From the IMG/VR virus record IMGVR_UViG_3300007229_000009: a stretch of DNA of 64,000 nt. One strand, written 5' to 3'. A program made the position numbers and the translations under genes. Under the pieces are notes generated by a model. The model saw nothing but the letters and a program-made list of their open reading frames with translations, had not been told where the DNA came from and did not search any database. This DNA comes from an uncultured virus (IMG/VR IMGVR_UViG_3300007229_000009). Its lineage: Duplodnaviria; Heunggongvirae; Uroviricota; Caudoviricetes; Crassvirales. Shown piece after piece: positions 1 through 64,000 of this stretch (position 1 is its first letter; every line of letters begins with the position of its first letter).

Positions 1-1384
1 ATGGCACTTGTATTGCTTGGGCTAATATCTCACCAGCTACTTGTATGTTGGGTTCGTTCTCAAATGGCTTGTATGACTTAATATATTCTTTTAAAAACCT
101 AGCACAATGAAATAGTGCCAGTCCTCCGCCGGGAATAATGCCTTCTTGCAAGGCGCTACGAACTGCACACACCGAGTCATCGACTCGGTCAAATTTTTCT
201 TTTTGCTCCACGTCGCTATTAGCTCCGACATATATACAACCAATGGCACCAGCTAGACTTGCCACTCTCTCGTTTATAAAGTCTTTATCGCTTTTAATTG
301 TCATATTTTGTTGTTGTTCCTTCAGCTCTTCTATTCTGTTTTGTGTTGCCTCGCTTATGTCTGCGTCCTTGATTAACACACTGGAGTCTTTACCAACTAT
401 TATTTTATCTACATGACCAAGGTCGTTCATGTTTATAAGACTTAAGTCGTCACCAGTTTGTTCTGAGAATATTTTTGCACCGACCGCGAATGCTATATCT
501 TGCATCAGCTCGTGACTTTTGTAGCCAAACTGTGGAGGCAGAACAGTACATACTTTTAAATTATTACGAACCACATTGGCCGCAAGAGTGTTGACCACAT
601 TGTCAGCACATGGTGCGATGATTAGTAGTTTCTTGTTTTGTTGTATGATTGGTTTGAGTACATTCTCTATTTGCAGAATATTGTCAATTGTTATGTCACA
701 CACTAAGACCAAGACATCTTCAAGCACACACTCGTCTTTACGATGATTGTTCAAAAACATAGGTGAGGAGTATCCTCGATCTACTTTTATACCATTAGTC
801 ACCTCGGCATAGGTCTCGTGGTTCTGTGACTTTTCTACAGTAACTATACCATTGGCACCAACTTTTTTATAGGCATCAGATATTATCTGGCCTATCTCTT
901 TGTCGTTGTTGGCAGATATTGTTGCAACATCTAGTAGAGTTTCAGGAGTAATCTTCTTGGCATCTTTTTCAAGTATACTAATTATTTTATCACAATGCTT
1001 GTTGATTGCTTTAATCACCTCGGTGATGTTATGGTTTTCTTTTAATAGTTCTTGTCCTGCATTTACTATCGCTTCAGTTAATACTATTGCAGTAGTTGTC
1101 CCATCACCCGCAGAGTTAGCAGTTCTAGTTGCTGCATCCTTCATCATTTGTATGGCTAGGTTTTCTATTGGGTTGTCTAGGAATATAGACTTGGCTACAG
1201 TCACACCATCCTTAGTCACTGTGATTCCACCAACATGATCGGGTGATTCAATGAGTACAGTCTGACCGCGTGGGCCTAGCGTACTTTTTACAGCTTTAGA
1301 TATTGCAGTAATTCCTTGGATTAATTGTTTACGACCTTCTTCATCAAAAGTTAGGTCTTTGGGTATATAGCCTTGTGCACTCAT
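1..1384 (-). CDS. groEL: Phage-encoded group I chaperonin GroEL (3' end runs off the window; not in the ORF track)
   Basis: Manual translation from the ATG at 1384: MSAQGYIPKDLTFDEEGRKQLIQG...STLGPRG...TVTKDGVTVAKSI...AGDGTTTA...DDSVCAVRSALQEGIIPGGG, all hallmark Cpn60 motifs. Confidence 0.95.
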   Translation of the reverse strand, partial: MSAQGYIPKDLTFDEEGRKQLIQGITAISKAVKSTLGPRGQTVLIESPDHVGGITVTKDGVTVAKSIFLDNPIENLAIQMMKDAATRTANSAGDGTTTAIVLTEAIVNAGQELLKENHNITEVIKAINKHCDKIISILEKDAKKITPETLLDVATISANNDKEIGQIISDAYKKVGANGIVTVEKSQNHETYAEVTNGIKVDRGYSSPMFLNNHRKDECVLEDVLVLVCDITIDNILQIENVLKPIIQQNKKLLIIAPCADNVVNTLAANVVRNNLKVCTVLPPQFGYKSHELMQDIAFAVGAKIFSEQTGDDLSLINMNDLGHVDKIIVGKDSSVLIKDADISEATQNRIEELKEQQQNMTIKSDKDFINERVASLAGAIGCIYVGANSDVEQKEKFDRVDDSVCAVRSALQEGIIPGGGLALFHCARFLKEYIKSYKPFENEPNIQVAGEILAQAIQVP

Positions 1385-1411
1385 TAGATTAAATTAAATT
1401 AGATTACTAAA

Positions 1412-1419
1412 CAAAGATA
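1412..1419 (-). promoter_or_regulatory. Bacteroidota sigma70 -7 element (TATCTTTG) upstream of groEL
   Basis: Matches the TAnnTTTG consensus about 28 nt upstream of the ATG. Confidence 0.7.
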
Positions 1420-1442
1420 GTATAATTTGTGAAAAAGCAAAA

Positions 1443-1547
1443 TGTCAAATGACAATGTTTTTTGCTACTATACACTCTATATATATTTTACTATACTTTA
1501 CTTTTTTTTTATTTTTATAATAGTATTTTTTTCGACATAATCGACAT
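1443..1547. repeat. TGTC/GACA repeat element, copy A
   Basis: TGTCAAATGACAA...ACTATA...TCGACATAATCGACAT; the same architecture recurs at 10572-10680. Confidence 0.6.
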
Positions 1548-1649
1548 TATTAATAATTATAATAATAAAAGTACTAGTAATCAGTTAGTTAGGTTGTGTC
1601 GATTTTAAATTTTAGTTGTCATAGTTGTGTCAGTTATCATACACTTTGC

Positions 1650-1680
1650 AAAAAAAAAGAGATTTATTTCTAAACCCCTT
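1650..1680 (-). terminator. Rho-independent terminator after ORF 1711-1908
   Basis: AAGGGGTTTA-GAAA-TAAATCTCTT hairpin followed by a T run on the minus strand. Confidence 0.7.
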
Positions 1681-1710
1681 AATTCAAACAAAAAGAAAAC
1701 AGAAAATTTT

Positions 1711-1908
1711 TTAGAAATTAAGTTCGTTAAAGTTCTTTTTATTTTCAGCTAACTGTATCGCTTCTGCAACTTGATTTATCTTACGATCGTTAGTTACTGA
1801 TCGTTTAATAGATACTGCCTTTTGAATCCCAGTCATACTGTTTGGTCGTTCATTTATAAGTCTTCCGTTCTTAACGTACAACCCATCAATGTAATCAGAT
1901 TTATTCAT
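1711..1908 (-). CDS. Hypothetical protein (65 aa)
   Basis: ORF with A-rich leader, a near-consensus TATCTTTA upstream and a terminator downstream. Confidence 0.7.
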   Translation of the reverse strand: MNKSDYIDGLYVKNGRLINERPNSMTGIQKAVSIKRSVTNDRKINQVAEAIQLAENKKNFNELNF

Positions 1909-2516
1909 AGCTATAAATTTAGATAGTAAAGATACTGAAAATTTTTTTGAGTTATTAGATATATAGAGGTTGAGGGTTATTAGTGCTTATACACACACCC
2001 CACCCCCACAGAAAGTCATTATTTTTTTTTGATTAAAAAAGGATTTCAACTTTTTTTTTCAGATTTTTTCAGAATTCCTCCACCCCTTATGACATAGGTA
2101 GGTACTAGGTAGGTGTGACTCCTCACATCCCTTGTTAATTAGGTGTATACATAACTCCTACTCCACTATCTGTAGCCTTCCCTCTTCAATTGGTTAAACA
2201 AAAGAGAAGAGACAGAGAGCCTTCCCTTAACCCCCTCACCGACTGAATTACAACTAAACAAAACACAAACAAAACTCAACTATCATTTCACACTTGATTA
2301 TGATTAGTCAATTAAATATTAAATAGTAATCATTTGAAATAAGTATTAAAGAGAATTGTTTCTCCTAGTCTAAAAGTATTAGTAAAGTATTAGTAATATA
2401 TTAGATATTTATTGTATATTTACTCTATGAGAGACACACTATACACACAATTTACACCTAACTCACTGATAGTCAGTGACTTACCTCTCATATCTAACTT
2501 AATTAAATTAAATACA

Positions 2517-2600
2517 ATGGATGAATTAACTATTATTATCGAGAATGTATTCACAATGAGTGAAGCATTAGACATTAACATTAACCCTTTAAACCTATAA
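2517..2600 (+). CDS. Small early peptide (27 aa; probable true start of track ORF 2412-2600)
   Basis: ATG follows the A-rich TAACTTAATTAAATTAAATACA leader typical of the other early genes. Confidence 0.45.
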   Translation: MDELTIIIENVFTMSEALDININPLNL

Positions 2601-2602
2601 CT

Positions 2603-2782
2603 ATGATTACAAGACTAACACTTACAGACTTAGCAAAATTATCTAACCTAGTGTCTATGGAGATTAAGACTCAACCTCAAAATAGTACAGATGGACTAGA
2701 GGAATTAAGTCTAAAATTTAAAGAATTATTAACCGATGGAAGAAGTTCTTCTTATTGTGTAACCATTAACCCTAACAAATAA
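2603..2782 (+). CDS. Small early protein (59 aa; not in the ORF track)
   Basis: MITRLTLTDLAKLSNLVSMEIK...TINPNK, with a TAACTATG start context, tightly packed between neighbours. Confidence 0.65.
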   Translation: MITRLTLTDLAKLSNLVSMEIKTQPQNSTDGLEELSLKFKELLTDGRSSSYCVTINPNK

Positions 2783-2787
2783 TAACT

Positions 2788-2991
2788 ATGAGTATAAGAC
2801 TTACAAATAATCAATTTTCTCAAATCTTAAAGAGGTTTGATGAGTGGATAGAAGATGGTAATGTCATCACTATTACTGAATCCAACACTAAATATTATGC
2901 AACTCAAGATGCATTGTATAAAAATAGAATAGAATCTAAAGATGATTTACTAGACTATTATATAACTGAATTTAACCCTAATATATCTTAA
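2788..2991 (+). CDS. Small early hypothetical protein
   Basis: ORF track; TAACTATG start context. Confidence 0.7.
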   Translation: MSIRLTNNQFSQILKRFDEWIEDGNVITITESNTKYYATQDALYKNRIESKDDLLDYYITEFNPNIS

Positions 2992-2993
2992 CT

Positions 2994-3119
2994 ATGAAAT
3001 ACTTAATCAAATCAATTTGGAATGACACTAACCCTATAGTAGCTTGTTTAGTCTACACATTACTATTCTTTGATATTATAGGAATTACATTTATAACTTT
3101 TAACTTAATCACATCATAA
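2994..3119 (+). CDS. Small membrane peptide (41 aa; not in the ORF track)
   Basis: MKYLIKSIWNDTNPIVACLVYTLLFFDIIGITFITFNLITS has one hydrophobic segment; TAATG overlap with the next gene. Confidence 0.6.
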   Translation: MKYLIKSIWNDTNPIVACLVYTLLFFDIIGITFITFNLITS

Positions 3120-3757
3120 TGAAAATCAAACAACAAATCTTTGTCAACCTATTTAATAAATTCGATGACAAACCTTTTACTCTAAAGGACATTAGAGAAC
3201 AAGTATGGATTGCTCAAGGAAAGAATCCAAAGAAATTCATCAGTAAGCAAGGTTACTACAATAATACTATTGCAGATTGGTTAACTGATAGACTACTTAT
3301 TAAAGAAGCTAAGAACACTTATAAGTTAGGACTTTATGGTATACAATATTCAAAAAACCCAAATAAAGTCAATGCAATGCTTAGAGAGTTAAGTAAGAAT
3401 GCTCAAGATTATGTAAATAATCTACCTCACAATAAGTATAGGTCAAGATTCACACATCTAATTGGTAGAAAGATTGTTAATGTCAGACACTTAAATCCAC
3501 AAGAATGTGAGAGTTTTGGATGGTACAAATCTCCACTTGCACTATGGTTAGATGATGGTACTATCTTAATTCCTCAGACTGATGATGAGGGTAATGATGG
3601 TGGTGCAATGTTGCACTATGACACAAATCAATGGAGAGACAATTACATTGAAGAAGATGTGTTATTCACTATAGATGCTCAACAATCAGAAGAAGAGATA
3701 AGTAAGGAGAAAGAGTATTACTTGAATAGAGGAATGACAAGTGGTACTATAGATTAG
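3119..3757 (+). CDS. Early hypothetical protein (possible N-terminal winged helix)
   Basis: 212-aa ORF with a C-terminal DDEGNDGG motif; function not recognised. Confidence 0.75.
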   Translation: MKIKQQIFVNLFNKFDDKPFTLKDIREQVWIAQGKNPKKFISKQGYYNNTIADWLTDRLLIKEAKNTYKLGLYGIQYSKNPNKVNAMLRELSKNAQDYVNNLPHNKYRSRFTHLIGRKIVNVRHLNPQECESFGWYKSPLALWLDDGTILIPQTDDEGNDGGAMLHYDTNQWRDNYIEEDVLFTIDAQQSEEEISKEKEYYLNRGMTSGTID

Positions 3758-3796
3758 TTTGGAACAAGGAGAGGCTCGATTCCTCTCCTAATCTCA
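3751..3796 (+). ncRNA. tRNA-like minihelix / T-loop hairpin
   Basis: AGATTAG/CTAATCT stem stacked on GAGAGG-CTCGATT-CCTCTC, resembling a T-arm; no D or anticodon arm. Confidence 0.4.
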
Positions 3797-3804
3797 ATGC
3801 AATA

Positions 3805-4164
3805 ATGCAGATAATTAAATTTAATAAAATTATGAATCAATTTGAATCTAAAGATTTAGACTTAATTCGAGACTTAATCTCTAATAGAAAAGAGGGATTA
3901 GAAGAGAATTACTACACCACTATAAGTGGACAAAAAACCTTGCCTAAACAACAAGTAATTATTCAAGCACAAATCAATCAATGTAATAGAATTATTGATG
4001 TTTTGGATGCTACAGCTGGAAAGGATCTAGCTTGGGAATTTGATAATTCATCTCCAATTATCCACTTGGATGAGAATGGAAATGAACACAAAAATTCTCC
4101 ACTAGAAAACCATTTAAATACAATGGCACACATTATTACTAACCTATCTAAAAAACAGAAATAA
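3805..4164 (+). CDS. Early hypothetical protein (true start probably MNQF at about 3832)
   Basis: ORF track. Confidence 0.7.
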   Translation: MQIIKFNKIMNQFESKDLDLIRDLISNRKEGLEENYYTTISGQKTLPKQQVIIQAQINQCNRIIDVLDATAGKDLAWEFDNSSPIIHLDENGNEHKNSPLENHLNTMAHIITNLSKKQK

Positions 4165-4166
4165 CT

Positions 4167-4433
4167 ATGGAAAATACTTTAAAGATTGAACACCTTGTTG
4201 TAGATGACTTTTGGGTGTATAAAGAAACCAACAAAAATGGTTATGTAGCATTGAACTATATGTTCGGAACAAGTGATGAAGAATATGAGATTTTCAAAAA
4301 AGAATATTGTAAAGCAGATGAAGAGTTTACAACTTGGTATAATTTCTATTATAAAGGAGAGCATACAGATGATGTTATATGCTCAATGATTCATATATGG
4401 CATGATGCTAAAATTTTAAAAACAATTAAATAA
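4167..4433 (+). CDS. Early hypothetical protein
   Basis: ORF track; TAACTATG start context. Confidence 0.7.
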   Translation: MENTLKIEHLVVDDFWVYKETNKNGYVALNYMFGTSDEEYEIFKKEYCKADEEFTTWYNFYYKGEHTDDVICSMIHIWHDAKILKTIK

Positions 4434-4439
4434 ATAACT

Positions 4440-4730
4440 ATGGCACACACTAAAACAAAACAAGACCCAATTGTAGCATTTACTTACTATGCTAACAATT
4501 TTCACTATGACTTTATTGATAGAGTCTGGACAGACAATCCATTACTTGCAAACCACCTACAAGATAAATGGGATACCTTGGTTACACACTTAACTAAGGC
4601 AAGAGAAGAATGTTCTAATCCATTTGTAAGAAATATGACTGGAACAATAATCTTCTATGAGTTCTATATGATGCTTGACCAAAGCAACAAAGAACATTTA
4701 AATGAATTCATCTTAAATCAAAAACAATAA
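4440..4730 (+). CDS. Early hypothetical protein
   Basis: ORF track; TAACTATG start context. Confidence 0.7.
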   Translation: MAHTKTKQDPIVAFTYYANNFHYDFIDRVWTDNPLLANHLQDKWDTLVTHLTKAREECSNPFVRNMTGTIIFYEFYMMLDQSNKEHLNEFILNQKQ

Positions 4731-4732
4731 TT

Positions 4733-4948
4733 ATGAGAAATACTAAAGAATATTGGGATTGGAACAATTCACAAGATGACTTATTAATATTAATAGAAAA
4801 ATCTAAAAATAAATCAAAAGCAATAATTATGAACAAAAAAGAACTTATAGAAAAAATAGAATGGATTATTGAAGGTGCAGATGTTGGAGACAATGTATTC
4901 AAAATAGTACAAGACATTAATAAACTAATAAAAGAACAAAAACAATAA
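4733..4948 (+). CDS. Early hypothetical protein flanked by a 17-bp direct repeat
   Basis: ORF track; CAAAAACAATAATTATG at 4719 and 4937. Confidence 0.65.
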   Translation: MRNTKEYWDWNNSQDDLLILIEKSKNKSKAIIMNKKELIEKIEWIIEGADVGDNVFKIVQDINKLIKEQKQ

Positions 4949-4950
4949 TT

Positions 4951-5460
4951 ATGGGACAATATTTTAGAGTAATAAACAAAACAAAAAAAGAACTACTTAC
5001 TCCTCATACTTTCGGTAGTGGGTTAAAAATAGGAGAGATTATAAGCAGTAGAGGAGAGATTCTGCAAGGACTTGCTTTACTATTGGCAGAAGGACACATA
5101 GAGTACAAAGATTCAATTCCTCAACCATCTACCATTATCGGTAGGTGGCAAGGAGATAAAATAACTATTTTAGGTGACTCTGCATATGACAAAGAAGGTA
5201 ATAACATTTGGAATACTATGTGTGATTCTGAAGGAGAATTAAAGAAGTTATGGAAAGACATTTCTGTTGAGACTTATAAAACACTAATTAAGGACACCTC
5301 AGTAGGCAGTAGGAAAGCCGAACAAATAAAAAAGGAGGGCACAAAATGGATGTATAGTTGTGAGAAAGCACTTATGGAAGAGTTATTCCCTAAAGAATGT
5401 ACAGAGGGAGACTTAAGACAGAAGTATGACTTTGTAGAGAAAGAACAATCTGAAGAGTAA
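4951..5460 (+). CDS. Phage hypothetical protein (MGQY...GRWxGD type)
   Basis: 169-aa ORF; MGQYFRVINKTKKE and IGRWQGDKITILGD look like a conserved phage family; its 3' end overlaps the hammerhead ribozyme. Confidence 0.8.
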   Translation: MGQYFRVINKTKKELLTPHTFGSGLKIGEIISSRGEILQGLALLLAEGHIEYKDSIPQPSTIIGRWQGDKITILGDSAYDKEGNNIWNTMCDSEGELKKLWKDISVETYKTLIKDTSVGSRKAEQIKKEGTKWMYSCEKALMEELFPKECTEGDLRQKYDFVEKEQSEE

Positions 5461-5520
5461 AGGTTTAAACACCTACGAAACTCCCAGACATCTGGGAGTC
5501 ATTGTTTAACTTAATACAAA
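5431..5520 (+). ncRNA. Type I hammerhead ribozyme (predicted cleavage after GUC, C5500)
   Basis: Stem I AACAAT/ATTGTT plus distal TTTGTA/TACAAA; core CTGAAGA (5450-5456); stem II GTA(AA)GGT/ACCTAC; GAAA (5477-5480); stem III ACTCCCAGA/TCTGGGAGT; GTC triplet. Confidence 0.88.
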
Positions 5521-5525
5521 TAATT

Positions 5526-5870
5526 ATGAGCAAATTTATGAAAGCATTAAAGTTTAATCTTGATGCTTATGACAAAGAATTTATCGACAAAGATGATTTC
5601 TTACAAGCTATGGAAGAGCATTATCTCCACCTTAGTATGCCACTAGTAAGAAGACAAACTCTTATTGTAGTGGAGAGAATCAAAAATGAAATCATTGGAG
5701 ATTTTAATGGTAGATTACCAAAAGATTGGCAGACACTTTCTAAAAAAGTGGACCACACTAAGTACTATGCCGACTATCTAACTGACTTAAGTTTTGATTT
5801 ACAACACTACATTGAGGACAGACTTGATGAGTGGTTAATCTTTTGTCACTATAAAAGAAACCAACAATGA
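5526..5870 (+). CDS. Early hypothetical protein (ATG start at 5526 preferred over TTG at 5502)
   Basis: TAATTATG start context immediately after the ribozyme. Confidence 0.7.
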   Translation: MSKFMKALKFNLDAYDKEFIDKDDFLQAMEEHYLHLSMPLVRRQTLIVVERIKNEIIGDFNGRLPKDWQTLSKKVDHTKYYADYLTDLSFDLQHYIEDRLDEWLIFCHYKRNQQ

Positions 5871-6505
5871 ATGTGGTAGAACTTTTTAGTGGAAGCCGAA
5901 GCATAGGAAAAGAGGCAGAGAAGAGAGGACACAAAGTCTTCTCTTCTGATTGTGTGGATTTCCCAAACACAAATTATGTTTGTGATATTATGGATTTTCA
6001 GGTTAGTTCAATCAATTTTGACAGAGTAGATATGTTATGGGCATCACCACCATGTGAGTCATTTTCTGTAGCATCTATTGGACATCATTGGGAGAAAGGA
6101 CATGAGTTTATGCCAAAGACAAATAATGCAGTCAAAGGAATAAACATCTTAATGAGAACTATGAAGATTATAGATATACTCCTTAAGAAAAATCCTAATA
6201 TGATTTGGTACATAGAGAATCCAAGAGGCAAGATGAGAAAGTCTCCTCATTGGAATGATGTTGACCATGTCCGACACACTTTAACCTATTGTCAGTATGG
6301 AGATGATAGGATGAAGCCAACAGACATATGGACCAACAATACTTATTGGACTCCTAAACCTATGTGTAACAATGGAGATCCTTGTCATGTATCTGCACCA
6401 AGAGGAAGTCAAAGTGGAACTCAAGGTCGAGGAAGCTACTTTGATAGAAGTAAGATTCCATCAGAACTTTGTGCAGAGATTGTAGAATCAACAAATAATG
6501 TATAA
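5867..6505 (+). CDS. Short C5 cytosine DNA methyltransferase-like protein
   Basis: Motif I VVELFSGS, motif IV WASPPC and motif VI IENP. Confidence 0.8.
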   Translation: MNVVELFSGSRSIGKEAEKRGHKVFSSDCVDFPNTNYVCDIMDFQVSSINFDRVDMLWASPPCESFSVASIGHHWEKGHEFMPKTNNAVKGINILMRTMKIIDILLKKNPNMIWYIENPRGKMRKSPHWNDVDHVRHTLTYCQYGDDRMKPTDIWTNNTYWTPKPMCNNGDPCHVSAPRGSQSGTQGRGSYFDRSKIPSELCAEIVESTNNV

Positions 6506-6520
6506 CTTAAATTAAATAAT

Positions 6521-6649
6521 ATGAGAGAAAGAGCAATAAACAGAATACTAAATCTTACTGATAAGTATTCTAAAAATCAATTAGAATCAATAAAAGATAC
6601 TCAAGAACTAGTGGCACTAAGTTATGATGTACAAAAAATATTAACTTAA
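6521..6649 (+). CDS. Small early protein (42 aa; not in the ORF track)
   Basis: MRERAINRILNLTDKYSK...KILT, between copies of the TAACTTAAATTAAATAA junction motif. Confidence 0.6.
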   Translation: MRERAINRILNLTDKYSKNQLESIKDTQELVALSYDVQKILT

Positions 6650-6661
6650 ATTAAATAAATT

Positions 6662-6856
6662 ATGATAGTAAAATTAGCAGTTCATTATGAACAACAAAGA
6701 ACCGATAAAAAAGATAACAACAATGGTTTGTTATATGGAATATATCACTATGATGTACCTAAAGAAGATTTAGATACAGACAATATGTTTAACAATGATA
6801 TTGTTCATGTTGAATGGTATAAAACAAAATTAGAAAGAAATATTAACTTAAATTAA
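6662..6856 (+). CDS. Early hypothetical protein flanked by a 30-bp direct repeat
   Basis: ORF track; identical repeats at 6636-6665 and 6838-6867. Confidence 0.7.
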   Translation: MIVKLAVHYEQQRTDKKDNNNGLLYGIYHYDVPKEDLDTDNMFNNDIVHVEWYKTKLERNINLN

Positions 6857-6863
6857 ATAAATT

Positions 6864-7115
6864 ATGAATAGAGAAGAAATATATAATCAAGTAATTCAAG
6901 AGTATTCTGAATTAATAGATAATGGAGAAACTTGGACCACACCATCTGGTGATAATATTCAAGACATAATAGGAAACTTAGTTGACTTAGTTATGAAATA
7001 TGGTGAATTAGTATATGATGTTTTTTACCTTGATGACTATACTTTAGAACAATTAATGGACTATGAATACTTAAAAAAAGATATTAACTTAAAATTAAAA
7101 AGAAATTATGGATAA
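6864..7115 (+). CDS. Acidic hypothetical protein
   Basis: ORF track; D/E-rich. Confidence 0.7.
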   Translation: MNREEIYNQVIQEYSELIDNGETWTTPSGDNIQDIIGNLVDLVMKYGELVYDVFYLDDYTLEQLMDYEYLKKDINLKLKRNYG

Positions 7116-7404
7116 TCAATTTGAAATTATTAAGCATGTACAAGGGCTACTTGCTAAGGAAACCGAAGCAAGAGAACAAGCTGAAGAAAAACTAGAAGAC
7201 TTTAAGAACTCTTATCTTGTGATAGAAAAGAAATATTATCCCAAAGGTGTAGAGTTCTATAAGAAAGCTAAAATGTTTAGACTGCATAGAGAAGATGTCG
7301 ATGAAGATGTTTGGAAAGATTGGTGTGAAGATTTAGAAGTAGATAATGATGTCTATTCAATCTGTGTATGTGCAATTGGAAAACTAGAAGAGGATGAGTC
7401 CTAA
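7108..7404 (+). CDS. Hypothetical protein
   Basis: ORF track. Confidence 0.7.
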   Translation: MDNQFEIIKHVQGLLAKETEAREQAEEKLEDFKNSYLVIEKKYYPKGVEFYKKAKMFRLHREDVDEDVWKDWCEDLEVDNDVYSICVCAIGKLEEDES

Positions 7405-7558
7405 AGATATCATGGTAGAGTTGTTACACATCTTGTCTAAAATGATGAAGGCAAGGTGTGAACAATCTTATGATGAAGCCGAAGCAAACAAATGGTCGGT
7501 CAATCATCAGTTAATAAATGACATCATAAATCAAATAAAAAATGGTGGAATTAAATAA
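7394..7558 (+). CDS. Small protein (54 aa; not in the ORF track)
   Basis: MSPKDIMVELLHILSKMMKARC...NGGIK fills the gap between neighbouring genes. Confidence 0.55.
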   Translation: MSPKDIMVELLHILSKMMKARCEQSYDEAEANKWSVNHQLINDIINQIKNGGIK

Positions 7559-7582
7559 TTATATAACTTTAAAATTAAAAAA

Positions 7583-7783
7583 ATGAGAAAAACAAGTTTA
7601 GATGTATTTGCCGAGTGCAAGTGGGAATTAGAAGAAACAAAAGAAGAATTAAATGTCCTCCAGGTGAAATGGATTGCATTGACTAAGTGGTTAGAAAAAA
7701 ATCATGAAGGTAAGTTTAAGCATGGTATGGATGTAGTTACCAAGGCAATAAATAAAAGGAACAAAAAATTAGGTATTGAATAA
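7583..7783 (+). CDS. Hypothetical protein (coiled coil)
   Basis: ORF track. Confidence 0.65.
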   Translation: MRKTSLDVFAECKWELEETKEELNVLQVKWIALTKWLEKNHEGKFKHGMDVVTKAINKRNKKLGIE

Positions 7784-7792
7784 ATAAAAGTC

Positions 7793-7800
7793 TAGTTTTG
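7793..7800 (+). promoter_or_regulatory. Bacteroidota -7 promoter element (TAGTTTTG)
   Basis: TAnnTTTG match in the intergenic gap before the replication/recombination block. Confidence 0.45.
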
Positions 7801-8002
7801 AGGAAATATAAGACAATAAATGATAAAGTATTATACTCCAGATCCAGAAGATGAAGATGACAATGATGAGATTCTATTTATATAAAAGTTAGTTAGATAG
7901 TTAATTCTAGGTTAAATCCCACCTCACAACATCTGTTAATGATTTGATTTTGTTTTGTGTTGGTTATACAAGAGGTGGGTTTTAATTTACTAAAAAAATT
8001 AC

Positions 8003-8308
8003 ATGAAAAAAGAAATATTTGATAAGTATAGTCAAGCTGTGGCCACTCAATTCCATCTAACATTAGATGAAATGTTTAGCAAAACAAAGAGACAAGACAT
8101 TGTCGAAGCAAGGCAGATATTATATTATCTCTGCAAAGAAAGACCTATTAGAGTTAGTTTTATCCAAAGGTTTTTACAAGAAAATGGATACAACATAACT
8201 CATTCCAATATTATGTATGGCTACAATCAAGCCAAGAAAATGATTGAACAAGATTCCGATTATAAAAATTTTATAGACCAAGCCACAAATGATGCGAACT
8301 CTGATTGA
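8003..8308 (+). CDS. DnaA C-terminal (domain IV)-like helix-turn-helix protein
   Basis: LTLDEMFSKTKRQDIVEARQILYYL...THSNIMYG resembles the DnaA domain IV pattern (SxxRxxxIVxARQIAMYL...DHTTV). Confidence 0.7.
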   Translation: MKKEIFDKYSQAVATQFHLTLDEMFSKTKRQDIVEARQILYYLCKERPIRVSFIQRFLQENGYNITHSNIMYGYNQAKKMIEQDSDYKNFIDQATNDANSD

Positions 8309-8702
8309 GATATATAATGAAGCCAAAGAAGATCCTAGAGCTATCATTACAGAATTTAGCAATAGAGAGTCTATAATAAACAAAGGTTGTAAAATCCAAA
8401 AGTTTACTGATAGGATAGAGATACTTAATATGGGTAAGGGTGGAGACTATTTTAGAATCTGCACTAAAGATGAGTATGACTTTTTTTATATCCATGGGTG
8501 GAAGGTTGGAGTAATCTTGTTAGCATTAAGTAATTGTCAGTATAAACTAGACATTATTAAAGAAAGAATTAAAAAGGAAGTAAACACCAGAAAAAACGAT
8601 AAGCACATTCAGAATTTAAAAAACAGAAGAGAGGCTATCATGGTTAAGTTCACTAATTATAAAAGAAAATTAAATCAAATTAAATCTAAATCACAATTAT
8701 GA
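8289..8702 (+). CDS. Hypothetical protein
   Basis: ORF track; overlaps both neighbours in operon fashion. Confidence 0.7.
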   Translation: MMRTLIEIYNEAKEDPRAIITEFSNRESIINKGCKIQKFTDRIEILNMGKGGDYFRICTKDEYDFFYIHGWKVGVILLALSNCQYKLDIIKERIKKEVNTRKNDKHIQNLKNRREAIMVKFTNYKRKLNQIKSKSQL

Positions 8703-9241
8703 ATAAATTAAAATCAATTAAAATTAAAGGTAAGGATTATGTTGAAGTTCATGAAAGACTTAAGTATTTCAGAGCCACATATCCTAAGTATTCTCTAACT
8801 ACAGAAGTTATAGAGAAAACAGAATCATCAATACTAGTCATGGCTATTATAAAAGATGATAAAGATAGAATCTTAGCTACAGGTTTAGCCGAAGAGTCTA
8901 AAAATTCTACATTTATAAATAAAACAAGTTATGTAGAAAATGCAGAGACTTCAGCTTGGGGAAGAGCATTAGGTAATTTAGGTATAGGATTAGATACATC
9001 TGTAGCAAGTGCAGATGAAGTAGGTAATGCTATAGCTAATCAAAACAAACCTACTAAGGTTATTAAAAAAACCAAGAAAGAAGGTAAATGGACTTTAAAA
9101 GTTGAGGATGAAAAGTGGGATGTGGTCCTAGGATGGATTGCTAAGAATAAAGAATTAGGTCTGCCAAAAATAATAGAAGTCTTAGAAGGTGGATACACAA
9201 TAGGTGATGATGTAAAAGTAGAAATTAAAAAACATGTATAG
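8699..9241 (+). CDS. Single-strand annealing recombinase (Sak/Rad52-like)
   Basis: IKGKDYVEVHERL and ENAETSAWGRAL motifs; adjacent to an exonuclease and an SSB. Confidence 0.65.
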   Translation: MNKLKSIKIKGKDYVEVHERLKYFRATYPKYSLTTEVIEKTESSILVMAIIKDDKDRILATGLAEESKNSTFINKTSYVENAETSAWGRALGNLGIGLDTSVASADEVGNAIANQNKPTKVIKKTKKEGKWTLKVEDEKWDVVLGWIAKNKELGLPKIIEVLEGGYTIGDDVKVEIKKHV

Positions 9242-10043
9242 CCCTATGGATCCACAAGCAATAGTCTTGGATAAACTCCAAGATGACATCAATTATTATG
9301 GTGACTATGGTAAGCAGTTTTTATCATACTCAGACATCAGAGTATTATTTACTACTCCTAATTTATTCAAGCAAGACACTTTAAAGTCTAAAGCATTGAT
9401 TGAAGGTTCTTACTTTCATACTGCAATGCTTGAGCCAGATAGAATTAAAGAGTATGAAATAGTAGATGTAGCATCTAGGTCAACTAAAGCATACAAAGAA
9501 GTTTGTCCTCCAGGCGAAATACTTTTGCTTAGAAAAGAGCAAGAGCATTTAGACAAATTAGTGGCTACTATGAAGGATAGTCTAGAAATGAGTTCTATTA
9601 TATATAGTAGAGACAACAATTTTGAAGTTCCTGGCACAGAATCTATAATGAATAATATGTGGAAAGGCAAAGCTGATATTGTAACTGACTCTGCTTTTCA
9701 AGTTATAGCAGAGGACCAAGATGGTAATGAGCAAGTTATAGACTATAGTGATGGTGCAGTCATTGATTTAAAGACTACATCAGATATGACAAAGTTTAGA
9801 TACTCATTTTTTACTTATAATTATGATGCTCAAAGCTATATATACCAAAGATTATTTAATAAACCAATGTTGTTTCTTGTAATTGACAAGCAGACAATGA
9901 GGTTGTCAATGAGACCTGTTTCTGCCGACACTATTGAAAGAGGTAAGTTAAAAGTAGAACAAGCAACTAGAATTTATGAGAAATTTTTCGGTGATAAGGC
10001 AACTCATGATGTTAACACATTTATTGATAAGCAAATTATATAA
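9234..10043 (+). CDS. PD-(D/E)XK exonuclease (RecE/ExoVIII-like)
   Basis: LSYSDI, GSYFHTAMLEP, KGKAD, IDLKTT and YDAQSYIY motifs. Confidence 0.85.
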   Translation: MYSPMDPQAIVLDKLQDDINYYGDYGKQFLSYSDIRVLFTTPNLFKQDTLKSKALIEGSYFHTAMLEPDRIKEYEIVDVASRSTKAYKEVCPPGEILLLRKEQEHLDKLVATMKDSLEMSSIIYSRDNNFEVPGTESIMNNMWKGKADIVTDSAFQVIAEDQDGNEQVIDYSDGAVIDLKTTSDMTKFRYSFFTYNYDAQSYIYQRLFNKPMLFLVIDKQTMRLSMRPVSADTIERGKLKVEQATRIYEKFFGDKATHDVNTFIDKQII

Positions 10044-10177
10044 CCTATATAAAAAGAAAACAAGACCAACTCACTTACAAGTGGATGTTCCAAACACTTG
10101 TAGTAGTTGGAAGGAAAGAAGACAAATTCTTTCTGTAACAAGAAAATTTTTGGAACAAAACATTAAAATTGTAAAAA

Positions 10178-10474
10178 ATGAGTGAAGCAACTAAAAAGAA
10201 CTACATTAAAGTAGGTAAAGGTGTTGAAAAGTTTGATGGTGGCTTGATAGAAATATCAGTCTGTCTTTCTGAAATACCACAAGAACACCGTTTCCAGTAT
10301 GAAGGAAAATGGTATACTAAACTAAAAGTTAATAGAAACAGAGATGGTGTAGATGATTATGGTAAGTCTCACTATGTGACTATTAATGAGTGGAAGCCAG
10401 AGGCTAAAGAACAAAAGCCAGCTCCACCAGTAGCAAAGAAAGAAGAAGAGGTTAGTCCTGATCTTCCATTTTAG
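10178..10474 (+). CDS. Putative single-stranded DNA-binding protein
   Basis: Small beta-rich protein ending in an acidic PDLPF tail; DDYGKSH motif; located in the recombination block. Confidence 0.65.
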   Translation: MSEATKKNYIKVGKGVEKFDGGLIEISVCLSEIPQEHRFQYEGKWYTKLKVNRNRDGVDDYGKSHYVTINEWKPEAKEQKPAPPVAKKEEEVSPDLPF

Positions 10475-10571
10475 TGTGTTTGGGTGTGAGAAATAGGAGG
10501 CGAAAGCCACACTAACTCACAATCAAGACAATAGGGTATGAGAAGAGTGTGGTTTCTCTTCTCTGCTCTTT

Positions 10572-10680
10572 TGTCAAATGACAAATGACAAAAAAAATTT
10601 ACTATAGACCACTATAATAACAATTAGTATTATATTTTTTTATATTATTATATATTATTAAATATTGACATAATTGACAT
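10572..10680. repeat. TGTC/GACA repeat element, copy B (candidate origin or operator before the primase)
   Basis: TGTCAAATGACAAATGACA...ACTATA...TTGACATAATTGACAT around an AT-only tract. Confidence 0.6.
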
Positions 10681-10724
10681 AACAGAGTAAAAGTTAAAAT
10701 TAAATTAAATTAAATCGACATCAA

Positions 10725-13136
10725 ATGGACATCACCATCTTTAAAGATATTAAAGAAACAGCACAACCATTCTATAGAAAGGTCGATGTTATCTTAAAAA
10801 GAATACAAGAAGGCTCATCAAAAGATTTAGTTAAAAGAATCCGAGCTGAGAAAGACAAAGAAAAAAGAAACTTATTAAAACAACAACTCCCGGCCATTTG
10901 TTTCAGTGGGACATTCACAAAAAGAAATGATTCCTCACTACAGAGTCACAGTGGCTTAATATGTTTAGACTTTGATGGTTATAAGACTAACAAAGACATG
11001 CTTCAGGAAAAAGAAAGGCTAAGTAAAAACAAATATATATTTGCTTTGTTTATTTCACCTAGTGGCAAAGGATTAAAGGCAGTTGTTAAAATTCCTAAAG
11101 AGCCAGAAAATCATAAAAATTATTTCTTAAGTCTGCAACATCATGTAAACTCAGAGTATTTCGATAAAACTTGTAAAAACATATCTAGAGTTTGTTATGA
11201 GTCTTATGATCCATTACTTTATGTTAATGCTAATTCAAGTACATGGGATAAAATTGTAGAGCAAGAGTATACAGAGGTTATAAAACATGTAGATATCCCT
11301 ACCATACCAGTAACAGATGAGAATAAAATAGTTGACATTTTAACTAAGTGGTGGCAAAAGAAGTACCCAATGATAGAAGGTCAGAGAAATCAAAACATCT
11401 ATATATTGGCCGCAGCATTTAATGATTTTGGTGTTAACCAGACTCTAGCAGAGTATGTCATGAATAGTTTTTCTAGTCAAAATTTTAGTGCTACAGAAAT
11501 TAAGAGGACTATATCTTCTGCATATGCACAAAAACAAAACTTTGGTACAAAGTATTATGAGGATGAAGACAAGGTTAACTTAGTTAGAGAGAAGTTAAAA
11601 AGAGGTGTATCAAAAAAAGAAATCCGATCCCAGCTTGAAGAGTCTGATGTTGAGGTCGGCACAATAGAGAATGTTTTAGTCAGACTCGAGGATGAGCAAT
11701 CTAATAGTAAGTTCTGGACAAAGAATGATAAAGGAGTTATAAAAATTGTACACATATCTTTTAAAAGTTTCTTAGAAGAGAATGGTTTTTATAAATTTAA
11801 TCCTGAAGGCAGTAGAAGTTATGTATTTGTAAGGGTTACAAACAACCTTATAGACCACACATCAGAAAAAGAGATTAAAGATTTTATTCTTAACTACTTG
11901 TTAGAAATAGATGATTTGACAGTTTATAATTACTTTGCAGAGCATACAAGATATTTTAGAGAAGAGTTTTTAACTTTATTATCTTCTATTGATGTGTATT
12001 TTATAGAAGACAATAAGAATACTGCATACTTATATTATAAATCTGGTGCAGTAAAGGTTACACACAATAGTGTTACACCAATAGACTACCTAGATTTAGG
12101 TGGATATGTTTGGAAGGACCATGTAATAGACAGAACTTATGTTTCATGTGAGTCTAATGAGTGTGACTATAAAAGTTTTATTACTAATATATGTGGTAAG
12201 GATGAGAGTAGAGTCAATTCAATGAGGTCTACAATAGGATATTTGCTACATGCATGGAAAAATTTATCGTATAGCCCAGCTACAATACTTAATGATGAAC
12301 AAATATCTGATTCTCCTGAAGGTGGTACTGGTAAGGGTTTATTTATAAATGCTTTGTCACACATGAAGAAGGTTGTTGTAATAGATGGTAAGTCTTTTAA
12401 TTTTGAGAAATCATTCGCCTATCAATTAGTAAGTGCAGACACACAAATATTATGTTTTGATGATGTAAGTAAGCATTTTAACTTTGAACGATTATTCTCA
12501 GTTGTTACTGAGGGATTAACACTGGAAAAGAAAAACAAAGATGCTATAAAGATTCCTTTTTCTAAATCTCCAAAGGTTGCAATAACTACAAACTATGCAA
12601 TTAGAGGTAAAGGCTCATCATTTGAACGAAGAAAGTGGGAGTTAGAATTAGCACAACATTATACTAGAGAGCATACTCCAGTAAAAGAGTTTGGTAAACT
12701 TATGTTCGGAGAATGGAATGATGATGAGTGGTGTGCTTTTGATAATTTTATGATTGAGTGTCTTCAGCTTTACCTAAGAGATGGTTTAGTTAAGAGTGAA
12801 TTTGTTAACTTGAAGATTAGAAGGCTATCTGCCGAAACATGTCATGAGTTTATAGAATGGTGTGGTATACTGGATGGAATGCCTTTGAACAAAATGTTAG
12901 CAACCAATACAAAAATATTTAAACAAGACTTGTACTTTGATTTTATTGAAGACAATCCAGACTTTGCACCTAAGTCTAAAATGACAGTGTCAAGGACTAG
13001 GTTCTATAAATGGTTAACTGCTTACAACCAGTACAAGCACAAGTGCGATCCTGAAGAAGGAAGAGAAGCAGGAGGTAGATGGATAGTATTCAGAAATGCA
13101 CAGAAAATAGAAGAAAATGGAAAAATAGATTTTTAG
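10725..13136 (+). CDS. Primase-helicase (VirE-N/BT4734-like prim-pol, PriCT and P-loop helicase domains)
   Basis: LPAICFSGTF, GLICLDFD, FISPSGKGLK; EGQRNQNIY (PriCT); Walker A GGTGKG; Walker B CFDD; ITTN. Confidence 0.85.
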   Translation: MDITIFKDIKETAQPFYRKVDVILKRIQEGSSKDLVKRIRAEKDKEKRNLLKQQLPAICFSGTFTKRNDSSLQSHSGLICLDFDGYKTNKDMLQEKERLSKNKYIFALFISPSGKGLKAVVKIPKEPENHKNYFLSLQHHVNSEYFDKTCKNISRVCYESYDPLLYVNANSSTWDKIVEQEYTEVIKHVDIPTIPVTDENKIVDILTKWWQKKYPMIEGQRNQNIYILAAAFNDFGVNQTLAEYVMNSFSSQNFSATEIKRTISSAYAQKQNFGTKYYEDEDKVNLVREKLKRGVSKKEIRSQLEESDVEVGTIENVLVRLEDEQSNSKFWTKNDKGVIKIVHISFKSFLEENGFYKFNPEGSRSYVFVRVTNNLIDHTSEKEIKDFILNYLLEIDDLTVYNYFAEHTRYFREEFLTLLSSIDVYFIEDNKNTAYLYYKSGAVKVTHNSVTPIDYLDLGGYVWKDHVIDRTYVSCESNECDYKSFITNICGKDESRVNSMRSTIGYLLHAWKNLSYSPATILNDEQISDSPEGGTGKGLFINALSHMKKVVVIDGKSFNFEKSFAYQLVSADTQILCFDDVSKHFNFERLFSVVTEGLTLEKKNKDAIKIPFSKSPKVAITTNYAIRGKGSSFERRKWELELAQHYTREHTPVKEFGKLMFGEWNDDEWCAFDNFMIECLQLYLRDGLVKSEFVNLKIRRLSAETCHEFIEWCGILDGMPLNKMLATNTKIFKQDLYFDFIEDNPDFAPKSKMTVSRTRFYKWLTAYNQYKHKCDPEEGREAGGRWIVFRNAQKIEENGKIDF

Positions 13137-13207
13137 GGGTATGTAGGTATCACTAACTATGAGAAAGTCTCTTAGAACGCATCTATGAAAGCCGAATTTT
13201 AGAAAAT

Positions 13208-14398
13208 ATGAAGAAAATCACTGTTTTAGACCTTTTTTCAGGAATTGGTGGATTTCACAAAGGTTTTGAAAAAGCGGGTTATAAAGTTAAAACTTTCTTT
13301 TCAGAAGTTGATGCTCATGCCATTGCAGTGTATAAATATAATTTTAAAAATAGTAAGTATGTCGGATCAGTTACAGATGTTCGAGGAACACAGTTACCAA
13401 AAATTGACGCTATCACCTTTGGAAGCCCTTGCCAAGACTTTAGTGTCGCTGGAAATCGTAAAGGGATGGGAGGAGATAGATCGAGCCTTATCCTTGAAGC
13501 GATTAGACTCATTGATGAATGCCGACCAGGAATTTTTATCTGGGAAAATGTTAAAGGAACATTCAGCTCAAACGATGGCAGAGATTTTGCGGCAATCCTC
13601 CAAGCCTTTACCAACATTGGGGGTTATAGACTTGAATGGCAATTGTGTAATACATCGTGGTTTCTACCCCAAAACAGAGAGAGAATCTACCTTGTCGGAT
13701 ATTCTGCAAACCCCCCAAGAGATTGGAAAGGAGTTTTTCCTATCGAAATCAGCTCAAGCAAGACTCAAGGAATACAAAAAGGAGTAGCCCAGGTAAGTAA
13801 CTTTTCTGAAAGAGAGTTTGGTTTTAAAGATACTGCACCAGCTTTGTTGTCAAGAGACTATAAAGATCCTAAGATAGTAAGAGCTGCAGACTACAGAAAT
13901 GATGAAGGACTACGAATAAGAACTGAGGGTGATAGCCCTTGTCTATCTGCAAGAAGACACAGTGAAAAAGATATTAGCACCATGCCTCCTTTAGTTTTAT
14001 CTGGTGCATTGAGAACAAGAGATAATGGTAAAGATTTAGAAACAAGAAAAGATAATGTGGCTAATGCAGTAACAACAAGTCCATTAGATAGTATAGTTGT
14101 GCCAACACAACTAGGCAATTCAGATAAATTTGGTAATGCAGTTAAATCTGATGGTGAGGATGCATTTACTTTAAGGTCCTCTGAACCCAATGGCATAATA
14201 GAAAATGAATCTATAAGAAGACTGACACCTATAGAGTGTGAAAGACTACAAGGATTTCCTGATAACTGGACTGAGTATGGTATATATGATGGGGTGACTA
14301 AAAAGGTAAGCAACACTCAAAGATATAAGATGTGTGGGAATGCAGTGACTGTAGATGTTGTTCAAGCAGTGGTTAATAAATGCAAAGACATAATATGA
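13208..14398 (+). CDS. C5 cytosine DNA methyltransferase (Dcm-like)
   Basis: FSGIGG, GSPCQDFS, ENV, PQNRER, RRLTPIECERLQGFPD and GNAVTV motifs. Confidence 0.95.
   Translation: MKKITVLDLFSGIGGFHKGFEKAGYKVKTFFSEVDAHAIAVYKYNFKNSKYVGSVTDVRGTQLPKIDAITFGSPCQDFSVAGNRKGMGGDRSSLILEAIRLIDECRPGIFIWENVKGTFSSNDGRDFAAILQAFTNIGGYRLEWQLCNTSWFLPQNRERIYLVGYSANPPRDWKGVFPIEISSSKTQGIQKGVAQVSNFSEREFGFKDTAPALLSRDYKDPKIVRAADYRNDEGLRIRTEGDSPCLSARRHSEKDISTMPPLVLSGALRTRDNGKDLETRKDNVANAVTTSPLDSIVVPTQLGNSDKFGNAVKSDGEDAFTLRSSEPNGIIENESIRRLTPIECERLQGFPDNWTEYGIYDGVTKKVSNTQRYKMCGNAVTVDVVQAVVNKCKDII
13359..13787 (+). CDS. Nested +1-frame ORF, M.EcoHK31I beta-polypeptide-like
   Basis: MSDQLQMF...ESTLSDILQTPQEIGKEFFLSKSAQARL with an A-rich leader, lying entirely within the methyltransferase gene. 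Confidence 0.5.
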   Translation: MSDQLQMFEEHSYQKLTLSPLEALAKTLVSLEIVKGWEEIDRALSLKRLDSLMNADQEFLSGKMLKEHSAQTMAEILRQSSKPLPTLGVIDLNGNCVIHRGFYPKTERESTLSDILQTPQEIGKEFFLSKSAQARLKEYKKE

Positions 14399-15627
14399 AA
14401 TTAAGACAATATCAATCTGACATCGTAGAAAAAGGTACAGAGGTTTTAAAAAAACATGGATTTTTGTATCTTGCTATGGAGGTTAGGACTGGTAAAACCT
14501 TGACAAGTTTGGCTATGAGTCTTGCTCTTCCAGTTCATAACCTCTTATTTATTACAAAGAAAAAAGCAATCTCCAGTATACAAGGAGATTATGATATGCT
14601 TAATCCTTCCTATAATATTACTATAATAAATTACGAAAGCCTACATAAAGTGTCTCATGAGACAAAGTGGGACTTAATAGTTTGTGATGAGGCACATTCG
14701 ATGGGTGCATTTCCAAAACCTAGCCTTAGAGCCAAGACAGTTAAAGAGTTTATATTAAAACATAATCCATATGTAATTCTTTTATCTGGTACACCAACAC
14801 CAGAATCTTACTCACAAATGTACCACCAGGTTTATGCTATTAGAAATAATCCTTTTAATCAATATAAAAGTTTTTACAAGTTTGCTAAACAATATGTACA
14901 AGTTAAACAAAAAAAAATAGGAGCCATGACTATAAATGACTGGAGTCATGGGTTACAATCAATACTCGATGATATGAAACCATATACAATTGCATATACT
15001 CAGAAAGAAGCTGGGTTTAAAGTTAACACTGATGAAGAAGTTTTACATGTTCCACTTACTAGTGTGATAAAATCATTAGTAAGAAGGCTTACCAAAGATA
15101 GGGTTGTTGAAGGATCGGAGAATGTAATATTGGCAGACACAGCAGTAAAGCTTATGTCAAAATTACATCAACTGTATTCTGGTACAGTTAAATTTGAAAG
15201 TGGAGAGTCTATGGTTATAGATTTATCTAAGGCAGAATTTATCAGAAAACAATTTAGAAGTAAAAAGATTGCTATATTTTATAAGTTTAAAGAAGAGTTA
15301 AATGCTTTAAAAAAAGTATATCGTAAAGGTTTGTGTACAGAACTAGAAGAGTTTAACACTACTAATAAAAGTATTGCACTACAAATAGTTTCAGGAAGAG
15401 AGGGTATAAGTTTAAAAAATGCACAAGCCTTGGTATATTACAATATAGACTTTAGTGCTACAAGTTACTGGCAATCAAGAGACAGAATGACCACAAAAGA
15501 TAGGTTGTATAATAAAATATACTGGGTATTTTCTGAGGGTGGTATTGAGGATGACATATACAAGAGTGTTATAAAGAAGAAAGATTACACCCTTAATCAT
15601 TTCAAAAAGGATTTACTAAATTTGTAA
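14380..15627 (+). CDS. SF2/SNF2-like helicase (start probably MKLRQYQ at 14395)
   Basis: LRQYQ Q-motif, EVRTGKT, DEAH, LSGTP and QSRDR motifs. Confidence 0.9.
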   Translation: MQRHNMKLRQYQSDIVEKGTEVLKKHGFLYLAMEVRTGKTLTSLAMSLALPVHNLLFITKKKAISSIQGDYDMLNPSYNITIINYESLHKVSHETKWDLIVCDEAHSMGAFPKPSLRAKTVKEFILKHNPYVILLSGTPTPESYSQMYHQVYAIRNNPFNQYKSFYKFAKQYVQVKQKKIGAMTINDWSHGLQSILDDMKPYTIAYTQKEAGFKVNTDEEVLHVPLTSVIKSLVRRLTKDRVVEGSENVILADTAVKLMSKLHQLYSGTVKFESGESMVIDLSKAEFIRKQFRSKKIAIFYKFKEELNALKKVYRKGLCTELEEFNTTNKSIALQIVSGREGISLKNAQALVYYNIDFSATSYWQSRDRMTTKDRLYNKIYWVFSEGGIEDDIYKSVIKKKDYTLNHFKKDLLNL

Positions 15628-15628
15628 T

Positions 15629-15850
15629 ATGAGGTTTATTAAGTTTACTCTTATTTGGATAAGCCAGAACTTAGCAATACCTTTTTGGATTGTAGGGCAC
15701 ATACATTTATCAATTCATAGTTTTCATGACTTAATTGAGTTAGTATCTTCAATAGGAATGAATGTGATTGTAGCTATAGGCTTTTATTTAGATTATAAAA
15801 ATGACAGAGCAACAAATACAAAGCAAAAGAATAAAAGAACTAGAGGCTGA
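15629..15850 (+). CDS. Small membrane protein
   Basis: Two hydrophobic segments. Confidence 0.55.
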   Translation: MRFIKFTLIWISQNLAIPFWIVGHIHLSIHSFHDLIELVSSIGMNVIVAIGFYLDYKNDRATNTKQKNKRTRG

Positions 15851-16040
15851 AGGATATTATGTGCTTAAATTAATTAAGACTAATAAAAATGGGATACCTG
15901 ATTTACTTGCAATACCTCCGAACTGTGAAGTATTGTTTTCGGAAGTTAAAACTCCGAAAGGTAAGGTGTCAGTTTTACAGAAGTATAGATTAAAAGAATT
16001 AGAAGAATATGGATTTAGAACCGAGGTACATAAAGGATAG
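15801..16040 (+). CDS. VRR-NUC family nuclease
   Basis: MTEQQIQ, GIPDL, EVKTPKG and LQKYR motifs; next to the helicase. Confidence 0.85.
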   Translation: MTEQQIQSKRIKELEAEGYYVLKLIKTNKNGIPDLLAIPPNCEVLFSEVKTPKGKVSVLQKYRLKELEEYGFRTEVHKG

Positions 16041-16332
16041 AGGCTATGAAGTAGAAGATAACTTTGTAACCTCACTAGAAGAGATAGAAGAACCTATCGC
16101 TATAAAAATAGCTTTGTTTATACAAGATAATCTAAGAGATATTTCTCCTAATAATTTTACTACTTATGTGTTAGGTGGTGTAGTACATTATTATAATGAA
16201 CCTATTACTTTTGCTGTTGAAGTGATGAAAACACATGGAGAGTATTTAACACTTACAGACTTATCATTAATAAATATGAATGAATATTTAGATTTGATAT
16301 GTTTAAATTCATACATAAAACCTAGAAAATGA
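16009..16332 (+). CDS. Hypothetical protein
   Basis: ORF track. Confidence 0.65.
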   Translation: MDLEPRYIKDRGYEVEDNFVTSLEEIEEPIAIKIALFIQDNLRDISPNNFTTYVLGGVVHYYNEPITFAVEVMKTHGEYLTLTDLSLINMNEYLDLICLNSYIKPRK

Positions 16333-16544
16333 TATACAAAGTCGAAGATTTAGAATATTTCAAATCATATAAAAGAAATTTATATCAATTTTTAATTATT
16401 AATTGTTGTTATCCTGGGACCTATAATCCTAATGGTGGACGCATCCCTATATCTGCACATAACATGTTAGGATTGCTTAAAGAGATTAGTAGACTAGAAA
16501 TTCATATCGCTAAAATAAACCAAGAATTAGGTACTGACATTTGA
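16329..16544 (+). CDS. Hypothetical protein
   Basis: ORF track; ATGA overlap with the previous gene. Confidence 0.6.
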   Translation: MIYKVEDLEYFKSYKRNLYQFLIINCCYPGTYNPNGGRIPISAHNMLGLLKEISRLEIHIAKINQELGTDI

Positions 16545-16590
16545 ATCTTACTAAAATTTTTTTATATTTGGTATAGATGGGAAAAAAAAA

Positions 16591-16782
16591 ATGAACGGTA
16601 TATCTCAAGACGATGTGAGTGCGATTAAGCATATTAACTTTGTGACAAACAACTCACACAACCTCATCACCGAATTATATGAAGACTTAATGGAGAGAGA
16701 TCACAACGAAGCAAAAGCCAAGGCGCAAAAAGTTTGTAAACTTATGGCTGATTTAATTCAGTCATTGTCTGATGAAGTTTAA
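16591..16782 (+). CDS. Hypothetical protein with its own TATATTTG promoter (16563-16570)
   Basis: ORF track; TAnnTTTG upstream; last gene of the plus-strand arm. Confidence 0.65.
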   Translation: MNGISQDDVSAIKHINFVTNNSHNLITELYEDLMERDHNEAKAKAQKVCKLMADLIQSLSDEV

Positions 16783-19700
16783 TTAAAACATATCATCTAA
16801 AAGTTCTTGTCTTAATCTTCTTTGTTCTTTTTTTATTTCACTTGCCTCATTTGTTCCTTCTAAATCATCTGGAAATAAATCTGGAAAATATTTTTTCTGT
16901 TCTGCTTTAGTCAATCCTCCACCTTTTTTCTTTTTCTTTTGAGCATATTGAGAGAAGTTAAATAGTTTTAAAACAAAGTCTCCAAAACTTTTACTTTTAT
17001 CTAATTGACTCCAATTTTCATAAAACCTTTTTAGCTGTGGAGCTGGTATACCAGTAGTAGCCACTAACTCAGCCATTAATTTATTAAAGTGTTCTTTTTG
17101 TTTTTCAGGGGATGTAGCATTATTCATTCTCACATATAAATCACCCAGTAAAGCTATTTGCCCTAATACTGGAATTGTTGATGGTTTGCTTACCCATGGC
17201 TTACCCGCAGCAGCATCTACTATTGTCTCAGCTATTTTACCATATATAAACAATGCATTTAAATTACCAAGCATAGCTGCAAAAGCAATGTCATCAGTGT
17301 CTTCATCATCCCAGCCTCTTGCTAATCCAGGAAAACCAGAAGATACCCATTGAAAGAATACCGGCATAACCACATGATAAACACCTAGTGTTCGTAAATT
17401 TTGGAACATTGTTCCTCTACCTGATTTAGCGTTTTTTGCAGACAGAAACCCTCCACTCGATGCGAGTCTATATATGTTTCTCATTGCAATAATTTCTTTT
17501 CTAAAGTATTGTTTTGGTGTAGTCAAGAACATATTGAATGCTCTAACCATAGAGCCTTTGCTTTGAAAGTAGTCTTTGTCTTGTAGGTCATAAGACTGTT
17601 GAGTTCTTAATGTATCTTGTTCAAACTTTCTTATTGCATAATCAATTACTTCTTGTTTAGATGCATTAGGGTTTTTCTTTTTATACTGGTTTTTATAATA
17701 CACATAGTTAGGTATACCACCAATTAAGATTGCACCCTTATCACCAGTCATAGTTGTAAACATTAATACTTTTGATATTTTATCTAAATTTTGTTTACCT
17801 AAACCAAAATTAGAAAAATCTCTAGCATTAAGTTCTTCAAATTTACTGTCAGAATAATTTTCTACAGCTCTAGTTATAGGTTTACCATATCTATCTTGTA
17901 AAATTATAGAGTTGTCCATAACTTCTCTGAAGTTTGTTTTTATACTCGCTAAACTTATTGCACTGTTTTTTACCCAGTTCATATAACCTATTTCATTTCC
18001 ATAGGTTACAAATGAAGTCAACTGTTTTAAAGTAAGAGTTGGGTTTAATCCAAGGCGAGATAATAAAAATGTATTGTTAAATAAATTTATAACCTTAGTT
18101 TCACCTTGATTCTGCACACCCTTGTTTGCAATTTTTTCTATCGAATCATTAATATATTGCCACACATCTTTACCATACTTTTCTTGAATTGTTTCTTTAA
18201 TAGCAGGAGATGTAAATATTTTATTAATATTTCTTACTGGAACTGCATAAGCAGCAAAGTACTCCATATCTTTAGTATAATTAATTAGAGCATCCATACC
18301 ATCAACCATTGAGATTGGATTAGAGTTCTGTAATCTAACTTTAGAACTTGCAGCACCTACATTTGTCATCCAAGAATTATTACTGTCAGCTAATAAATCT
18401 AAACCTTCAGAATCATTGGCATTTTTTCTATAAACTCTACCTGCATAAAATTGATTCCAAGGCATGTCTGTTCGGTAAATCTGTTTATATGTTTCGTTGT
18501 AGTGATTATATAAAGATGGGTAGTAGTCATTTATCATCCAACTAGAAAATTCTTTTAATCTAGGATCTAACTTATCCTCTAACTCTTTTCTTATTCTAGA
18601 CTCAAATTCATTTTTATAATTACCAGTAGGTGCAAAAGTATTTATAAAACTTTCTTGAAGCGAAGGATCTTGCATTTGAGAGTAGTAATACATCAACTGA
18701 TTTTGACTTATATAAATAGTATTAGTATCTATTGCCTCATCTAATCCTTTTACTTTTGCTGTTTTTTCACCACTTGTTAAAGATTTATCAGCCAATACCT
18801 TTTCCTTTTCTTTTACTAGTTGGTCATTTTTAGCTTGACTAATTATTATAATCTCAGTCTGTTGAGAGTTTTTAGCGTTGTTTTTTAACCATCTTTTGCC
18901 AAACAATTCAGTCATTTTATTTTCAAAAATATCCTTCTGTCCCATCATCCTAGCCTTGTACATTCTAGTAGCTTCTCTTACTGCTTTTTGTACAATCGTC
19001 TGTGTGTCACCTTCAAATAATTCACCTGGTTGAGTTACAATTCTATCTATTAAGCCTGTTAAATCTTCAGCTGATGCAAATACATTACGATCAAAACTGT
19101 TTAACATTTTATTAATTATGTTTTGAAATCTTTTTCTGACTGTAGGAGGTCTTAATCCACCCTTTCTTTTAGCGTCGATTGATACATCTTGCTTAAGTCT
19201 ATTAAACTCTACATTAATCATTCCCTCTGTTATTTCATTTTCAGAAACTCCTTGGTCTATTAAAGATTGTTTTGCATCTAAATTTATGCCAGTCATCTCT
19301 CTAAAAACTTTCCTTTCATTTTCTCTGTAAGTAATTGCATCATTAAGAAGAACATATTCTAAGTTTGCTCTACCAGTCTCTTGCATTTGATTTAGAGAAT
19401 TTAATACATTAGACAATAAAGTGGTTTTATTTGGATCGTTCATTTCTGCTAAAAATGAATTGTTTATTTGCATAGCTGTAGTAATTTCTGCCAATCTACT
19501 CAATGCATCTTCATCTAAACTGCTTTTAACTTGTGTCCTTTTTTCACTTGTGTTTTTAGAAAACACAAAAGATTTATCTATATCAACCTCTTCTTGAGTT
19601 ATTTTGTTGTATTCTTTTAAAAGCTTTTCATTAGCTTTCATAATCTCATCAGCGGTAGCTTTAGGGTTTACTACCATTGCATTAATTCTTTCTATTTTTT

Positions 19701-22700
19701 TTCTAGTTTCGTTGTCAACTGTTACTCCTTTTAGTCTACCAGACTGAATTGTTTGATACTTCTTGTTCAATATATCAAATATAGATTCCTGTAAAGATTT
19801 ATTTGTTTTAGTAGTGACAATTTTAAACACCTCATTTTTAACAGAGTCAAAATTTTCTTTATTAATTCTATTTACTTTATTAATTAAGTTATCAATTTCA
19901 CCTGGAGTATATAAATCTCTTGGAAGAACCGATCTTATATAATTTCTTAATGCTATTTGTACCTTTTTTAAATTCTTTTCATCAAACTTTATTTCTCTAA
20001 TTCTTTTGTTTATAGCTCTAATTCTTTGTGGGTTAGCTTTTAATGGATCGGGTAAAAGTAATTCTAACAAATCTTTTTCCATAGCCATTTGTTGTGCAGT
20101 CAACCTATTACCTTGAGCACCTTCATTTTGATATTCTTTTAAATTAACAAAATACTCTATTACTTTTTCTCTTATCTGTTCTTCAGTTAATGGTGTGCCT
20201 TTAACAGCTACAGATTTCTTTTTTTCGTTATTTGTTACAAGTCTTTTGTAGTATGCATTTACCTTTTTTAACAATTTTAGACCAGCTAAAAAACCTCCCT
20301 CTATGTTGTTAAAACTTTTAGGAAATGATTTAAATAAATATTTATCTTCATTGTATCCTTCAACCACCTCCATAGCATTGTTTATTTCTGCTGCAGAATA
20401 TGCAGGAACTAACTTGCCATTTACTTCTTTTTTTCTTCTTTTTAAATAATCTTTAATAGCACCATCTTTAAATCCACCTTGTTCCCTACCTATAACAATA
20501 ATTTTTAGAAGGTCGTTTTCTTTATCCATCTTCTGTTGCCTACCCTGTCTATACTCACTGTCTTTAGGTGGTCTTACTCTTTTACCTCTAGAGTCATATA
20601 TAGAGTATCCACCACCTTGACCATACTGATTGTATGGTGCCTGTCTTAGTTTATAACCTTGGTTTAAAGCATCTAATTCTTTTTGTAATCTATATGTATC
20701 GACTTGTGGACTAAAAAAGCCACTGTTATTCATATTATAAAACACATTTATCTCAGCGAGTGTATCTCTTTGTTGCCTCCCCTCTTGAGGTTTAGTGATG
20801 GTTTTTACTGCTGTTTGAGTAGAACCGCCATAAGGAGCTATACTAGAAGTTTGCACTGAAATATTTGTTCCCTCTATTTTCTTTTTTATATTTTCTGGAA
20901 CTATTTCTCTAGCATTTATTTTTGCATCTGGAACTCCCACAACATCCCCTAAGATGTCTGTAGAATAAGTAGAATGATTTGATTTACCTCCTAATCCTGT
21001 TGGCTTTAACACCATCATTATATCATTTTGAGCAAAATTATTATCTCTGTAAAACCCATCTCTTAAAGATTGAGCACTTACAAATCCTCCTAAATTATTA
21101 ATTAATGCATGAAATTTAGTGTTAGGCTTTCTGCTTTGTTCGTTTAGAGCTATTAAGAAGTTTTTTCTTTTTGGACTTTTTCTCATTGCCGACCAACTAT
21201 CAAATTCTTCAAGACTATCTCTTATTGCTTTTGTTGGATTAGTTGCTAATGCATCTTTTTTAAATTTTGCATAATCACCTAAATCTTTAATATATCTATC
21301 AAATACTTTTTTATTAAACAATTTACTAGTTTCAGGTGATCCACTTATAATAAAAATATAATCGGCTGCATCTATGTTTTTGCTTAATTTTGAATTATCT
21401 AAACCACTTGCCCATATAGTTTTTTTCTTTAAGTTTTCTGGTTGTAAAGAAAAACTTGGTCCAGCATCCATTTCAATTCCATCTACATTACCTAGCCCTA
21501 ACTGATCTGCAACCCAAAACCAAACTTTTTGTTTTTTGTTAGAAATATTATCAATAAGACTATTTATATCTATTTTATTTTCTGGAGTAACTAAGGATAA
21601 AGGATAACTATCATTAAACTTTATTTTAGACTGCCTCCCCTCTTGAGGTTTATTTATTTCAGTTGGATTACCAATTGGTGCAGTACCATCTTGAGCTAGT
21701 TGCTCATTTATTTCATCTAATGCAGTTAAGTCAGACTCAACTACTTCTTCACCAGACTGTACTTTTTTAGAAAATGTATTTAAAAAATCAATAACAGCTT
21801 CATCAGAACTTGTAAAATCATTAGAAATTTTTATACCTAATTTTTTTGCTACACTTTTAATAAACTCAACTACTCTGTTTTTAGCAGGTTTAGTTAAAGA
21901 TTTGTACTCTGTAGCCATTAAAGAAAACAACTCAGCTACTCTTTCCTCATTTTGGAACGCACTGTCTTTATATTTATTAGCAAATGCATCCATTCGTTTT
22001 GCTAACATAGAATCATTAGGCAAACTTTTTCTTACAGATTTAATTAATCTGTCGGCTGCTGCTATTGCACCTTTGTCACCGCCGGCAATTTTTTCTAAAA
22101 ACACTGCATGAAATACCTCATGAGCTACAGTTTTATTTTTTGCAGTTGCTAAGTTTATATGAATTACTTTAGTGTTTGGATTATAATATCCATTTCCTTT
22201 AGGTGCAAACTTTTCAAACTCTTCTGTTGTTTGGTGTAGCACCATTTTTACATTTGGAGCAATTTTTTTTATAGCTTTTGCAGCTAACTTGGCTCTTCTT
22301 ATGATTTGTGTGCTTAATTTAGTGTCTTTAACCTTACTACCATCTTTTTGTTGACGGTTTATAGATAAGTTGTCAGAAATAGATTCAACCTCTAACCCAA
22401 CCTCTTGACCAAAAAAGGCGTCAATATCTTCTTGCTCTTCTTTAGTTACTTTCTCTTCCGATTTCGTTTGAGACGCATCTTGGTTTTCTTGGGTGCTCTG
22501 TTGGGTAGTGGTCCCTTTGTTTCCTTTTCCCATCGTTTTGCCATCTCCGGAAGATTGGCGTACATCCATGCTCGTTGTTTTTGACTTTTGAATGGCATTT
22601 TTACTTGTTTTATAATTGTTCCAATTTTGTTTTACTAACTCTCCTTTTTCATTTACTTTATATAAATTAAAATTAGATAAATCTCTTGAATCTGGTTTTA

Positions 22701-25700
22701 AAGTTGAAATTCCACCACTTTTTTCAAAAGTTTTTCTGTTTTGAAAACTTGCACTAGGTATAAATTTATTTTCTCCTTTAGCAACAACAACAAACTCTCC
22801 AGGTTTTAATTTTCCAGAATAAACACCACCTTTTTGGAAATTAGGAGACTGCCTATTGAAGCCTTCTTTTTTTGATGCCGCTTCTAATGGGTTATTGGGT
22901 ACTCTAGAGTCAAAATCTCCTAAATCTTCTTTTTTCCCAATCACTTGACCTCCATCAGCCCAACTAGTAATTGCATCTTTACTCATTGTTCTGTGAGTAA
23001 AAGTATCAGGCTCATTTAATTCCTCTCTAGTAATTTTTTCTTCAGAAACAAATGTAGGGATATTTTCACTTTCCTTTTCTAGCGATGCAGAATCATCAGC
23101 TTGTTCACTTCCAATTTGTGATAATTCATTTTTAATTTCTTCAACTCTAGCTTCTTTTTTCTTGTAAGAACCTAGGTCTTTATCCATCCCTTCCATTTCT
23201 GCTTCAAGACCTTGTCTTTCAAAAATTAATCCTAATGCTTTTTTTCTAGCAGTTATATCTAAATCAACTGGTATAGTGTTTGCCGCACCAGATAAAGTTT
23301 CAAATTGCAATAACTCTTCATTAGCTTGTTTTTGTGTTTTTGTACCATCAGCCACTTGAAGATTTAATTGTTCTTTGTATGCTTTCATGGTAATATTATC
23401 ACCTCTTATTGCATCAAACAACTCTAATGTTGCATCAGATATATTATCAGTTTCACCAACCTTATAGGCATTTACTATACCCCCTGGTATACCCATAACA
23501 AACCCACCTACTGCTTCGGCCATTGCAGCATGTTTAGCTTCTTGCCAAAACTCTTTAGACCACATTTCTGGTTGATCGAACATGTCTTTTTCGTTCATAT
23601 CATTCCATATATCCTTGTAGCCCATTTCTGCTATCTGTTGTAAGCCTCCTGTTTCTGCTTCAGCTAAGGCTGCTTTTGCTACAGAAGTACTAAACTTTAC
23701 TCCTTTATTAGTGTATATTCCTTTGGCAATATTACTTTTAACTATTTTTTCTAATGTAGATTTATATAGTGCGGCAGATGCACCTTGAGGTAAAGTCTTA
23801 GTAACTTGATTCATTAAACCAGTCATTATAGTTTTATTACGCAATAAATTTCTTAGACCATATCTTTCTAATACTGCTACTGTTAATGCTGTAGGGCCTA
23901 AAATTAATTTTCTTTCTCCTTCTGTAACATATTTAAAATCTTCATCAGCATCCATTTCCTCTTGCATTGCCTCAGCTTGTAAAGCTGAAAAAGCTAACAC
24001 TTGGGCTACCCCACCTTTAGAGTCTAACCCTAGTATTCTTCCAGCTATGTTTCTTACATTAGCAAATTGTCCAGTTGCTTTTATTTTACCTCTTGAAGCT
24101 AATGACAACCCTATAGCCGGTAATGACTCACCTAAGCCTAATAAACCCTCGGCTATAATACTGTCTTCTCGCATTTCAGCAATTTTTTCATCAGAAACAT
24201 CATCAAAAGACAATAATTGATTCCAGTTCTTTTTAATAAACTCTTTAGTAGGTTTTTTTGCCGACTTAACTTCTGCATCCAAAACTAATCTATCTAGTTT
24301 GTCTCTTTTGGTTTTGTCTAAATAGTCTGCAGGAACATCCTCATACCCACCTTTACCTAAAATTCCACCTTTAGGATTATATAATTGTAACTTACCATTA
24401 ATGTTTTTTAATTCTTTTCCAGAGTCTTTTAATGCCTTTCTTCCTTCTTTATTTAATTGTGAAGTAAATAAATCAGTATCACCATCTAGTGCCATCTCAT
24501 CTTCTTCACTGAGGCTGTTCAACCAGTTTTGATAAGACTCATCACTATCCATTACATCAGTAGGAACATCATAACCTAAATCTTTTGCAATAGTTATATA
24601 CCTTTCTTTTTTCTCTTCTTCAGTCACACCTGATAGACTTCGTAAAGAAAAATCCTCATTTATAGCTTGACCTATACCATATAATCCGTCTATTCCTAAA
24701 TCAGCACCATATGCAAAAATTTGAGAAATACCTCTTCCCACCACACTATTATAAAAACCTTTTAAAAATGTTCCAGGACCACTTCCATCATTTAATTTCA
24801 TTTCCATGTAGTTTCCTACAGCAGAATGAACTTGTTTTTCTATAGTTCTATATGACTTGAGTTCGTTAGATACTGTTTGTTTAAGTTCGTTTAGTCTTTT
24901 ACCAACCGCTAACTGTTGTTGGTATTTTAACTGCCACTCAGCACCTCTTTCTTGTGAAGGCACCATCATTAAACCATCCATAGCCTCTTCATGCTTGGTT
25001 TTTTCAGTTTGATAAACTTGTGCTCGTTTATTTATAGAAGTAGCTTTAGTTTTTAAATCATCTAAATCCTCATCAACTGCCTTCTTGCTAAAGTATTTTT
25101 TTCTTTTACGATTATTCTCAGCATTAAAAGCCTCTAGCTCTGGGTTAGTTTTTTTATTCTTTTTTAAAAAATCCTGTAACTTGTTAGATTCTTGAGTTTC
25201 ACCACCGAATAAATCTCCAAATATTGGATCGAGGTTTACATTTATGGTTTGACCATTTTCTGCACGAACACTCATTCCATCCATGCCAGACATCATACCT
25301 CCCCCTTCTTCAAAAGTAAAACCATAGTCGCCAAAATGATAATTCATTCTGTTAACCACCTCTTCTTCTTCCCTATCAATTAAATCTGGAGTAACATATG
25401 CTAGTGATTTTTCAAAAACAGTAGCATTGTTGTTGTAGGATATTGTGTCATCCATACCTTGTTCTCTAGGATCATAAGCAACAGTTTCTTCTACCATTGT
25501 AGATGAATCAACCTCTTGACCATCTTTTACATCTGTTACTTCATCAGTAACAACATCAACATCTACTTGTGTTTGTTGTGGAAAGTATTTAGAATTAAAT
25601 GTTTGTTGGTCTAAATCAGTTAATTCATTGTCTTGAAGGTAGGTAAATAGTATAGAGTTATTATCTGTTCCTTGAGCATATTTAACCTTAAAATCTTCTT

Positions 25701-25761
25701 CAGATAAGTCAGTCATCTCGTTATCAACGAGGTATTGATATAGTTCTTTAAACTTATCCAT
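16783..25761 (-). CDS. Giant (2992 aa) polyvalent internal virion/ejection protein with a zincin-like HExxH domain
   Basis: VIHINL...TVAHEVFHAVF...NEERVAELF metallopeptidase-like motif; last gene of the virion arm. Confidence 0.75.
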   Translation of the reverse strand: MDKFKELYQYLVDNEMTDLSEEDFKVKYAQGTDNNSILFTYLQDNELTDLDQQTFNSKYFPQQTQVDVDVVTDEVTDVKDGQEVDSSTMVEETVAYDPREQGMDDTISYNNNATVFEKSLAYVTPDLIDREEEEVVNRMNYHFGDYGFTFEEGGGMMSGMDGMSVRAENGQTINVNLDPIFGDLFGGETQESNKLQDFLKKNKKTNPELEAFNAENNRKRKKYFSKKAVDEDLDDLKTKATSINKRAQVYQTEKTKHEEAMDGLMMVPSQERGAEWQLKYQQQLAVGKRLNELKQTVSNELKSYRTIEKQVHSAVGNYMEMKLNDGSGPGTFLKGFYNSVVGRGISQIFAYGADLGIDGLYGIGQAINEDFSLRSLSGVTEEEKKERYITIAKDLGYDVPTDVMDSDESYQNWLNSLSEEDEMALDGDTDLFTSQLNKEGRKALKDSGKELKNINGKLQLYNPKGGILGKGGYEDVPADYLDKTKRDKLDRLVLDAEVKSAKKPTKEFIKKNWNQLLSFDDVSDEKIAEMREDSIIAEGLLGLGESLPAIGLSLASRGKIKATGQFANVRNIAGRILGLDSKGGVAQVLAFSALQAEAMQEEMDADEDFKYVTEGERKLILGPTALTVAVLERYGLRNLLRNKTIMTGLMNQVTKTLPQGASAALYKSTLEKIVKSNIAKGIYTNKGVKFSTSVAKAALAEAETGGLQQIAEMGYKDIWNDMNEKDMFDQPEMWSKEFWQEAKHAAMAEAVGGFVMGIPGGIVNAYKVGETDNISDATLELFDAIRGDNITMKAYKEQLNLQVADGTKTQKQANEELLQFETLSGAANTIPVDLDITARKKALGLIFERQGLEAEMEGMDKDLGSYKKKEARVEEIKNELSQIGSEQADDSASLEKESENIPTFVSEEKITREELNEPDTFTHRTMSKDAITSWADGGQVIGKKEDLGDFDSRVPNNPLEAASKKEGFNRQSPNFQKGGVYSGKLKPGEFVVVAKGENKFIPSASFQNRKTFEKSGGISTLKPDSRDLSNFNLYKVNEKGELVKQNWNNYKTSKNAIQKSKTTSMDVRQSSGDGKTMGKGNKGTTTQQSTQENQDASQTKSEEKVTKEEQEDIDAFFGQEVGLEVESISDNLSINRQQKDGSKVKDTKLSTQIIRRAKLAAKAIKKIAPNVKMVLHQTTEEFEKFAPKGNGYYNPNTKVIHINLATAKNKTVAHEVFHAVFLEKIAGGDKGAIAAADRLIKSVRKSLPNDSMLAKRMDAFANKYKDSAFQNEERVAELFSLMATEYKSLTKPAKNRVVEFIKSVAKKLGIKISNDFTSSDEAVIDFLNTFSKKVQSGEEVVESDLTALDEINEQLAQDGTAPIGNPTEINKPQEGRQSKIKFNDSYPLSLVTPENKIDINSLIDNISNKKQKVWFWVADQLGLGNVDGIEMDAGPSFSLQPENLKKKTIWASGLDNSKLSKNIDAADYIFIISGSPETSKLFNKKVFDRYIKDLGDYAKFKKDALATNPTKAIRDSLEEFDSWSAMRKSPKRKNFLIALNEQSRKPNTKFHALINNLGGFVSAQSLRDGFYRDNNFAQNDIMMVLKPTGLGGKSNHSTYSTDILGDVVGVPDAKINAREIVPENIKKKIEGTNISVQTSSIAPYGGSTQTAVKTITKPQEGRQQRDTLAEINVFYNMNNSGFFSPQVDTYRLQKELDALNQGYKLRQAPYNQYGQGGGYSIYDSRGKRVRPPKDSEYRQGRQQKMDKENDLLKIIVIGREQGGFKDGAIKDYLKRRKKEVNGKLVPAYSAAEINNAMEVVEGYNEDKYLFKSFPKSFNNIEGGFLAGLKLLKKVNAYYKRLVTNNEKKKSVAVKGTPLTEEQIREKVIEYFVNLKEYQNEGAQGNRLTAQQMAMEKDLLELLLPDPLKANPQRIRAINKRIREIKFDEKNLKKVQIALRNYIRSVLPRDLYTPGEIDNLINKVNRINKENFDSVKNEVFKIVTTKTNKSLQESIFDILNKKYQTIQSGRLKGVTVDNETRKKIERINAMVVNPKATADEIMKANEKLLKEYNKITQEEVDIDKSFVFSKNTSEKRTQVKSSLDEDALSRLAEITTAMQINNSFLAEMNDPNKTTLLSNVLNSLNQMQETGRANLEYVLLNDAITYRENERKVFREMTGINLDAKQSLIDQGVSENEITEGMINVEFNRLKQDVSIDAKRKGGLRPPTVRKRFQNIINKMLNSFDRNVFASAEDLTGLIDRIVTQPGELFEGDTQTIVQKAVREATRMYKARMMGQKDIFENKMTELFGKRWLKNNAKNSQQTEIIIISQAKNDQLVKEKEKVLADKSLTSGEKTAKVKGLDEAIDTNTIYISQNQLMYYYSQMQDPSLQESFINTFAPTGNYKNEFESRIRKELEDKLDPRLKEFSSWMINDYYPSLYNHYNETYKQIYRTDMPWNQFYAGRVYRKNANDSEGLDLLADSNNSWMTNVGAASSKVRLQNSNPISMVDGMDALINYTKDMEYFAAYAVPVRNINKIFTSPAIKETIQEKYGKDVWQYINDSIEKIANKGVQNQGETKVINLFNNTFLLSRLGLNPTLTLKQLTSFVTYGNEIGYMNWVKNSAISLASIKTNFREVMDNSIILQDRYGKPITRAVENYSDSKFEELNARDFSNFGLGKQNLDKISKVLMFTTMTGDKGAILIGGIPNYVYYKNQYKKKNPNASKQEVIDYAIRKFEQDTLRTQQSYDLQDKDYFQSKGSMVRAFNMFLTTPKQYFRKEIIAMRNIYRLASSGGFLSAKNAKSGRGTMFQNLRTLGVYHVVMPVFFQWVSSGFPGLARGWDDEDTDDIAFAAMLGNLNALFIYGKIAETIVDAAAGKPWVSKPSTIPVLGQIALLGDLYVRMNNATSPEKQKEHFNKLMAELVATTGIPAPQLKRFYENWSQLDKSKSFGDFVLKLFNFSQYAQKKKKKGGGLTKAEQKKYFPDLFPDDLEGTNEASEIKKEQRRLRQELLDDMF

Positions 25762-27877
25762 TGAACTTTATTACTTCTTTAGATACTCCTCTTTTGTTTC
25801 TTGTTCTTCTTCTGTCATTTTCTTGATTCAGTATATCTAAAGAGGCATCATATAAAATATCATTTATTTCTGCTGCTTTTAGCGCACCACCCACAAAGAA
25901 ATTTCCAGTATTAACTTCTTTTCCTATTGTTTGCAGTTGACCTTTTGCATCATAATATTCTATAATTAAATCATCACCATCTGGGTTGTCTACAAATGTT
26001 GCTCTGGCACCAGCTCGTAATGATTTTGGTAAGTATAGTTTTAAGACTTTGTCCATACCATTAGTTAAAGTTTCATCACTTGACCAACTAATTCTAGCGC
26101 CTATATCTTGTTCAATAAGTTCAGTTCCTGTTTTCATAGTCTTACCATCATCCCCAAATCCAATAACACTCTTGCTATTGTTCTTTAACTTACCGTCTTC
26201 CATTCCTATAGATGGTAATGAAGAGTATGATGTAATATTTTTACCTTTAAGCACTCTTCGTTTTATTGCAGCAAGTTCTTTAGGATTTAATGATTTATCT
26301 TGATTAACAATCTCAATTTTTAATGCATCTTCATAACCATCATCCCCTGGGTTCATACCCTTGTTAGCTAAAACTTCTTCAGCTTTTTGTGTTGTAAGGA
26401 ATAGTCTATTCTCTCCTCTTGTTGCCTCTCTATCTGAAGATCTAAATCCACCTTCATCTTCATATAATTTGATAGCTTTTCTATACGAACTGTCTTCTAG
26501 ATTAGTAATTAGTCTCCATAATTTTCTTGATTGTGTTTGTGCATCCAGTGGAGTACCATCGTCTCCTTTTCTTTCAACATATTCTTTTGATCCATCTTGG
26601 TAAGTAACCACAATTTGATTATCATTTCTATCAATATTGTCAATCATTCTACCCCCTTTTTCTCTAGCCCTATTGTTCATAGAAATAATTCTATCTTGAG
26701 CAGTGGCATCAAATGTTTCTTTGTCATCAGATATTAATGCATTTACATCATCCATAAATCCAATAAGAGTATCTTCCTCATCTACTTCAGATGGTGGTCT
26801 CTTATCTTCTTGATCTACCTTAACCATGTCATCTATCTGGTCATCTAACGCGAATCTCGCAACTTTTTTTGATTCACCTTCTATACCTAGCCCTTTATAA
26901 CCATCTTCACCCTCTCCTAAAAGTTTATAAACTGGTGTGCCAGAGGCATAACTAACTAAAATCATTTTAGAAGTGTCATCTCCATGCTTTTCTTTAAACT
27001 CATCTACACTCTGTGCTATATGGTATCCTTGACCTGCTAATATTTGCATTTGATCATCATTAGTTGCTGTAAGTGCATCGGCTGAAGAATTTAGCCAATC
27101 CTTATATGTTCTTTCTACATCTTGGCTGTCTCTATACCTAAAACCTTCTTTAGAAAACATTTTACCATCTTCACCAGTATAAGATTTTATAATTCTACCC
27201 ATTGGATCAACTAGCTTTTTAGCCTCATCTGTCAAAACTTTTTTGTTTGACTTCATATTCATACGAAGGTTGATAGCATGTGGACTAACTACTTTGCTCG
27301 GATTCTTTTTTAAATCTGGCATTTTAGTATAAGTACCATCTGGTGCTTTACCCATCTCTACTAACTGTAATTGTCCATTAGCTGGATTAGTCATGAGTAC
27401 TTTGTTTTGTAAATTACCAAAAGCCTCTAAAGAAGTGTTATTATACATTTCACCTGCACTCGCCTCTTCTTTATCAATCCTTTCTAGGGATTTTTGATAC
27501 CACCCGTCCCATTGTTTTATTGCAGTACTATATGAAGAGTATCCTGTTTTTTGTTTCTCCATAAAAAGTTTAAAATCTTTAGGAGTGATTAACCCTCTTT
27601 TTAACAAATCAGATTGAATTTGTAGATTTTTTTTAGACATGTCACTGGCATTAATAATCATTGTGCCAGCATCTTGGCTTTCTACATCAGGAACAGCACT
27701 TAAGTTTTCTATGGCTTCATTAGTCAATTTATCTAACTCATCCTTCCTAGCCTGTCTCTCACCTGCTATTGTTGTTATTCCTGTAGTAATGTCTTGTGCT
27801 ACTTTTCCCCAGTTAACATACTGTTTTTCTAGGTCTCGTTGAGCATACAAAGAGTATTTTTTTGGATCTACTGCCAT
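25754..27877 (-). CDS. Putative internal virion/ejection protein
   Basis: 707-aa helical, charged protein between the pilot-like gene and the giant protein. Confidence 0.55.
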   Translation of the reverse strand: MAVDPKKYSLYAQRDLEKQYVNWGKVAQDITTGITTIAGERQARKDELDKLTNEAIENLSAVPDVESQDAGTMIINASDMSKKNLQIQSDLLKRGLITPKDFKLFMEKQKTGYSSYSTAIKQWDGWYQKSLERIDKEEASAGEMYNNTSLEAFGNLQNKVLMTNPANGQLQLVEMGKAPDGTYTKMPDLKKNPSKVVSPHAINLRMNMKSNKKVLTDEAKKLVDPMGRIIKSYTGEDGKMFSKEGFRYRDSQDVERTYKDWLNSSADALTATNDDQMQILAGQGYHIAQSVDEFKEKHGDDTSKMILVSYASGTPVYKLLGEGEDGYKGLGIEGESKKVARFALDDQIDDMVKVDQEDKRPPSEVDEEDTLIGFMDDVNALISDDKETFDATAQDRIISMNNRAREKGGRMIDNIDRNDNQIVVTYQDGSKEYVERKGDDGTPLDAQTQSRKLWRLITNLEDSSYRKAIKLYEDEGGFRSSDREATRGENRLFLTTQKAEEVLANKGMNPGDDGYEDALKIEIVNQDKSLNPKELAAIKRRVLKGKNITSYSSLPSIGMEDGKLKNNSKSVIGFGDDGKTMKTGTELIEQDIGARISWSSDETLTNGMDKVLKLYLPKSLRAGARATFVDNPDGDDLIIEYYDAKGQLQTIGKEVNTGNFFVGGALKAAEINDILYDASLDILNQENDRRRTRNKRGVSKEVIKFNG

Positions 27878-27886
27878 AGTTTATAA

Positions 27887-28810
27887 TTATCGTTGACCTA
27901 ATATTTCTTTTATTTTTGCTAATTGTGCTGGAGTTAAATTTTTAAAGTCATCCTTTTTTAACTCTCTAAATGTTTTATTGTCACCAAATATACTTTCGTA
28001 GTTTTCTCCAATTAATTGTTCAGCCTGTTTATCTGTATATGGTTGGTAATAATCAATTGTAGGAGCTATATATCCCGCATCTCCTGGTTTTAAATCCATA
28101 TTATAATCATCAGCTCTATTCAAATATGCTGGATTATCAGTTTGAACTGCTTTGCCAGTATTTTTATCAATTACAACATTACCGCCTTTATCCATATTTT
28201 TAAACACATCACTTTCAGCAAAAGTTCCAGCTTTCCTATCAGCACCAGATTTCATGTAATCTGGCAATGAACTTGCAAGTGCAGAAACACCAGCTACTCC
28301 AGATTGTATAGCACCCATTGTTGATGCCGCTGCAGCTTCTCTTGAGTCAGCCGACATTGTTGTTAAGTCTCTAGCTTGTCCTACATCCATACCTACCAAC
28401 TCATCTTTTATTCGTTCTGCGTTTTGTGCTTTTTTAAGTTCTAAGTCATATAAGTCTTTACCCATTACAAGTCTTTGTTCTTCATTTGCCGCAGTTCCTG
28501 CCGCACTTACTTTACCTATACCTGCTGCTAAAGTTCTTGCATCAGCACCTTGTAGTGAGTCTATAGCTTGTCTTTGTTGTGCAGTATTTTCTCTAAAAGC
28601 TCTGTCATAAGATTCTGTAGGCAACTTAATGTTTTCAAAATTGTCTGCCATCATTCTATTTCTTGCTTGTTGCATTAACCTTTCTGAGTCAGCTTTTGCT
28701 TGACTCGCTGCTCTTCGTTGTTTACCTGCTTGACCTAAACCAATACCCATGCCTGCTAAACCTGTTGCGGCTGCTATACTTCCTAATATTATTGCTGCTG
28801 GACCTGCCAT
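27887..28810 (-). CDS. Putative DNA pilot/ejection protein
   Basis: Gly/Ala-rich hydrophobic N-terminus followed by Gln/Ala coiled coil. Confidence 0.6.
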   Translation of the reverse strand: MAGPAAIILGSIAAATGLAGMGIGLGQAGKQRRAASQAKADSERLMQQARNRMMADNFENIKLPTESYDRAFRENTAQQRQAIDSLQGADARTLAAGIGKVSAAGTAANEEQRLVMGKDLYDLELKKAQNAERIKDELVGMDVGQARDLTTMSADSREAAAASTMGAIQSGVAGVSALASSLPDYMKSGADRKAGTFAESDVFKNMDKGGNVVIDKNTGKAVQTDNPAYLNRADDYNMDLKPGDAGYIAPTIDYYQPYTDKQAEQLIGENYESIFGDNKTFRELKKDDFKNLTPAQLAKIKEILGQR

Positions 28811-29316
28811 AATTTTTTATTTATTTTATTTATTATTTTTTTAGGTAAATCTCTATAATTATTAGTATATACCTCAGCTTCTGCTTCTTCAAAAGTTTTA
28901 GCTTTTACCTTATAAACACAACAAAAACTACTGTCTTCATGTACATAAAACACTCTTTGTGTCCCTATTTGTGTAAAAATAGTGTGTGGAGCAACTATTG
29001 TTTTAATTTCTCCCGCATCTGTGATGTACGAAACCTTACCCTTTAATAAAAAAGAAGGGTGTTGTTGTTTGTGAATCATACTTATTATAATCCCATCTTT
29101 AGGCATAAAAAGTTCTCTTGTATAGAGACCACCTTCGATGTGTTGTTTTAATGGACATAACTCTGAAAACTCTTGACTATAAGGTTCTCCAGCGGTATGA
29201 TCTAAAGAAATTTCTAAAGCCTGTGCTTTTTTATGAAAATTCTCAATTTTTTCCCACATTAAACCTCTTCTAGCTACTACAGAGTTTAATACATCATGAG
29301 CTATTTGTAATTCCAT
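28789..29316 (-). CDS. Cupin-like hypothetical protein
   Basis: HIEGGLYTRELFMPKD...IHKQQH...LLKGKV pattern; TATCTTTG at 29322-29329. Confidence 0.6.
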   Translation of the reverse strand: MELQIAHDVLNSVVARRGLMWEKIENFHKKAQALEISLDHTAGEPYSQEFSELCPLKQHIEGGLYTRELFMPKDGIIISMIHKQQHPSFLLKGKVSYITDAGEIKTIVAPHTIFTQIGTQRVFYVHEDSSFCCVYKVKAKTFEEAEAEVYTNNYRDLPKKIINKINKKLWQVQQQ

Positions 29317-29336
29317 TCACACAAAGATAACAAATT

Positions 29337-30110
29337 CTAAGGATAACTTTTCATTACATTACTACCTACAGAAAATAGCTCTACTGCACTAGTATCATCA
29401 TTAGTCATTGTAAACTCCATATAGTATCCACGAGCTCCATGTGACTCTGCAATACTGTTTTTATAATACAATATAAAAAAGCCTGTAGAAGGAACAACAC
29501 CACCAGTGGCTGTGTCAATACTTACAGTAATAGTTTTACTAGTTACCGCAGTAACTGCTCCCGCTATAACTGGATTAGTCTGCCCTGCTGCTACATCTAA
29601 ACTATAAATAATATCTCCTATACTTAATATGTTTCCAATTGATTTAGCAAATGTTATTACTGTAGCAGTAGCTGGACCAGTGACTCCTGTACAAGTAGCA
29701 ATACCATTTCCTGATCTTAACTTCCAGTCCACTGTTCCTGATTTACTTCTTATATATGAATACCATTCACCTTCTTTTTGTTCAAAATATGTCTCAAGCA
29801 TTGAACCACTGCTTAAATCAGTGTTTAAATCAGTAACTGCCCAACTGTGAGAACTTTCATAAGACATGGTCTTAAATAACTTAATACTTAATGTAGGCTC
29901 TGGATTAAACACACTAGTAACGGTTGAAATACCTTGCACACCATAATAGTTGTTTCTTAATGAGTTAGTATTATGTCTCCATAAGTTTCCTTGGTAAAAT
30001 GTATATAAATATCCATTCATACCTTTTATATACTCTGGATAGTATGTGTAAAAAGATGGCCACCCTGGGCTTCTTTTGTCATCGCTAAATGTTAATGTCT
30101 CTGCTGCCAT
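29337..30110 (-). CDS. Tail protein resembling the C-terminal part of a tail nozzle/stabilisation protein
   Basis: TLTFS...GWPSFYTYYPE, NNYYGV, KLFKTMSYES, FEQKEGEWY and RGYY motifs. Confidence 0.65.
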   Translation of the reverse strand: MAAETLTFSDDKRSPGWPSFYTYYPEYIKGMNGYLYTFYQGNLWRHNTNSLRNNYYGVQGISTVTSVFNPEPTLSIKLFKTMSYESSHSWAVTDLNTDLSSGSMLETYFEQKEGEWYSYIRSKSGTVDWKLRSGNGIATCTGVTGPATATVITFAKSIGNILSIGDIIYSLDVAAGQTNPVIAGAVTAVTSKTITVSIDTATGGVVPSTGFFILYYKNSIAESHGARGYYMEFTMTNDDTSAVELFSVGSNVMKSYP

Positions 30111-30119
30111 AGTTTGTTA

Positions 30120-31838
30120 TTAAGGTGGTGTACAACTTGAGTCTAAAATTACTACACCACTTGAATTTACACGTATATAAAAATTATTAGTTCCTACTGA
30201 ATAAATATAAAAGTAAGAATTACCACCATTTAAAGGATTACTACATCCTATAGTAGTATATACTGTGTCTCCAGTTACTGGGTATGTACCCGATCCGTTA
30301 TGATAATACATGTTATCTATAGATGGAGTAGCACCAGGGTTACATATTGCTCCAAAACTTAATGGATTACTACTTGGGTAAGCTGTACAAGTATTACAGT
30401 TAGTTACAGATGCAACTACACCACTTCCTCCAGTTATTGTAATATAACTACCTCCATTGGTAGTTGTTATTTTATATAAACCATCGGGTAATGTTATGGT
30501 CTTACATGCATCTGTATAACATGTGTCACTAGCTACAGGCAATGAACCAGAGCCATTATGATAAAATGTTGTTGTTAATGAAGCTGCACATGCATCGGTT
30601 CCACTAGCTTGACTTGTGCTTGAACTGAATGATGTGCCTAATGCAAAACTAGATGGACCACTAACCAGTCCTGCAGAACCAGTTATTTCAATATAAGAAG
30701 TTGCATTTAATTTGTAGTACCCTGCTGATAATGGAGTTGTTCCACCAGCATCAGAGAATGCATTATCTCCAGATGTAGGTAATGTTCCAGAACCATTATG
30801 ATAAAATGTCTGATCGATTGTGTCTGTACAAGCTGCACTTACAGATGCACCAGTTGATGAGGATGCAAATGCAGTGTTAGTTGGACATGTTGAAGTTGCA
30901 GAAACTACACCAGAAACAACTTGAGCAACAATTGTTGCATCTAATTTATAAAACCCATCAGCTAAAGCTGTAGCACCGGTATTGTTAGAAAACACAAAGT
31001 TTCCTATTTGAGGAATTGTATTGCTGTCTGGCACAGGAGTAGTTTGACCTAAGGAAGATGAATTTCGTGCAAAATAATATGTTTGATCTTGTGTCGCGCT
31101 ACAAGCTAAGCCTGGATTTGTTTGAACCGTATTGGTAGTAAACGAAGGTAAAGCCGCTGGACATATTGCATCAAACTGAAATGCTGTACTACCACAAACC
31201 CCAACCAACTGTAACCTTAAATTAGAAGGTGTTGCATTTGGTTTAGGTATCACCATAGTATAAAAAATATTACCAGTAGCATTTAAGTTTACTGTACCTG
31301 AAGCTGGTATAACTATAGTAGTATCTGTACCCGTATCTACAAAAGCAGTTCCATTATATGTGTAGTTAGAAACTGTGGTAGAACTTCCTTCTAAATCACT
31401 AGCTGTACAACCTCCAGTAGGTGTACCTACAAAATTTATTTCTCCAGCAGTAGCTAATTCAATACCATGATTATTAGTAGTTAAGGTATTGTAAGTAGTT
31501 GAATCAAAAGTTGCTAAAATTCCATCTGGAATATTATAAGGTTGAAAATACACAATTATTGCACCCACATCTGCCGTGGTGTTACCCATATCAATATCAA
31601 TAATATAACTACCAACATTTCCACTTCCACTAATATTACTACCACATGGCACTGGACACTCACAGTTTGCCGCAGTTCCTAAAGTTCCACCTGTTTGTTG
31701 CCTGTATGTAACTGTAGTTTCTGTAGGTGCTTGATACCACCCATCTGGTGCTTTAGTTGTTAATGCACTATCAGACCACACCGCTGTAGCTGTTGAGAAC
31801 AAACTCGTGTCTATATAATATGTGTTATCTGTAGCCAT
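30120..31838 (-). CDS. Thr/Ser/Gly/Cys-rich virion surface protein with repeated YHNGSGxxP modules
   Basis: About four repeats of C...(F/Y)YHNGSGxxP..D...C; N-terminus duplicates a segment of the upstream 1607-aa protein. Confidence 0.65.
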   Translation of the reverse strand: MATDNTYYIDTSLFSTATAVWSDSALTTKAPDGWYQAPTETTVTYRQQTGGTLGTAANCECPVPCGSNISGSGNVGSYIIDIDMGNTTADVGAIIVYFQPYNIPDGILATFDSTTYNTLTTNNHGIELATAGEINFVGTPTGGCTASDLEGSSTTVSNYTYNGTAFVDTGTDTTIVIPASGTVNLNATGNIFYTMVIPKPNATPSNLRLQLVGVCGSTAFQFDAICPAALPSFTTNTVQTNPGLACSATQDQTYYFARNSSSLGQTTPVPDSNTIPQIGNFVFSNNTGATALADGFYKLDATIVAQVVSGVVSATSTCPTNTAFASSSTGASVSAACTDTIDQTFYHNGSGTLPTSGDNAFSDAGGTTPLSAGYYKLNATSYIEITGSAGLVSGPSSFALGTSFSSSTSQASGTDACAASLTTTFYHNGSGSLPVASDTCYTDACKTITLPDGLYKITTTNGGSYITITGGSGVVASVTNCNTCTAYPSSNPLSFGAICNPGATPSIDNMYYHNGSGTYPVTGDTVYTTIGCSNPLNGGNSYFYIYSVGTNNFYIRVNSSGVVILDSSCTPP

Positions 31839-31841
31839 TAT

Positions 31842-34800
31842 TTAGCAAGTTAATAAATTTTCTACCATACCAGAGCTATTGACATATATTACTGATGTTG
31901 CACTCAGAGAATAATATCCCGCTGCAAGTAGAGTAGTTCCAGTGTTATTAGAATATACAAAATTATTTACAACTGGTGTCGTTCCAGTTCCATTGTGATA
32001 ATATGTTTGATCTTGAGCTAATCCACAAGCTTCTGACCTTAAAGACTTCATTATAGAAGAAGAATAAGAAGAGTATGTGCAACCAGTACAACATATATCT
32101 GAAGCACCTGTAGTGCTTGAGCATAATGGTATAGCAGTACCACATGGAGCACAAGTTACTGAAGGCAATAAAAGTCCTGCAGATTGTTCTCTCACAATAC
32201 TCGTTGCTTGATAAAATTGATTAGGCGCTTTAGTGTGTAAATTTGAATCTGTCCATACTGCTGTAGCTGTAGCAAAACTATCTGTGTCTATGTAATAGCT
32301 GACAGAGTTTCCAGAGCAACATGCAGTTAAATCAGTCGATCCATCTCTAAGCACTATATTAGTTACATTTCTGTAATCCCATACCATGTATAAATATTTG
32401 TCTGTTATAGGACTACTATTAGTATAAGTAAATGATGCTTGATACAATCCAGTTGATGGATTTGTTATTGGTGTTGCAGTTGTTGATGCAGCATCAATTA
32501 TAGCCCAATCATTTGCAGTATATTGTATAGGGCTTACTAAGTATTTAAACTTATCTACTGTTCCATCAAAAACAAAATCATCAAAATCTTTTTTATTAGA
32601 CTGCATTGTAATACTTGAACCAGATACTGGCATAATCCCAACTGAAGTTTGTCCAGTCGTTGATATAAAACTTTCTACAGGATCAGCAGAATTAAAAGTT
32701 ATAAGTTCACTTGAAACAGGACTTGTTAATGTTCCTTTGTTCCAGTAATATTGATTATGAATAAACTTACCATCATCTACTGGTGAACCTAAAGTTATTT
32801 GAACAACAATAATTTCATTAGTTGTTGGACAATTAGGTGTAATATCATATGTAGCACTTCCACTTGGTGTTATTGTAACTGTAGCAGTTGCTGGATTAGC
32901 TTTGTTTTTGTTAAAACTTACAGTGCCACTTCCAGTAATTGATTGATTAATAACACTATTATTATCCCAAACCACTTGTAAAGTCACCGTTCCAGTTACA
33001 TTAAATGTAAAGTCTACAGTACCTTGAGAAGTTCCAAAATCTATTGAATAAGATGAAGCATTTGTAACAGATTGTCTTGAAATTAATGTACCACATGGTA
33101 ATGGTACAATTACTGATGGTATATCAGTTACAGTAGAAGATAATATATATTCATTCATATACGGATCAAATCCACCTAGTTTTTGTTTATTAAAATTTTG
33201 TGTAAATAAATCTCTAAAATAAGACCTCATTCCTAGTTCAGATATAACAACTAATGCTTGTTGTCTTCCTGCTCCTTTTAACTGTATTACTGCATTTCTT
33301 TTAGCATCTGTAAAATACATAGAATCACCATGTGAGGCAAAACTTTCAGGGTTGCTACTTATACCATATTCCTCTATTCTTGCTACTTGTTGTCCTAAGA
33401 CTAAAGGAGAAGCTGATATTGCACCCCCACCATCCGCAGTTGTTAAAACATCTTTTTGTGCCAACACATAAGATATTTTGTCTTCTTGTAAACACATTAT
33501 ATCTGTTTCTCTTGCATGTAAAACCTGAATTGGACCATAAGTAACCTCACAGTCTTTGAAGTTCGCTAAACCTAAATTAAACTCATTTAGTCTATTTACA
33601 TTAGATTCTTCACTGTATAAGCCACTGTAAGTCATTCCTGCAAACCTATCTGCTTCTTTATAGTCTTGGTCCGATACAGATGTCACTCTTTGTCCTAGAG
33701 TGAACGATTGTCCTATAAGAGAATCTTCTACTTTAAAACTTTCTACACCATTACCAAATGAAAAACAATCAAAAAAGCCTAAAGTACTAATAGCTGGTAG
33801 TGTGCTAGTTTGTGTTTGTGTTGTTCCAGTGTGAAAACCACCTGTTATATCATAACATGCATCGTCTTCATAATATATGTCATTATCAACATCTACTGGT
33901 ATTGACTCAAAAGTTATTATTGAATTTGCAACTTGTACAGATATCCTACCTTTTACTCTTGATGGGTGTCCTCCAACTCCTTGTGTACCACTTTTTAATG
34001 CTAAATATAAAAAATTAGTTTGTCCTGTTCCTGTAGATGGTGTATTTCCATTAGTTGTAGAAAACCTATATTGATTCTTACCTTGTATTCTTCCAGGTAT
34101 ACTTTTAGATGGTAATGGATTTTCATTAATAAATATATTTTGATTTGCACCAGAATCATCTGTGCTTGTGTCTACACCACCAGTAAAATCAATAGCCTCA
34201 CCAACTACAAAATCATATAAATTATCGTAATCATTAGATGCTTGAAAAGTTTTATTATAGTTGTATATTTCTGAACCTGCTCGGTTATTTCTTTCGCTTC
34301 TAAAAAACTCAAAATCAAATGTTACTAAACTCCCTTCTGGCAACACAACGTTTGTATCTCCACTCGTTCTGTTTCTAAAACAAGGTATTTGAATACTTGG
34401 GTAATTTCTTTTCGACTGATCAGATTCAGTTCCAGAGCTCCATGCAGAAGAGTCTTCTGATGTGTCTATATTGAAATTAGTTGGTTTTAACTCCATGTAT
34501 AATCCTGCTAATTCAGAAATATAAGGAGCAATTCCACCTGTTTCTATATTTGCCGCAGGAGTTAAAAAGTTTTGTTCTTTTGCATCTACACTCAAAACTT
34601 CTTGTGTTTGATAAGTAGATAAAGCTCCAAATGTATCAGCTTTTACCCTTAATATATCCCCAGTTTTTACTTTAGTTTGATTTTGCCCTTCTAATTTAAA
34701 ATACACTGTATTAGTGGTAGTGTCTCTGTAATAAAAATTACTATAAATAGTTTCATAAGGCCCCTCAGCTCTTTTTACTACAAATTTATACTTACTTGCC

Positions 34801-36665
34801 CAGTAAGGAGGTTTTTGAGTAATTGGTATAGTAACTTTAATTTGATTTTTTTGAGCTGATGTTGATGCAGGTGTAAATATTGTATTGTCTGGTGAGACTA
34901 AAGCGGTAGAACTTCTTAAATATTCATCCATATAAACCACCCCTACTTCGTAATTTCTGTTACTATGTAAACTTTTAGTGTTACCATTTCCTAAAAACAA
35001 CACCTCGCCAGAAGTAAATTTATAATATTCATATAAAGGTGCTGAAGTTCCTATTGAAGGATCAGAATCAACAAACTTCATTGCTGGTATTTGAAATGTA
35101 ACTACATTTGAACCTGGTTGTGATGTTATTCTAATTCCTTGATTTAAACCAGAAATACCACTTTCGCTTTTTGACCAACCAATGTTAGAATTACTATCAC
35201 CAGGATTAGTTACAGCACAATTAAATGTATCGGTAAAACTTGTTCCATTAGAACAAGCATTAGCAACAGTTGTAAAGTATGCAGGTTCACTTCCAATTCT
35301 GGTTTTAAAATCAACACTATTTACCATTTCATAAACACTATTAAAATCTTGTGCTAATGTAAATATTGTAGAGATGTCAGTTGAAGGTTGTGATGTGGTT
35401 GTTGAACCACTATTGCCAGAAAATGTAGAATGAATAAATGTAAAATCAAAATCTAATACAGCTCCACTTTTTAATTTTGTGGCAATATCAGATAAATCTA
35501 TAGAAACAGTACTATTAGCTATAGTTTGTGGAGTGTCAATAGTGTATTGTGCTCCACTTACTAAAGTAGGAGTGAAATCATTTGTTTCTATATTACTACT
35601 AACTCTTTCTGCTTCAAAAGTCATTTGACAACTATTGCCATCACTATCTACCATATCGTAACCATCTACATAGTTACCATACACCAACCTATTACCCATT
35701 AAAGTTTGTGCTTTTGCAGTTCTTGGCACATTATCATAAAGCCTTAATAATTCACTATCTGGTAGTATTGTATATATTTTACTATTACTAAATGTTTGTG
35801 TCTGAATTGTATTATCTGGCCATCCATAATTAGACTTGTTAAATCTTTCAATAACATTTAATACGTTAGAGTCTGCAAATTTAAAAATTAAATCAACCCC
35901 AACTACATTAGAGTCTCCAGTGTTAAAACTAAGCTCTACTGCATTATAAATGTTTTTCATACCACTGTTTAGATTTGTGGCTATATCTAGCTTAAAAACT
36001 CCAGGAACAAAGGCTATGTCAGTAAATTGTGATAGTGCACTATACTCATCATCTTGATATTTATATCTATAAGCAAAAGAAATCATACGAGTTTCCATAT
36101 AATTCGCTTCAGTCGCCTGTGATATTAAATTAAATGTAGGTGCCGCTAAAGGTGGCTGAACAATGACATTTAACTCTTTATCTGTTACAACATCTGCACC
36201 AGATAGTGGACTAGGATAATTTCTGGTAACATTAATTTTTCGTGGTGGATTTACATCATCAGTAAAAAACAATAAATTACCTATTTTGTTTACACTATTA
36301 ATTAGGTTTGTAGTGTTAAAATTTAAAACGCTTACAGAAACTACGTGATAAGTGATTAGTTCATTTTTTGTATCAAAAGAAACAATCATATCTACAGTTG
36401 TTGATGTTATAAACCAATATATAGTTTCATTAGCTCCATCATCATATGCACCAATACAAGTTGCATTTGTTAAATCAGCACCTTCATATTGTAATGTTGT
36501 AAGTTTAGTATTTCCTTTAGAATTTTCTACAGCTCCTATTTCTGTGGTTTCAGTTGATCCTAGCCTAACATTTATAGCATTGACATATTCGCCTGGAGGA
36601 AGAAGTCTCTCATCCACGCTTTTATTCATTCTTCCGCGTACAAAATTTGTAGTTACTATTGGCAT
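31842..36665 (-). CDS. Tail nozzle/stabilisation protein with a C-terminal Cys-rich extension
   Basis: GRMNKSVDERL, LFFTDDVNPPRKIN, FAYRYKY, GNRLVYGNY, EYGISSNPESFA and GGFDPY motifs. Confidence 0.75.
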   Translation of the reverse strand: MPIVTTNFVRGRMNKSVDERLLPPGEYVNAINVRLGSTETTEIGAVENSKGNTKLTTLQYEGADLTNATCIGAYDDGANETIYWFITSTTVDMIVSFDTKNELITYHVVSVSVLNFNTTNLINSVNKIGNLLFFTDDVNPPRKINVTRNYPSPLSGADVVTDKELNVIVQPPLAAPTFNLISQATEANYMETRMISFAYRYKYQDDEYSALSQFTDIAFVPGVFKLDIATNLNSGMKNIYNAVELSFNTGDSNVVGVDLIFKFADSNVLNVIERFNKSNYGWPDNTIQTQTFSNSKIYTILPDSELLRLYDNVPRTAKAQTLMGNRLVYGNYVDGYDMVDSDGNSCQMTFEAERVSSNIETNDFTPTLVSGAQYTIDTPQTIANSTVSIDLSDIATKLKSGAVLDFDFTFIHSTFSGNSGSTTTSQPSTDISTIFTLAQDFNSVYEMVNSVDFKTRIGSEPAYFTTVANACSNGTSFTDTFNCAVTNPGDSNSNIGWSKSESGISGLNQGIRITSQPGSNVVTFQIPAMKFVDSDPSIGTSAPLYEYYKFTSGEVLFLGNGNTKSLHSNRNYEVGVVYMDEYLRSSTALVSPDNTIFTPASTSAQKNQIKVTIPITQKPPYWASKYKFVVKRAEGPYETIYSNFYYRDTTTNTVYFKLEGQNQTKVKTGDILRVKADTFGALSTYQTQEVLSVDAKEQNFLTPAANIETGGIAPYISELAGLYMELKPTNFNIDTSEDSSAWSSGTESDQSKRNYPSIQIPCFRNRTSGDTNVVLPEGSLVTFDFEFFRSERNNRAGSEIYNYNKTFQASNDYDNLYDFVVGEAIDFTGGVDTSTDDSGANQNIFINENPLPSKSIPGRIQGKNQYRFSTTNGNTPSTGTGQTNFLYLALKSGTQGVGGHPSRVKGRISVQVANSIITFESIPVDVDNDIYYEDDACYDITGGFHTGTTQTQTSTLPAISTLGFFDCFSFGNGVESFKVEDSLIGQSFTLGQRVTSVSDQDYKEADRFAGMTYSGLYSEESNVNRLNEFNLGLANFKDCEVTYGPIQVLHARETDIMCLQEDKISYVLAQKDVLTTADGGGAISASPLVLGQQVARIEEYGISSNPESFASHGDSMYFTDAKRNAVIQLKGAGRQQALVVISELGMRSYFRDLFTQNFNKQKLGGFDPYMNEYILSSTVTDIPSVIVPLPCGTLISRQSVTNASSYSIDFGTSQGTVDFTFNVTGTVTLQVVWDNNSVINQSITGSGTVSFNKNKANPATATVTITPSGSATYDITPNCPTTNEIIVVQITLGSPVDDGKFIHNQYYWNKGTLTSPVSSELITFNSADPVESFISTTGQTSVGIMPVSGSSITMQSNKKDFDDFVFDGTVDKFKYLVSPIQYTANDWAIIDAASTTATPITNPSTGLYQASFTYTNSSPITDKYLYMVWDYRNVTNIVLRDGSTDLTACCSGNSVSYYIDTDSFATATAVWTDSNLHTKAPNQFYQATSIVREQSAGLLLPSVTCAPCGTAIPLCSSTTGASDICCTGCTYSSYSSSIMKSLRSEACGLAQDQTYYHNGTGTTPVVNNFVYSNNTGTTLLAAGYYSLSATSVIYVNSSGMVENLLTC

Positions 36666-36666
36666 A

Positions 36667-37575
36667 TTACTTAATCCATTTAGCCTGACCTCTCATATTC
36701 ATTAAAAGTCGACCAGGGTGTATATTACTTAATCTAATTTTTGCGTTTCTTAATAAAGAAGACTTATCTTTTCTAGCTCTGTTTACAACATATTCTTGAA
36801 CTCCTAATTTACCATTTAATATAGAGTATTTAATATATGCATAAATAAATTCTTCAAATAACTTATTTACACTAATGTCAGCATCGTTGCCTTTCTCCAT
36901 TCCATCAGAAACATATTCTAATACAATAGACTGCCCAGATGCAATAGAGCTAAAATTGATAACACCTCTTTGTTTATCTATAGAAAAAGTAGGATTAGTG
37001 TTAGCAGTTTCAGTGTTTAATCCAAAATGTCCACCAATAGCAAAATCAAAATACCATAAACCATCTACACAATAACCTTCACACCCGTCGTATAGGCTTT
37101 CGTTATTTAAATAGATTGTTTTTTTTGATAAATCCAATGGTGAATCTTGTGGCTTTAGAACATTTCCATTTTGATCAAACAGTATATTATTATTGTTGTC
37201 TTGTAAATAAGTACTAGCCCATTGTGTTTGTATATTTTCAGTAAGTGGAAATAACACTCCATTTTGAAACATTGACACTCTAACCCAGTTTACATAATCA
37301 TGAGGTAAAACAAATAATAATGAATCATCTAAAGCTAATTGTAATATTTTTATTTCTTTCATTGCATCATAGTTCAACTCTTGTATCCCTCTTTTTGCAT
37401 GAAATAAAACTTTATATCGTGTAATATTATTTATCAATTCATTATTACCTTGATACATTAACATGAAATTGTTAACTATTTCATCTAAAGTAACATATTG
37501 ATATGAACCCCAATTTTTATCTTTAGGAGTGCCACCTTCATTTGCATAATATTGATAATCGTTTAAATACGCCAT
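36667..37575 (-). CDS. Tail tubular/ring (adaptor) protein
   Basis: LPHDYVNWVR motif; position between capsid and nozzle genes. Confidence 0.6.
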   Translation of the reverse strand: MAYLNDYQYYANEGGTPKDKNWGSYQYVTLDEIVNNFMLMYQGNNELINNITRYKVLFHAKRGIQELNYDAMKEIKILQLALDDSLLFVLPHDYVNWVRVSMFQNGVLFPLTENIQTQWASTYLQDNNNNILFDQNGNVLKPQDSPLDLSKKTIYLNNESLYDGCEGYCVDGLWYFDFAIGGHFGLNTETANTNPTFSIDKQRGVINFSSIASGQSIVLEYVSDGMEKGNDADISVNKLFEEFIYAYIKYSILNGKLGVQEYVVNRARKDKSSLLRNAKIRLSNIHPGRLLMNMRGQAKWIK

Positions 37576-37578
37576 AAT

Positions 37579-38592
37579 CTATATTTGTATTTGATTGTCT
37601 TCAACTATTTCTTGTTTTCCAAACTGATACACATCAGCTTCTCTTATTTCAATACCTACATACTGACAAATTTTTGCTACTATACCAGGTTCATCAGATA
37701 ATGGTAATTCAAAATCTTGATAATCAGCTTGGTTAGAATCAAACTCTGGGCTTCCTGAAGTCCCACCTACAGTTTGGTATGTCCATTTAGGAGGCAAAGG
37801 ATATCTTACATAATCAGTAATAACAGATCCTGCAGTGCTTATAGTAGTTGGATATACTGTAACAGTATTACCTAACTGACCTTGTGCAGAATCACTCGAT
37901 CCTACAATACCACTTGTTGCACCACCTAACACATAAGCAGGAAAACCAGTTGTAGGAGCAGTAAGTGGTGAGTTGTTCAAATAAAATATTTTATTTTGAT
38001 TAACTCGTTCAACCTCTACAATACCAGTTGTATTGTATGTAGAATATGTGTCACCACCAGCTCCACCTATAGGAAATATATTTGTGCTTAATGTTAATTG
38101 TGTATTGCTATCAATACTTACTATAAATGCACTAAATCCAGCATAATCACTGGATGATGTTGTGTTTGTTATTAATTGCCCTACTTTAACGACACCACTA
38201 GTAGAAAACTGAGCAGCTGAGTCTGTTAAACGATTAGATACTCCTGCGGCAGTAGTGAATCCACTGTCCACAAAGTTGGGGTAATAATTTATTTTATTTA
38301 TATAATAGTAATCTGCAGGCAGATTAAACATATTATTTGCTTGTTTAATTAATCCTTTAGTTACTGAAAAACTATCAATTACTTCTACTAAACTTTTTAC
38401 TATATCTGCATAACCAGTACCAGACACTCTTTGGTTTTGTTTATTTATCCAACTATTGTATTGATAAAAATAGTCTTCAAACAAATCCATTTGTGCTTGT
38501 TGTGCGTACAAATTAAAATCTTGTGGAGATATATATCCATAATTATTCTTGTTTGCGATTGCTTGTACTGTATTTCTAACTGAATTAATCAT
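37579..38592 (-). CDS. Tail ring/head-tail adaptor protein (start MINSV at 38592)
   Basis: NKNNYGYISPQDFN...LPADY...YVRYP; a TATATTTG promoter at 38607-38614 supports this start. Confidence 0.6.
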   Translation of the reverse strand: MINSVRNTVQAIANKNNYGYISPQDFNLYAQQAQMDLFEDYFYQYNSWINKQNQRVSGTGYADIVKSLVEVIDSFSVTKGLIKQANNMFNLPADYYYINKINYYPNFVDSGFTTAAGVSNRLTDSAAQFSTSGVVKVGQLITNTTSSSDYAGFSAFIVSIDSNTQLTLSTNIFPIGGAGGDTYSTYNTTGIVEVERVNQNKIFYLNNSPLTAPTTGFPAYVLGGATSGIVGSSDSAQGQLGNTVTVYPTTISTAGSVITDYVRYPLPPKWTYQTVGGTSGSPEFDSNQADYQDFELPLSDEPGIVAKICQYVGIEIREADVYQFGKQEIVEDNQIQI

Positions 38593-38617
38593 TCTAGTTC
38601 TTTTTACAAATATAAAC

Positions 38618-38651
38618 AAAAAAAAAGAGGCTCAATTGTTTAAGCCTCTTC
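38618..38651 (-). terminator. Rho-independent terminator
   Basis: GAAGAGGCTT...GAGCCTC hairpin followed by a T run. Confidence 0.75.
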
Positions 38652-38675
38652 TTAATTTAAGTCTAATAGATTAAA

Positions 38676-39005
38676 CTATGCCCATGCTTTTTCTACTTGA
38701 GCAACGCTTGTAACAGGATATTTCGGTGAAATACTGAAAATAGGTCTGTTCCAACTTGTAGATAGCGCATCTTCAATAGCCTCTACGATGCTACCAATTT
38801 GCTCTTTCTTTTTAGCTGTATCATCTGCTGTTGAAGCAGTTAATGTAACACCTATTACCTCACTTGCACCAGTTGCTGAATGTCCGACTATATCATATAA
38901 AATGTCTACAGCTCCAGTTCCTGATCCTTGTTCTACTGTAAGAATGTGATTAACATTAATTAAATAATCTTGATCACTTACAGTTACTTTTAAAAATTTT
39001 TCCAT
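38676..39005 (-). CDS. Putative virion protein
   Basis: ORF track; own TATCTTTG promoter at 39038-39045. Confidence 0.65.
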   Translation of the reverse strand: MEKFLKVTVSDQDYLINVNHILTVEQGSGTGAVDILYDIVGHSATGASEVIGVTLTASTADDTAKKKEQIGSIVEAIEDALSTSWNRPIFSISPKYPVTSVAQVEKAWA

Positions 39006-39051
39006 ATCTTATAAATTTATGGGGTTAAACAATTATACAAAGATAATTATT

Positions 39052-39813
39052 TTATTCTGATTTTTTTAAGCGATTTTTAAGTAGCTTATATATTTCAACA
39101 CCATCATCTGATTGAAAAAACGAACCAACAATCCAATTAGCATCTTCTCCGAAAGGAACAGATATTAATCTTTTTTTATTGTTAGGAAGGTTATAATAAA
39201 CCTCTTTACCATTGTTTCGTGTTTGTAAGAACCCAGCTTTAAATATTTGATAAACATCATCTTGTAATTGTAACATTGGATCGTTTATCGTATTAATAAA
39301 GTCTTCTGGATTATTCTTTGAGTATATTAACAAATCCCTTTTTAACTCTGGAATAGTCATGTTGTCAACCACATTACCTAATAAAACTCTAGATACTTGT
39401 AATAATTTCTGAGTATTACTAGACAATTCTTTTGCTATTATTTGGGCTTCTAAAACACTTTCAGCATCTGAAAGCTCATTCAATGCATCTTGCTCTTTAT
39501 TAACCTCTACAAACACTTTCCCATTACCAGGATGATAATGTAAAAACTCTTGTAGTACTTGGTCTTCTTTTTGAGCTACTAGCATACCATCATCGAACAC
39601 TATAGGTTCTAGAATTGCATTACCGTCTTGTTTGTCTTCAAATGGACTTTTTTGATTTCTTGCGTATCTTAATGGTCTATTAATTCCTTGTTCTTCATCA
39701 AAATATAACAAAGGAGATCTTTGAGAATGCCTTGATGCTAACATGTATGAGAGAGGTGCTTTGTTACCAGTAAGCTTATATATTTTAGTAACGTAATTTG
39801 CTTTTTTTTTCAT
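39052..39813 (-). CDS. Hypothetical protein downstream of the major capsid gene
   Basis: ORF track. Confidence 0.7.
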   Translation of the reverse strand: MKKKANYVTKIYKLTGNKAPLSYMLASRHSQRSPLLYFDEEQGINRPLRYARNQKSPFEDKQDGNAILEPIVFDDGMLVAQKEDQVLQEFLHYHPGNGKVFVEVNKEQDALNELSDAESVLEAQIIAKELSSNTQKLLQVSRVLLGNVVDNMTIPELKRDLLIYSKNNPEDFINTINDPMLQLQDDVYQIFKAGFLQTRNNGKEVYYNLPNNKKRLISVPFGEDANWIVGSFFQSDDGVEIYKLLKNRLKKSE

Positions 39814-39856
39814 TGTATTTAATTTAATTTAATTTAATTCCAGTAAAAAATAAATA

Positions 39857-39880
39857 TTACCCCCACCTAAGTAGGGGTAA
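39857..39880 (-). terminator. Hairpin after the major capsid gene (terminator or stabiliser)
   Basis: TTACCCCTAC-TTAG-GTGGGGGTAA followed by a T-rich tract. Confidence 0.6.
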
Positions 39881-39894
39881 AATTTACAATAATA

Positions 39895-41358
39895 TTAATC
39901 CTTAAAGATAAAGAAGTTGTTTGCACCTAAAGTACATACAGCTCTTTCACTTAAGAAATTGACTTCCATCGCATCTAAGTCAGAAGTTCTTGCACCACCA
40001 GCAGAACCAGTAATCCAAGTTTTATATCTTCTATCTTCAGTTTCAGAAGCTCTATATCTAACGTGTAAGAATGGTCTTTTAGCATTCTTTCCTAAGATTT
40101 GGTCATATACAGTAGTTGAACCAGCTGGAACTAATAATCCATTAACTGCTCCACCAACTAAACCACCTCTCATTGTAGGATCGTTTAGGTACTTCCAGTC
40201 AGACTTATAAAAGTCATAACCTCTTCTAAATCCTGTAAATCCAAGATTTAAAGCCATGTCTTTATCATTGTCAAATAGACCATATGATGTACCACCACCT
40301 CCATAAGAGTTTTGTTGTGCTAACATATCATCAATATCAAACGAGAAGTTTCTGTTTAAGAAAATAACATTTTCTTCAATAGCTCCTTGCTTGTCTAGTC
40401 TTTGTATAACACTATCAAACTGAGCTAAACTTGTTGGATTACCTCCACCAAAAACATTACCTCTATTTTCAACAACATAGAAGATACCATCAGAACCAGA
40501 TTTTTCTGCTGCTGATGCACCACCTGCTAATAAACCTTGCAGATAATTACCTGCATCTGAACCTGCTTCAGCTGGAACTGCTTCCACCATAGCTGTTTCT
40601 AAATAGTCTTCAAATCTAAGTCTCGTTTCGTGCTCAGATTTAAGATACCATAAATATCCATTAGCTCCGTTTTCAGACTGGATTTCAATCCAACCAATTT
40701 GAGCCATATCAGAACCAGACACTGCATACTTGTCTTTGATAATAATAGGTTTGTTTTGAAAGATAAAATCATCTGCCTCATTAGAACCAACCATTCCATT
40801 TGTTCCTTTTGCAAATTCAGAACCATATATAAAACAATCTATAGAACCTGAAGTAAATGCAGGCATACCTGCTGCTTCATAAAATCCTACACTAAAAGTT
40901 CTAGCTCCAGCTCCAGCTCCAGTAGGTGCTACAGTTACAATTCCTTTAGCTGATAATGTAGATCCTGCTACAGAAGAACTTAACATTACTGTTTGTCCTG
41001 CTCTAAGAGCTGCCAAATTTGGCGAAGCTAATGCTGGATTAAAATCTGCTGCTGGAATAACGAATACTGCTGTATCAGAACCTGCTCCTGATCCAGTTGT
41101 TAAACCTTGGTATTTATTGTGTAACCTTCCTTGTTCTGCCCATTTGATAAGGTCAGAGTTAGAAGGCATTTCAGCGCCTACCATTCTTAAGAATGATGCT
41201 ACTGTTCTATTCCCGTATCTTTCGAATTCTTTTTCGTAAGTGTCAGGAAGATATTGCTGTAACCAAGTAAAGTCTGCCGAAGACAGATAATTAGTTGATA
41301 CAGGGACTTGTTGTGAACTCGGTTGTAAATCGAATCCGGGTACCGCTTGTACTGCCAT
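39895..41358 (-). CDS. Major capsid protein
   Basis: 487 aa after portal and scaffold; high-expression codon bias; KWAEQGRLH and GFTGFRRG segments; followed by a hairpin. Confidence 0.8.
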   Translation of the reverse strand: MAVQAVPGFDLQPSSQQVPVSTNYLSSADFTWLQQYLPDTYEKEFERYGNRTVASFLRMVGAEMPSNSDLIKWAEQGRLHNKYQGLTTGSGAGSDTAVFVIPAADFNPALASPNLAALRAGQTVMLSSSVAGSTLSAKGIVTVAPTGAGAGARTFSVGFYEAAGMPAFTSGSIDCFIYGSEFAKGTNGMVGSNEADDFIFQNKPIIIKDKYAVSGSDMAQIGWIEIQSENGANGYLWYLKSEHETRLRFEDYLETAMVEAVPAEAGSDAGNYLQGLLAGGASAAEKSGSDGIFYVVENRGNVFGGGNPTSLAQFDSVIQRLDKQGAIEENVIFLNRNFSFDIDDMLAQQNSYGGGGTSYGLFDNDKDMALNLGFTGFRRGYDFYKSDWKYLNDPTMRGGLVGGAVNGLLVPAGSTTVYDQILGKNAKRPFLHVRYRASETEDRRYKTWITGSAGGARTSDLDAMEVNFLSERAVCTLGANNFFIFKD

Positions 41359-41380
41359 AATAATTTAAATTTTTAATTTG

Positions 41381-42526
41381 TTAAACTTTTTTAATACTTC
41401 TAATTTTAAGTCCTCTTCCACTATTGGTATCTCCTACAGCCCTTATTCTCATACCATCTTTTGTGACAGTTTGTTGAGCAGCGTTTCTAATGTCCATGTT
41501 TATGTTTTTAGATTTTCTAGAAACATTATCCACAGTTGCCGAAACACCTTGGTCGTAAAAAAATTGAGCAAATTTCTCAGGGTTCATAGCTACTGCTAGT
41601 GAACGATGATATCCCTTTGGATCGGCGATTAACCCTGTTTGTTTGTCCATGTATTTATTAACAAAATTGTTAAAATCGGACTGCACATTTTTAAGCTCTT
41701 CACCTGTCCCAGGTTTAAAAGTTATATTATTATCTCCCACATTAAACTCAAAACCTTTGAATTCATTGTTAAAAACCTCATCGGTTTTATCTAGGAAGTA
41801 ATTATACTTCTTTTTGTTTTGCTCCTCAATAGATTTAGATTCTTTAAGATAACTTTCATAAGCATTTAAATTTTCTTGTTGATCATTAGATAACTGATCC
41901 CCGCTTGACTCAAGAGGCATTTTGTATTTATCTTTGTGCTCATTCAAAAACTTTTTCGCTTTCGCAAGTTCTCGTTTTTTTGCTAGTTTTACTCTCTTAA
42001 TATCGCGAGGCTCATCTAATTCTTCATCAAAACTAAATTTTTCCTCAATAATATCTTGAATGTCAATATCATCTAACCCATCTTCGGTTATACTATAATA
42101 ACTAGCAAGTACAGAGTCATCTTCCATAGAATCGTAATCTTTCTGTAAATTATAGAAATCTTGGATTCCACGTCCAGTGTCTTTTTTGTACTTTAAATAC
42201 GCAGACACATCTTCAGGTAATTCTTCGTTTGCTTCTTTTTCCTCAAACAATTCATCAACTGAATTTATATCTTTGTTGTATCTATCTCTAATATAAGAAA
42301 GAACGTTTTCATCATTTAACTCTGATGAGGGAGTTTCACCAATTGTCTCTGATGAGGGAGTTTCTTTTTCAGTATCGTTTTCGTTTGAAACCTTTACTGT
42401 ATCTGTTTGTTCTTCTTGTTGCTCACTGTCTTCAAACTTCTCTTCATGTTTTTGTAACAATGACTCTTCAATTTCAGCTTTGGACTTTTCTTCTTTATGC
42501 CCTAAGTCTCTTACTTTTATTTCCAT
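41381..42526 (-). CDS. Capsid scaffolding protein
   Basis: Highly acidic coiled coil with basic C-terminal tail, between portal and capsid; TAACTTTG at 42553-42560. Confidence 0.7.
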   Translation of the reverse strand: MEIKVRDLGHKEEKSKAEIEESLLQKHEEKFEDSEQQEEQTDTVKVSNENDTEKETPSSETIGETPSSELNDENVLSYIRDRYNKDINSVDELFEEKEANEELPEDVSAYLKYKKDTGRGIQDFYNLQKDYDSMEDDSVLASYYSITEDGLDDIDIQDIIEEKFSFDEELDEPRDIKRVKLAKKRELAKAKKFLNEHKDKYKMPLESSGDQLSNDQQENLNAYESYLKESKSIEEQNKKKYNYFLDKTDEVFNNEFKGFEFNVGDNNITFKPGTGEELKNVQSDFNNFVNKYMDKQTGLIADPKGYHRSLAVAMNPEKFAQFFYDQGVSATVDNVSRKSKNINMDIRNAAQQTVTKDGMRIRAVGDTNSGRGLKIRSIKKV

Positions 42527-42586
42527 AATATTAAATTAGATTAAATTTTAAACAAAGTTAAACAAAATTTAAATATCTTTTTAAGC

Positions 42587-45022
42587 TTATCTTGGCTCAA
42601 ACTCTGCTAAATCAAAACCATCTAAACTATCTTCATTTGATTCAAAATTTATTGCAGGTAAATCTCTTTTCTTTTGTTCTATCATTTTAGATGTTTGTGT
42701 TGACTGTTGACTTATACGCGCATCTTTAGCATTTTCTCTTTCAGTTTCTCTTGACTGTAAACCTTGTTGCTCAACACCTTTTAACTGCATTTGAAATTGA
42801 AACTCTGTCTGCATAAGTTGTTCTTTCAACATTGCTTCATTTTTAAGTTTCTCTATTTCGAAACTTATTTCAGCTTGTTTAACTTGCATTTTAGATTGAG
42901 TTTCCATTTGGACTTTTTGTGCCTCAAGTTGAGCTTTAGCTTGTTCAGCCTGCATTTGCATCTGTGCGGCCATTTGTTGCTCTTGCATTCTTTGTTGTTG
43001 CTCTTGCTCCTGCTTCTGTTTACGTTTCAATTTTAATAATTGATTAGCCATTTTAAGATTGTTAATCTCTCTAATATCAATAGCATCTTCTAAACTTATA
43101 TTTTCTTTTGATAATGCCATTTGAATATTAGCTTCTAACATCGCTTTTTCTTCTTCATCAGGAGACATCTCAATAAATATACCGAAATCATAAATGTATA
43201 AATCTTTTATTTCTTCTAAAATACCAGAATTATATTTACCTATTTGCATGACAAATTCATCTTTGAAATCTGCAAATTCTAATATATCAGCTGTCCTTAT
43301 AGATAAACACTCTGCTAAAGTTCTGGTTATAAATAAACTACCATCTAATATATGTCTAGTTGCTGTATTAGAATTTAAAGCTGCTAATTTTTGAACACCG
43401 ACTAAAGAGTTAGGATCTGGTGTTGATCCGTCTCTGGCTTCATTCAAACCTGTTACTGATCTAATCATGTCTAAATAATGATTATAATTTGCTATTAACA
43501 TTTGCATTTTACTAGAACCACTGTTAGCAGTTAGTTGTTGTATAGGTACTTTAGCATTATTAAATTCACCATCTTGAGTATAACTTCTACCAATAACACT
43601 ACCAGTTTGGAAATATAACCTCAAAGCATCTTCTGGATTATATGCATTACCTGTTCCTAAATCAACTTCATTTAATCCATCAGCATCAATAAAAACACCA
43701 TCTGGTACAATTCTAGAAACTACTTGTTGAATTTTTAAATGAGTCATTTGTATCAAATCAGCAAAAGGAATCATTCTTCTAACTAAAGACTCTAACTGTC
43801 CTTTATACATTCTTGGCGCACATGCAACATAATTTGGCATAGCAAATTGATTTGCTGATTTTGGTCTTACCATGTTTTCGGCTAATTTCCATTCTAAAAC
43901 AATATTAGTACCCATTACCATTACACCAGTATACCATACATCAATTCTTTTTTCTACTTTTTCAAAATTACCTTCCTCCATCATTTCTTGTGGCGGATTA
44001 AATTGGTCATCTTTCTGTACAGTCTTGTACGAGCCATCAGATAATTTTTTTCTTTTATATACAAATGAGTGTGTGGTTTTATAATTAAAATATAATAATG
44101 TTGCAGTATCTCTATAAAACATACTGTTTTCATAAAACTGTGATGTATTAAAATAATTATACCATGATTGACTATATTTAGCTATCTCATTTAAATCTGA
44201 ATTAGTTAATGATGGATCAATTTTTATTAATTCCGTCATAGGTACTGTTTTAATTTCACCCCAATAAAAACAATCTTTGAAATAAGGATCTTCAGTATAA
44301 CTATACACTACATTAGCAGGATCAACATAATCTAGTTTTACACCTTGTCCTAACAGAAATTCATGTTTGGTTATTCCTATGCCTAATGTAGTTAAATCAT
44401 AATCAACTCTATTTCTAATGTCGTTATAATGATTTTCAGAAAACAATGTATTTATTGCAACCTCTTCAGCAATTTCTACAGCTGGTTTATATTTCATATT
44501 CATATACAATTCCATTTCCTCATCTGATTCAGGCAATTGATCAGGATCGGTTTGAAATACATTTATGCCAAACTCTTCTTGTATCTGATTAAATAAAGGT
44601 TTTGCAATTACTTCACCTTCTATTTGTTTTTGAAACTCATTTCTTTTTTCGGCAGACATTGCGTCTTCGGCATATGCTTTTACTTTAAAAAGTCTGTCAG
44701 ACATGCCATTTACAACGATGTCAACAAACTTTGGTATAATTGGGACAGGAGTCCAGTCTAAATTTAAATAAGATAAATCACCATCTATAGCTAATTCGTT
44801 TTTATATTTAGCAATAGACTGTTCCCCTCGCGCGTACAGGCGCAGGCGCATGAACTCACCCCATTGATCATAAAATCTACATGAACCATTATCTCTTCTA
44901 AACCATTCATATTGTATTGCTTGTCCTATCTGTAAACCATATTCTACTGTGTCTTTTGTTGAGTCTGAAACAAATTGATCAGGAAAAGCAGCAGATTGTA
45001 TATTAATTGTAACGTCTTTCAT
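42587..45022 (-). CDS. Portal protein
   Basis: 811 aa after the terminase; WTPVPIIPKFVDIVVNGM segment; Gln-rich C-terminal coiled-coil barrel. Confidence 0.85.
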   Translation of the reverse strand: MKDVTINIQSAAFPDQFVSDSTKDTVEYGLQIGQAIQYEWFRRDNGSCRFYDQWGEFMRLRLYARGEQSIAKYKNELAIDGDLSYLNLDWTPVPIIPKFVDIVVNGMSDRLFKVKAYAEDAMSAEKRNEFQKQIEGEVIAKPLFNQIQEEFGINVFQTDPDQLPESDEEMELYMNMKYKPAVEIAEEVAINTLFSENHYNDIRNRVDYDLTTLGIGITKHEFLLGQGVKLDYVDPANVVYSYTEDPYFKDCFYWGEIKTVPMTELIKIDPSLTNSDLNEIAKYSQSWYNYFNTSQFYENSMFYRDTATLLYFNYKTTHSFVYKRKKLSDGSYKTVQKDDQFNPPQEMMEEGNFEKVEKRIDVWYTGVMVMGTNIVLEWKLAENMVRPKSANQFAMPNYVACAPRMYKGQLESLVRRMIPFADLIQMTHLKIQQVVSRIVPDGVFIDADGLNEVDLGTGNAYNPEDALRLYFQTGSVIGRSYTQDGEFNNAKVPIQQLTANSGSSKMQMLIANYNHYLDMIRSVTGLNEARDGSTPDPNSLVGVQKLAALNSNTATRHILDGSLFITRTLAECLSIRTADILEFADFKDEFVMQIGKYNSGILEEIKDLYIYDFGIFIEMSPDEEEKAMLEANIQMALSKENISLEDAIDIREINNLKMANQLLKLKRKQKQEQEQQQRMQEQQMAAQMQMQAEQAKAQLEAQKVQMETQSKMQVKQAEISFEIEKLKNEAMLKEQLMQTEFQFQMQLKGVEQQGLQSRETERENAKDARISQQSTQTSKMIEQKKRDLPAINFESNEDSLDGFDLAEFEPR

Positions 45023-47268
45023 CTTTTAAGTAATTGACTAACTGAACTTTTGTTATTATATCTTGCAAAGTTAATGCTTATTTTTGATTGTTTTTGAGTT
45101 GGGGTATATAGGTGTTTTTGATTAGACATAATTGCTAACCCTGAACTAATAGCAGCATCAAATCGTGTTCTGTTGTTTATGTCAAATTTTGCCCAATCTT
45201 CTAAAGTTCTTTGAAAATACATACTTCCCATTATATCTTTATCTCTATATGTTTCTTCTAAATCCAATCCTATATGTTTTTCTATATAAGATTCAATTGC
45301 AGATGCATGAGATTGTTTTACATCTTCTGAGCTATTAGGTATACCACCTAATTCTCTTTCTGTTTTTGACAACTTATTATATTTTTTATCTGGTCTATTT
45401 AAACAATACCCTCTATATCCTCTATTTTTAAAATGATATAATAAACGTGGTTTATTATTTTCACATAAAATTGGCATACCATAAAAAACACAAGCCATCA
45501 AGACTTCTTCAAAAAATATCTCAGCTGTTTGTGGTCTGGCTATATATTCAAGAAAAAATTCATTACTAGGTGCATCATCCATATTAAATTTAGTAAGCCC
45601 ATGTAATGATCCATTAGAACCTTTCCCAACAACTACTCCAGAAATATCATAAGAGTCACAACCAAACGAGCCAAGATGTTCGTTCCCTGGTCGTTTCTGC
45701 CCTCCTCTTTCTATAACGTTATTTTGAAGCGAAGCCTTTGGAATGTAAGTTACAAAAAATCTTCCTCTTTTATTTGGGCTCCATATTACCTTAGAATCTT
45801 TAATTCCATCTTTCCAATGAAACCCACCTTGAGTTACATGATGTTGCATTATTAATGAGTCATTGTAATCTATTTGTTGATATATTTTTGTCAAATTAAA
45901 TAATGACTGTTTACTTTCATCTCTAAATGCATGAGACTCAGACCTAGGGAATTGTCTATAAAATTCATTCAATGCATCTGGATCATTTTTTAATGACTCT
46001 ACCTCATTCTCCCAATAATTAATTGCACCTTGATATATTAATTCGCCATCTATACCCATAATAGGTTCTTGTGGGTTTTTTAACACTGGCATTCCATGTC
46101 TGTCAATAAACCCTTCCATATTCCATTCCATAGGCACAAACAGATTATACAAACCACTTTTTGTTTGTCCATTGGAATTTCTTTTCATACAATCAGAATC
46201 TTCATATAGGGATTTAAAATTTGCACCCCCTTTATCTAGAGCATTAGAAGTTGAACCCATCATACACTTACCTATAACTTTACTACCTAGTCTAAGACAT
46301 GTTTTAGTTACCCTCCAGTTGTTTAATATGTTTTCTGGCCTTTCCCATTTACCACTTTCATCATGAAGTAGAAGTTGTAACTTCTCACCATCATAACTAT
46401 TGTCAGATGTATTCTTCCAGTCAATGGTTGTATCTAAGCCTTCTAATTCTTCCTCATCTATAACATACATATTTTTTTTAGTAATCTTAGAAGCAGGAAC
46501 TCGATAAGCTAATTCTGTTTTAGGTTTATCCATACCATCTTGTATGGGTTTAAAAAAGAACGGATAGTTGTTAGATATTGGAACTATTTTATCTGTAAAC
46601 ATTTTTTTAGCATCGGCACCAGTTTTAGATAATATACCTATTCTAGAATCTTTAGTAATTGTTGCAGTGTTAACACCTTCACATGAACTCATAAAAGAAA
46701 ATCCTGAACGTCTTATTTTTAAATAACACATACCAAAACTTCTTTTGTCAGCTTTAGATGCTTCCCAAAATATATAAAAAAGTCTATTCGCTTCTCTAAA
46801 ATCTGGATGACCAACATCAATTTTTGTCCATTGCAGATACATATAATGAGTGCCAGTTATATAGGTTGGCTCCCCATTATTCATAAACCAAAAACCTTCT
46901 TCTCTTCTATCAAACTCTTGTTCTATATAATCTACCCATTTATTTTTAAATTGAGGTGGGGTTTCATGCCAATGAAATATAGATTGTATTTTTTTTAATT
47001 CTTTAGGTAAAACATGTGGCTCCCAGTACTGTTCTTTGTTTTTTTTGTCTCGCGTGTGCACGCGCGCGGGAGGTTTAGGTAAGGCTATATTTAAACCATT
47101 TATATTTATTATTTGGTCAATTTGCCCAGTTTTAGAAATAACTACAAAATCATATTTAGGATTATAACCATATAGCCATGTACGAGCTCTGTTTTTTGTT
47201 GCCATAACATTGTTCGGCACAATTTTGTACAATTTTCTATATAAACTATTTTGATCTTGATTCTGCAA
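45019..47268 (-). CDS. Terminase large subunit
   Basis: LKIRRSGFS (Walker A-like), LLHDESGK (Walker B), GSTSN, GCDSYD nuclease and CENN motifs. Confidence 0.9.
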   Translation of the reverse strand: MQNQDQNSLYRKLYKIVPNNVMATKNRARTWLYGYNPKYDFVVISKTGQIDQIININGLNIALPKPPARVHTRDKKNKEQYWEPHVLPKELKKIQSIFHWHETPPQFKNKWVDYIEQEFDRREEGFWFMNNGEPTYITGTHYMYLQWTKIDVGHPDFREANRLFYIFWEASKADKRSFGMCYLKIRRSGFSFMSSCEGVNTATITKDSRIGILSKTGADAKKMFTDKIVPISNNYPFFFKPIQDGMDKPKTELAYRVPASKITKKNMYVIDEEELEGLDTTIDWKNTSDNSYDGEKLQLLLHDESGKWERPENILNNWRVTKTCLRLGSKVIGKCMMGSTSNALDKGGANFKSLYEDSDCMKRNSNGQTKSGLYNLFVPMEWNMEGFIDRHGMPVLKNPQEPIMGIDGELIYQGAINYWENEVESLKNDPDALNEFYRQFPRSESHAFRDESKQSLFNLTKIYQQIDYNDSLIMQHHVTQGGFHWKDGIKDSKVIWSPNKRGRFFVTYIPKASLQNNVIERGGQKRPGNEHLGSFGCDSYDISGVVVGKGSNGSLHGLTKFNMDDAPSNEFFLEYIARPQTAEIFFEEVLMACVFYGMPILCENNKPRLLYHFKNRGYRGYCLNRPDKKYNKLSKTERELGGIPNSSEDVKQSHASAIESYIEKHIGLDLEETYRDKDIMGSMYFQRTLEDWAKFDINNRTRFDAAISSGLAIMSNQKHLYTPTQKQSKISINFARYNNKSSVSQLLKR

Positions 47269-47524
47269 ATCCTTTAGGTGTATTATTTTTTACTATATCA
47301 ATTCCATCTATTAATTGCTTTTCATCTTCAATTCTTTTTAATATCTCGAATGCATCAAAGATAGCAAGTTTTTTTGTAGCGGCTGCATTTTTCAATCTGT
47401 CAGCTGCCAACTCATCATCTTTTTCGTATTTAATAATATCTTCTTTTGCTACTTTTATTAATTGTATAACTGCTTTTTCACCAGCTTTAATTATTTCTTC
47501 TTTTATTTTTTTACTATCCATCAT
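47246..47524 (-). CDS. Hypothetical helical protein (terminase small subunit candidate)
   Basis: Directly upstream of and overlapping the large terminase gene. Confidence 0.45.
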   Translation of the reverse strand: MMDSKKIKEEIIKAGEKAVIQLIKVAKEDIIKYEKDDELAADRLKNAAATKKLAIFDAFEILKRIEDEKQLIDGIDIVKNNTPKGFAESRSK

Positions 47525-48087
47525 AATGTTAATGCTATGTTGTTGGTAAACATACGATATAATTTTTCATCATCAACATAAAACTCATATTCACTATCAG
47601 GAGTGAAACAGACTTCATCCCCTTCATTAACACCTAATTGTTCTAATTGTTTGTTTGAGTATTTTATTACACCATGTAAGGGTTCTTCCTTAACACCAAT
47701 GCCTTTTAAATAAAAATCTTTTTTAGGAATAGGTTTTACAAAACAATATTTGTCATGACCATACCATTTACCTTTTTTGTTATATAAAAAAAACTGATCA
47801 TTGTCAATAAAAAATAAATCATCTTTAAAAAAACTTTTACCACTTTTTTCTCTACCCTTCATGTCAAAATAAAATTTAAAAACATTGTGATGAACTAAAA
47901 GTATATCTCCTTTTTTTATATCTCCAGAATAATTTACTGGTGTAGACACAACTTCTGCATGTCTATTAGATGCTTTATGGTCTTCTTTAGAAACACTGGT
48001 TATAAAGTCAATACCACCAATGTCTTTTATATTATCATACCTTCTCCCTTTTACTGGTCGAACTATGAAAGAATGTGGTGACTGCAT
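47521..48087 (-). CDS. GroES-like co-chaperonin (apparently two tandem domains)
   Basis: FIVRP...AEVVSTP...IKKGDILLV, then CFVKP...GVIKY...VNEGDEVCF. Confidence 0.6.
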   Translation of the reverse strand: MQSPHSFIVRPVKGRRYDNIKDIGGIDFITSVSKEDHKASNRHAEVVSTPVNYSGDIKKGDILLVHHNVFKFYFDMKGREKSGKSFFKDDLFFIDNDQFFLYNKKGKWYGHDKYCFVKPIPKKDFYLKGIGVKEEPLHGVIKYSNKQLEQLGVNEGDEVCFTPDSEYEFYVDDEKLYRMFTNNIALTL

Positions 48088-48311
48088 TAAAAGTTTAGAT
48101 TATATTCTACAGAAATAGGCATTGTGTTTTTAAACTCCTTCCACATAATTAATTCTTGATTCTTTTCTATCCATATTTTAAATGAATTAGAATTTGCATC
48201 GTGTTGAATTAAATGAATAATATAAGAGCCTCCTAAAACATTCTGCCCTACAATATAATGCATGGCACCAGACTTGTAATCTGCTCCTATGGAAATCTTA
48301 CGGATGTCCAT
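48087..48311 (-). CDS. Hypothetical protein
   Basis: ORF track; IRKISIGADYK...MHYIVGQ. Confidence 0.7.
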   Translation of the reverse strand: MDIRKISIGADYKSGAMHYIVGQNVLGGSYIIHLIQHDANSNSFKIWIEKNQELIMWKEFKNTMPISVEYNLNF

Positions 48312-48315
48312 TTGA

Positions 48316-48849
48316 CTAGAAAGTTGAATTTAACTTTAGTTTTCTGTAAGAAATATTGACATAAAGTGTTCCATTGCCTTGTGTAGGGTTGCTACCAGCT
48401 TTAGACAAAACCACCGAAGTATTAGTTGGTAACACAAAGTTATTTGTGCCTCCAGTCCAAATTACTTCAACAACATCTGTTGCAGAATTCATAGTGGTTA
48501 GTTGAATGTCATTAAGTGATCGTGATCCCATATCAAATGATGGTAAATCTGTTGCAAAATCATACACTGTAGAGCCTGGATCCATAAAAACTAAAATTCT
48601 TTGTATGTCATATACGTATGCAGAACCTGGTGCAGGAAGTATTTCAAAGTCTTGAGTTGCTAAAACATTTAAATAAAGTGGAGAAACTGTTATAGATTTT
48701 GAAACTACATCAACATTATAAAGTTGTTGTAGGGACTCTAGTGTACAAGTTTTAGTAGATAAGTCGTCATTAGCATCAGTCAATACAAAGTAATCTGACA
48801 ATACAGGATTAATATTTGGATAAACGCTAGTGTTACTTATTCTTGCCAT
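48316..48849 (-). CDS. Putative virion/tail protein (MARIS N-terminus)
   Basis: N-terminus similar to ORF 59216-59941. Confidence 0.6.
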   Translation of the reverse strand: MARISNTSVYPNINPVLSDYFVLTDANDDLSTKTCTLESLQQLYNVDVVSKSITVSPLYLNVLATQDFEILPAPGSAYVYDIQRILVFMDPGSTVYDFATDLPSFDMGSRSLNDIQLTTMNSATDVVEVIWTGGTNNFVLPTNTSVVLSKAGSNPTQGNGTLYVNISYRKLKLNSTF

Positions 48850-48852
48850 TTT

Positions 48853-49107
48853 TTATTCTTCTACAGTTTGTGCCTCTTCTACGTTTTCTTTTATTTCTCC
48901 AGTTGCTAAATCTATAGAAACATCTTTTCCATAAGCTTCCATTAGATTTTTTTCATCTACTTTAAACGCAGATCTTAGGTTGTCCATTTGAACCATTAAT
49001 TCTTTTTGTTGAAGTAATGAATCTGCGAGTGCTAGTTTAGTTTTTGTAAACTCAGCATTCATGCCTTGAAGTCTTTTTAATTCTTCTTCTGTAATTTTTT
49101 TTGCCAT
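48853..49107 (-). CDS. Small coiled-coil protein
   Basis: ORF track; YGKDVSIDLATGEI; TATATTTG at 49138-49145. Confidence 0.7.
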   Translation of the reverse strand: MAKKITEEELKRLQGMNAEFTKTKLALADSLLQQKELMVQMDNLRSAFKVDEKNLMEAYGKDVSIDLATGEIKENVEEAQTVEE

Positions 49108-49156
49108 TGTATTAGATTTAATTTAAGTTATAAAAAACAAATATAGTAAAATAATA

Positions 49157-49516
49157 TTATTCTTCAATAGGTGGTACTGGTGGATTGTCCCAAGTAAAAT
49201 ATAAGTCTTCATCCACAGGTTTTTTTTCTAAATCTATTTGTTTAGATAAACTTGCTTCCATTTCAGCAACAGGCAATCCATCTTTTAACCATCCAATTAC
49301 TACATTCTCAAATGCCTCATCATCTGCATAAGGAACAAAAGGTGAAGACGGATCGTACTGTAAAGAGTAAGCTCCTATTTGGCTAGCGATATACTTAGGA
49401 TCTTTGTCGTCTTGTGCGGTATACGTCCAATGTACTGTGTAGATTACATTTTGATTCCCATCTTCTTCAATACGGGCATTCATTTGATTTATTGTCCACT
49501 TATAAAAATTTGCCAT
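49157..49516 (-). CDS. Tail-fibre-associated protein
   Basis: YKWTI...VIYTVHW...FVPY...VIGW; follows the fibre genes; TATCTTTG at 49532-49539. Confidence 0.6.
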   Translation of the reverse strand: MANFYKWTINQMNARIEEDGNQNVIYTVHWTYTAQDDKDPKYIASQIGAYSLQYDPSSPFVPYADDEAFENVVIGWLKDGLPVAEMEASLSKQIDLEKKPVDEDLYFTWDNPPVPPIEE

Positions 49517-49540
49517 TGTTTAATATTTTTACAAAGATAA

Positions 49541-51865
49541 TTATTTATTTTTTAATAATTCTATTTCTGCTTTTAGTTCTTGGATTGCTTTTAATAAGAC
49601 AGGAATTGTTTCTGTATATTTCATTCCTAACAATCCATCATCTTCTTTATTAACTATTGGGGCAAAATCATCCACCCAATCTTGTGCAATAAAACCTATT
49701 TTTTTATCATTAGGTACATTTTTTAAATTATATTCAACACATCTATAATCTTTTATTTTATCTAAAACATTATTTAAAGGTTTAATATTTTCTTTTAAAG
49801 TTTCATCAGAATTTGCAGTCCAAGACGTGCCACCATCTGTTATATAAACACCTGTATCTCCATTGTTAAGTATGTATAATCTATTTTGACTGGCTACATC
49901 AAAATTCCAATATTTGCCAGATGCTGCAGCACCATTTCTTAAATGAATATGATTTCCTGATTGTTCAATATTTAAAAATCCTGTAATACTTGTTCCTTGT
50001 CCAATATTAACTTTCCCCCCACTTGTAATACGCATTGCTTCTGTAGTACCATTGATTTCAAATCTATGGTCTAGTGATGAATATCTAGTTGTTTTCCAAG
50101 CTGCAGTTGACCTATTGTAAGAAAATATAGAAACTACTTCTCCACTTGCATTTAAAGGGTCTATTTCATATCCTAATGCCCCACTATTTGAAACTACTAA
50201 TTTAGCCCCAGGCGAATCAGTTCCTATTCCTACGTTGCCGCCATTAATCCAACTATTACCAGTCGCATATAATCTAATATTTTCTGTGCCATTATGTTTC
50301 ATTTGCAGAATAGGATCATCAGTTCCTGCACTGGAACCAGTACCTAAATAAACAATTTGGTTAGTTGTATTATTTTTTATTATTTCAAGTGCAGCATATT
50401 GATTAGATTTATCAATAGTTAAACCTCTTCCAGGCGTAGCCGTCCCGATCCCGACGTTACCACCATTAAAATGAGTTACACCACTTGATCTTATTGCAAT
50501 AGTTGTAGAACCTGCGGCCGTACTTGCGAATAAACCAGCATCAATACCACCAGGAGCATATGCATTAAGATTACCAGCAAGTTGTAATTTTTCATTAGGC
50601 GAAGTCGTTCCAATTCCTACGTTGCCACTAGCATTTAAAACCAACACATTAGCTACACCATTAGTTCTAAAATCCATTACACCAGTATCTCTTGTATAAC
50701 GAATCCTACCTTCATATTGACCAGCACCAGTGTTAGCACTTGCAAAAGATATAGCGGCTTGAGCTGAATTACCTTGCCACAATGTTATATGCGGTGAAAC
50801 ACCACTTGTTCCTTTACCTATAACTAATGATGCGGCTGTGCTTCCACCACCACTAAAACTATCAGGGGAACTATTATTAATTCCAACTGCACCAGCAGGA
50901 ACTATACGCATTCTTTCTGTAGGGCTGGTGTTTGATGCTCCTGCTGTGTGAAAAGTAATAAAAGAGCCGCTTGCTGGACCTTGTATATTTATTCCGCCCC
51001 AAGATTTTGATGTATCATACCAATCTCCATCTACCATATCTCTTTGAGTAGACAATTGTAAACTAGTACTATCAAAATTAATAAAAGCTGCACTAGCTGT
51101 ACCAGATGTGCTTTCTAATTGTATTTGTGGACCACCAGCGTTAGAAGTTTCTATATGTAAAATATTATCAGGCGAAGTCGTTCCGATTCCTACATTTCCA
51201 GTTGTTTCTTTTATAGCCATCATATAGGCACGAGTGCCAGTTGACATTTCTGAAAAATATAATGCAGTTGAATCAGAAGAAAATTCCCATTTAGAATCTC
51301 CAGAATTACCTCTTGTTATATCTATAGCAGCTTGCGAACCAAATATTGATAATTTTGAAGTAGGTGAAGTCGTTCCAATTCCTAATCTATTATCGTTTGT
51401 AAATCTTGCAGTTTCTAACCATCCACCATTATAACCCATAAAAGCTATATCACCTGTTGCAGTTCTTGCGGCAATAACAGCAGTTGTTTCATCTGTTCTG
51501 TAGCCTATTGTTAACCCTTTTAACTGCCCACCACTTTCGCTAAAACTGGCACTTGTCAAAGAATTTGGAATTCCAGTATTTAAACCATCTTTTTTTACTA
51601 CTAAATTACCGTCACTTGGATTTGTAAAATTTCCTATTCCAACATTTTGAGAATTATCTATAACTACAGCATTTGTTAGTGTGCCTGAATTTTCTGTACT
51701 AATAAATAATTTAGCATTATTAGTATCAATTTGATCCATTGTAATTCTTGCTTTAGAATCACCTGTATCAGCATTTTCTACAAAATCTATATAAGGTGCG
51801 TTAGTGGGACTATGTAAAGTTATATTCCCTGTTATATTTTCGCCACTTAATATTTTTATTGCCAT
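49541..51865 (-). CDS. Tail fibre with GNVGIGT repeats and a C-terminal peptidase S74 intramolecular chaperone
   Basis: Multiple GNVGIGTxxP; SDETLKENI, IGFIAQD and LLKAIQEL motifs. Confidence 0.85.
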   Translation of the reverse strand: MAIKILSGENITGNITLHSPTNAPYIDFVENADTGDSKARITMDQIDTNNAKLFISTENSGTLTNAVVIDNSQNVGIGNFTNPSDGNLVVKKDGLNTGIPNSLTSASFSESGGQLKGLTIGYRTDETTAVIAARTATGDIAFMGYNGGWLETARFTNDNRLGIGTTSPTSKLSIFGSQAAIDITRGNSGDSKWEFSSDSTALYFSEMSTGTRAYMMAIKETTGNVGIGTTSPDNILHIETSNAGGPQIQLESTSGTASAAFINFDSTSLQLSTQRDMVDGDWYDTSKSWGGINIQGPASGSFITFHTAGASNTSPTERMRIVPAGAVGINNSSPDSFSGGGSTAASLVIGKGTSGVSPHITLWQGNSAQAAISFASANTGAGQYEGRIRYTRDTGVMDFRTNGVANVLVLNASGNVGIGTTSPNEKLQLAGNLNAYAPGGIDAGLFASTAAGSTTIAIRSSGVTHFNGGNVGIGTATPGRGLTIDKSNQYAALEIIKNNTTNQIVYLGTGSSAGTDDPILQMKHNGTENIRLYATGNSWINGGNVGIGTDSPGAKLVVSNSGALGYEIDPLNASGEVVSIFSYNRSTAAWKTTRYSSLDHRFEINGTTEAMRITSGGKVNIGQGTSITGFLNIEQSGNHIHLRNGAAASGKYWNFDVASQNRLYILNNGDTGVYITDGGTSWTANSDETLKENIKPLNNVLDKIKDYRCVEYNLKNVPNDKKIGFIAQDWVDDFAPIVNKEDDGLLGMKYTETIPVLLKAIQELKAEIELLKNK

Positions 51866-51896
51866 TATTATCTTTTTATAAATATATTAATTAAAC

Positions 51897-52376
51897 TTAA
51901 GGGTTACAAGCTCCTGTTCCTTGCACTGTTCCTGTACTTCCTGTTATTCTAAACCATCCAACTGGAGCATTAGGTCCACCGGGAAAAATTGGCCACTGTA
52001 CACCTGTACCTCCATCTACTGGGCTTGATGTGGAGTTACTTAAATAAACTATATCACCAGTAGTGGGATAAGTACCACTCCCATCATGATAATAGGTTGC
52101 TTGAGAAGATAATTGACTACACATGTCAGAAACAAATGCAGATGGATTACCAACTAAAAAAGCTGTTAAGGACACAAAGCTTCTTCCATAAAATTCACTA
52201 AATGAATGTGGTGCACTTTGATTTACTGCTGGAGTAGCTGTAGCATATATTTTAACTAATGAACCAGTTTGTGGAGTTGAACTTGTGCCAGACAAAGGTG
52301 CATTAGCAGTTGCCGATCTACTAGCTACAGTATTCATTTGACTTGCTTTTATTTCTCCTGAACTTGGTAAACTCAT
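51897..52376 (-). CDS. Fibre-tip/adhesin-like small protein with a YYHDGSGTYP module
   Basis: MSLPSSGEI...HSFSEFYG N-terminal domain; Cys-bounded module shared with ORF 30120-31838. Confidence 0.6.
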   Translation of the reverse strand: MSLPSSGEIKASQMNTVASRSATANAPLSGTSSTPQTGSLVKIYATATPAVNQSAPHSFSEFYGRSFVSLTAFLVGNPSAFVSDMCSQLSSQATYYHDGSGTYPTTGDIVYLSNSTSSPVDGGTGVQWPIFPGGPNAPVGWFRITGSTGTVQGTGACNP

Positions 52377-55087
52377 TGTTTAATTTGTTTTTTAAGTTCT
52401 TCTACTTCTGCTTTTAATTCTTTTATTGCTTCAATAAATAATCCAGCCATATTTCCATAAGCTACTGAATATTTATCTTCTAAATCTTTTTCAACTACTT
52501 CTGGTATTGTTTCTAATACTTCTTGGGCTATTACTCCAATTTTAGTTGATTTATCATCTATATCTTTTCTATTATAACTAACACCTCTCAATTTTAAAAC
52601 CTTATTAAGGGCATTGTCAATAGTTTTTATGTTTTCTTTTACCCTTCTATCAGAGTAGGCTATTACATCTCCTGTTGCACGTATTGTTCCATCAGCATCT
52701 AATTTATATGAAGGTGTAGAGTCATTAACACCAACATCACCATTATCTAATACATAAAGTTTATTGGAAGAAGAGCCACCGCCTACAATAGTAGTAGTAC
52801 CTGATCTATAAATAATATTTGCTGAATTCGCTTTGTTGTTTACAACATCAGTTCTTAAGGTAGTTGTTTCTACTGTTCCTGCAAACACTGCGTTACCACT
52901 TGATATAGCCATTGTAAGGGCGTTTACGTTAGCAGTTGAATCTCTGATACAGAAGGATTCATTTTCTGATCCTGTAACTCCTGCTGTAATATTCCACTGT
53001 TGATCAGTTCCACTAGTATTAATTATTCTTAATCCTCTATTCTCTCCTGTACTAATATCTGAATATGATACTGATAACATAGTGTCACAATCTATACTAC
53101 CTGCAAAAGTTGCATTACCAGCAGCATAAAATGTTCCATTGACTGCTAATTTATAAGATGCATCAGTTGTACTACCTATATGAACATTTCTATTGCTAGC
53201 ATCTATGTGCATTGCATACTGGCCGCCAGCCGACATTCTCAAAGGAATAGCAGCTTCACTTCCAATTATTATACTACTAGAATTATAATAACAGGCTCCT
53301 TGAGTTACATTATTGTATTGTATTAAAAAACCACCATAATTTCCAGAAGTAGGATTAGATACAAACGCCCAAGGTTCACTTCCTGAATTAGCTTGAACTC
53401 TTCCTGCCACAACAAGTTTTGATGCGGGATTCGTGTCTCCGATTCCTACGTTTCCAGTAGTATCAATATACATACTTGTTGAGGTGGTTTGGTTATAATT
53501 AGAAGCGGTTGTAGCTCTTTTAAAATATGTTTTACCATCAACCATAATCATAGAAGCTGAAGCCACATTTGGTACAACACCCTGCATGACACCACTAGTG
53601 TTTAAATATGTATTTTGACATATTGCTATTTCATCATCTGTTCCATAAGCAGCTATTTGACTTGACTGTCCTATTTGCAACACTTTCCATCCACCACCTG
53701 AAGCAGTATAAGTATCAGATGGTATGCTTGATGTTGCGATTCCTACATTTCCAGAACTGTCTATAACCATAGAAGCAGATATTGTTCCTGCTTTTTTATT
53801 TCTAAATATTATCTCACCATTGTTAATGTCAATTCTACGACCAGATATTTCTGCCATATTAACAGTACCTACTTCAAATTCTTGTGTTACATATCCTGTG
53901 TATGGAGCAGCTGAATAATTTCTTAAAACTAAAGCAGTTTCATCAGAGCCATCAGCACCCTGTGCTTGTATTGTTACTTTTGAACTTGATGTTGCTGATA
54001 TAGTTCCAATTCCTACGTTGCCGTTACCAAGTATACGCATTTTTTCAGTTACAGAAGTTGCACCATCCCGAGTAGCAAATACTAAATCACTATTTGTTGC
54101 GTAAGTAGTACCCATTACAGCACCTATGTAAGCTGTTTCAATAATGCCAGCCGGATTACCCGTGGCTGCTCCGTAATATATATTAGAATCGAAAGATATT
54201 TTAGGCCCAAAACCGGTATATGGGCCATTACCGCTAGCACTTACACTTAAAACAGGTTCTAAAGTTGTTCTATTAGAAGTTGTGATCTGTACGTCTAATT
54301 TATTTGAAGGCGAAGTCGTTCCGATTCCTACGTTGCCGTTTGATAATTGACAAACACCAAAAGTAGTGTCATTATATTTCATAAATAATCCACCACCACT
54401 ATTCCATATATCCCATTTATAAGCAGCGTTTCCATTATCACTTAATACTATACCAGCTGTTGTTCCTTCAATAGCTAAAAATGTTGTAACACTTGTAGGC
54501 GAAGTAGGCGAAGTCGTTCCGATTCCGACGTTTCCACCATTAAAATATGAATCACTTCCTGTAGATATTTTGACTTTTTCACTTTCCGCTTCATTATACA
54601 TGCTGAGGGTAGCGGCATTCCCACTTCGCCCAACATTAAATAAAAATCTTTGTTCACCATTATCAGCTCTAAACCTTACAGTTCTATCAATATTATTATC
54701 CCCAGTGGCTGAGTTTGTTAAAATATCTAATCTAGCTGTAGGCGAAGTCGTTCCAATTCCTACAGTGCCACTGGCACTCATAGTTACATATGATGTGGTT
54801 CCAGATTGTAATTGTATTCCTCCAGCTTGTGAGTTTAGTTTTAAACCACCACTAGCACCAGAGTCAGTAGATATTATTCCTGAATCTGCCCAACCAGAAA
54901 CACCTGTATACCCTGCACTAGTAGCAACAAGATCAAGTTGTGATGATTCTCCTACTACCTGCACGCGCGCGTTCGCGGAGACACCAGTGTCTGTATTAGT
55001 TACCGCTAAATATGTTATGCCATTTTTAGAGAGAGTAACATCTATATCTCCAGCTATATTCTCACTACTTAGAAACTTAATTGCCAT
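52373..55087 (-). CDS. Tail fibre with GNVGIGT repeats and an S74 chaperone
   Basis: GNVGIG repeats; YSDRRVKENI, GVIAQEV and FIEAIKEL; TATCTTTG at 55102-55109. Confidence 0.85.
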   Translation of the reverse strand: MAIKFLSSENIAGDIDVTLSKNGITYLAVTNTDTGVSANARVQVVGESSQLDLVATSAGYTGVSGWADSGIISTDSGASGGLKLNSQAGGIQLQSGTTSYVTMSASGTVGIGTTSPTARLDILTNSATGDNNIDRTVRFRADNGEQRFLFNVGRSGNAATLSMYNEAESEKVKISTGSDSYFNGGNVGIGTTSPTSPTSVTTFLAIEGTTAGIVLSDNGNAAYKWDIWNSGGGLFMKYNDTTFGVCQLSNGNVGIGTTSPSNKLDVQITTSNRTTLEPVLSVSASGNGPYTGFGPKISFDSNIYYGAATGNPAGIIETAYIGAVMGTTYATNSDLVFATRDGATSVTEKMRILGNGNVGIGTISATSSSKVTIQAQGADGSDETALVLRNYSAAPYTGYVTQEFEVGTVNMAEISGRRIDINNGEIIFRNKKAGTISASMVIDSSGNVGIATSSIPSDTYTASGGGWKVLQIGQSSQIAAYGTDDEIAICQNTYLNTSGVMQGVVPNVASASMIMVDGKTYFKRATTASNYNQTTSTSMYIDTTGNVGIGDTNPASKLVVAGRVQANSGSEPWAFVSNPTSGNYGGFLIQYNNVTQGACYYNSSSIIIGSEAAIPLRMSAGGQYAMHIDASNRNVHIGSTTDASYKLAVNGTFYAAGNATFAGSIDCDTMLSVSYSDISTGENRGLRIINTSGTDQQWNITAGVTGSENESFCIRDSTANVNALTMAISSGNAVFAGTVETTTLRTDVVNNKANSANIIYRSGTTTIVGGGSSSNKLYVLDNGDVGVNDSTPSYKLDADGTIRATGDVIAYSDRRVKENIKTIDNALNKVLKLRGVSYNRKDIDDKSTKIGVIAQEVLETIPEVVEKDLEDKYSVAYGNMAGLFIEAIKELKAEVEELKKQIKQ

Positions 55088-55136
55088 ATTTAATATTTAT
55101 TCAAAGATAGTTAATTATAAGAATACATTTTTTTAA

Positions 55137-57695
55137 CTACATTTCGTTTATTCTAGATTCTAATGCTACTATTTTAGCATTTAGCTCTTGTATTGTTTTA
55201 ACAAGAACAGCAAACTCCATACCTACTTTCAAACCTTTACCATCTTTATATCCAGAAACAAGTTCACCTTGTTCTTTTAAAGGTACCCCATGCTCATCAT
55301 GTGTTTTATATATTCTAGTATCTCTAGTATTAACCCAAGATGGAAAAACTTGTTCAACCTCTTGAGCTATTAATCCTATTTGTTTTTTGTTATCACCTAT
55401 AAAATTAAAATTTTTAACTTTAAGTGACAATATATCATCTAGTTTAGAAGTTGCTTCTACAATGTTTTCTTTTACCCTTTCATCTGAGCTAATTGTACCG
55501 TAACTACCATTTATATTTTTTATATCTCCATCATCTTCAAAATCAATCATGTTTGCCATATAACCCCCAACGTTATATTTTCTCCATTTAACAGACACAT
55601 TACTCGTGCCTGCATCTGGACAATCATATAGCCATGTTCCTAAAGTTTGATTTAAACTTATTCTAGTTACCAGTAAAGCATTAACATAACCCCCAAAAAA
55701 TATACTAGATGTACTGTGTAGACCTTCGGCTCCGATATATATACTGTTTGGTGTGGTTGCAGTGTCTACTATATTTAGTCCCCATGTGTTGCCACTGTTT
55801 GAAGGTTCGTAGCCAAAAATATATTCTTGACTGTGTGTGTGGCCGCTATGTATTTCACTAGCGATTATATTAACTGGACCATCAAAGTTTTTTGCAGCAG
55901 TAAAATAATTAGTGCTATTAGATAATTTACCTATTTGAGCTTTTAAAACTCCTGCGGCTTTAAACGTTATGTTTGATTGGTAGCTTGTTGATGTTCCATT
56001 TGTGTCTGTATCATTTATATCTACATTTGCCAAGGCTCCAGACGCTGCAACTCCTAATCCTCCAATATTAACTATTCCTTCAGCTCTTATTTGTCCGTCT
56101 ACATCTAATTTATATTGAGGCGAATCAGTTCCTATTCCTACGTTTCCTGCTCCTTTAACCACCATTCTTACAACACCACTTGTTCCTAAAACAACAAAGT
56201 CTTGTCCATTTCTTGGCTCTACAACTAAATTACCAGATGTTCCTGTAAAAGGATATGCACCACCCGTATTTTCAGTAGAGTATATTGTAGAATATGTTAA
56301 ATTAGAAGCTGCTACTATATTATTTCTAATACCTATCCTACCACCATTTATATCTAATTTACTAGCAGGCGATGTTAATCCAATTCCGACGTTGCCGTTA
56401 GTATTGACTCTCATTTGTTCACCACCACCAGCAATAAATCTTATATAACCCCAACTGCTTGATGTTCTATTGTATGATTGCCAAGCTGTACCACTTGCTT
56501 CAGAATATAATTCTAAATCACAATTAGAACCTGATTTTATAGCAAGTTCAGCATTTGCAGCATTAGCAGTTCCTATGCCAACTTTACCGTTACTTTTGAT
56601 ACGCATTCTTTCTGTAGCACTTGTGCCTGTACCAAAAGTTAATGGAATGTCTGCAAGTGTTTGAAGTTGAACTATGGTAGCACTTGCATTTAATTCTCCG
56701 TATCTTGTTCCATTTTGACCTAAATCAATTCCAGAATAAGAAGTTCCATTTATCTGTAACTTAGCAATACCAGTTCCTCCTATACCAACACTTCTACCAT
56801 AAAATCTACCAAATATATCTCCGTCTGTAACTCCTATCCCGACATCCCCTGAAATGTCTATACGCATTCTTTCATTTGAACCAGCAGTTCTAAATACTAA
56901 ATATCCAGACGCATTTGTTGCAGCTAAATAATTTGCACCTGCTCTTGCCATTCCTATAAATGCTGAATTTGTATCACCAATTGTAACATCACCATCTAAA
57001 AATGATGTGCCTGTTATAGATATGTTTCCAGATGCTTGAAAGTTTGCTGTGAATATAGTATCACCATCAACATAAAAATCAGAATCAGAATCAATAGCAG
57101 TTGTGCCATTCCAAATTGCTAATCTATTATTAACACCAGTACCAGTTACGGTTCCTGTTGTTGGGGTTGTCCATGTAGGATTAGAGTTTCCACCAGAAGT
57201 TAATACTTGACCAGATGAACCATAGTTAGTTCCTGTCGATCCGACAGATATAGCTCCAGTATCTGTAATTCTTAATCTTTCAACACCACTTGTCGTTCCA
57301 GAAGTTGCAGTTTCAAATCTAATATAGCCTCCATCTGCACCAGTAGCTGACTGTTCTAAATGAATTGATGATAGATACCCCCTACTACTTTCACCTATTA
57401 ACCTTCCTCCTGCTGTTGCTACATCTAATAATTGAGTGCTATGAATTTGTCCATTTTCATCGAACGTCACTTTACCTGCACTGCTAGTGCCGATTGAAAC
57501 ACCATCTAATGATCCACTTAATGATTCACACTTAAATAACCAAGTTTCATTTCCTGTTTGTGTAATTTCTAGAAAAGTTCCATTATCGACTAAACTAGGA
57601 ATACTAATAACATTATTAGTTTTATTTAAGGTGACGGTAGAGTTTATGGTTAAAGCACCATCTATGTCTCCGCTACTTAAGAATCTAATCGCCAT
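55137..57695 (-). CDS. Tail fibre with GNVGIG repeats and an S74 chaperone
   Basis: GQVLTSGG collar motif; SSDERVKENI, GLIAQEV and LVKTIQEL. Confidence 0.85.
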   Translation of the reverse strand: MAIRFLSSGDIDGALTINSTVTLNKTNNVISIPSLVDNGTFLEITQTGNETWLFKCESLSGSLDGVSIGTSSAGKVTFDENGQIHSTQLLDVATAGGRLIGESSRGYLSSIHLEQSATGADGGYIRFETATSGTTSGVERLRITDTGAISVGSTGTNYGSSGQVLTSGGNSNPTWTTPTTGTVTGTGVNNRLAIWNGTTAIDSDSDFYVDGDTIFTANFQASGNISITGTSFLDGDVTIGDTNSAFIGMARAGANYLAATNASGYLVFRTAGSNERMRIDISGDVGIGVTDGDIFGRFYGRSVGIGGTGIAKLQINGTSYSGIDLGQNGTRYGELNASATIVQLQTLADIPLTFGTGTSATERMRIKSNGKVGIGTANAANAELAIKSGSNCDLELYSEASGTAWQSYNRTSSSWGYIRFIAGGGEQMRVNTNGNVGIGLTSPASKLDINGGRIGIRNNIVAASNLTYSTIYSTENTGGAYPFTGTSGNLVVEPRNGQDFVVLGTSGVVRMVVKGAGNVGIGTDSPQYKLDVDGQIRAEGIVNIGGLGVAASGALANVDINDTDTNGTSTSYQSNITFKAAGVLKAQIGKLSNSTNYFTAAKNFDGPVNIIASEIHSGHTHSQEYIFGYEPSNSGNTWGLNIVDTATTPNSIYIGAEGLHSTSSIFFGGYVNALLVTRISLNQTLGTWLYDCPDAGTSNVSVKWRKYNVGGYMANMIDFEDDGDIKNINGSYGTISSDERVKENIVEATSKLDDILSLKVKNFNFIGDNKKQIGLIAQEVEQVFPSWVNTRDTRIYKTHDEHGVPLKEQGELVSGYKDGKGLKVGMEFAVLVKTIQELNAKIVALESRINEM

Positions 57696-57713
57696 GTGAG
57701 TAAAGTTAATGTT

Positions 57714-59204
57714 TTACACAGCGGTTACCAAAATCCTAGCTTCAGCAGTAGCTAAAGTTGTTGTAGTAGTTATAGTTACTTGTGTTGTACTGTTTCTAAC
57801 TGTATCTGCATAAATTGTTTCGCCAGTAGACTTTAATACTAACTGTACAATTACATCTAATGTTCCTAAGTTATGAGTTACAATAATAGGGTTAGTTGAG
57901 CCATCTCCAATGTCAACTGCATAATTTAAATTTGTTCCTACACAAGATTGAACTTCAGTACAAAAGTCTGTTACTTGAGATGCTGTTATTGCGATAGCTG
58001 GTTCTGATGCTCCAGTAATAACACCTTTATCATCTACAGTAATTACGGTTGCTTTTGCTGCTGCACCATATGTATCTGCAGTTAATCCACCTTGAGTGTC
58101 TAAAGATACTGCTCCTGCCGCACTTACCGTAAGTCCTCCTGCTGTAGGAATGCTTACAATACCTGTAGTTGTTGCTGTTGCTATACCTATGTTATTTTGA
58201 ACAGTAATCCAGTCAGTTAATGCTCCTGCCCCAGCTGCAGTTGCAGTTTGACATATTAATGTGTCACCAACCGCTACAGTTTCAGTATAAAAAGTACCAT
58301 CTACAGTTACGACATAAGTATCACCGACTGCACATGCAATCTGTGTACCTCTACTATCTAAAAAGTCTGTTGTTCCTGCAACCTTACCGGTACTACCATC
58401 AAATCCTCCTTTAAATTCTAAAAGTCCCGTTACAGCAGCATCAACATATGCTTTTGTTGCTGCGTCTTGTGCATCTGTAGGATTAGTTACATTTATAAGT
58501 TTATTTGTATTAATATCTAAATTTGCGGCTGGAGCTCCTAGTAAGTTAATAGGTATTTCACTACTTTGTTTTCTTTTCTGAGCTGTTCCATCTAATACAA
58601 TAAATTCATCAGTGTTAACCCAGGTTTGAGTCATGTCTGGTAAATCTTCTAATTGTAAGCTATATGTTACTGTATCTGTAGCACTAATTGTTGCTTCTAA
58701 ACCTGTATTATGTGCAAATGTAATTGTGTCTCCATTTTCAACAGTCTCTGAAGTTGTACCATCACTTATATTAAAACTAGTTACGGGTTGTGTACCAGCA
58801 GTAACTGCTGTGATTTGTCCTTTTTTATTGTAACCAATACTAGTTGGGAATGCGACTGTGCCTGCTGCAGCACTAGGTGCATTATCATCCATTGTAATTG
58901 TTACCTGTCTAGTAGCTCCCGCAGTTGTTGTTATAAACCCTGACTCACCAGCTACAGTTGCAGATTGACCATTTCCAATAGTTTGTGTTCCTGAATCTCC
59001 TGCTAATATCCACGTAACCATACCAGATGATATCGCTACCCATGTATTACTACCAGTGTGATAGTAAAGTTCATTTGTGTCAGTTCTGTATATAAGTTGT
59101 CCTTCACCAGCTAGTCCACTTGGGTTAGATGATTGATTATCGACAATAAAGCCTTTCAGCTCATTATTATCAAGATTAATATTAGATAAATATTTTATTG
59201 CCAT
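57714..59204 (-). CDS. Proximal tail fibre/adaptor protein
   Basis: MAIKYLS N-terminus; DAATKAYVD knot motif; THNLGT C-terminal domain. Confidence 0.7.
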   Translation of the reverse strand: MAIKYLSNINLDNNELKGFIVDNQSSNPSGLAGEGQLIYRTDTNELYYHTGSNTWVAISSGMVTWILAGDSGTQTIGNGQSATVAGESGFITTTAGATRQVTITMDDNAPSAAAGTVAFPTSIGYNKKGQITAVTAGTQPVTSFNISDGTTSETVENGDTITFAHNTGLEATISATDTVTYSLQLEDLPDMTQTWVNTDEFIVLDGTAQKRKQSSEIPINLLGAPAANLDINTNKLINVTNPTDAQDAATKAYVDAAVTGLLEFKGGFDGSTGKVAGTTDFLDSRGTQIACAVGDTYVVTVDGTFYTETVAVGDTLICQTATAAGAGALTDWITVQNNIGIATATTTGIVSIPTAGGLTVSAAGAVSLDTQGGLTADTYGAAAKATVITVDDKGVITGASEPAIAITASQVTDFCTEVQSCVGTNLNYAVDIGDGSTNPIIVTHNLGTLDVIVQLVLKSTGETIYADTVRNSTTQVTITTTTTLATAEARILVTAV

Positions 59205-59215
59205 AATTTTTTATT

Positions 59216-59941
59216 TTAATTAAATGTTACAACCCCAGTAAATCCTGGGTTTGCAGGTTGTGCAAATGTTAATGTTACTTGATTGTTATCAACAAAATCA
59301 ACATCGCAAAAAATTTCTACTCCAGGACTTGCAATTGTTCCTGTCAAAACTGTTACTGATGGAATTTTGTTCAAACCATGAACAACAGTGTATTGATTTG
59401 ATCCAGTTAATGCAAATGTAAAGTTTGCATCAGATGTCCCTGGAATACTTAGCAAAGATATAAAATAATCTTTGTTTGCTGTTAAGCCATTTTGACTGTT
59501 CTTATGGGTAACAGCTATGTCGTAAAAGTTTCCACTTGCATCTACTGTAGCGGTGTTCCAAGTAAAAATAGCCCATTTAGATATGTCATCACATTGAGTG
59601 ACCAATACATCTGCACCTAATAATCCAGTTTCATAATACCCAGAAATGTCTGTTGTAGGTTCTACTAATGCATACTTGCTAATTTTAAATCCTGTTATTC
59701 CAGAAAACGATACATTGTCATTACCTTGTGGATTAAATGATAAACTTCCAGTCCCAACTGGAACAGTATTAGTATATACAAATCTTATAGCTTGTGACTG
59801 AACAGCTTCCCTGTTCATAAACTTAGCTACAGACTCTATAGTAAAGTTTTTAGTAGCAAAACTACTATTAGCGTCTGATCCAATCCAATAATCGGAGCCA
59901 ACTAGTTTAGTGTCTAAAGGGTAAGTACTAATTCTTGCCAT
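59216..59941 (-). CDS. Tail fibre-associated structural protein
   Basis: MARISTYP N-terminus; VVHGLNKIPSV C-terminal module; TAACTTTG at 59957-59964. Confidence 0.6.
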   Translation of the reverse strand: MARISTYPLDTKLVGSDYWIGSDANSSFATKNFTIESVAKFMNREAVQSQAIRFVYTNTVPVGTGSLSFNPQGNDNVSFSGITGFKISKYALVEPTTDISGYYETGLLGADVLVTQCDDISKWAIFTWNTATVDASGNFYDIAVTHKNSQNGLTANKDYFISLLSIPGTSDANFTFALTGSNQYTVVHGLNKIPSVTVLTGTIASPGVEIFCDVDFVDNNQVTLTFAQPANPGFTGVVTFN

Positions 59942-59983
59942 AATAATTTATTTTAACAAAGTTAATAAATCTTTTGCTTTGTT

Positions 59984-60391
59984 TTATTTCTTCCAAATCT
60001 TTGCAGTTTTTTCAATACCTCGAGAAGTAAAATAAAAACCTAGACTCATTATTACAATTTGTCCAAGCAGATCTACATACTGATTTGCTATATTAAATTC
60101 TCCTATATTGCCATCTGATATAGCAAATAGTGTATATAATATTAAGCTAAAAATAGTAAGTAGAGGACGTATATTCTTCGAAAGCCATGAATCCGATTGC
60201 ATGTCTGCGGCATGACGTGATGTGATTTCTTTTTCTAGACTCAATTCATGAGACATAAAAATCTCTGTCATTTGTTTTTCAAACTCCGCCTTTTCATCTT
60301 TAGTCCTTACAAACTTATCAACTACTCCTCCTAGTTTTTCTGCGATAGAGACTCCAGCTCCACCAAACATTTTTGCAAATAATTTTTTCAT
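59984..60391 (-). CDS. Holin (3TM/GTA holin-like)
   Basis: SDSWLSKNIRPL, two transmembrane segments and FYFTSRGIEK; next to the endolysin. Confidence 0.75.
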   Translation of the reverse strand: MKKLFAKMFGGAGVSIAEKLGGVVDKFVRTKDEKAEFEKQMTEIFMSHELSLEKEITSRHAADMQSDSWLSKNIRPLLTIFSLILYTLFAISDGNIGEFNIANQYVDLLGQIVIMSLGFYFTSRGIEKTAKIWKK

Positions 60392-60801
60392 GTTAAATAT
60401 TTATATTCTTCCTTTGCATCGAAACTAGGACATGCTTTTGTAGAAAAGTCTCTGTGACCATATATTTCTGCATTTGGATGAAATTTTTTTAATAAATTTA
60501 ATAAATCTAAAAGTGTAGATTTTTGTTCTTCAGTTCTTGTGTCTTCCCATTCATTCATATCTTCATCCATCCCCCCAATATAACATACACCTATGCTAGA
60601 TTTATTTTGTCCTTTACAATGAGCACCTTGAATGTTAACCATTCTTCCATACTCCATACTTCCATCAATATGAACAATATAATGATAACCAATATCTGAG
60701 AAGCCTCTTTCTAAATGCCATTTCTTTATAGTATCAGCACTGAAATGTTTTCCTTTTGGAGTTGCTGAACAGTGGACAATAATTTTATCTATGTTTCTCA
60801 T
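60388..60801 (-). CDS. Endolysin, N-acetylmuramoyl-L-alanine amidase (T7 lysozyme-like)
   Basis: IIVHCSAT, DIGYHY, GAHCKGQN, GHRDF and KACPSF motifs. Confidence 0.95.
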   Translation of the reverse strand: MRNIDKIIVHCSATPKGKHFSADTIKKWHLERGFSDIGYHYIVHIDGSMEYGRMVNIQGAHCKGQNKSSIGVCYIGGMDEDMNEWEDTRTEEQKSTLLDLLNLLKKFHPNAEIYGHRDFSTKACPSFDAKEEYKYLT

Positions 60802-60805
60802 TTAA

Positions 60806-61126
60806 CTATTCTTTAGCAATAATATTTACTCTATCTTGTATTTCTTCTTTAGTCGCTGTTATTTTAAAACTTAAATTAGCAACCCATTGTCCTCTTGGTT
60901 TTCCATTTTTGTCTAATAAAATTATTATTGGAACAGATTTTATTTGTGCTTTGAGTGATGGGACTTGATCTTCTAATAATGCATATCTCACTTTACAATT
61001 CTGTATGCCCTTTAAATCAAAATTATTAGGTTGATTCCATTTTGCATTTATATGCATTAATGTTAAATCTTGTGCATTTATAAAACACAAAAAAAACACA
61101 AAAAAAACACATATTAAATTTTTCAT
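60806..61126 (-). CDS. Secreted thioredoxin-fold-like protein lacking CxxC
   Basis: Signal peptide; HINAKWN in place of WCxxC; IKSVPIIILL cis-Pro-like motif. Confidence 0.5.
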   Translation of the reverse strand: MKNLICVFFVFFLCFINAQDLTLMHINAKWNQPNNFDLKGIQNCKVRYALLEDQVPSLKAQIKSVPIIILLDKNGKPRGQWVANLSFKITATKEEIQDRVNIIAKE

Positions 61127-61434
61127 CTTTTTTTATAAACTTTATCTTCTAAATCTTTTATTGCTTCTTTATTTTCTTCAACATCTTCTTTTATATTTTC
61201 AGTAAGCTTATCAATTGTAACTATGTTAGAACGAATTAACTCATCTTTAAATTTAAACTCCATTTGTTGTACAAACTCATCTCCAGAAAAATTATCTATT
61301 TTGTTTTGTAATTCTGATATATCACTTTGTAAAGTAAACCACATACTAGCTAAAGAAATTGTTCCTGCTATAATTATGCCGATTGTTTTTAAATCAAGCT
61401 GTACGTTAGTATCTTCACCAATCTTAGTTGCCAT
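61123..61434 (-). CDS. Single-TM coiled-coil protein
   Basis: Transmembrane segment followed by coiled coil; paralogous to ORF 61437-61712. Confidence 0.65.
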   Translation of the reverse strand: MATKIGEDTNVQLDLKTIGIIIAGTISLASMWFTLQSDISELQNKIDNFSGDEFVQQMEFKFKDELIRSNIVTIDKLTENIKEDVEENKEAIKDLEDKVYKKR

Positions 61435-61436
61435 GG

Positions 61437-61712
61437 TTATTTTTTATTTTTTATTATATAATCTTTTATGTATTTAATGTCATCTTTTATGTCAGAAATA
61501 TCTTCTTTCATATTTTCGAAATCATTTTTTATTAACTCATCTTTATAAGACAATTCAATTTTCGTGACTTCTGGTAATGGCAATTGTTTTGCCAATGCAA
61601 TATCAGCTTTAAGAGTAAAAAAAACAGCTAATAATGAACCTAATCCAAGTGCTCCAGTTATAAGTTCTTTTATTGATAAACTAAATTTACTTTGTGGATT
61701 AAATTTTTTCAT
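61437..61712 (-). CDS. Single-TM coiled-coil protein
   Basis: Shares FTLxxDI and KDELI motifs with its neighbour. Confidence 0.65.
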   Translation of the reverse strand: MKKFNPQSKFSLSIKELITGALGLGSLLAVFFTLKADIALAKQLPLPEVTKIELSYKDELIKNDFENMKEDISDIKDDIKYIKDYIIKNKK

Positions 61713-61791
61713 TATTATTATTTTACATAAGTGTAATTAAAAACTATTTCATCGTTTAACAAACTATTTGTTTGCGTGTAGTAATATTTAT

Positions 61792-62586
61792 TTACCATAT
61801 TGCTATAAGTTTATCTGCTGTAGTTCCTGTTGCCATTACTTGTACACATTGTATTGGTAGGTAAGAACCTACTTGACAATTATGAAATGTAATTATATCT
61901 CCAGCTACAGTTCTTACTGTTACATTATAAAACTGAGTAGCTATAGTAGTAGCTGCAGTTGCATCTCCTACATATATTAAACACCCTTCGTTGTTTGATG
62001 TTGTAGCCACACCTCCATTTGTGCCACCATATGCTGGATAATTAGAACCGCCTTCTGCTTGTGAATATATTCTAAAGTTGTCATCGTATGTAGAGTCTGT
62101 ACCAAATATATTAGCACTTAAGGTTAATTCATCTACACCAACGACTGCTGAAACTGTAGCAATACCTGGATTGTCAGTATTTAAAACTATATCTCCAGGC
62201 TTAACCCCTTTAGCTACAAAATCTATTTCATCATCTACTAACGCATTTTGTCTTACTATTAAATAGTTTTCGGGTGTTGCTTGAAAAATATTACTACCAA
62301 AAGCTAATTGTGTGGCAGAATCTACAGCTGTTACTGCGGCATTTGCTGGAGTTGTTGTATTATAAACAACATCACCAACAACTACTGGAAGTGGTGGAGT
62401 TGTTGCTGTCCATGTTGCACCAGTGTCAACCAGTTTGTTTGTTACAACAGAAGTATTTACTCCATTGTCAACTTGATTGCCCACGCCTGTAGCTGCTATA
62501 AAGTTTGGATTTGGTATTGGAATTGTGTCACTTGGCACTACTATAAGTGCTTGTCCCGTGTTAACGGTAATTTTAGGATACGCCAT
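61792..62586 (-). CDS. Putative virion structural protein
   Basis: Beta-rich; two internal V(V/K)xGDxVxNT repeats; C-terminal GSYLPIQ...TGTTADKLIAIW. Confidence 0.65.
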   Translation of the reverse strand: MAYPKITVNTGQALIVVPSDTIPIPNPNFIAATGVGNQVDNGVNTSVVTNKLVDTGATWTATTPPLPVVVGDVVYNTTTPANAAVTAVDSATQLAFGSNIFQATPENYLIVRQNALVDDEIDFVAKGVKPGDIVLNTDNPGIATVSAVVGVDELTLSANIFGTDSTYDDNFRIYSQAEGGSNYPAYGGTNGGVATTSNNEGCLIYVGDATAATTIATQFYNVTVRTVAGDIITFHNCQVGSYLPIQCVQVMATGTTADKLIAIW

Positions 62587-62616
62587 TTTATTTAATTTAG
62601 AGGGTTAAAAATCTCT

Positions 62617-62763
62617 TTATCTATCGTAAGGAAACATACGGTTCAACGTATCTCTACGCTTGTTACAACCACAGTCGCCTTTCGTTACTGTTTCGACTAC
62701 TTTTTTTATACCAGTAGCCTTGGTAAATTTTTCTATACTATCGCCTATGCCTCTTGATTTCAT
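62617..62763 (-). CDS. Small basic protein with a CGC motif (48 aa; not in the ORF track)
   Basis: MKSRGIGDSIEKFTKATGIKKVVETVTKGDCGCNKRRDTLNRMFPYDR. Confidence 0.7.
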   Translation of the reverse strand: MKSRGIGDSIEKFTKATGIKKVVETVTKGDCGCNKRRDTLNRMFPYDR

Positions 62764-62765
62764 AA

Positions 62766-62906
62766 TTATTTTTTACAAACACACTGTGCGACTGGACATT
62801 CTTTAACATCTATAATTAGTTTTGACACTAACCAGTTCCATTTACATAAAAGTTTTTTCCAAACTTTCTGAATCCAATGTCCTATCTTAACTAATAACTT
62901 GCCCAT
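62766..62906 (-). CDS. Small amphipathic Cys-rich peptide (46 aa; not in the ORF track)
   Basis: MGKLLVKIGHWIQKVWKKLLCKWNW...ECPVAQCVCKK. Confidence 0.6.
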   Translation of the reverse strand: MGKLLVKIGHWIQKVWKKLLCKWNWLVSKLIIDVKECPVAQCVCKK

Positions 62907-63065
62907 TTATTTTTTCTTTTTAAACTCTTTTGCTAATGCAACCTGTCTTGCAGCCATTCTATCTTTGATTTCCTGTGATCTATCATGCCATTCTACGAAG
63001 CCTGCTGTAGGAGGATCTTGTTTAGTTATTTTTTTATTAACTAATTTGATTTTTTTCTTAGCCAT
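62907..63065 (-). CDS. Small basic protein (52 aa; not in the ORF track)
   Basis: MAKKKIKLVNKKITKQDPP...KEFKKKK; abuts both neighbours. Confidence 0.55.
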   Translation of the reverse strand: MAKKKIKLVNKKITKQDPPTAGFVEWHDRSQEIKDRMAARQVALAKEFKKKK

Positions 63066-63220
63066 TATTTTTTATTTATTTTGCGCATTGTTTTTGCAAA
63101 ATTATATTTTTTACTTCCTACTGGACAACTCTTGCTGCCAAATTTTTTCCCAGTGCAATCACCAAGAGTTCCTCTTCGTTTTGCTCCTTGAAAAACATTT
63201 TGTATAAAGTTCTTAGCCAT
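63065..63220 (-). CDS. Small basic protein (start MAKNF at 63220)
   Basis: CTGKKFGSKSCPVGSKKYNFA; TAATG overlap with the upstream gene. Confidence 0.65.
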   Translation of the reverse strand: MAKNFIQNVFQGAKRRGTLGDCTGKKFGSKSCPVGSKKYNFAKTMRKINKK

Positions 63221-63417
63221 TATTTTAAATGACCGTGAGTTTTCCAACTAGATGAATGTCTGTATGACATTCCAGAGTCACCTCCGTAAGAATGTCCATA
63301 TTCTTTTTTAGACATAGCTTTTGATTCATCTCTACGATCTTTATAAGATTGAGATTTTTTCCCATGCTTAGCACCTAAAGACTCATCTAGTCTTGAATTA
63401 TATCCTTGTTTTTTCAT
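63220..63417 (-). CDS. Small basic protein
   Basis: MKKQGYNSRLDESLG; TATATTTG promoter at 63438-63445. Confidence 0.7.
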   Translation of the reverse strand: MKKQGYNSRLDESLGAKHGKKSQSYKDRRDESKAMSKKEYGHSYGGDSGMSYRHSSSWKTHGHLK

Positions 63418-63453
63418 AATTTAAAAATTTATATATACAAATATACTAATATT

Positions 63454-63795
63454 TTATTTATATTTTTTCTTCAACCTTCTAGCTATTCCTTCCGCCCTAC
63501 TTGCAGATATTTTTTTTGTTCTAACTCTTCTATTACCATTTCTGGTTCTGGAAACATACTTAGTAAATTCACCATTGTTTTCGCTAACCTGTTTAAATTT
63601 ACTTTTTTGTGTAGTTTTATTTCCTTTAGTTTTTGTTGTAGTTTTGCTGTATGAAACATTTGGCTTATTGCCATAAGCGGGAGTATTAGAGGATTCAGAA
63701 ACAGTTTTACTTTTCTTTTTCTTACCCATTTTTTGATTAGACTTGGTTGAAGAACGAAGTCTAATATATTCAGGATCATTTTTTTTCTTAGCCAT
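63454..63795 (-). CDS. Lys/Ser-rich basic protein
   Basis: ORF track; MAKKK start like its neighbours. Confidence 0.6.
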   Translation of the reverse strand: MAKKKNDPEYIRLRSSTKSNQKMGKKKKSKTVSESSNTPAYGNKPNVSYSKTTTKTKGNKTTQKSKFKQVSENNGEFTKYVSRTRNGNRRVRTKKISASRAEGIARRLKKKYK

Positions 63796-63805
63796 AATTT
63801 TTTAT

Positions 63806-64000
63806 TTAACATCTCCAACGTCTACGAGCTGCACAAATTCTTTTTTCTGGAGTCTTAGAACAATTAATATTGTGCATACGCATTTGACCAGCAGACCTAG
63901 AGCAATAAGACTTTCTTCTTTTTGACCTCATTTTGCTAGGTTTCTTTTCAGTAACCGCAGTTTTTAGGTTTGATCCAGGATTGGCTCTTTTATATGCAGC
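63806..64000 (-). CDS. Small basic protein, 5' end outside the window
   Basis: ...NPGSNLKTAVT...RRKSYCSRS...ICAARRRWRC*. Confidence 0.65.
   Translation of the reverse strand, partial: AAYKRANPGSNLKTAVTEKKPSKMRSKRRKSYCSRSAGQMRMHNINCSKTPEKRICAARRRWRC

Follow-up and report, generated by a model that had tools for sequence, protein, structure and literature searches.

Hammerhead ribozymes have been known in phages since 2011, when Perreault et al. (PMC3088659) described prophage and phage hammerheads clustered between the genes of polycistronic units, with native RNAs of ~2 kb cleaved in vitro. The role proposed there is the processing of long polycistronic transcripts into single-gene mRNAs, and the effect of self-cleavage on phage gene expression is called unclear. 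Helix III is reported to be longer in bacterial and phage type I hammerheads than in the hammerheads of eukaryotic retroelements (PMC13725137). In HHphage, the element of haloviruses HF1 and HF2, a mapped 5' end lies at most 3 nt from the cleavage site (PMC3088659). HHphage belongs to an archaeal virus and has a variant core architecture, and its start codon lies 13 nt away, compared with 25 nt at the locus described here. In phage T7, RNase III sites cut the polycistronic early mRNA between cistrons; unlike the element described here, those sites need a host enzyme, are hairpins without a catalytic core and give a different end chemistry. RiboJ is hammerhead-based; it is also synthetic, originates from a plant satellite RNA and is not evidence on the present locus. 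RiboJ cleaves itself directly ahead of a translation start and trims the 5' context of the mRNA; it offers a functional analogy only (PMC6206723).

The element analysed here lies on the + strand of the window, by which we mean the whole 64,000-nucleotide stretch of DNA from an uncultured virus that was under study. It shares with the hammerheads of PMC3088659 the same catalytic core and a position between genes of phage polycistronic units. As in that paper, several ribozymes flank single small genes in relatives of the window phage, and the anti-restriction gene found downstream of some published hammerheads has its counterpart here at locus L083. Unlike the hammerheads described there, the family of the window element has an invariant 20-nt bulged stem II and often an embedded upstream stop codon, although the PMC3088659 datasets may already include this module. 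A search of the open literature for the stem II module strings returned only two unrelated primer matches; a prior listing in the supplements of PMC3088659 is possible. Among Rfam families, RF03152 (RAGATH-1) has in common with the window element CUGANGAG...CGAAAC, a stem III starting CUCCC...GGGAG and the triplet GUC. It differs in that the model's 5' hairpin is not formed in the window and that stem II is minimal in the model and 20 nt in the window element. Other Rfam hammerheads, including the type I family, share the type I topology (open stem I) and the core, whereas helix III is long (8 bp) in the window element.

The class is not new, and the window element is a solid but fairly ordinary case of it. 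From comparative sequence evidence, it is a conserved hammerhead, one of a large family lying between small early genes of uncultured marine phages. What it adds is a populated and strongly covarying subfamily (113 loci, mostly marine), which Rfam models do not detect and which is absent from 50,697 deposited phage records, among which a blastn search for the ribozyme found nothing at E <= 1. A further addition is the compact way in which ribozyme and gene overlap, the core supplying a protein's final four codons and its stop, and another is the spacing between cut site and following start codon, which is strikingly constant. Annotation of marine viromes would gain from a model of this family, and the fixed geometry makes it a simple system for asking what self-cleavage does for phage early-gene expression.

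Layout of the hammerhead in the window

The window is a segment of a tailed phage with genes for portal, terminase, tail fibres, primase/helicase and exonuclease and two methyltransferase-like genes. The ribozyme sits in a + strand block of small and replication genes (ORFs from ~2430 to ~16780), which we label early from its gene content. Because the relatives of the terminase are those of Flavobacterium, Cellulophaga, Tenacibaculum and Maribacter phages, a host among the Flavobacteriaceae appears likely.

Positions 5444-5506 on the + strand read AACAAT-CTGAAGA-GTAAAGGTTTAAACACCTAC-GAAA-CTCCCAGACATCTGGGAG-TC-ATTGTT, the complete layout of a type I hammerhead (Table 1). All elements listed in the initial annotation were found, and every coordinate given there was correct. 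In the methods of PMC3088659, a hammerhead is recognised by three helices and by standard pairs beside the core. Here the core-adjacent pairs are G5457-C5476 (10.1-11.1) and T5449-A5501 (1.1-2.1), the strand C3-A9 is complete, GAAA and the pair A5480-T5499 (A15.1-U16.1) are present, and H17 is not G (C5500), giving a cleavage triplet GUC at 5498-5500. Stem I is open and loops close stems II and III, which is the type I topology. By every sequence-level criterion tested, 5444-5506 is thus classed as a hammerhead. Helix III is 8 bp long and stem I has only 6 A/U-rich pairs. A tertiary contact between stems I and II is needed for fast hammerhead cleavage at cellular Mg2+. Candidates for such a contact are the invariant AA bulge of stem II, the conserved loop II U-Y-U-N-A-A-C and the A at +2 past stem I; no pairing partner for the contact was found.

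Table 1. Parts of the hammerhead and flanking genes, numbered from the first letter of the window.
Feature	Positions	Strand	Remarks
Upstream ORF, 169 aa	4951-5460	+	No Pfam or PHROG family; last codons CAA UCU GAA GAG UAA
5' arm of proposed outer helix, TTTGTA	5431-5436	+	Helix not conserved; probably outside the element
Stem I, 5' strand AACAAT	5444-5449	+	From sequence; 6/6 pairs changed on both sides across 41 sequences
Core C3 U4 G5 A6 N7 G8 A9 = CUGAAGA	5450-5456	+	N7 = A5454
Stem II module GUAAAGGU-UUAAAC-ACCUAC	5457-5476	+	3 bp, AA bulge, 3 bp, 6-nt loop; includes stop TAA 5458-5460
Core G12 A13 A14 + A15.1 = GAAA	5477-5480	+	From sequence; G12-A14 = 5477-5479
Stem III hairpin: A15.1-U16.1 plus CUCCCAG/CUGGGAG, loop ACAU	5480-5499	+	5/6 counted pairs changed on both sides
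H17 = C5500; predicted scissile bond C5500/A5501	5500	+	Predicted from the hammerhead consensus
Stem I, 3' strand ATTGTT	5501-5506	+	From sequence and covariation
Unpaired T-A directly 3' of stem I	5507-5508	+	A5508 family-invariant; candidate tertiary contact
A/U-rich leader, ribozyme to start codon	5509-5525	+	Without Shine-Dalgarno-like run
3' arm of proposed outer helix, TACAAA	5515-5520	+	Not conserved
Downstream ORF, 114 aa	5526-5870	+	No Pfam or PHROG family; end overlaps start of next gene
DNA (cytosine-5) methyltransferase-like gene	5867-6505	+	phrog_757, E 4e-33; PF00145 21.9 bits, just below cut-off of 22

A generic type I descriptor (exact core, stem II of at least 3 bp, stem III of at least 4 bp and stem I of at least 5 bp) matched once in the 64-kb window, both strands together, and matched in 1 of 300 dinucleotide-preserving shuffles. 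A chance origin of the motif is excluded. The minimum-energy fold of 5431-5520 (-21.7 kcal/mol, z = -2.86) gives stem I, the distal part of stem II and stem III. Since the reverse strand of the same segment folds about equally well (z = -2.54), folding energy alone cannot assign the strand, and the assignment rests on the asymmetric core together with the orientation of the genes.

The initial annotation had proposed a search with Rfam hammerhead models as a check, and this came back empty: across the window, nothing in Rfam reached its gathering score. A permissive search of 5380-5570 placed RF03152 (RAGATH-1-hammerhead) best, with 23 bits where the gathering score is 56.3 (E = 0.063), and contained no other hammerhead family among its five matches at E <= 10. 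On 15 related loci, Rfam gave no hammerhead match and only two tRNA matches. The element is therefore best described, from its defining sequence features, as a hammerhead that the Rfam models do not capture.

A conserved motif with covarying stems at a fixed position between stop and start codons

Relatives of the upstream protein were found in five viral contigs, three of which (L001, L002 and L005) have the ribozyme in the corresponding position. L005 shows a synonymous change (GAA to GAG) at N7 and a stem III that is rewritten with its pairing kept. Further copies were sought by pattern. The scan of viral contigs used the core plus stem II with the AA bulge fixed and the loop alone free, and the scans of metagenomes and genome contigs used a looser pattern in which bulge and loop were both free. 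Together they gave 130 loci (14 viral loci, 108 metagenome stretches, mostly marine, and 8 genome-contig loci), with the exact module GTAAAGGT-N(5-8)-ACCTAC in 113 of them. The remaining 17 were set aside as G+C-rich chance matches, having other bulges, no hammerhead stems and a mean G+C of 0.52 vs 0.32. Deduplication left 91 distinct matches, of which 76 parse as type I and 15 do not. One of the parsed matches, L089, has a different stem II and the triplet UUU and was judged a chance match. Among the 15 that do not parse, L016 and L031 are circularly permuted type III hammerheads with the same module, L071 has a single mismatch in stem III, and 12 are chance matches. All 78 distinct copies that bear the module are thus laid out as hammerheads (75 of type I, 2 of type III and 1 with one mismatch), so the set used for covariation was not chosen from a larger pool of failures.

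Some of the constancy of the family was imposed by the search. Among positions C3-A9, only N7 was left free by the pattern, and in the 76 parsed copies (L089 included) it is T in 55, A in 12, C in 7 and G in 2. The parser demanded U16.1 and a base other than G at H17; within these limits, the cleavage triplet of the same 76 copies is GUC in 56, GUA in 11, AUC in 6, GUU in 2 and UUU in 1 (L089). Other features are constant although they were free to vary: the bulge is AA in all 78 family copies, including those found by the looser pattern, and the free loop II is always U-Y-U-N-A-A-C-like in the main family. At least 13 stem I classes share one identical stem II module, and the second unpaired base 3' of stem I is A in 70/70 distinct contexts, which likewise span at least 13 stem I classes.

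Covariation was measured in A1, a MAFFT alignment of 41 distinct members with a short stem III. The hammerhead structure pairs 99.4% of its cells; shuffling lowers this to 74.9%, and sliding the partners by 1-3 columns lowers it to 33-45%. Both sides have changed in 6/6 pairs of stem I and in 5/6 counted pairs of stem III, and the covariation score of 0.577 (0.140 for shuffles) was reached by 0/500 shuffles. RNAalifold recovers the same junction de novo, with a compensatory change in 10 of its 15 pairs. The covariation in related phage contigs that the initial annotation had named as a check is accordingly strong for stems I and III. Stem II is invariant in the main family, largely because the search pattern fixed it, and gains no covariation support there. 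In the phages that carry this family, sister copies combine the same core with a short, 4-bp stem II closed by a 5-nt loop, and this stem does covary (GGAU/AUCC, GCAU/AUGC, GAAU/AUUC, GUCC/GGAC, GUUC/GAAC and GAUU/AAUC). As this adds to the changes in stems I and III, comparison across the wider family argues that all three helices are supported by covariation. The invariant core, the variable N7, an H17 that is never G and the compensatory changes of stems I and III together lend strong comparative support to the claim from which the analysis started, a type I hammerhead predicted to cut after C5500.

A covariance model, R1, was built from A1. Run unfiltered on the window, whose own sequence is in the seed alignment, it finds only 5440-5510 at 84.5 bits, the next best being 13.3 bits; the idea of further family copies in the window was dropped, the unfiltered model finding 5440-5510 alone. 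Cutting of many target copies in trans by one ribozyme was also considered and rejected: CTGGGAGTCATTGTT occurs, with at most 3 mismatches, at 4 sites against 1.79 expected, 11/100 shuffles equal this count, and the ribozyme's own site is the only exact one. At E <= 0.001, R1 matched 113 times in 96 loci, with a spacing that is often 300-450 nt. By the same model, some phages carry several copies: the 64.7-kb genome G005 has 7, grouped in a stretch of a few kb, and G002 and G003 have 2 apiece. The nearest whole record to the window (G001, 89.3 kb, estimated complete, with 94% of sampled words common) has a single match. R1 finds no copy in MW202828.1 and NC_055853.1, two deposited relatives by terminase similarity, and these two count against the hammerhead reading.

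Public RNA libraries, assembled as Logan contigs, contain short pieces, mostly of relatives; none of those listed bridged 5500/5501 or stopped informatively there, and contigs cannot show ends. One RNA-library contig of 3263 nt, whose match is confined to 5449-5481, contains an unsplit sister ribozyme, which may reflect DNA carry-over or uncleaved RNA.

The initial annotation had extended stem I by an outer helix, TTTGTA/TACAAA, whose 3' strand would cover the leader of the ATG at 5526. Both arms are present in the window sequence, but the extension is not a feature of the family. L001 and L005 have an altered 3' arm and L115 an altered 5' arm, and the best complementarity between flanks averages 5.62 over 74 distinct flank pairs, against 5.49 for shuffled flanks.

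The overlap between ribozyme and upstream gene that the initial annotation described is both real and conserved. The codons CAA UCU GAA GAG UAA supply stem I, the CUGANGA box and the beginning of stem II, such that the protein ends in ...EQSEE with its TAA inside stem II. The 169-aa protein has 25 homologues, all unnamed and from metagenomes, and the Atlas shows only unnamed viral clusters for it. In 22 of the 25, down to 55% identity, the protein ends in the tail Q-S-[E/D]-E (CAA UCU GAN GAG UAA), the alternation of E and D falling at N7; the other 3 end differently.

The position of the ribozyme relative to the neighbouring reading frames is similarly regular across the family. Counted from the C of CUGA, the upstream stop codon falls at -17 to +8 in 60/75 copies; it is a TAA inside stem II, as in the window, in 13/75 and the UGA of CUGA itself in 4/75. 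From the cut to the downstream ATG, which opens a frame of at least 40 codons, the distance is 19-32 nt in 72/75 copies and 22-27 nt in 67/75, and in the window the ATG at 5526 is 25 nt past the predicted cut. The leader between cut and ATG is A-rich across family copies. Pairwise nucleotide identity of the flanks is uninformative in A/T-rich DNA, so proteins were compared instead. The same upstream gene family precedes at least three unrelated downstream gene clusters, and the downstream gene family of the window is also found behind a ribozyme with a different stem I (L058). The downstream genes of 71 copies fall into 36 clusters, nearly all of small proteins; 3/36 match a PHROG family, and one cluster is the anti-restriction protein at L083.

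Role of the ribozyme and alternative readings

We consider it probable that this is a genuine type I hammerhead which cuts the RNA of the early/replication block in cis and so uncouples neighbouring cistrons. Such self-cutting of a polycistronic early transcript was proposed for the hammerheads of prophages (PMC3088659), and by analogy with them it is the likely role here; it also fits the gene layout. On transcription of the + strand block, the RNA would fold into the three-helix junction and cleave between C5500 and A5501. We infer this cleavage and its end chemistry from the known hammerhead mechanism, and every physiological consequence follows from it in the same conditional way. The 5' product would carry ORF 4951-5460, with the hairpins of stems II and III at its end and a terminal 2',3'-cyclic phosphate. 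The 3' product would begin with a 5'-OH and the 25-nt A/U-rich leader, followed by ORF 5526-5870 and, as its second cistron, the overlapping methyltransferase-like gene. The likely result would be neighbouring cistrons that each have defined ends and their own stability and translation. A ribosome terminating at the stop inside or beside the ribozyme should unfold it, so that upstream translation and cleavage may be in competition; because the upstream stop lies inside the ribozyme in the window, the efficiency of cleavage in vivo is uncertain.

The regular geometry also admits a reading in which the leader matters more than the separation of cistrons. A defined, short (22-27 nt), unstructured leader with a 5'-OH would promote downstream initiation without Shine-Dalgarno pairing, perhaps gated by terminating ribosomes, which we regard as possible but rather unlikely. 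Equally doubtful in our view is the corollary that the element would be nature's equivalent of the engineered RiboJ insulator and not a mere cistron separator. Hosts such as Flavobacterium, Cellulophaga and Tenacibaculum largely do without Shine-Dalgarno use, and it is phages of these genera that supply the terminase relatives. The tight spacing from cut to ATG (22-27 nt in 67/75 copies), the A-rich leader without a Shine-Dalgarno-like run and the stop codon lying inside the ribozyme or within 17 nt of it in 60/75 copies all point the same way, as do reports that type I hammerheads in the 5' UTRs of RNA viruses serve translation initiation (PMC13725137) and that RiboJ raises the expression of insulated genes (PMC6206723). 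However, the spacing may merely reflect tight packing of phage genes together with a minimal initiation region, and conservation is lacking for the outer helix by which the leader would be masked. In its fullest form, which we put forward only tentatively, the family would be RNA punctuation that builds a translation start in Flavobacteriaceae-like hosts without reliance on Shine-Dalgarno sequences, placing a 5'-OH end 22-27 nt before the ATG, with folding gated by the ribosome that terminates on the embedded stop. If true, this would tie both cleavage and downstream initiation to translation of the upstream gene.

The mixing of neighbouring genes would fit a role at the level of DNA, in which the near-identical 31-nt core plus stem II (CTGA to GAAA) is a homology patch for swapping small early genes and RNA cleavage is secondary. 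One upstream gene family with at least three unrelated downstream clusters, the recurrence of the window's downstream family behind a different stem I in L058, the 36 downstream clusters among 71 copies and a module identical across at least 13 stem I classes speak for such a linker. It would leave unexplained, though, the compensatory pairing of stems I and III and the presence of the same catalytic core in sister copies with a different stem II, and we judge it improbable as the main explanation, while noting that recombination and RNA cleavage are not mutually exclusive roles. That stem III and a T-rich tail end or protect the upstream transcript as an intrinsic terminator or 3' stabilising hairpin, with no catalysis, is very improbable. 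A scan for terminator-like sites does list 5480-5499 followed by CATTGTTTAA, with 8 pairs of which 5 are G-C, but the scan is weakly specific (10 sites vs 5.3 expected), the T-rich tail lacks conservation (stem III is followed by TCTTAACCAATAAAA in the largest group), and neither the invariant CUGANGA and GAAA strands nor the covarying stem I would be accounted for. Hardly credible at all is a fortuitous resemblance or a decayed relic without activity. Such a relic would be in keeping with the lack of an Rfam match at gathering score and with the 2-nt bulge of stem II, a feature that some curation rules penalise (PMC3088659). Against it stand the rarity of the motif in shuffled sequence (1/300), the gap between the family model's score at the locus and the next best in the window (84.5 vs 13.3 bits, with the window in the seed), an AA bulge invariant in 78/78 copies though the pattern had left it free, the strong covariation of stems I and III, and a ribozyme-encoded protein tail that is kept while the protein diverges to 55% identity.

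Two relatives without a ribozyme in the slot bear on the tentative reading of the family as RNA punctuation. One of them (L003) has a tRNA-Arg gene 24 nt past the stop, and in the other (L004) the slot holds a sub-threshold tRNA-like element (24 bits, E = 0.013). With two cases only, they hint, by analogy with mitochondrial tRNA punctuation, that another RNA-processing signal may take the place of the ribozyme.

Ribozyme variants and arrays

Several hammerheads were grouped at both ends of a related 64.7-kb phage record that was estimated to be complete (G005), where they fell into two stem II classes and were spaced by a few hundred nucleotides, with small genes in between (see table). The family, defined by an invariant bulged stem II module, also included circularly permuted copies at two related loci; in these the stem II module was identical to that of the other members, a loop closed stem I and stem III was open. 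At another related locus (L005), a second ribozyme lay at 598-666, about 260 nt 3' of the first. Its core strand read TTGATAA rather than CTGATGA, a C3U and G8A double change. The family covariance model gave this ribozyme 35.7 bits, and the parser that demands an exact catalytic core rejected it. Perreault et al. (PMC3088659) report that C3U and G8A covary in nature and that the combination is active in vitro.

Hammerheads, elements in the ribozyme slot and other genes of the window
Feature	Location	Strand	Remark
Hammerhead array (L137 and L138)	G005:C1:61800-64683 and 1-1200		Seven hammerheads in total
Type III (circularly permuted) hammerhead	L016:1491-1546
Type III (circularly permuted) hammerhead	L031:118-186
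tRNA-Arg(TCT) in ribozyme slot	L003:3504-3578
Weak tRNA-like element in ribozyme slot	L004:3612-3726		24.3 bits, below threshold
DNA methyltransferase-like gene	Window 5867-6505	+	Second cistron behind ribozyme; phrog_757
Second DNA methyltransferase-like gene	Window 13208-14398	+	phrog_116 and phrog_363 matches
Single ORF, 2992 aa	Window 16783-25761	-	Head of minus-strand structural block

Genes around the ribozyme

No ribozyme was found at two related loci (L003 and L004) behind the gene homologous to the window's upstream gene, and the slot held a tRNA in one and a tRNA-like element carrying a 58-nt insertion in the other. At a further locus (L117), the product of the ORF directly 3' of another family ribozyme was homologous to the 169-aa protein encoded upstream of the window's ribozyme (MGQYYKVFNKTKKEY...), and a hammerhead can therefore lie on either side of this gene family. 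Both DNA methyltransferase-like genes of the window shared one early block.

Copies in bacterial bins and an RNA library

Contigs assigned to two bacterial MAGs, one of Arcobacteraceae (L130, 36 kb) and one of Ilumatobacteraceae (L136, 3 kb), also carried copies of the family. Since these contigs had a G+C content of 0.31 and 0.28, respectively, and the flanks of their ribozymes were phage-like, they may be phage contigs that were binned together with bacteria. In a marine RNA library (public run X3), an assembled contig of 3263 nt (record 11) carried an unbroken sister ribozyme; its stem I was AAATCT, and its match to the window (5449-5481) comprised the ribozyme core and stem II only.
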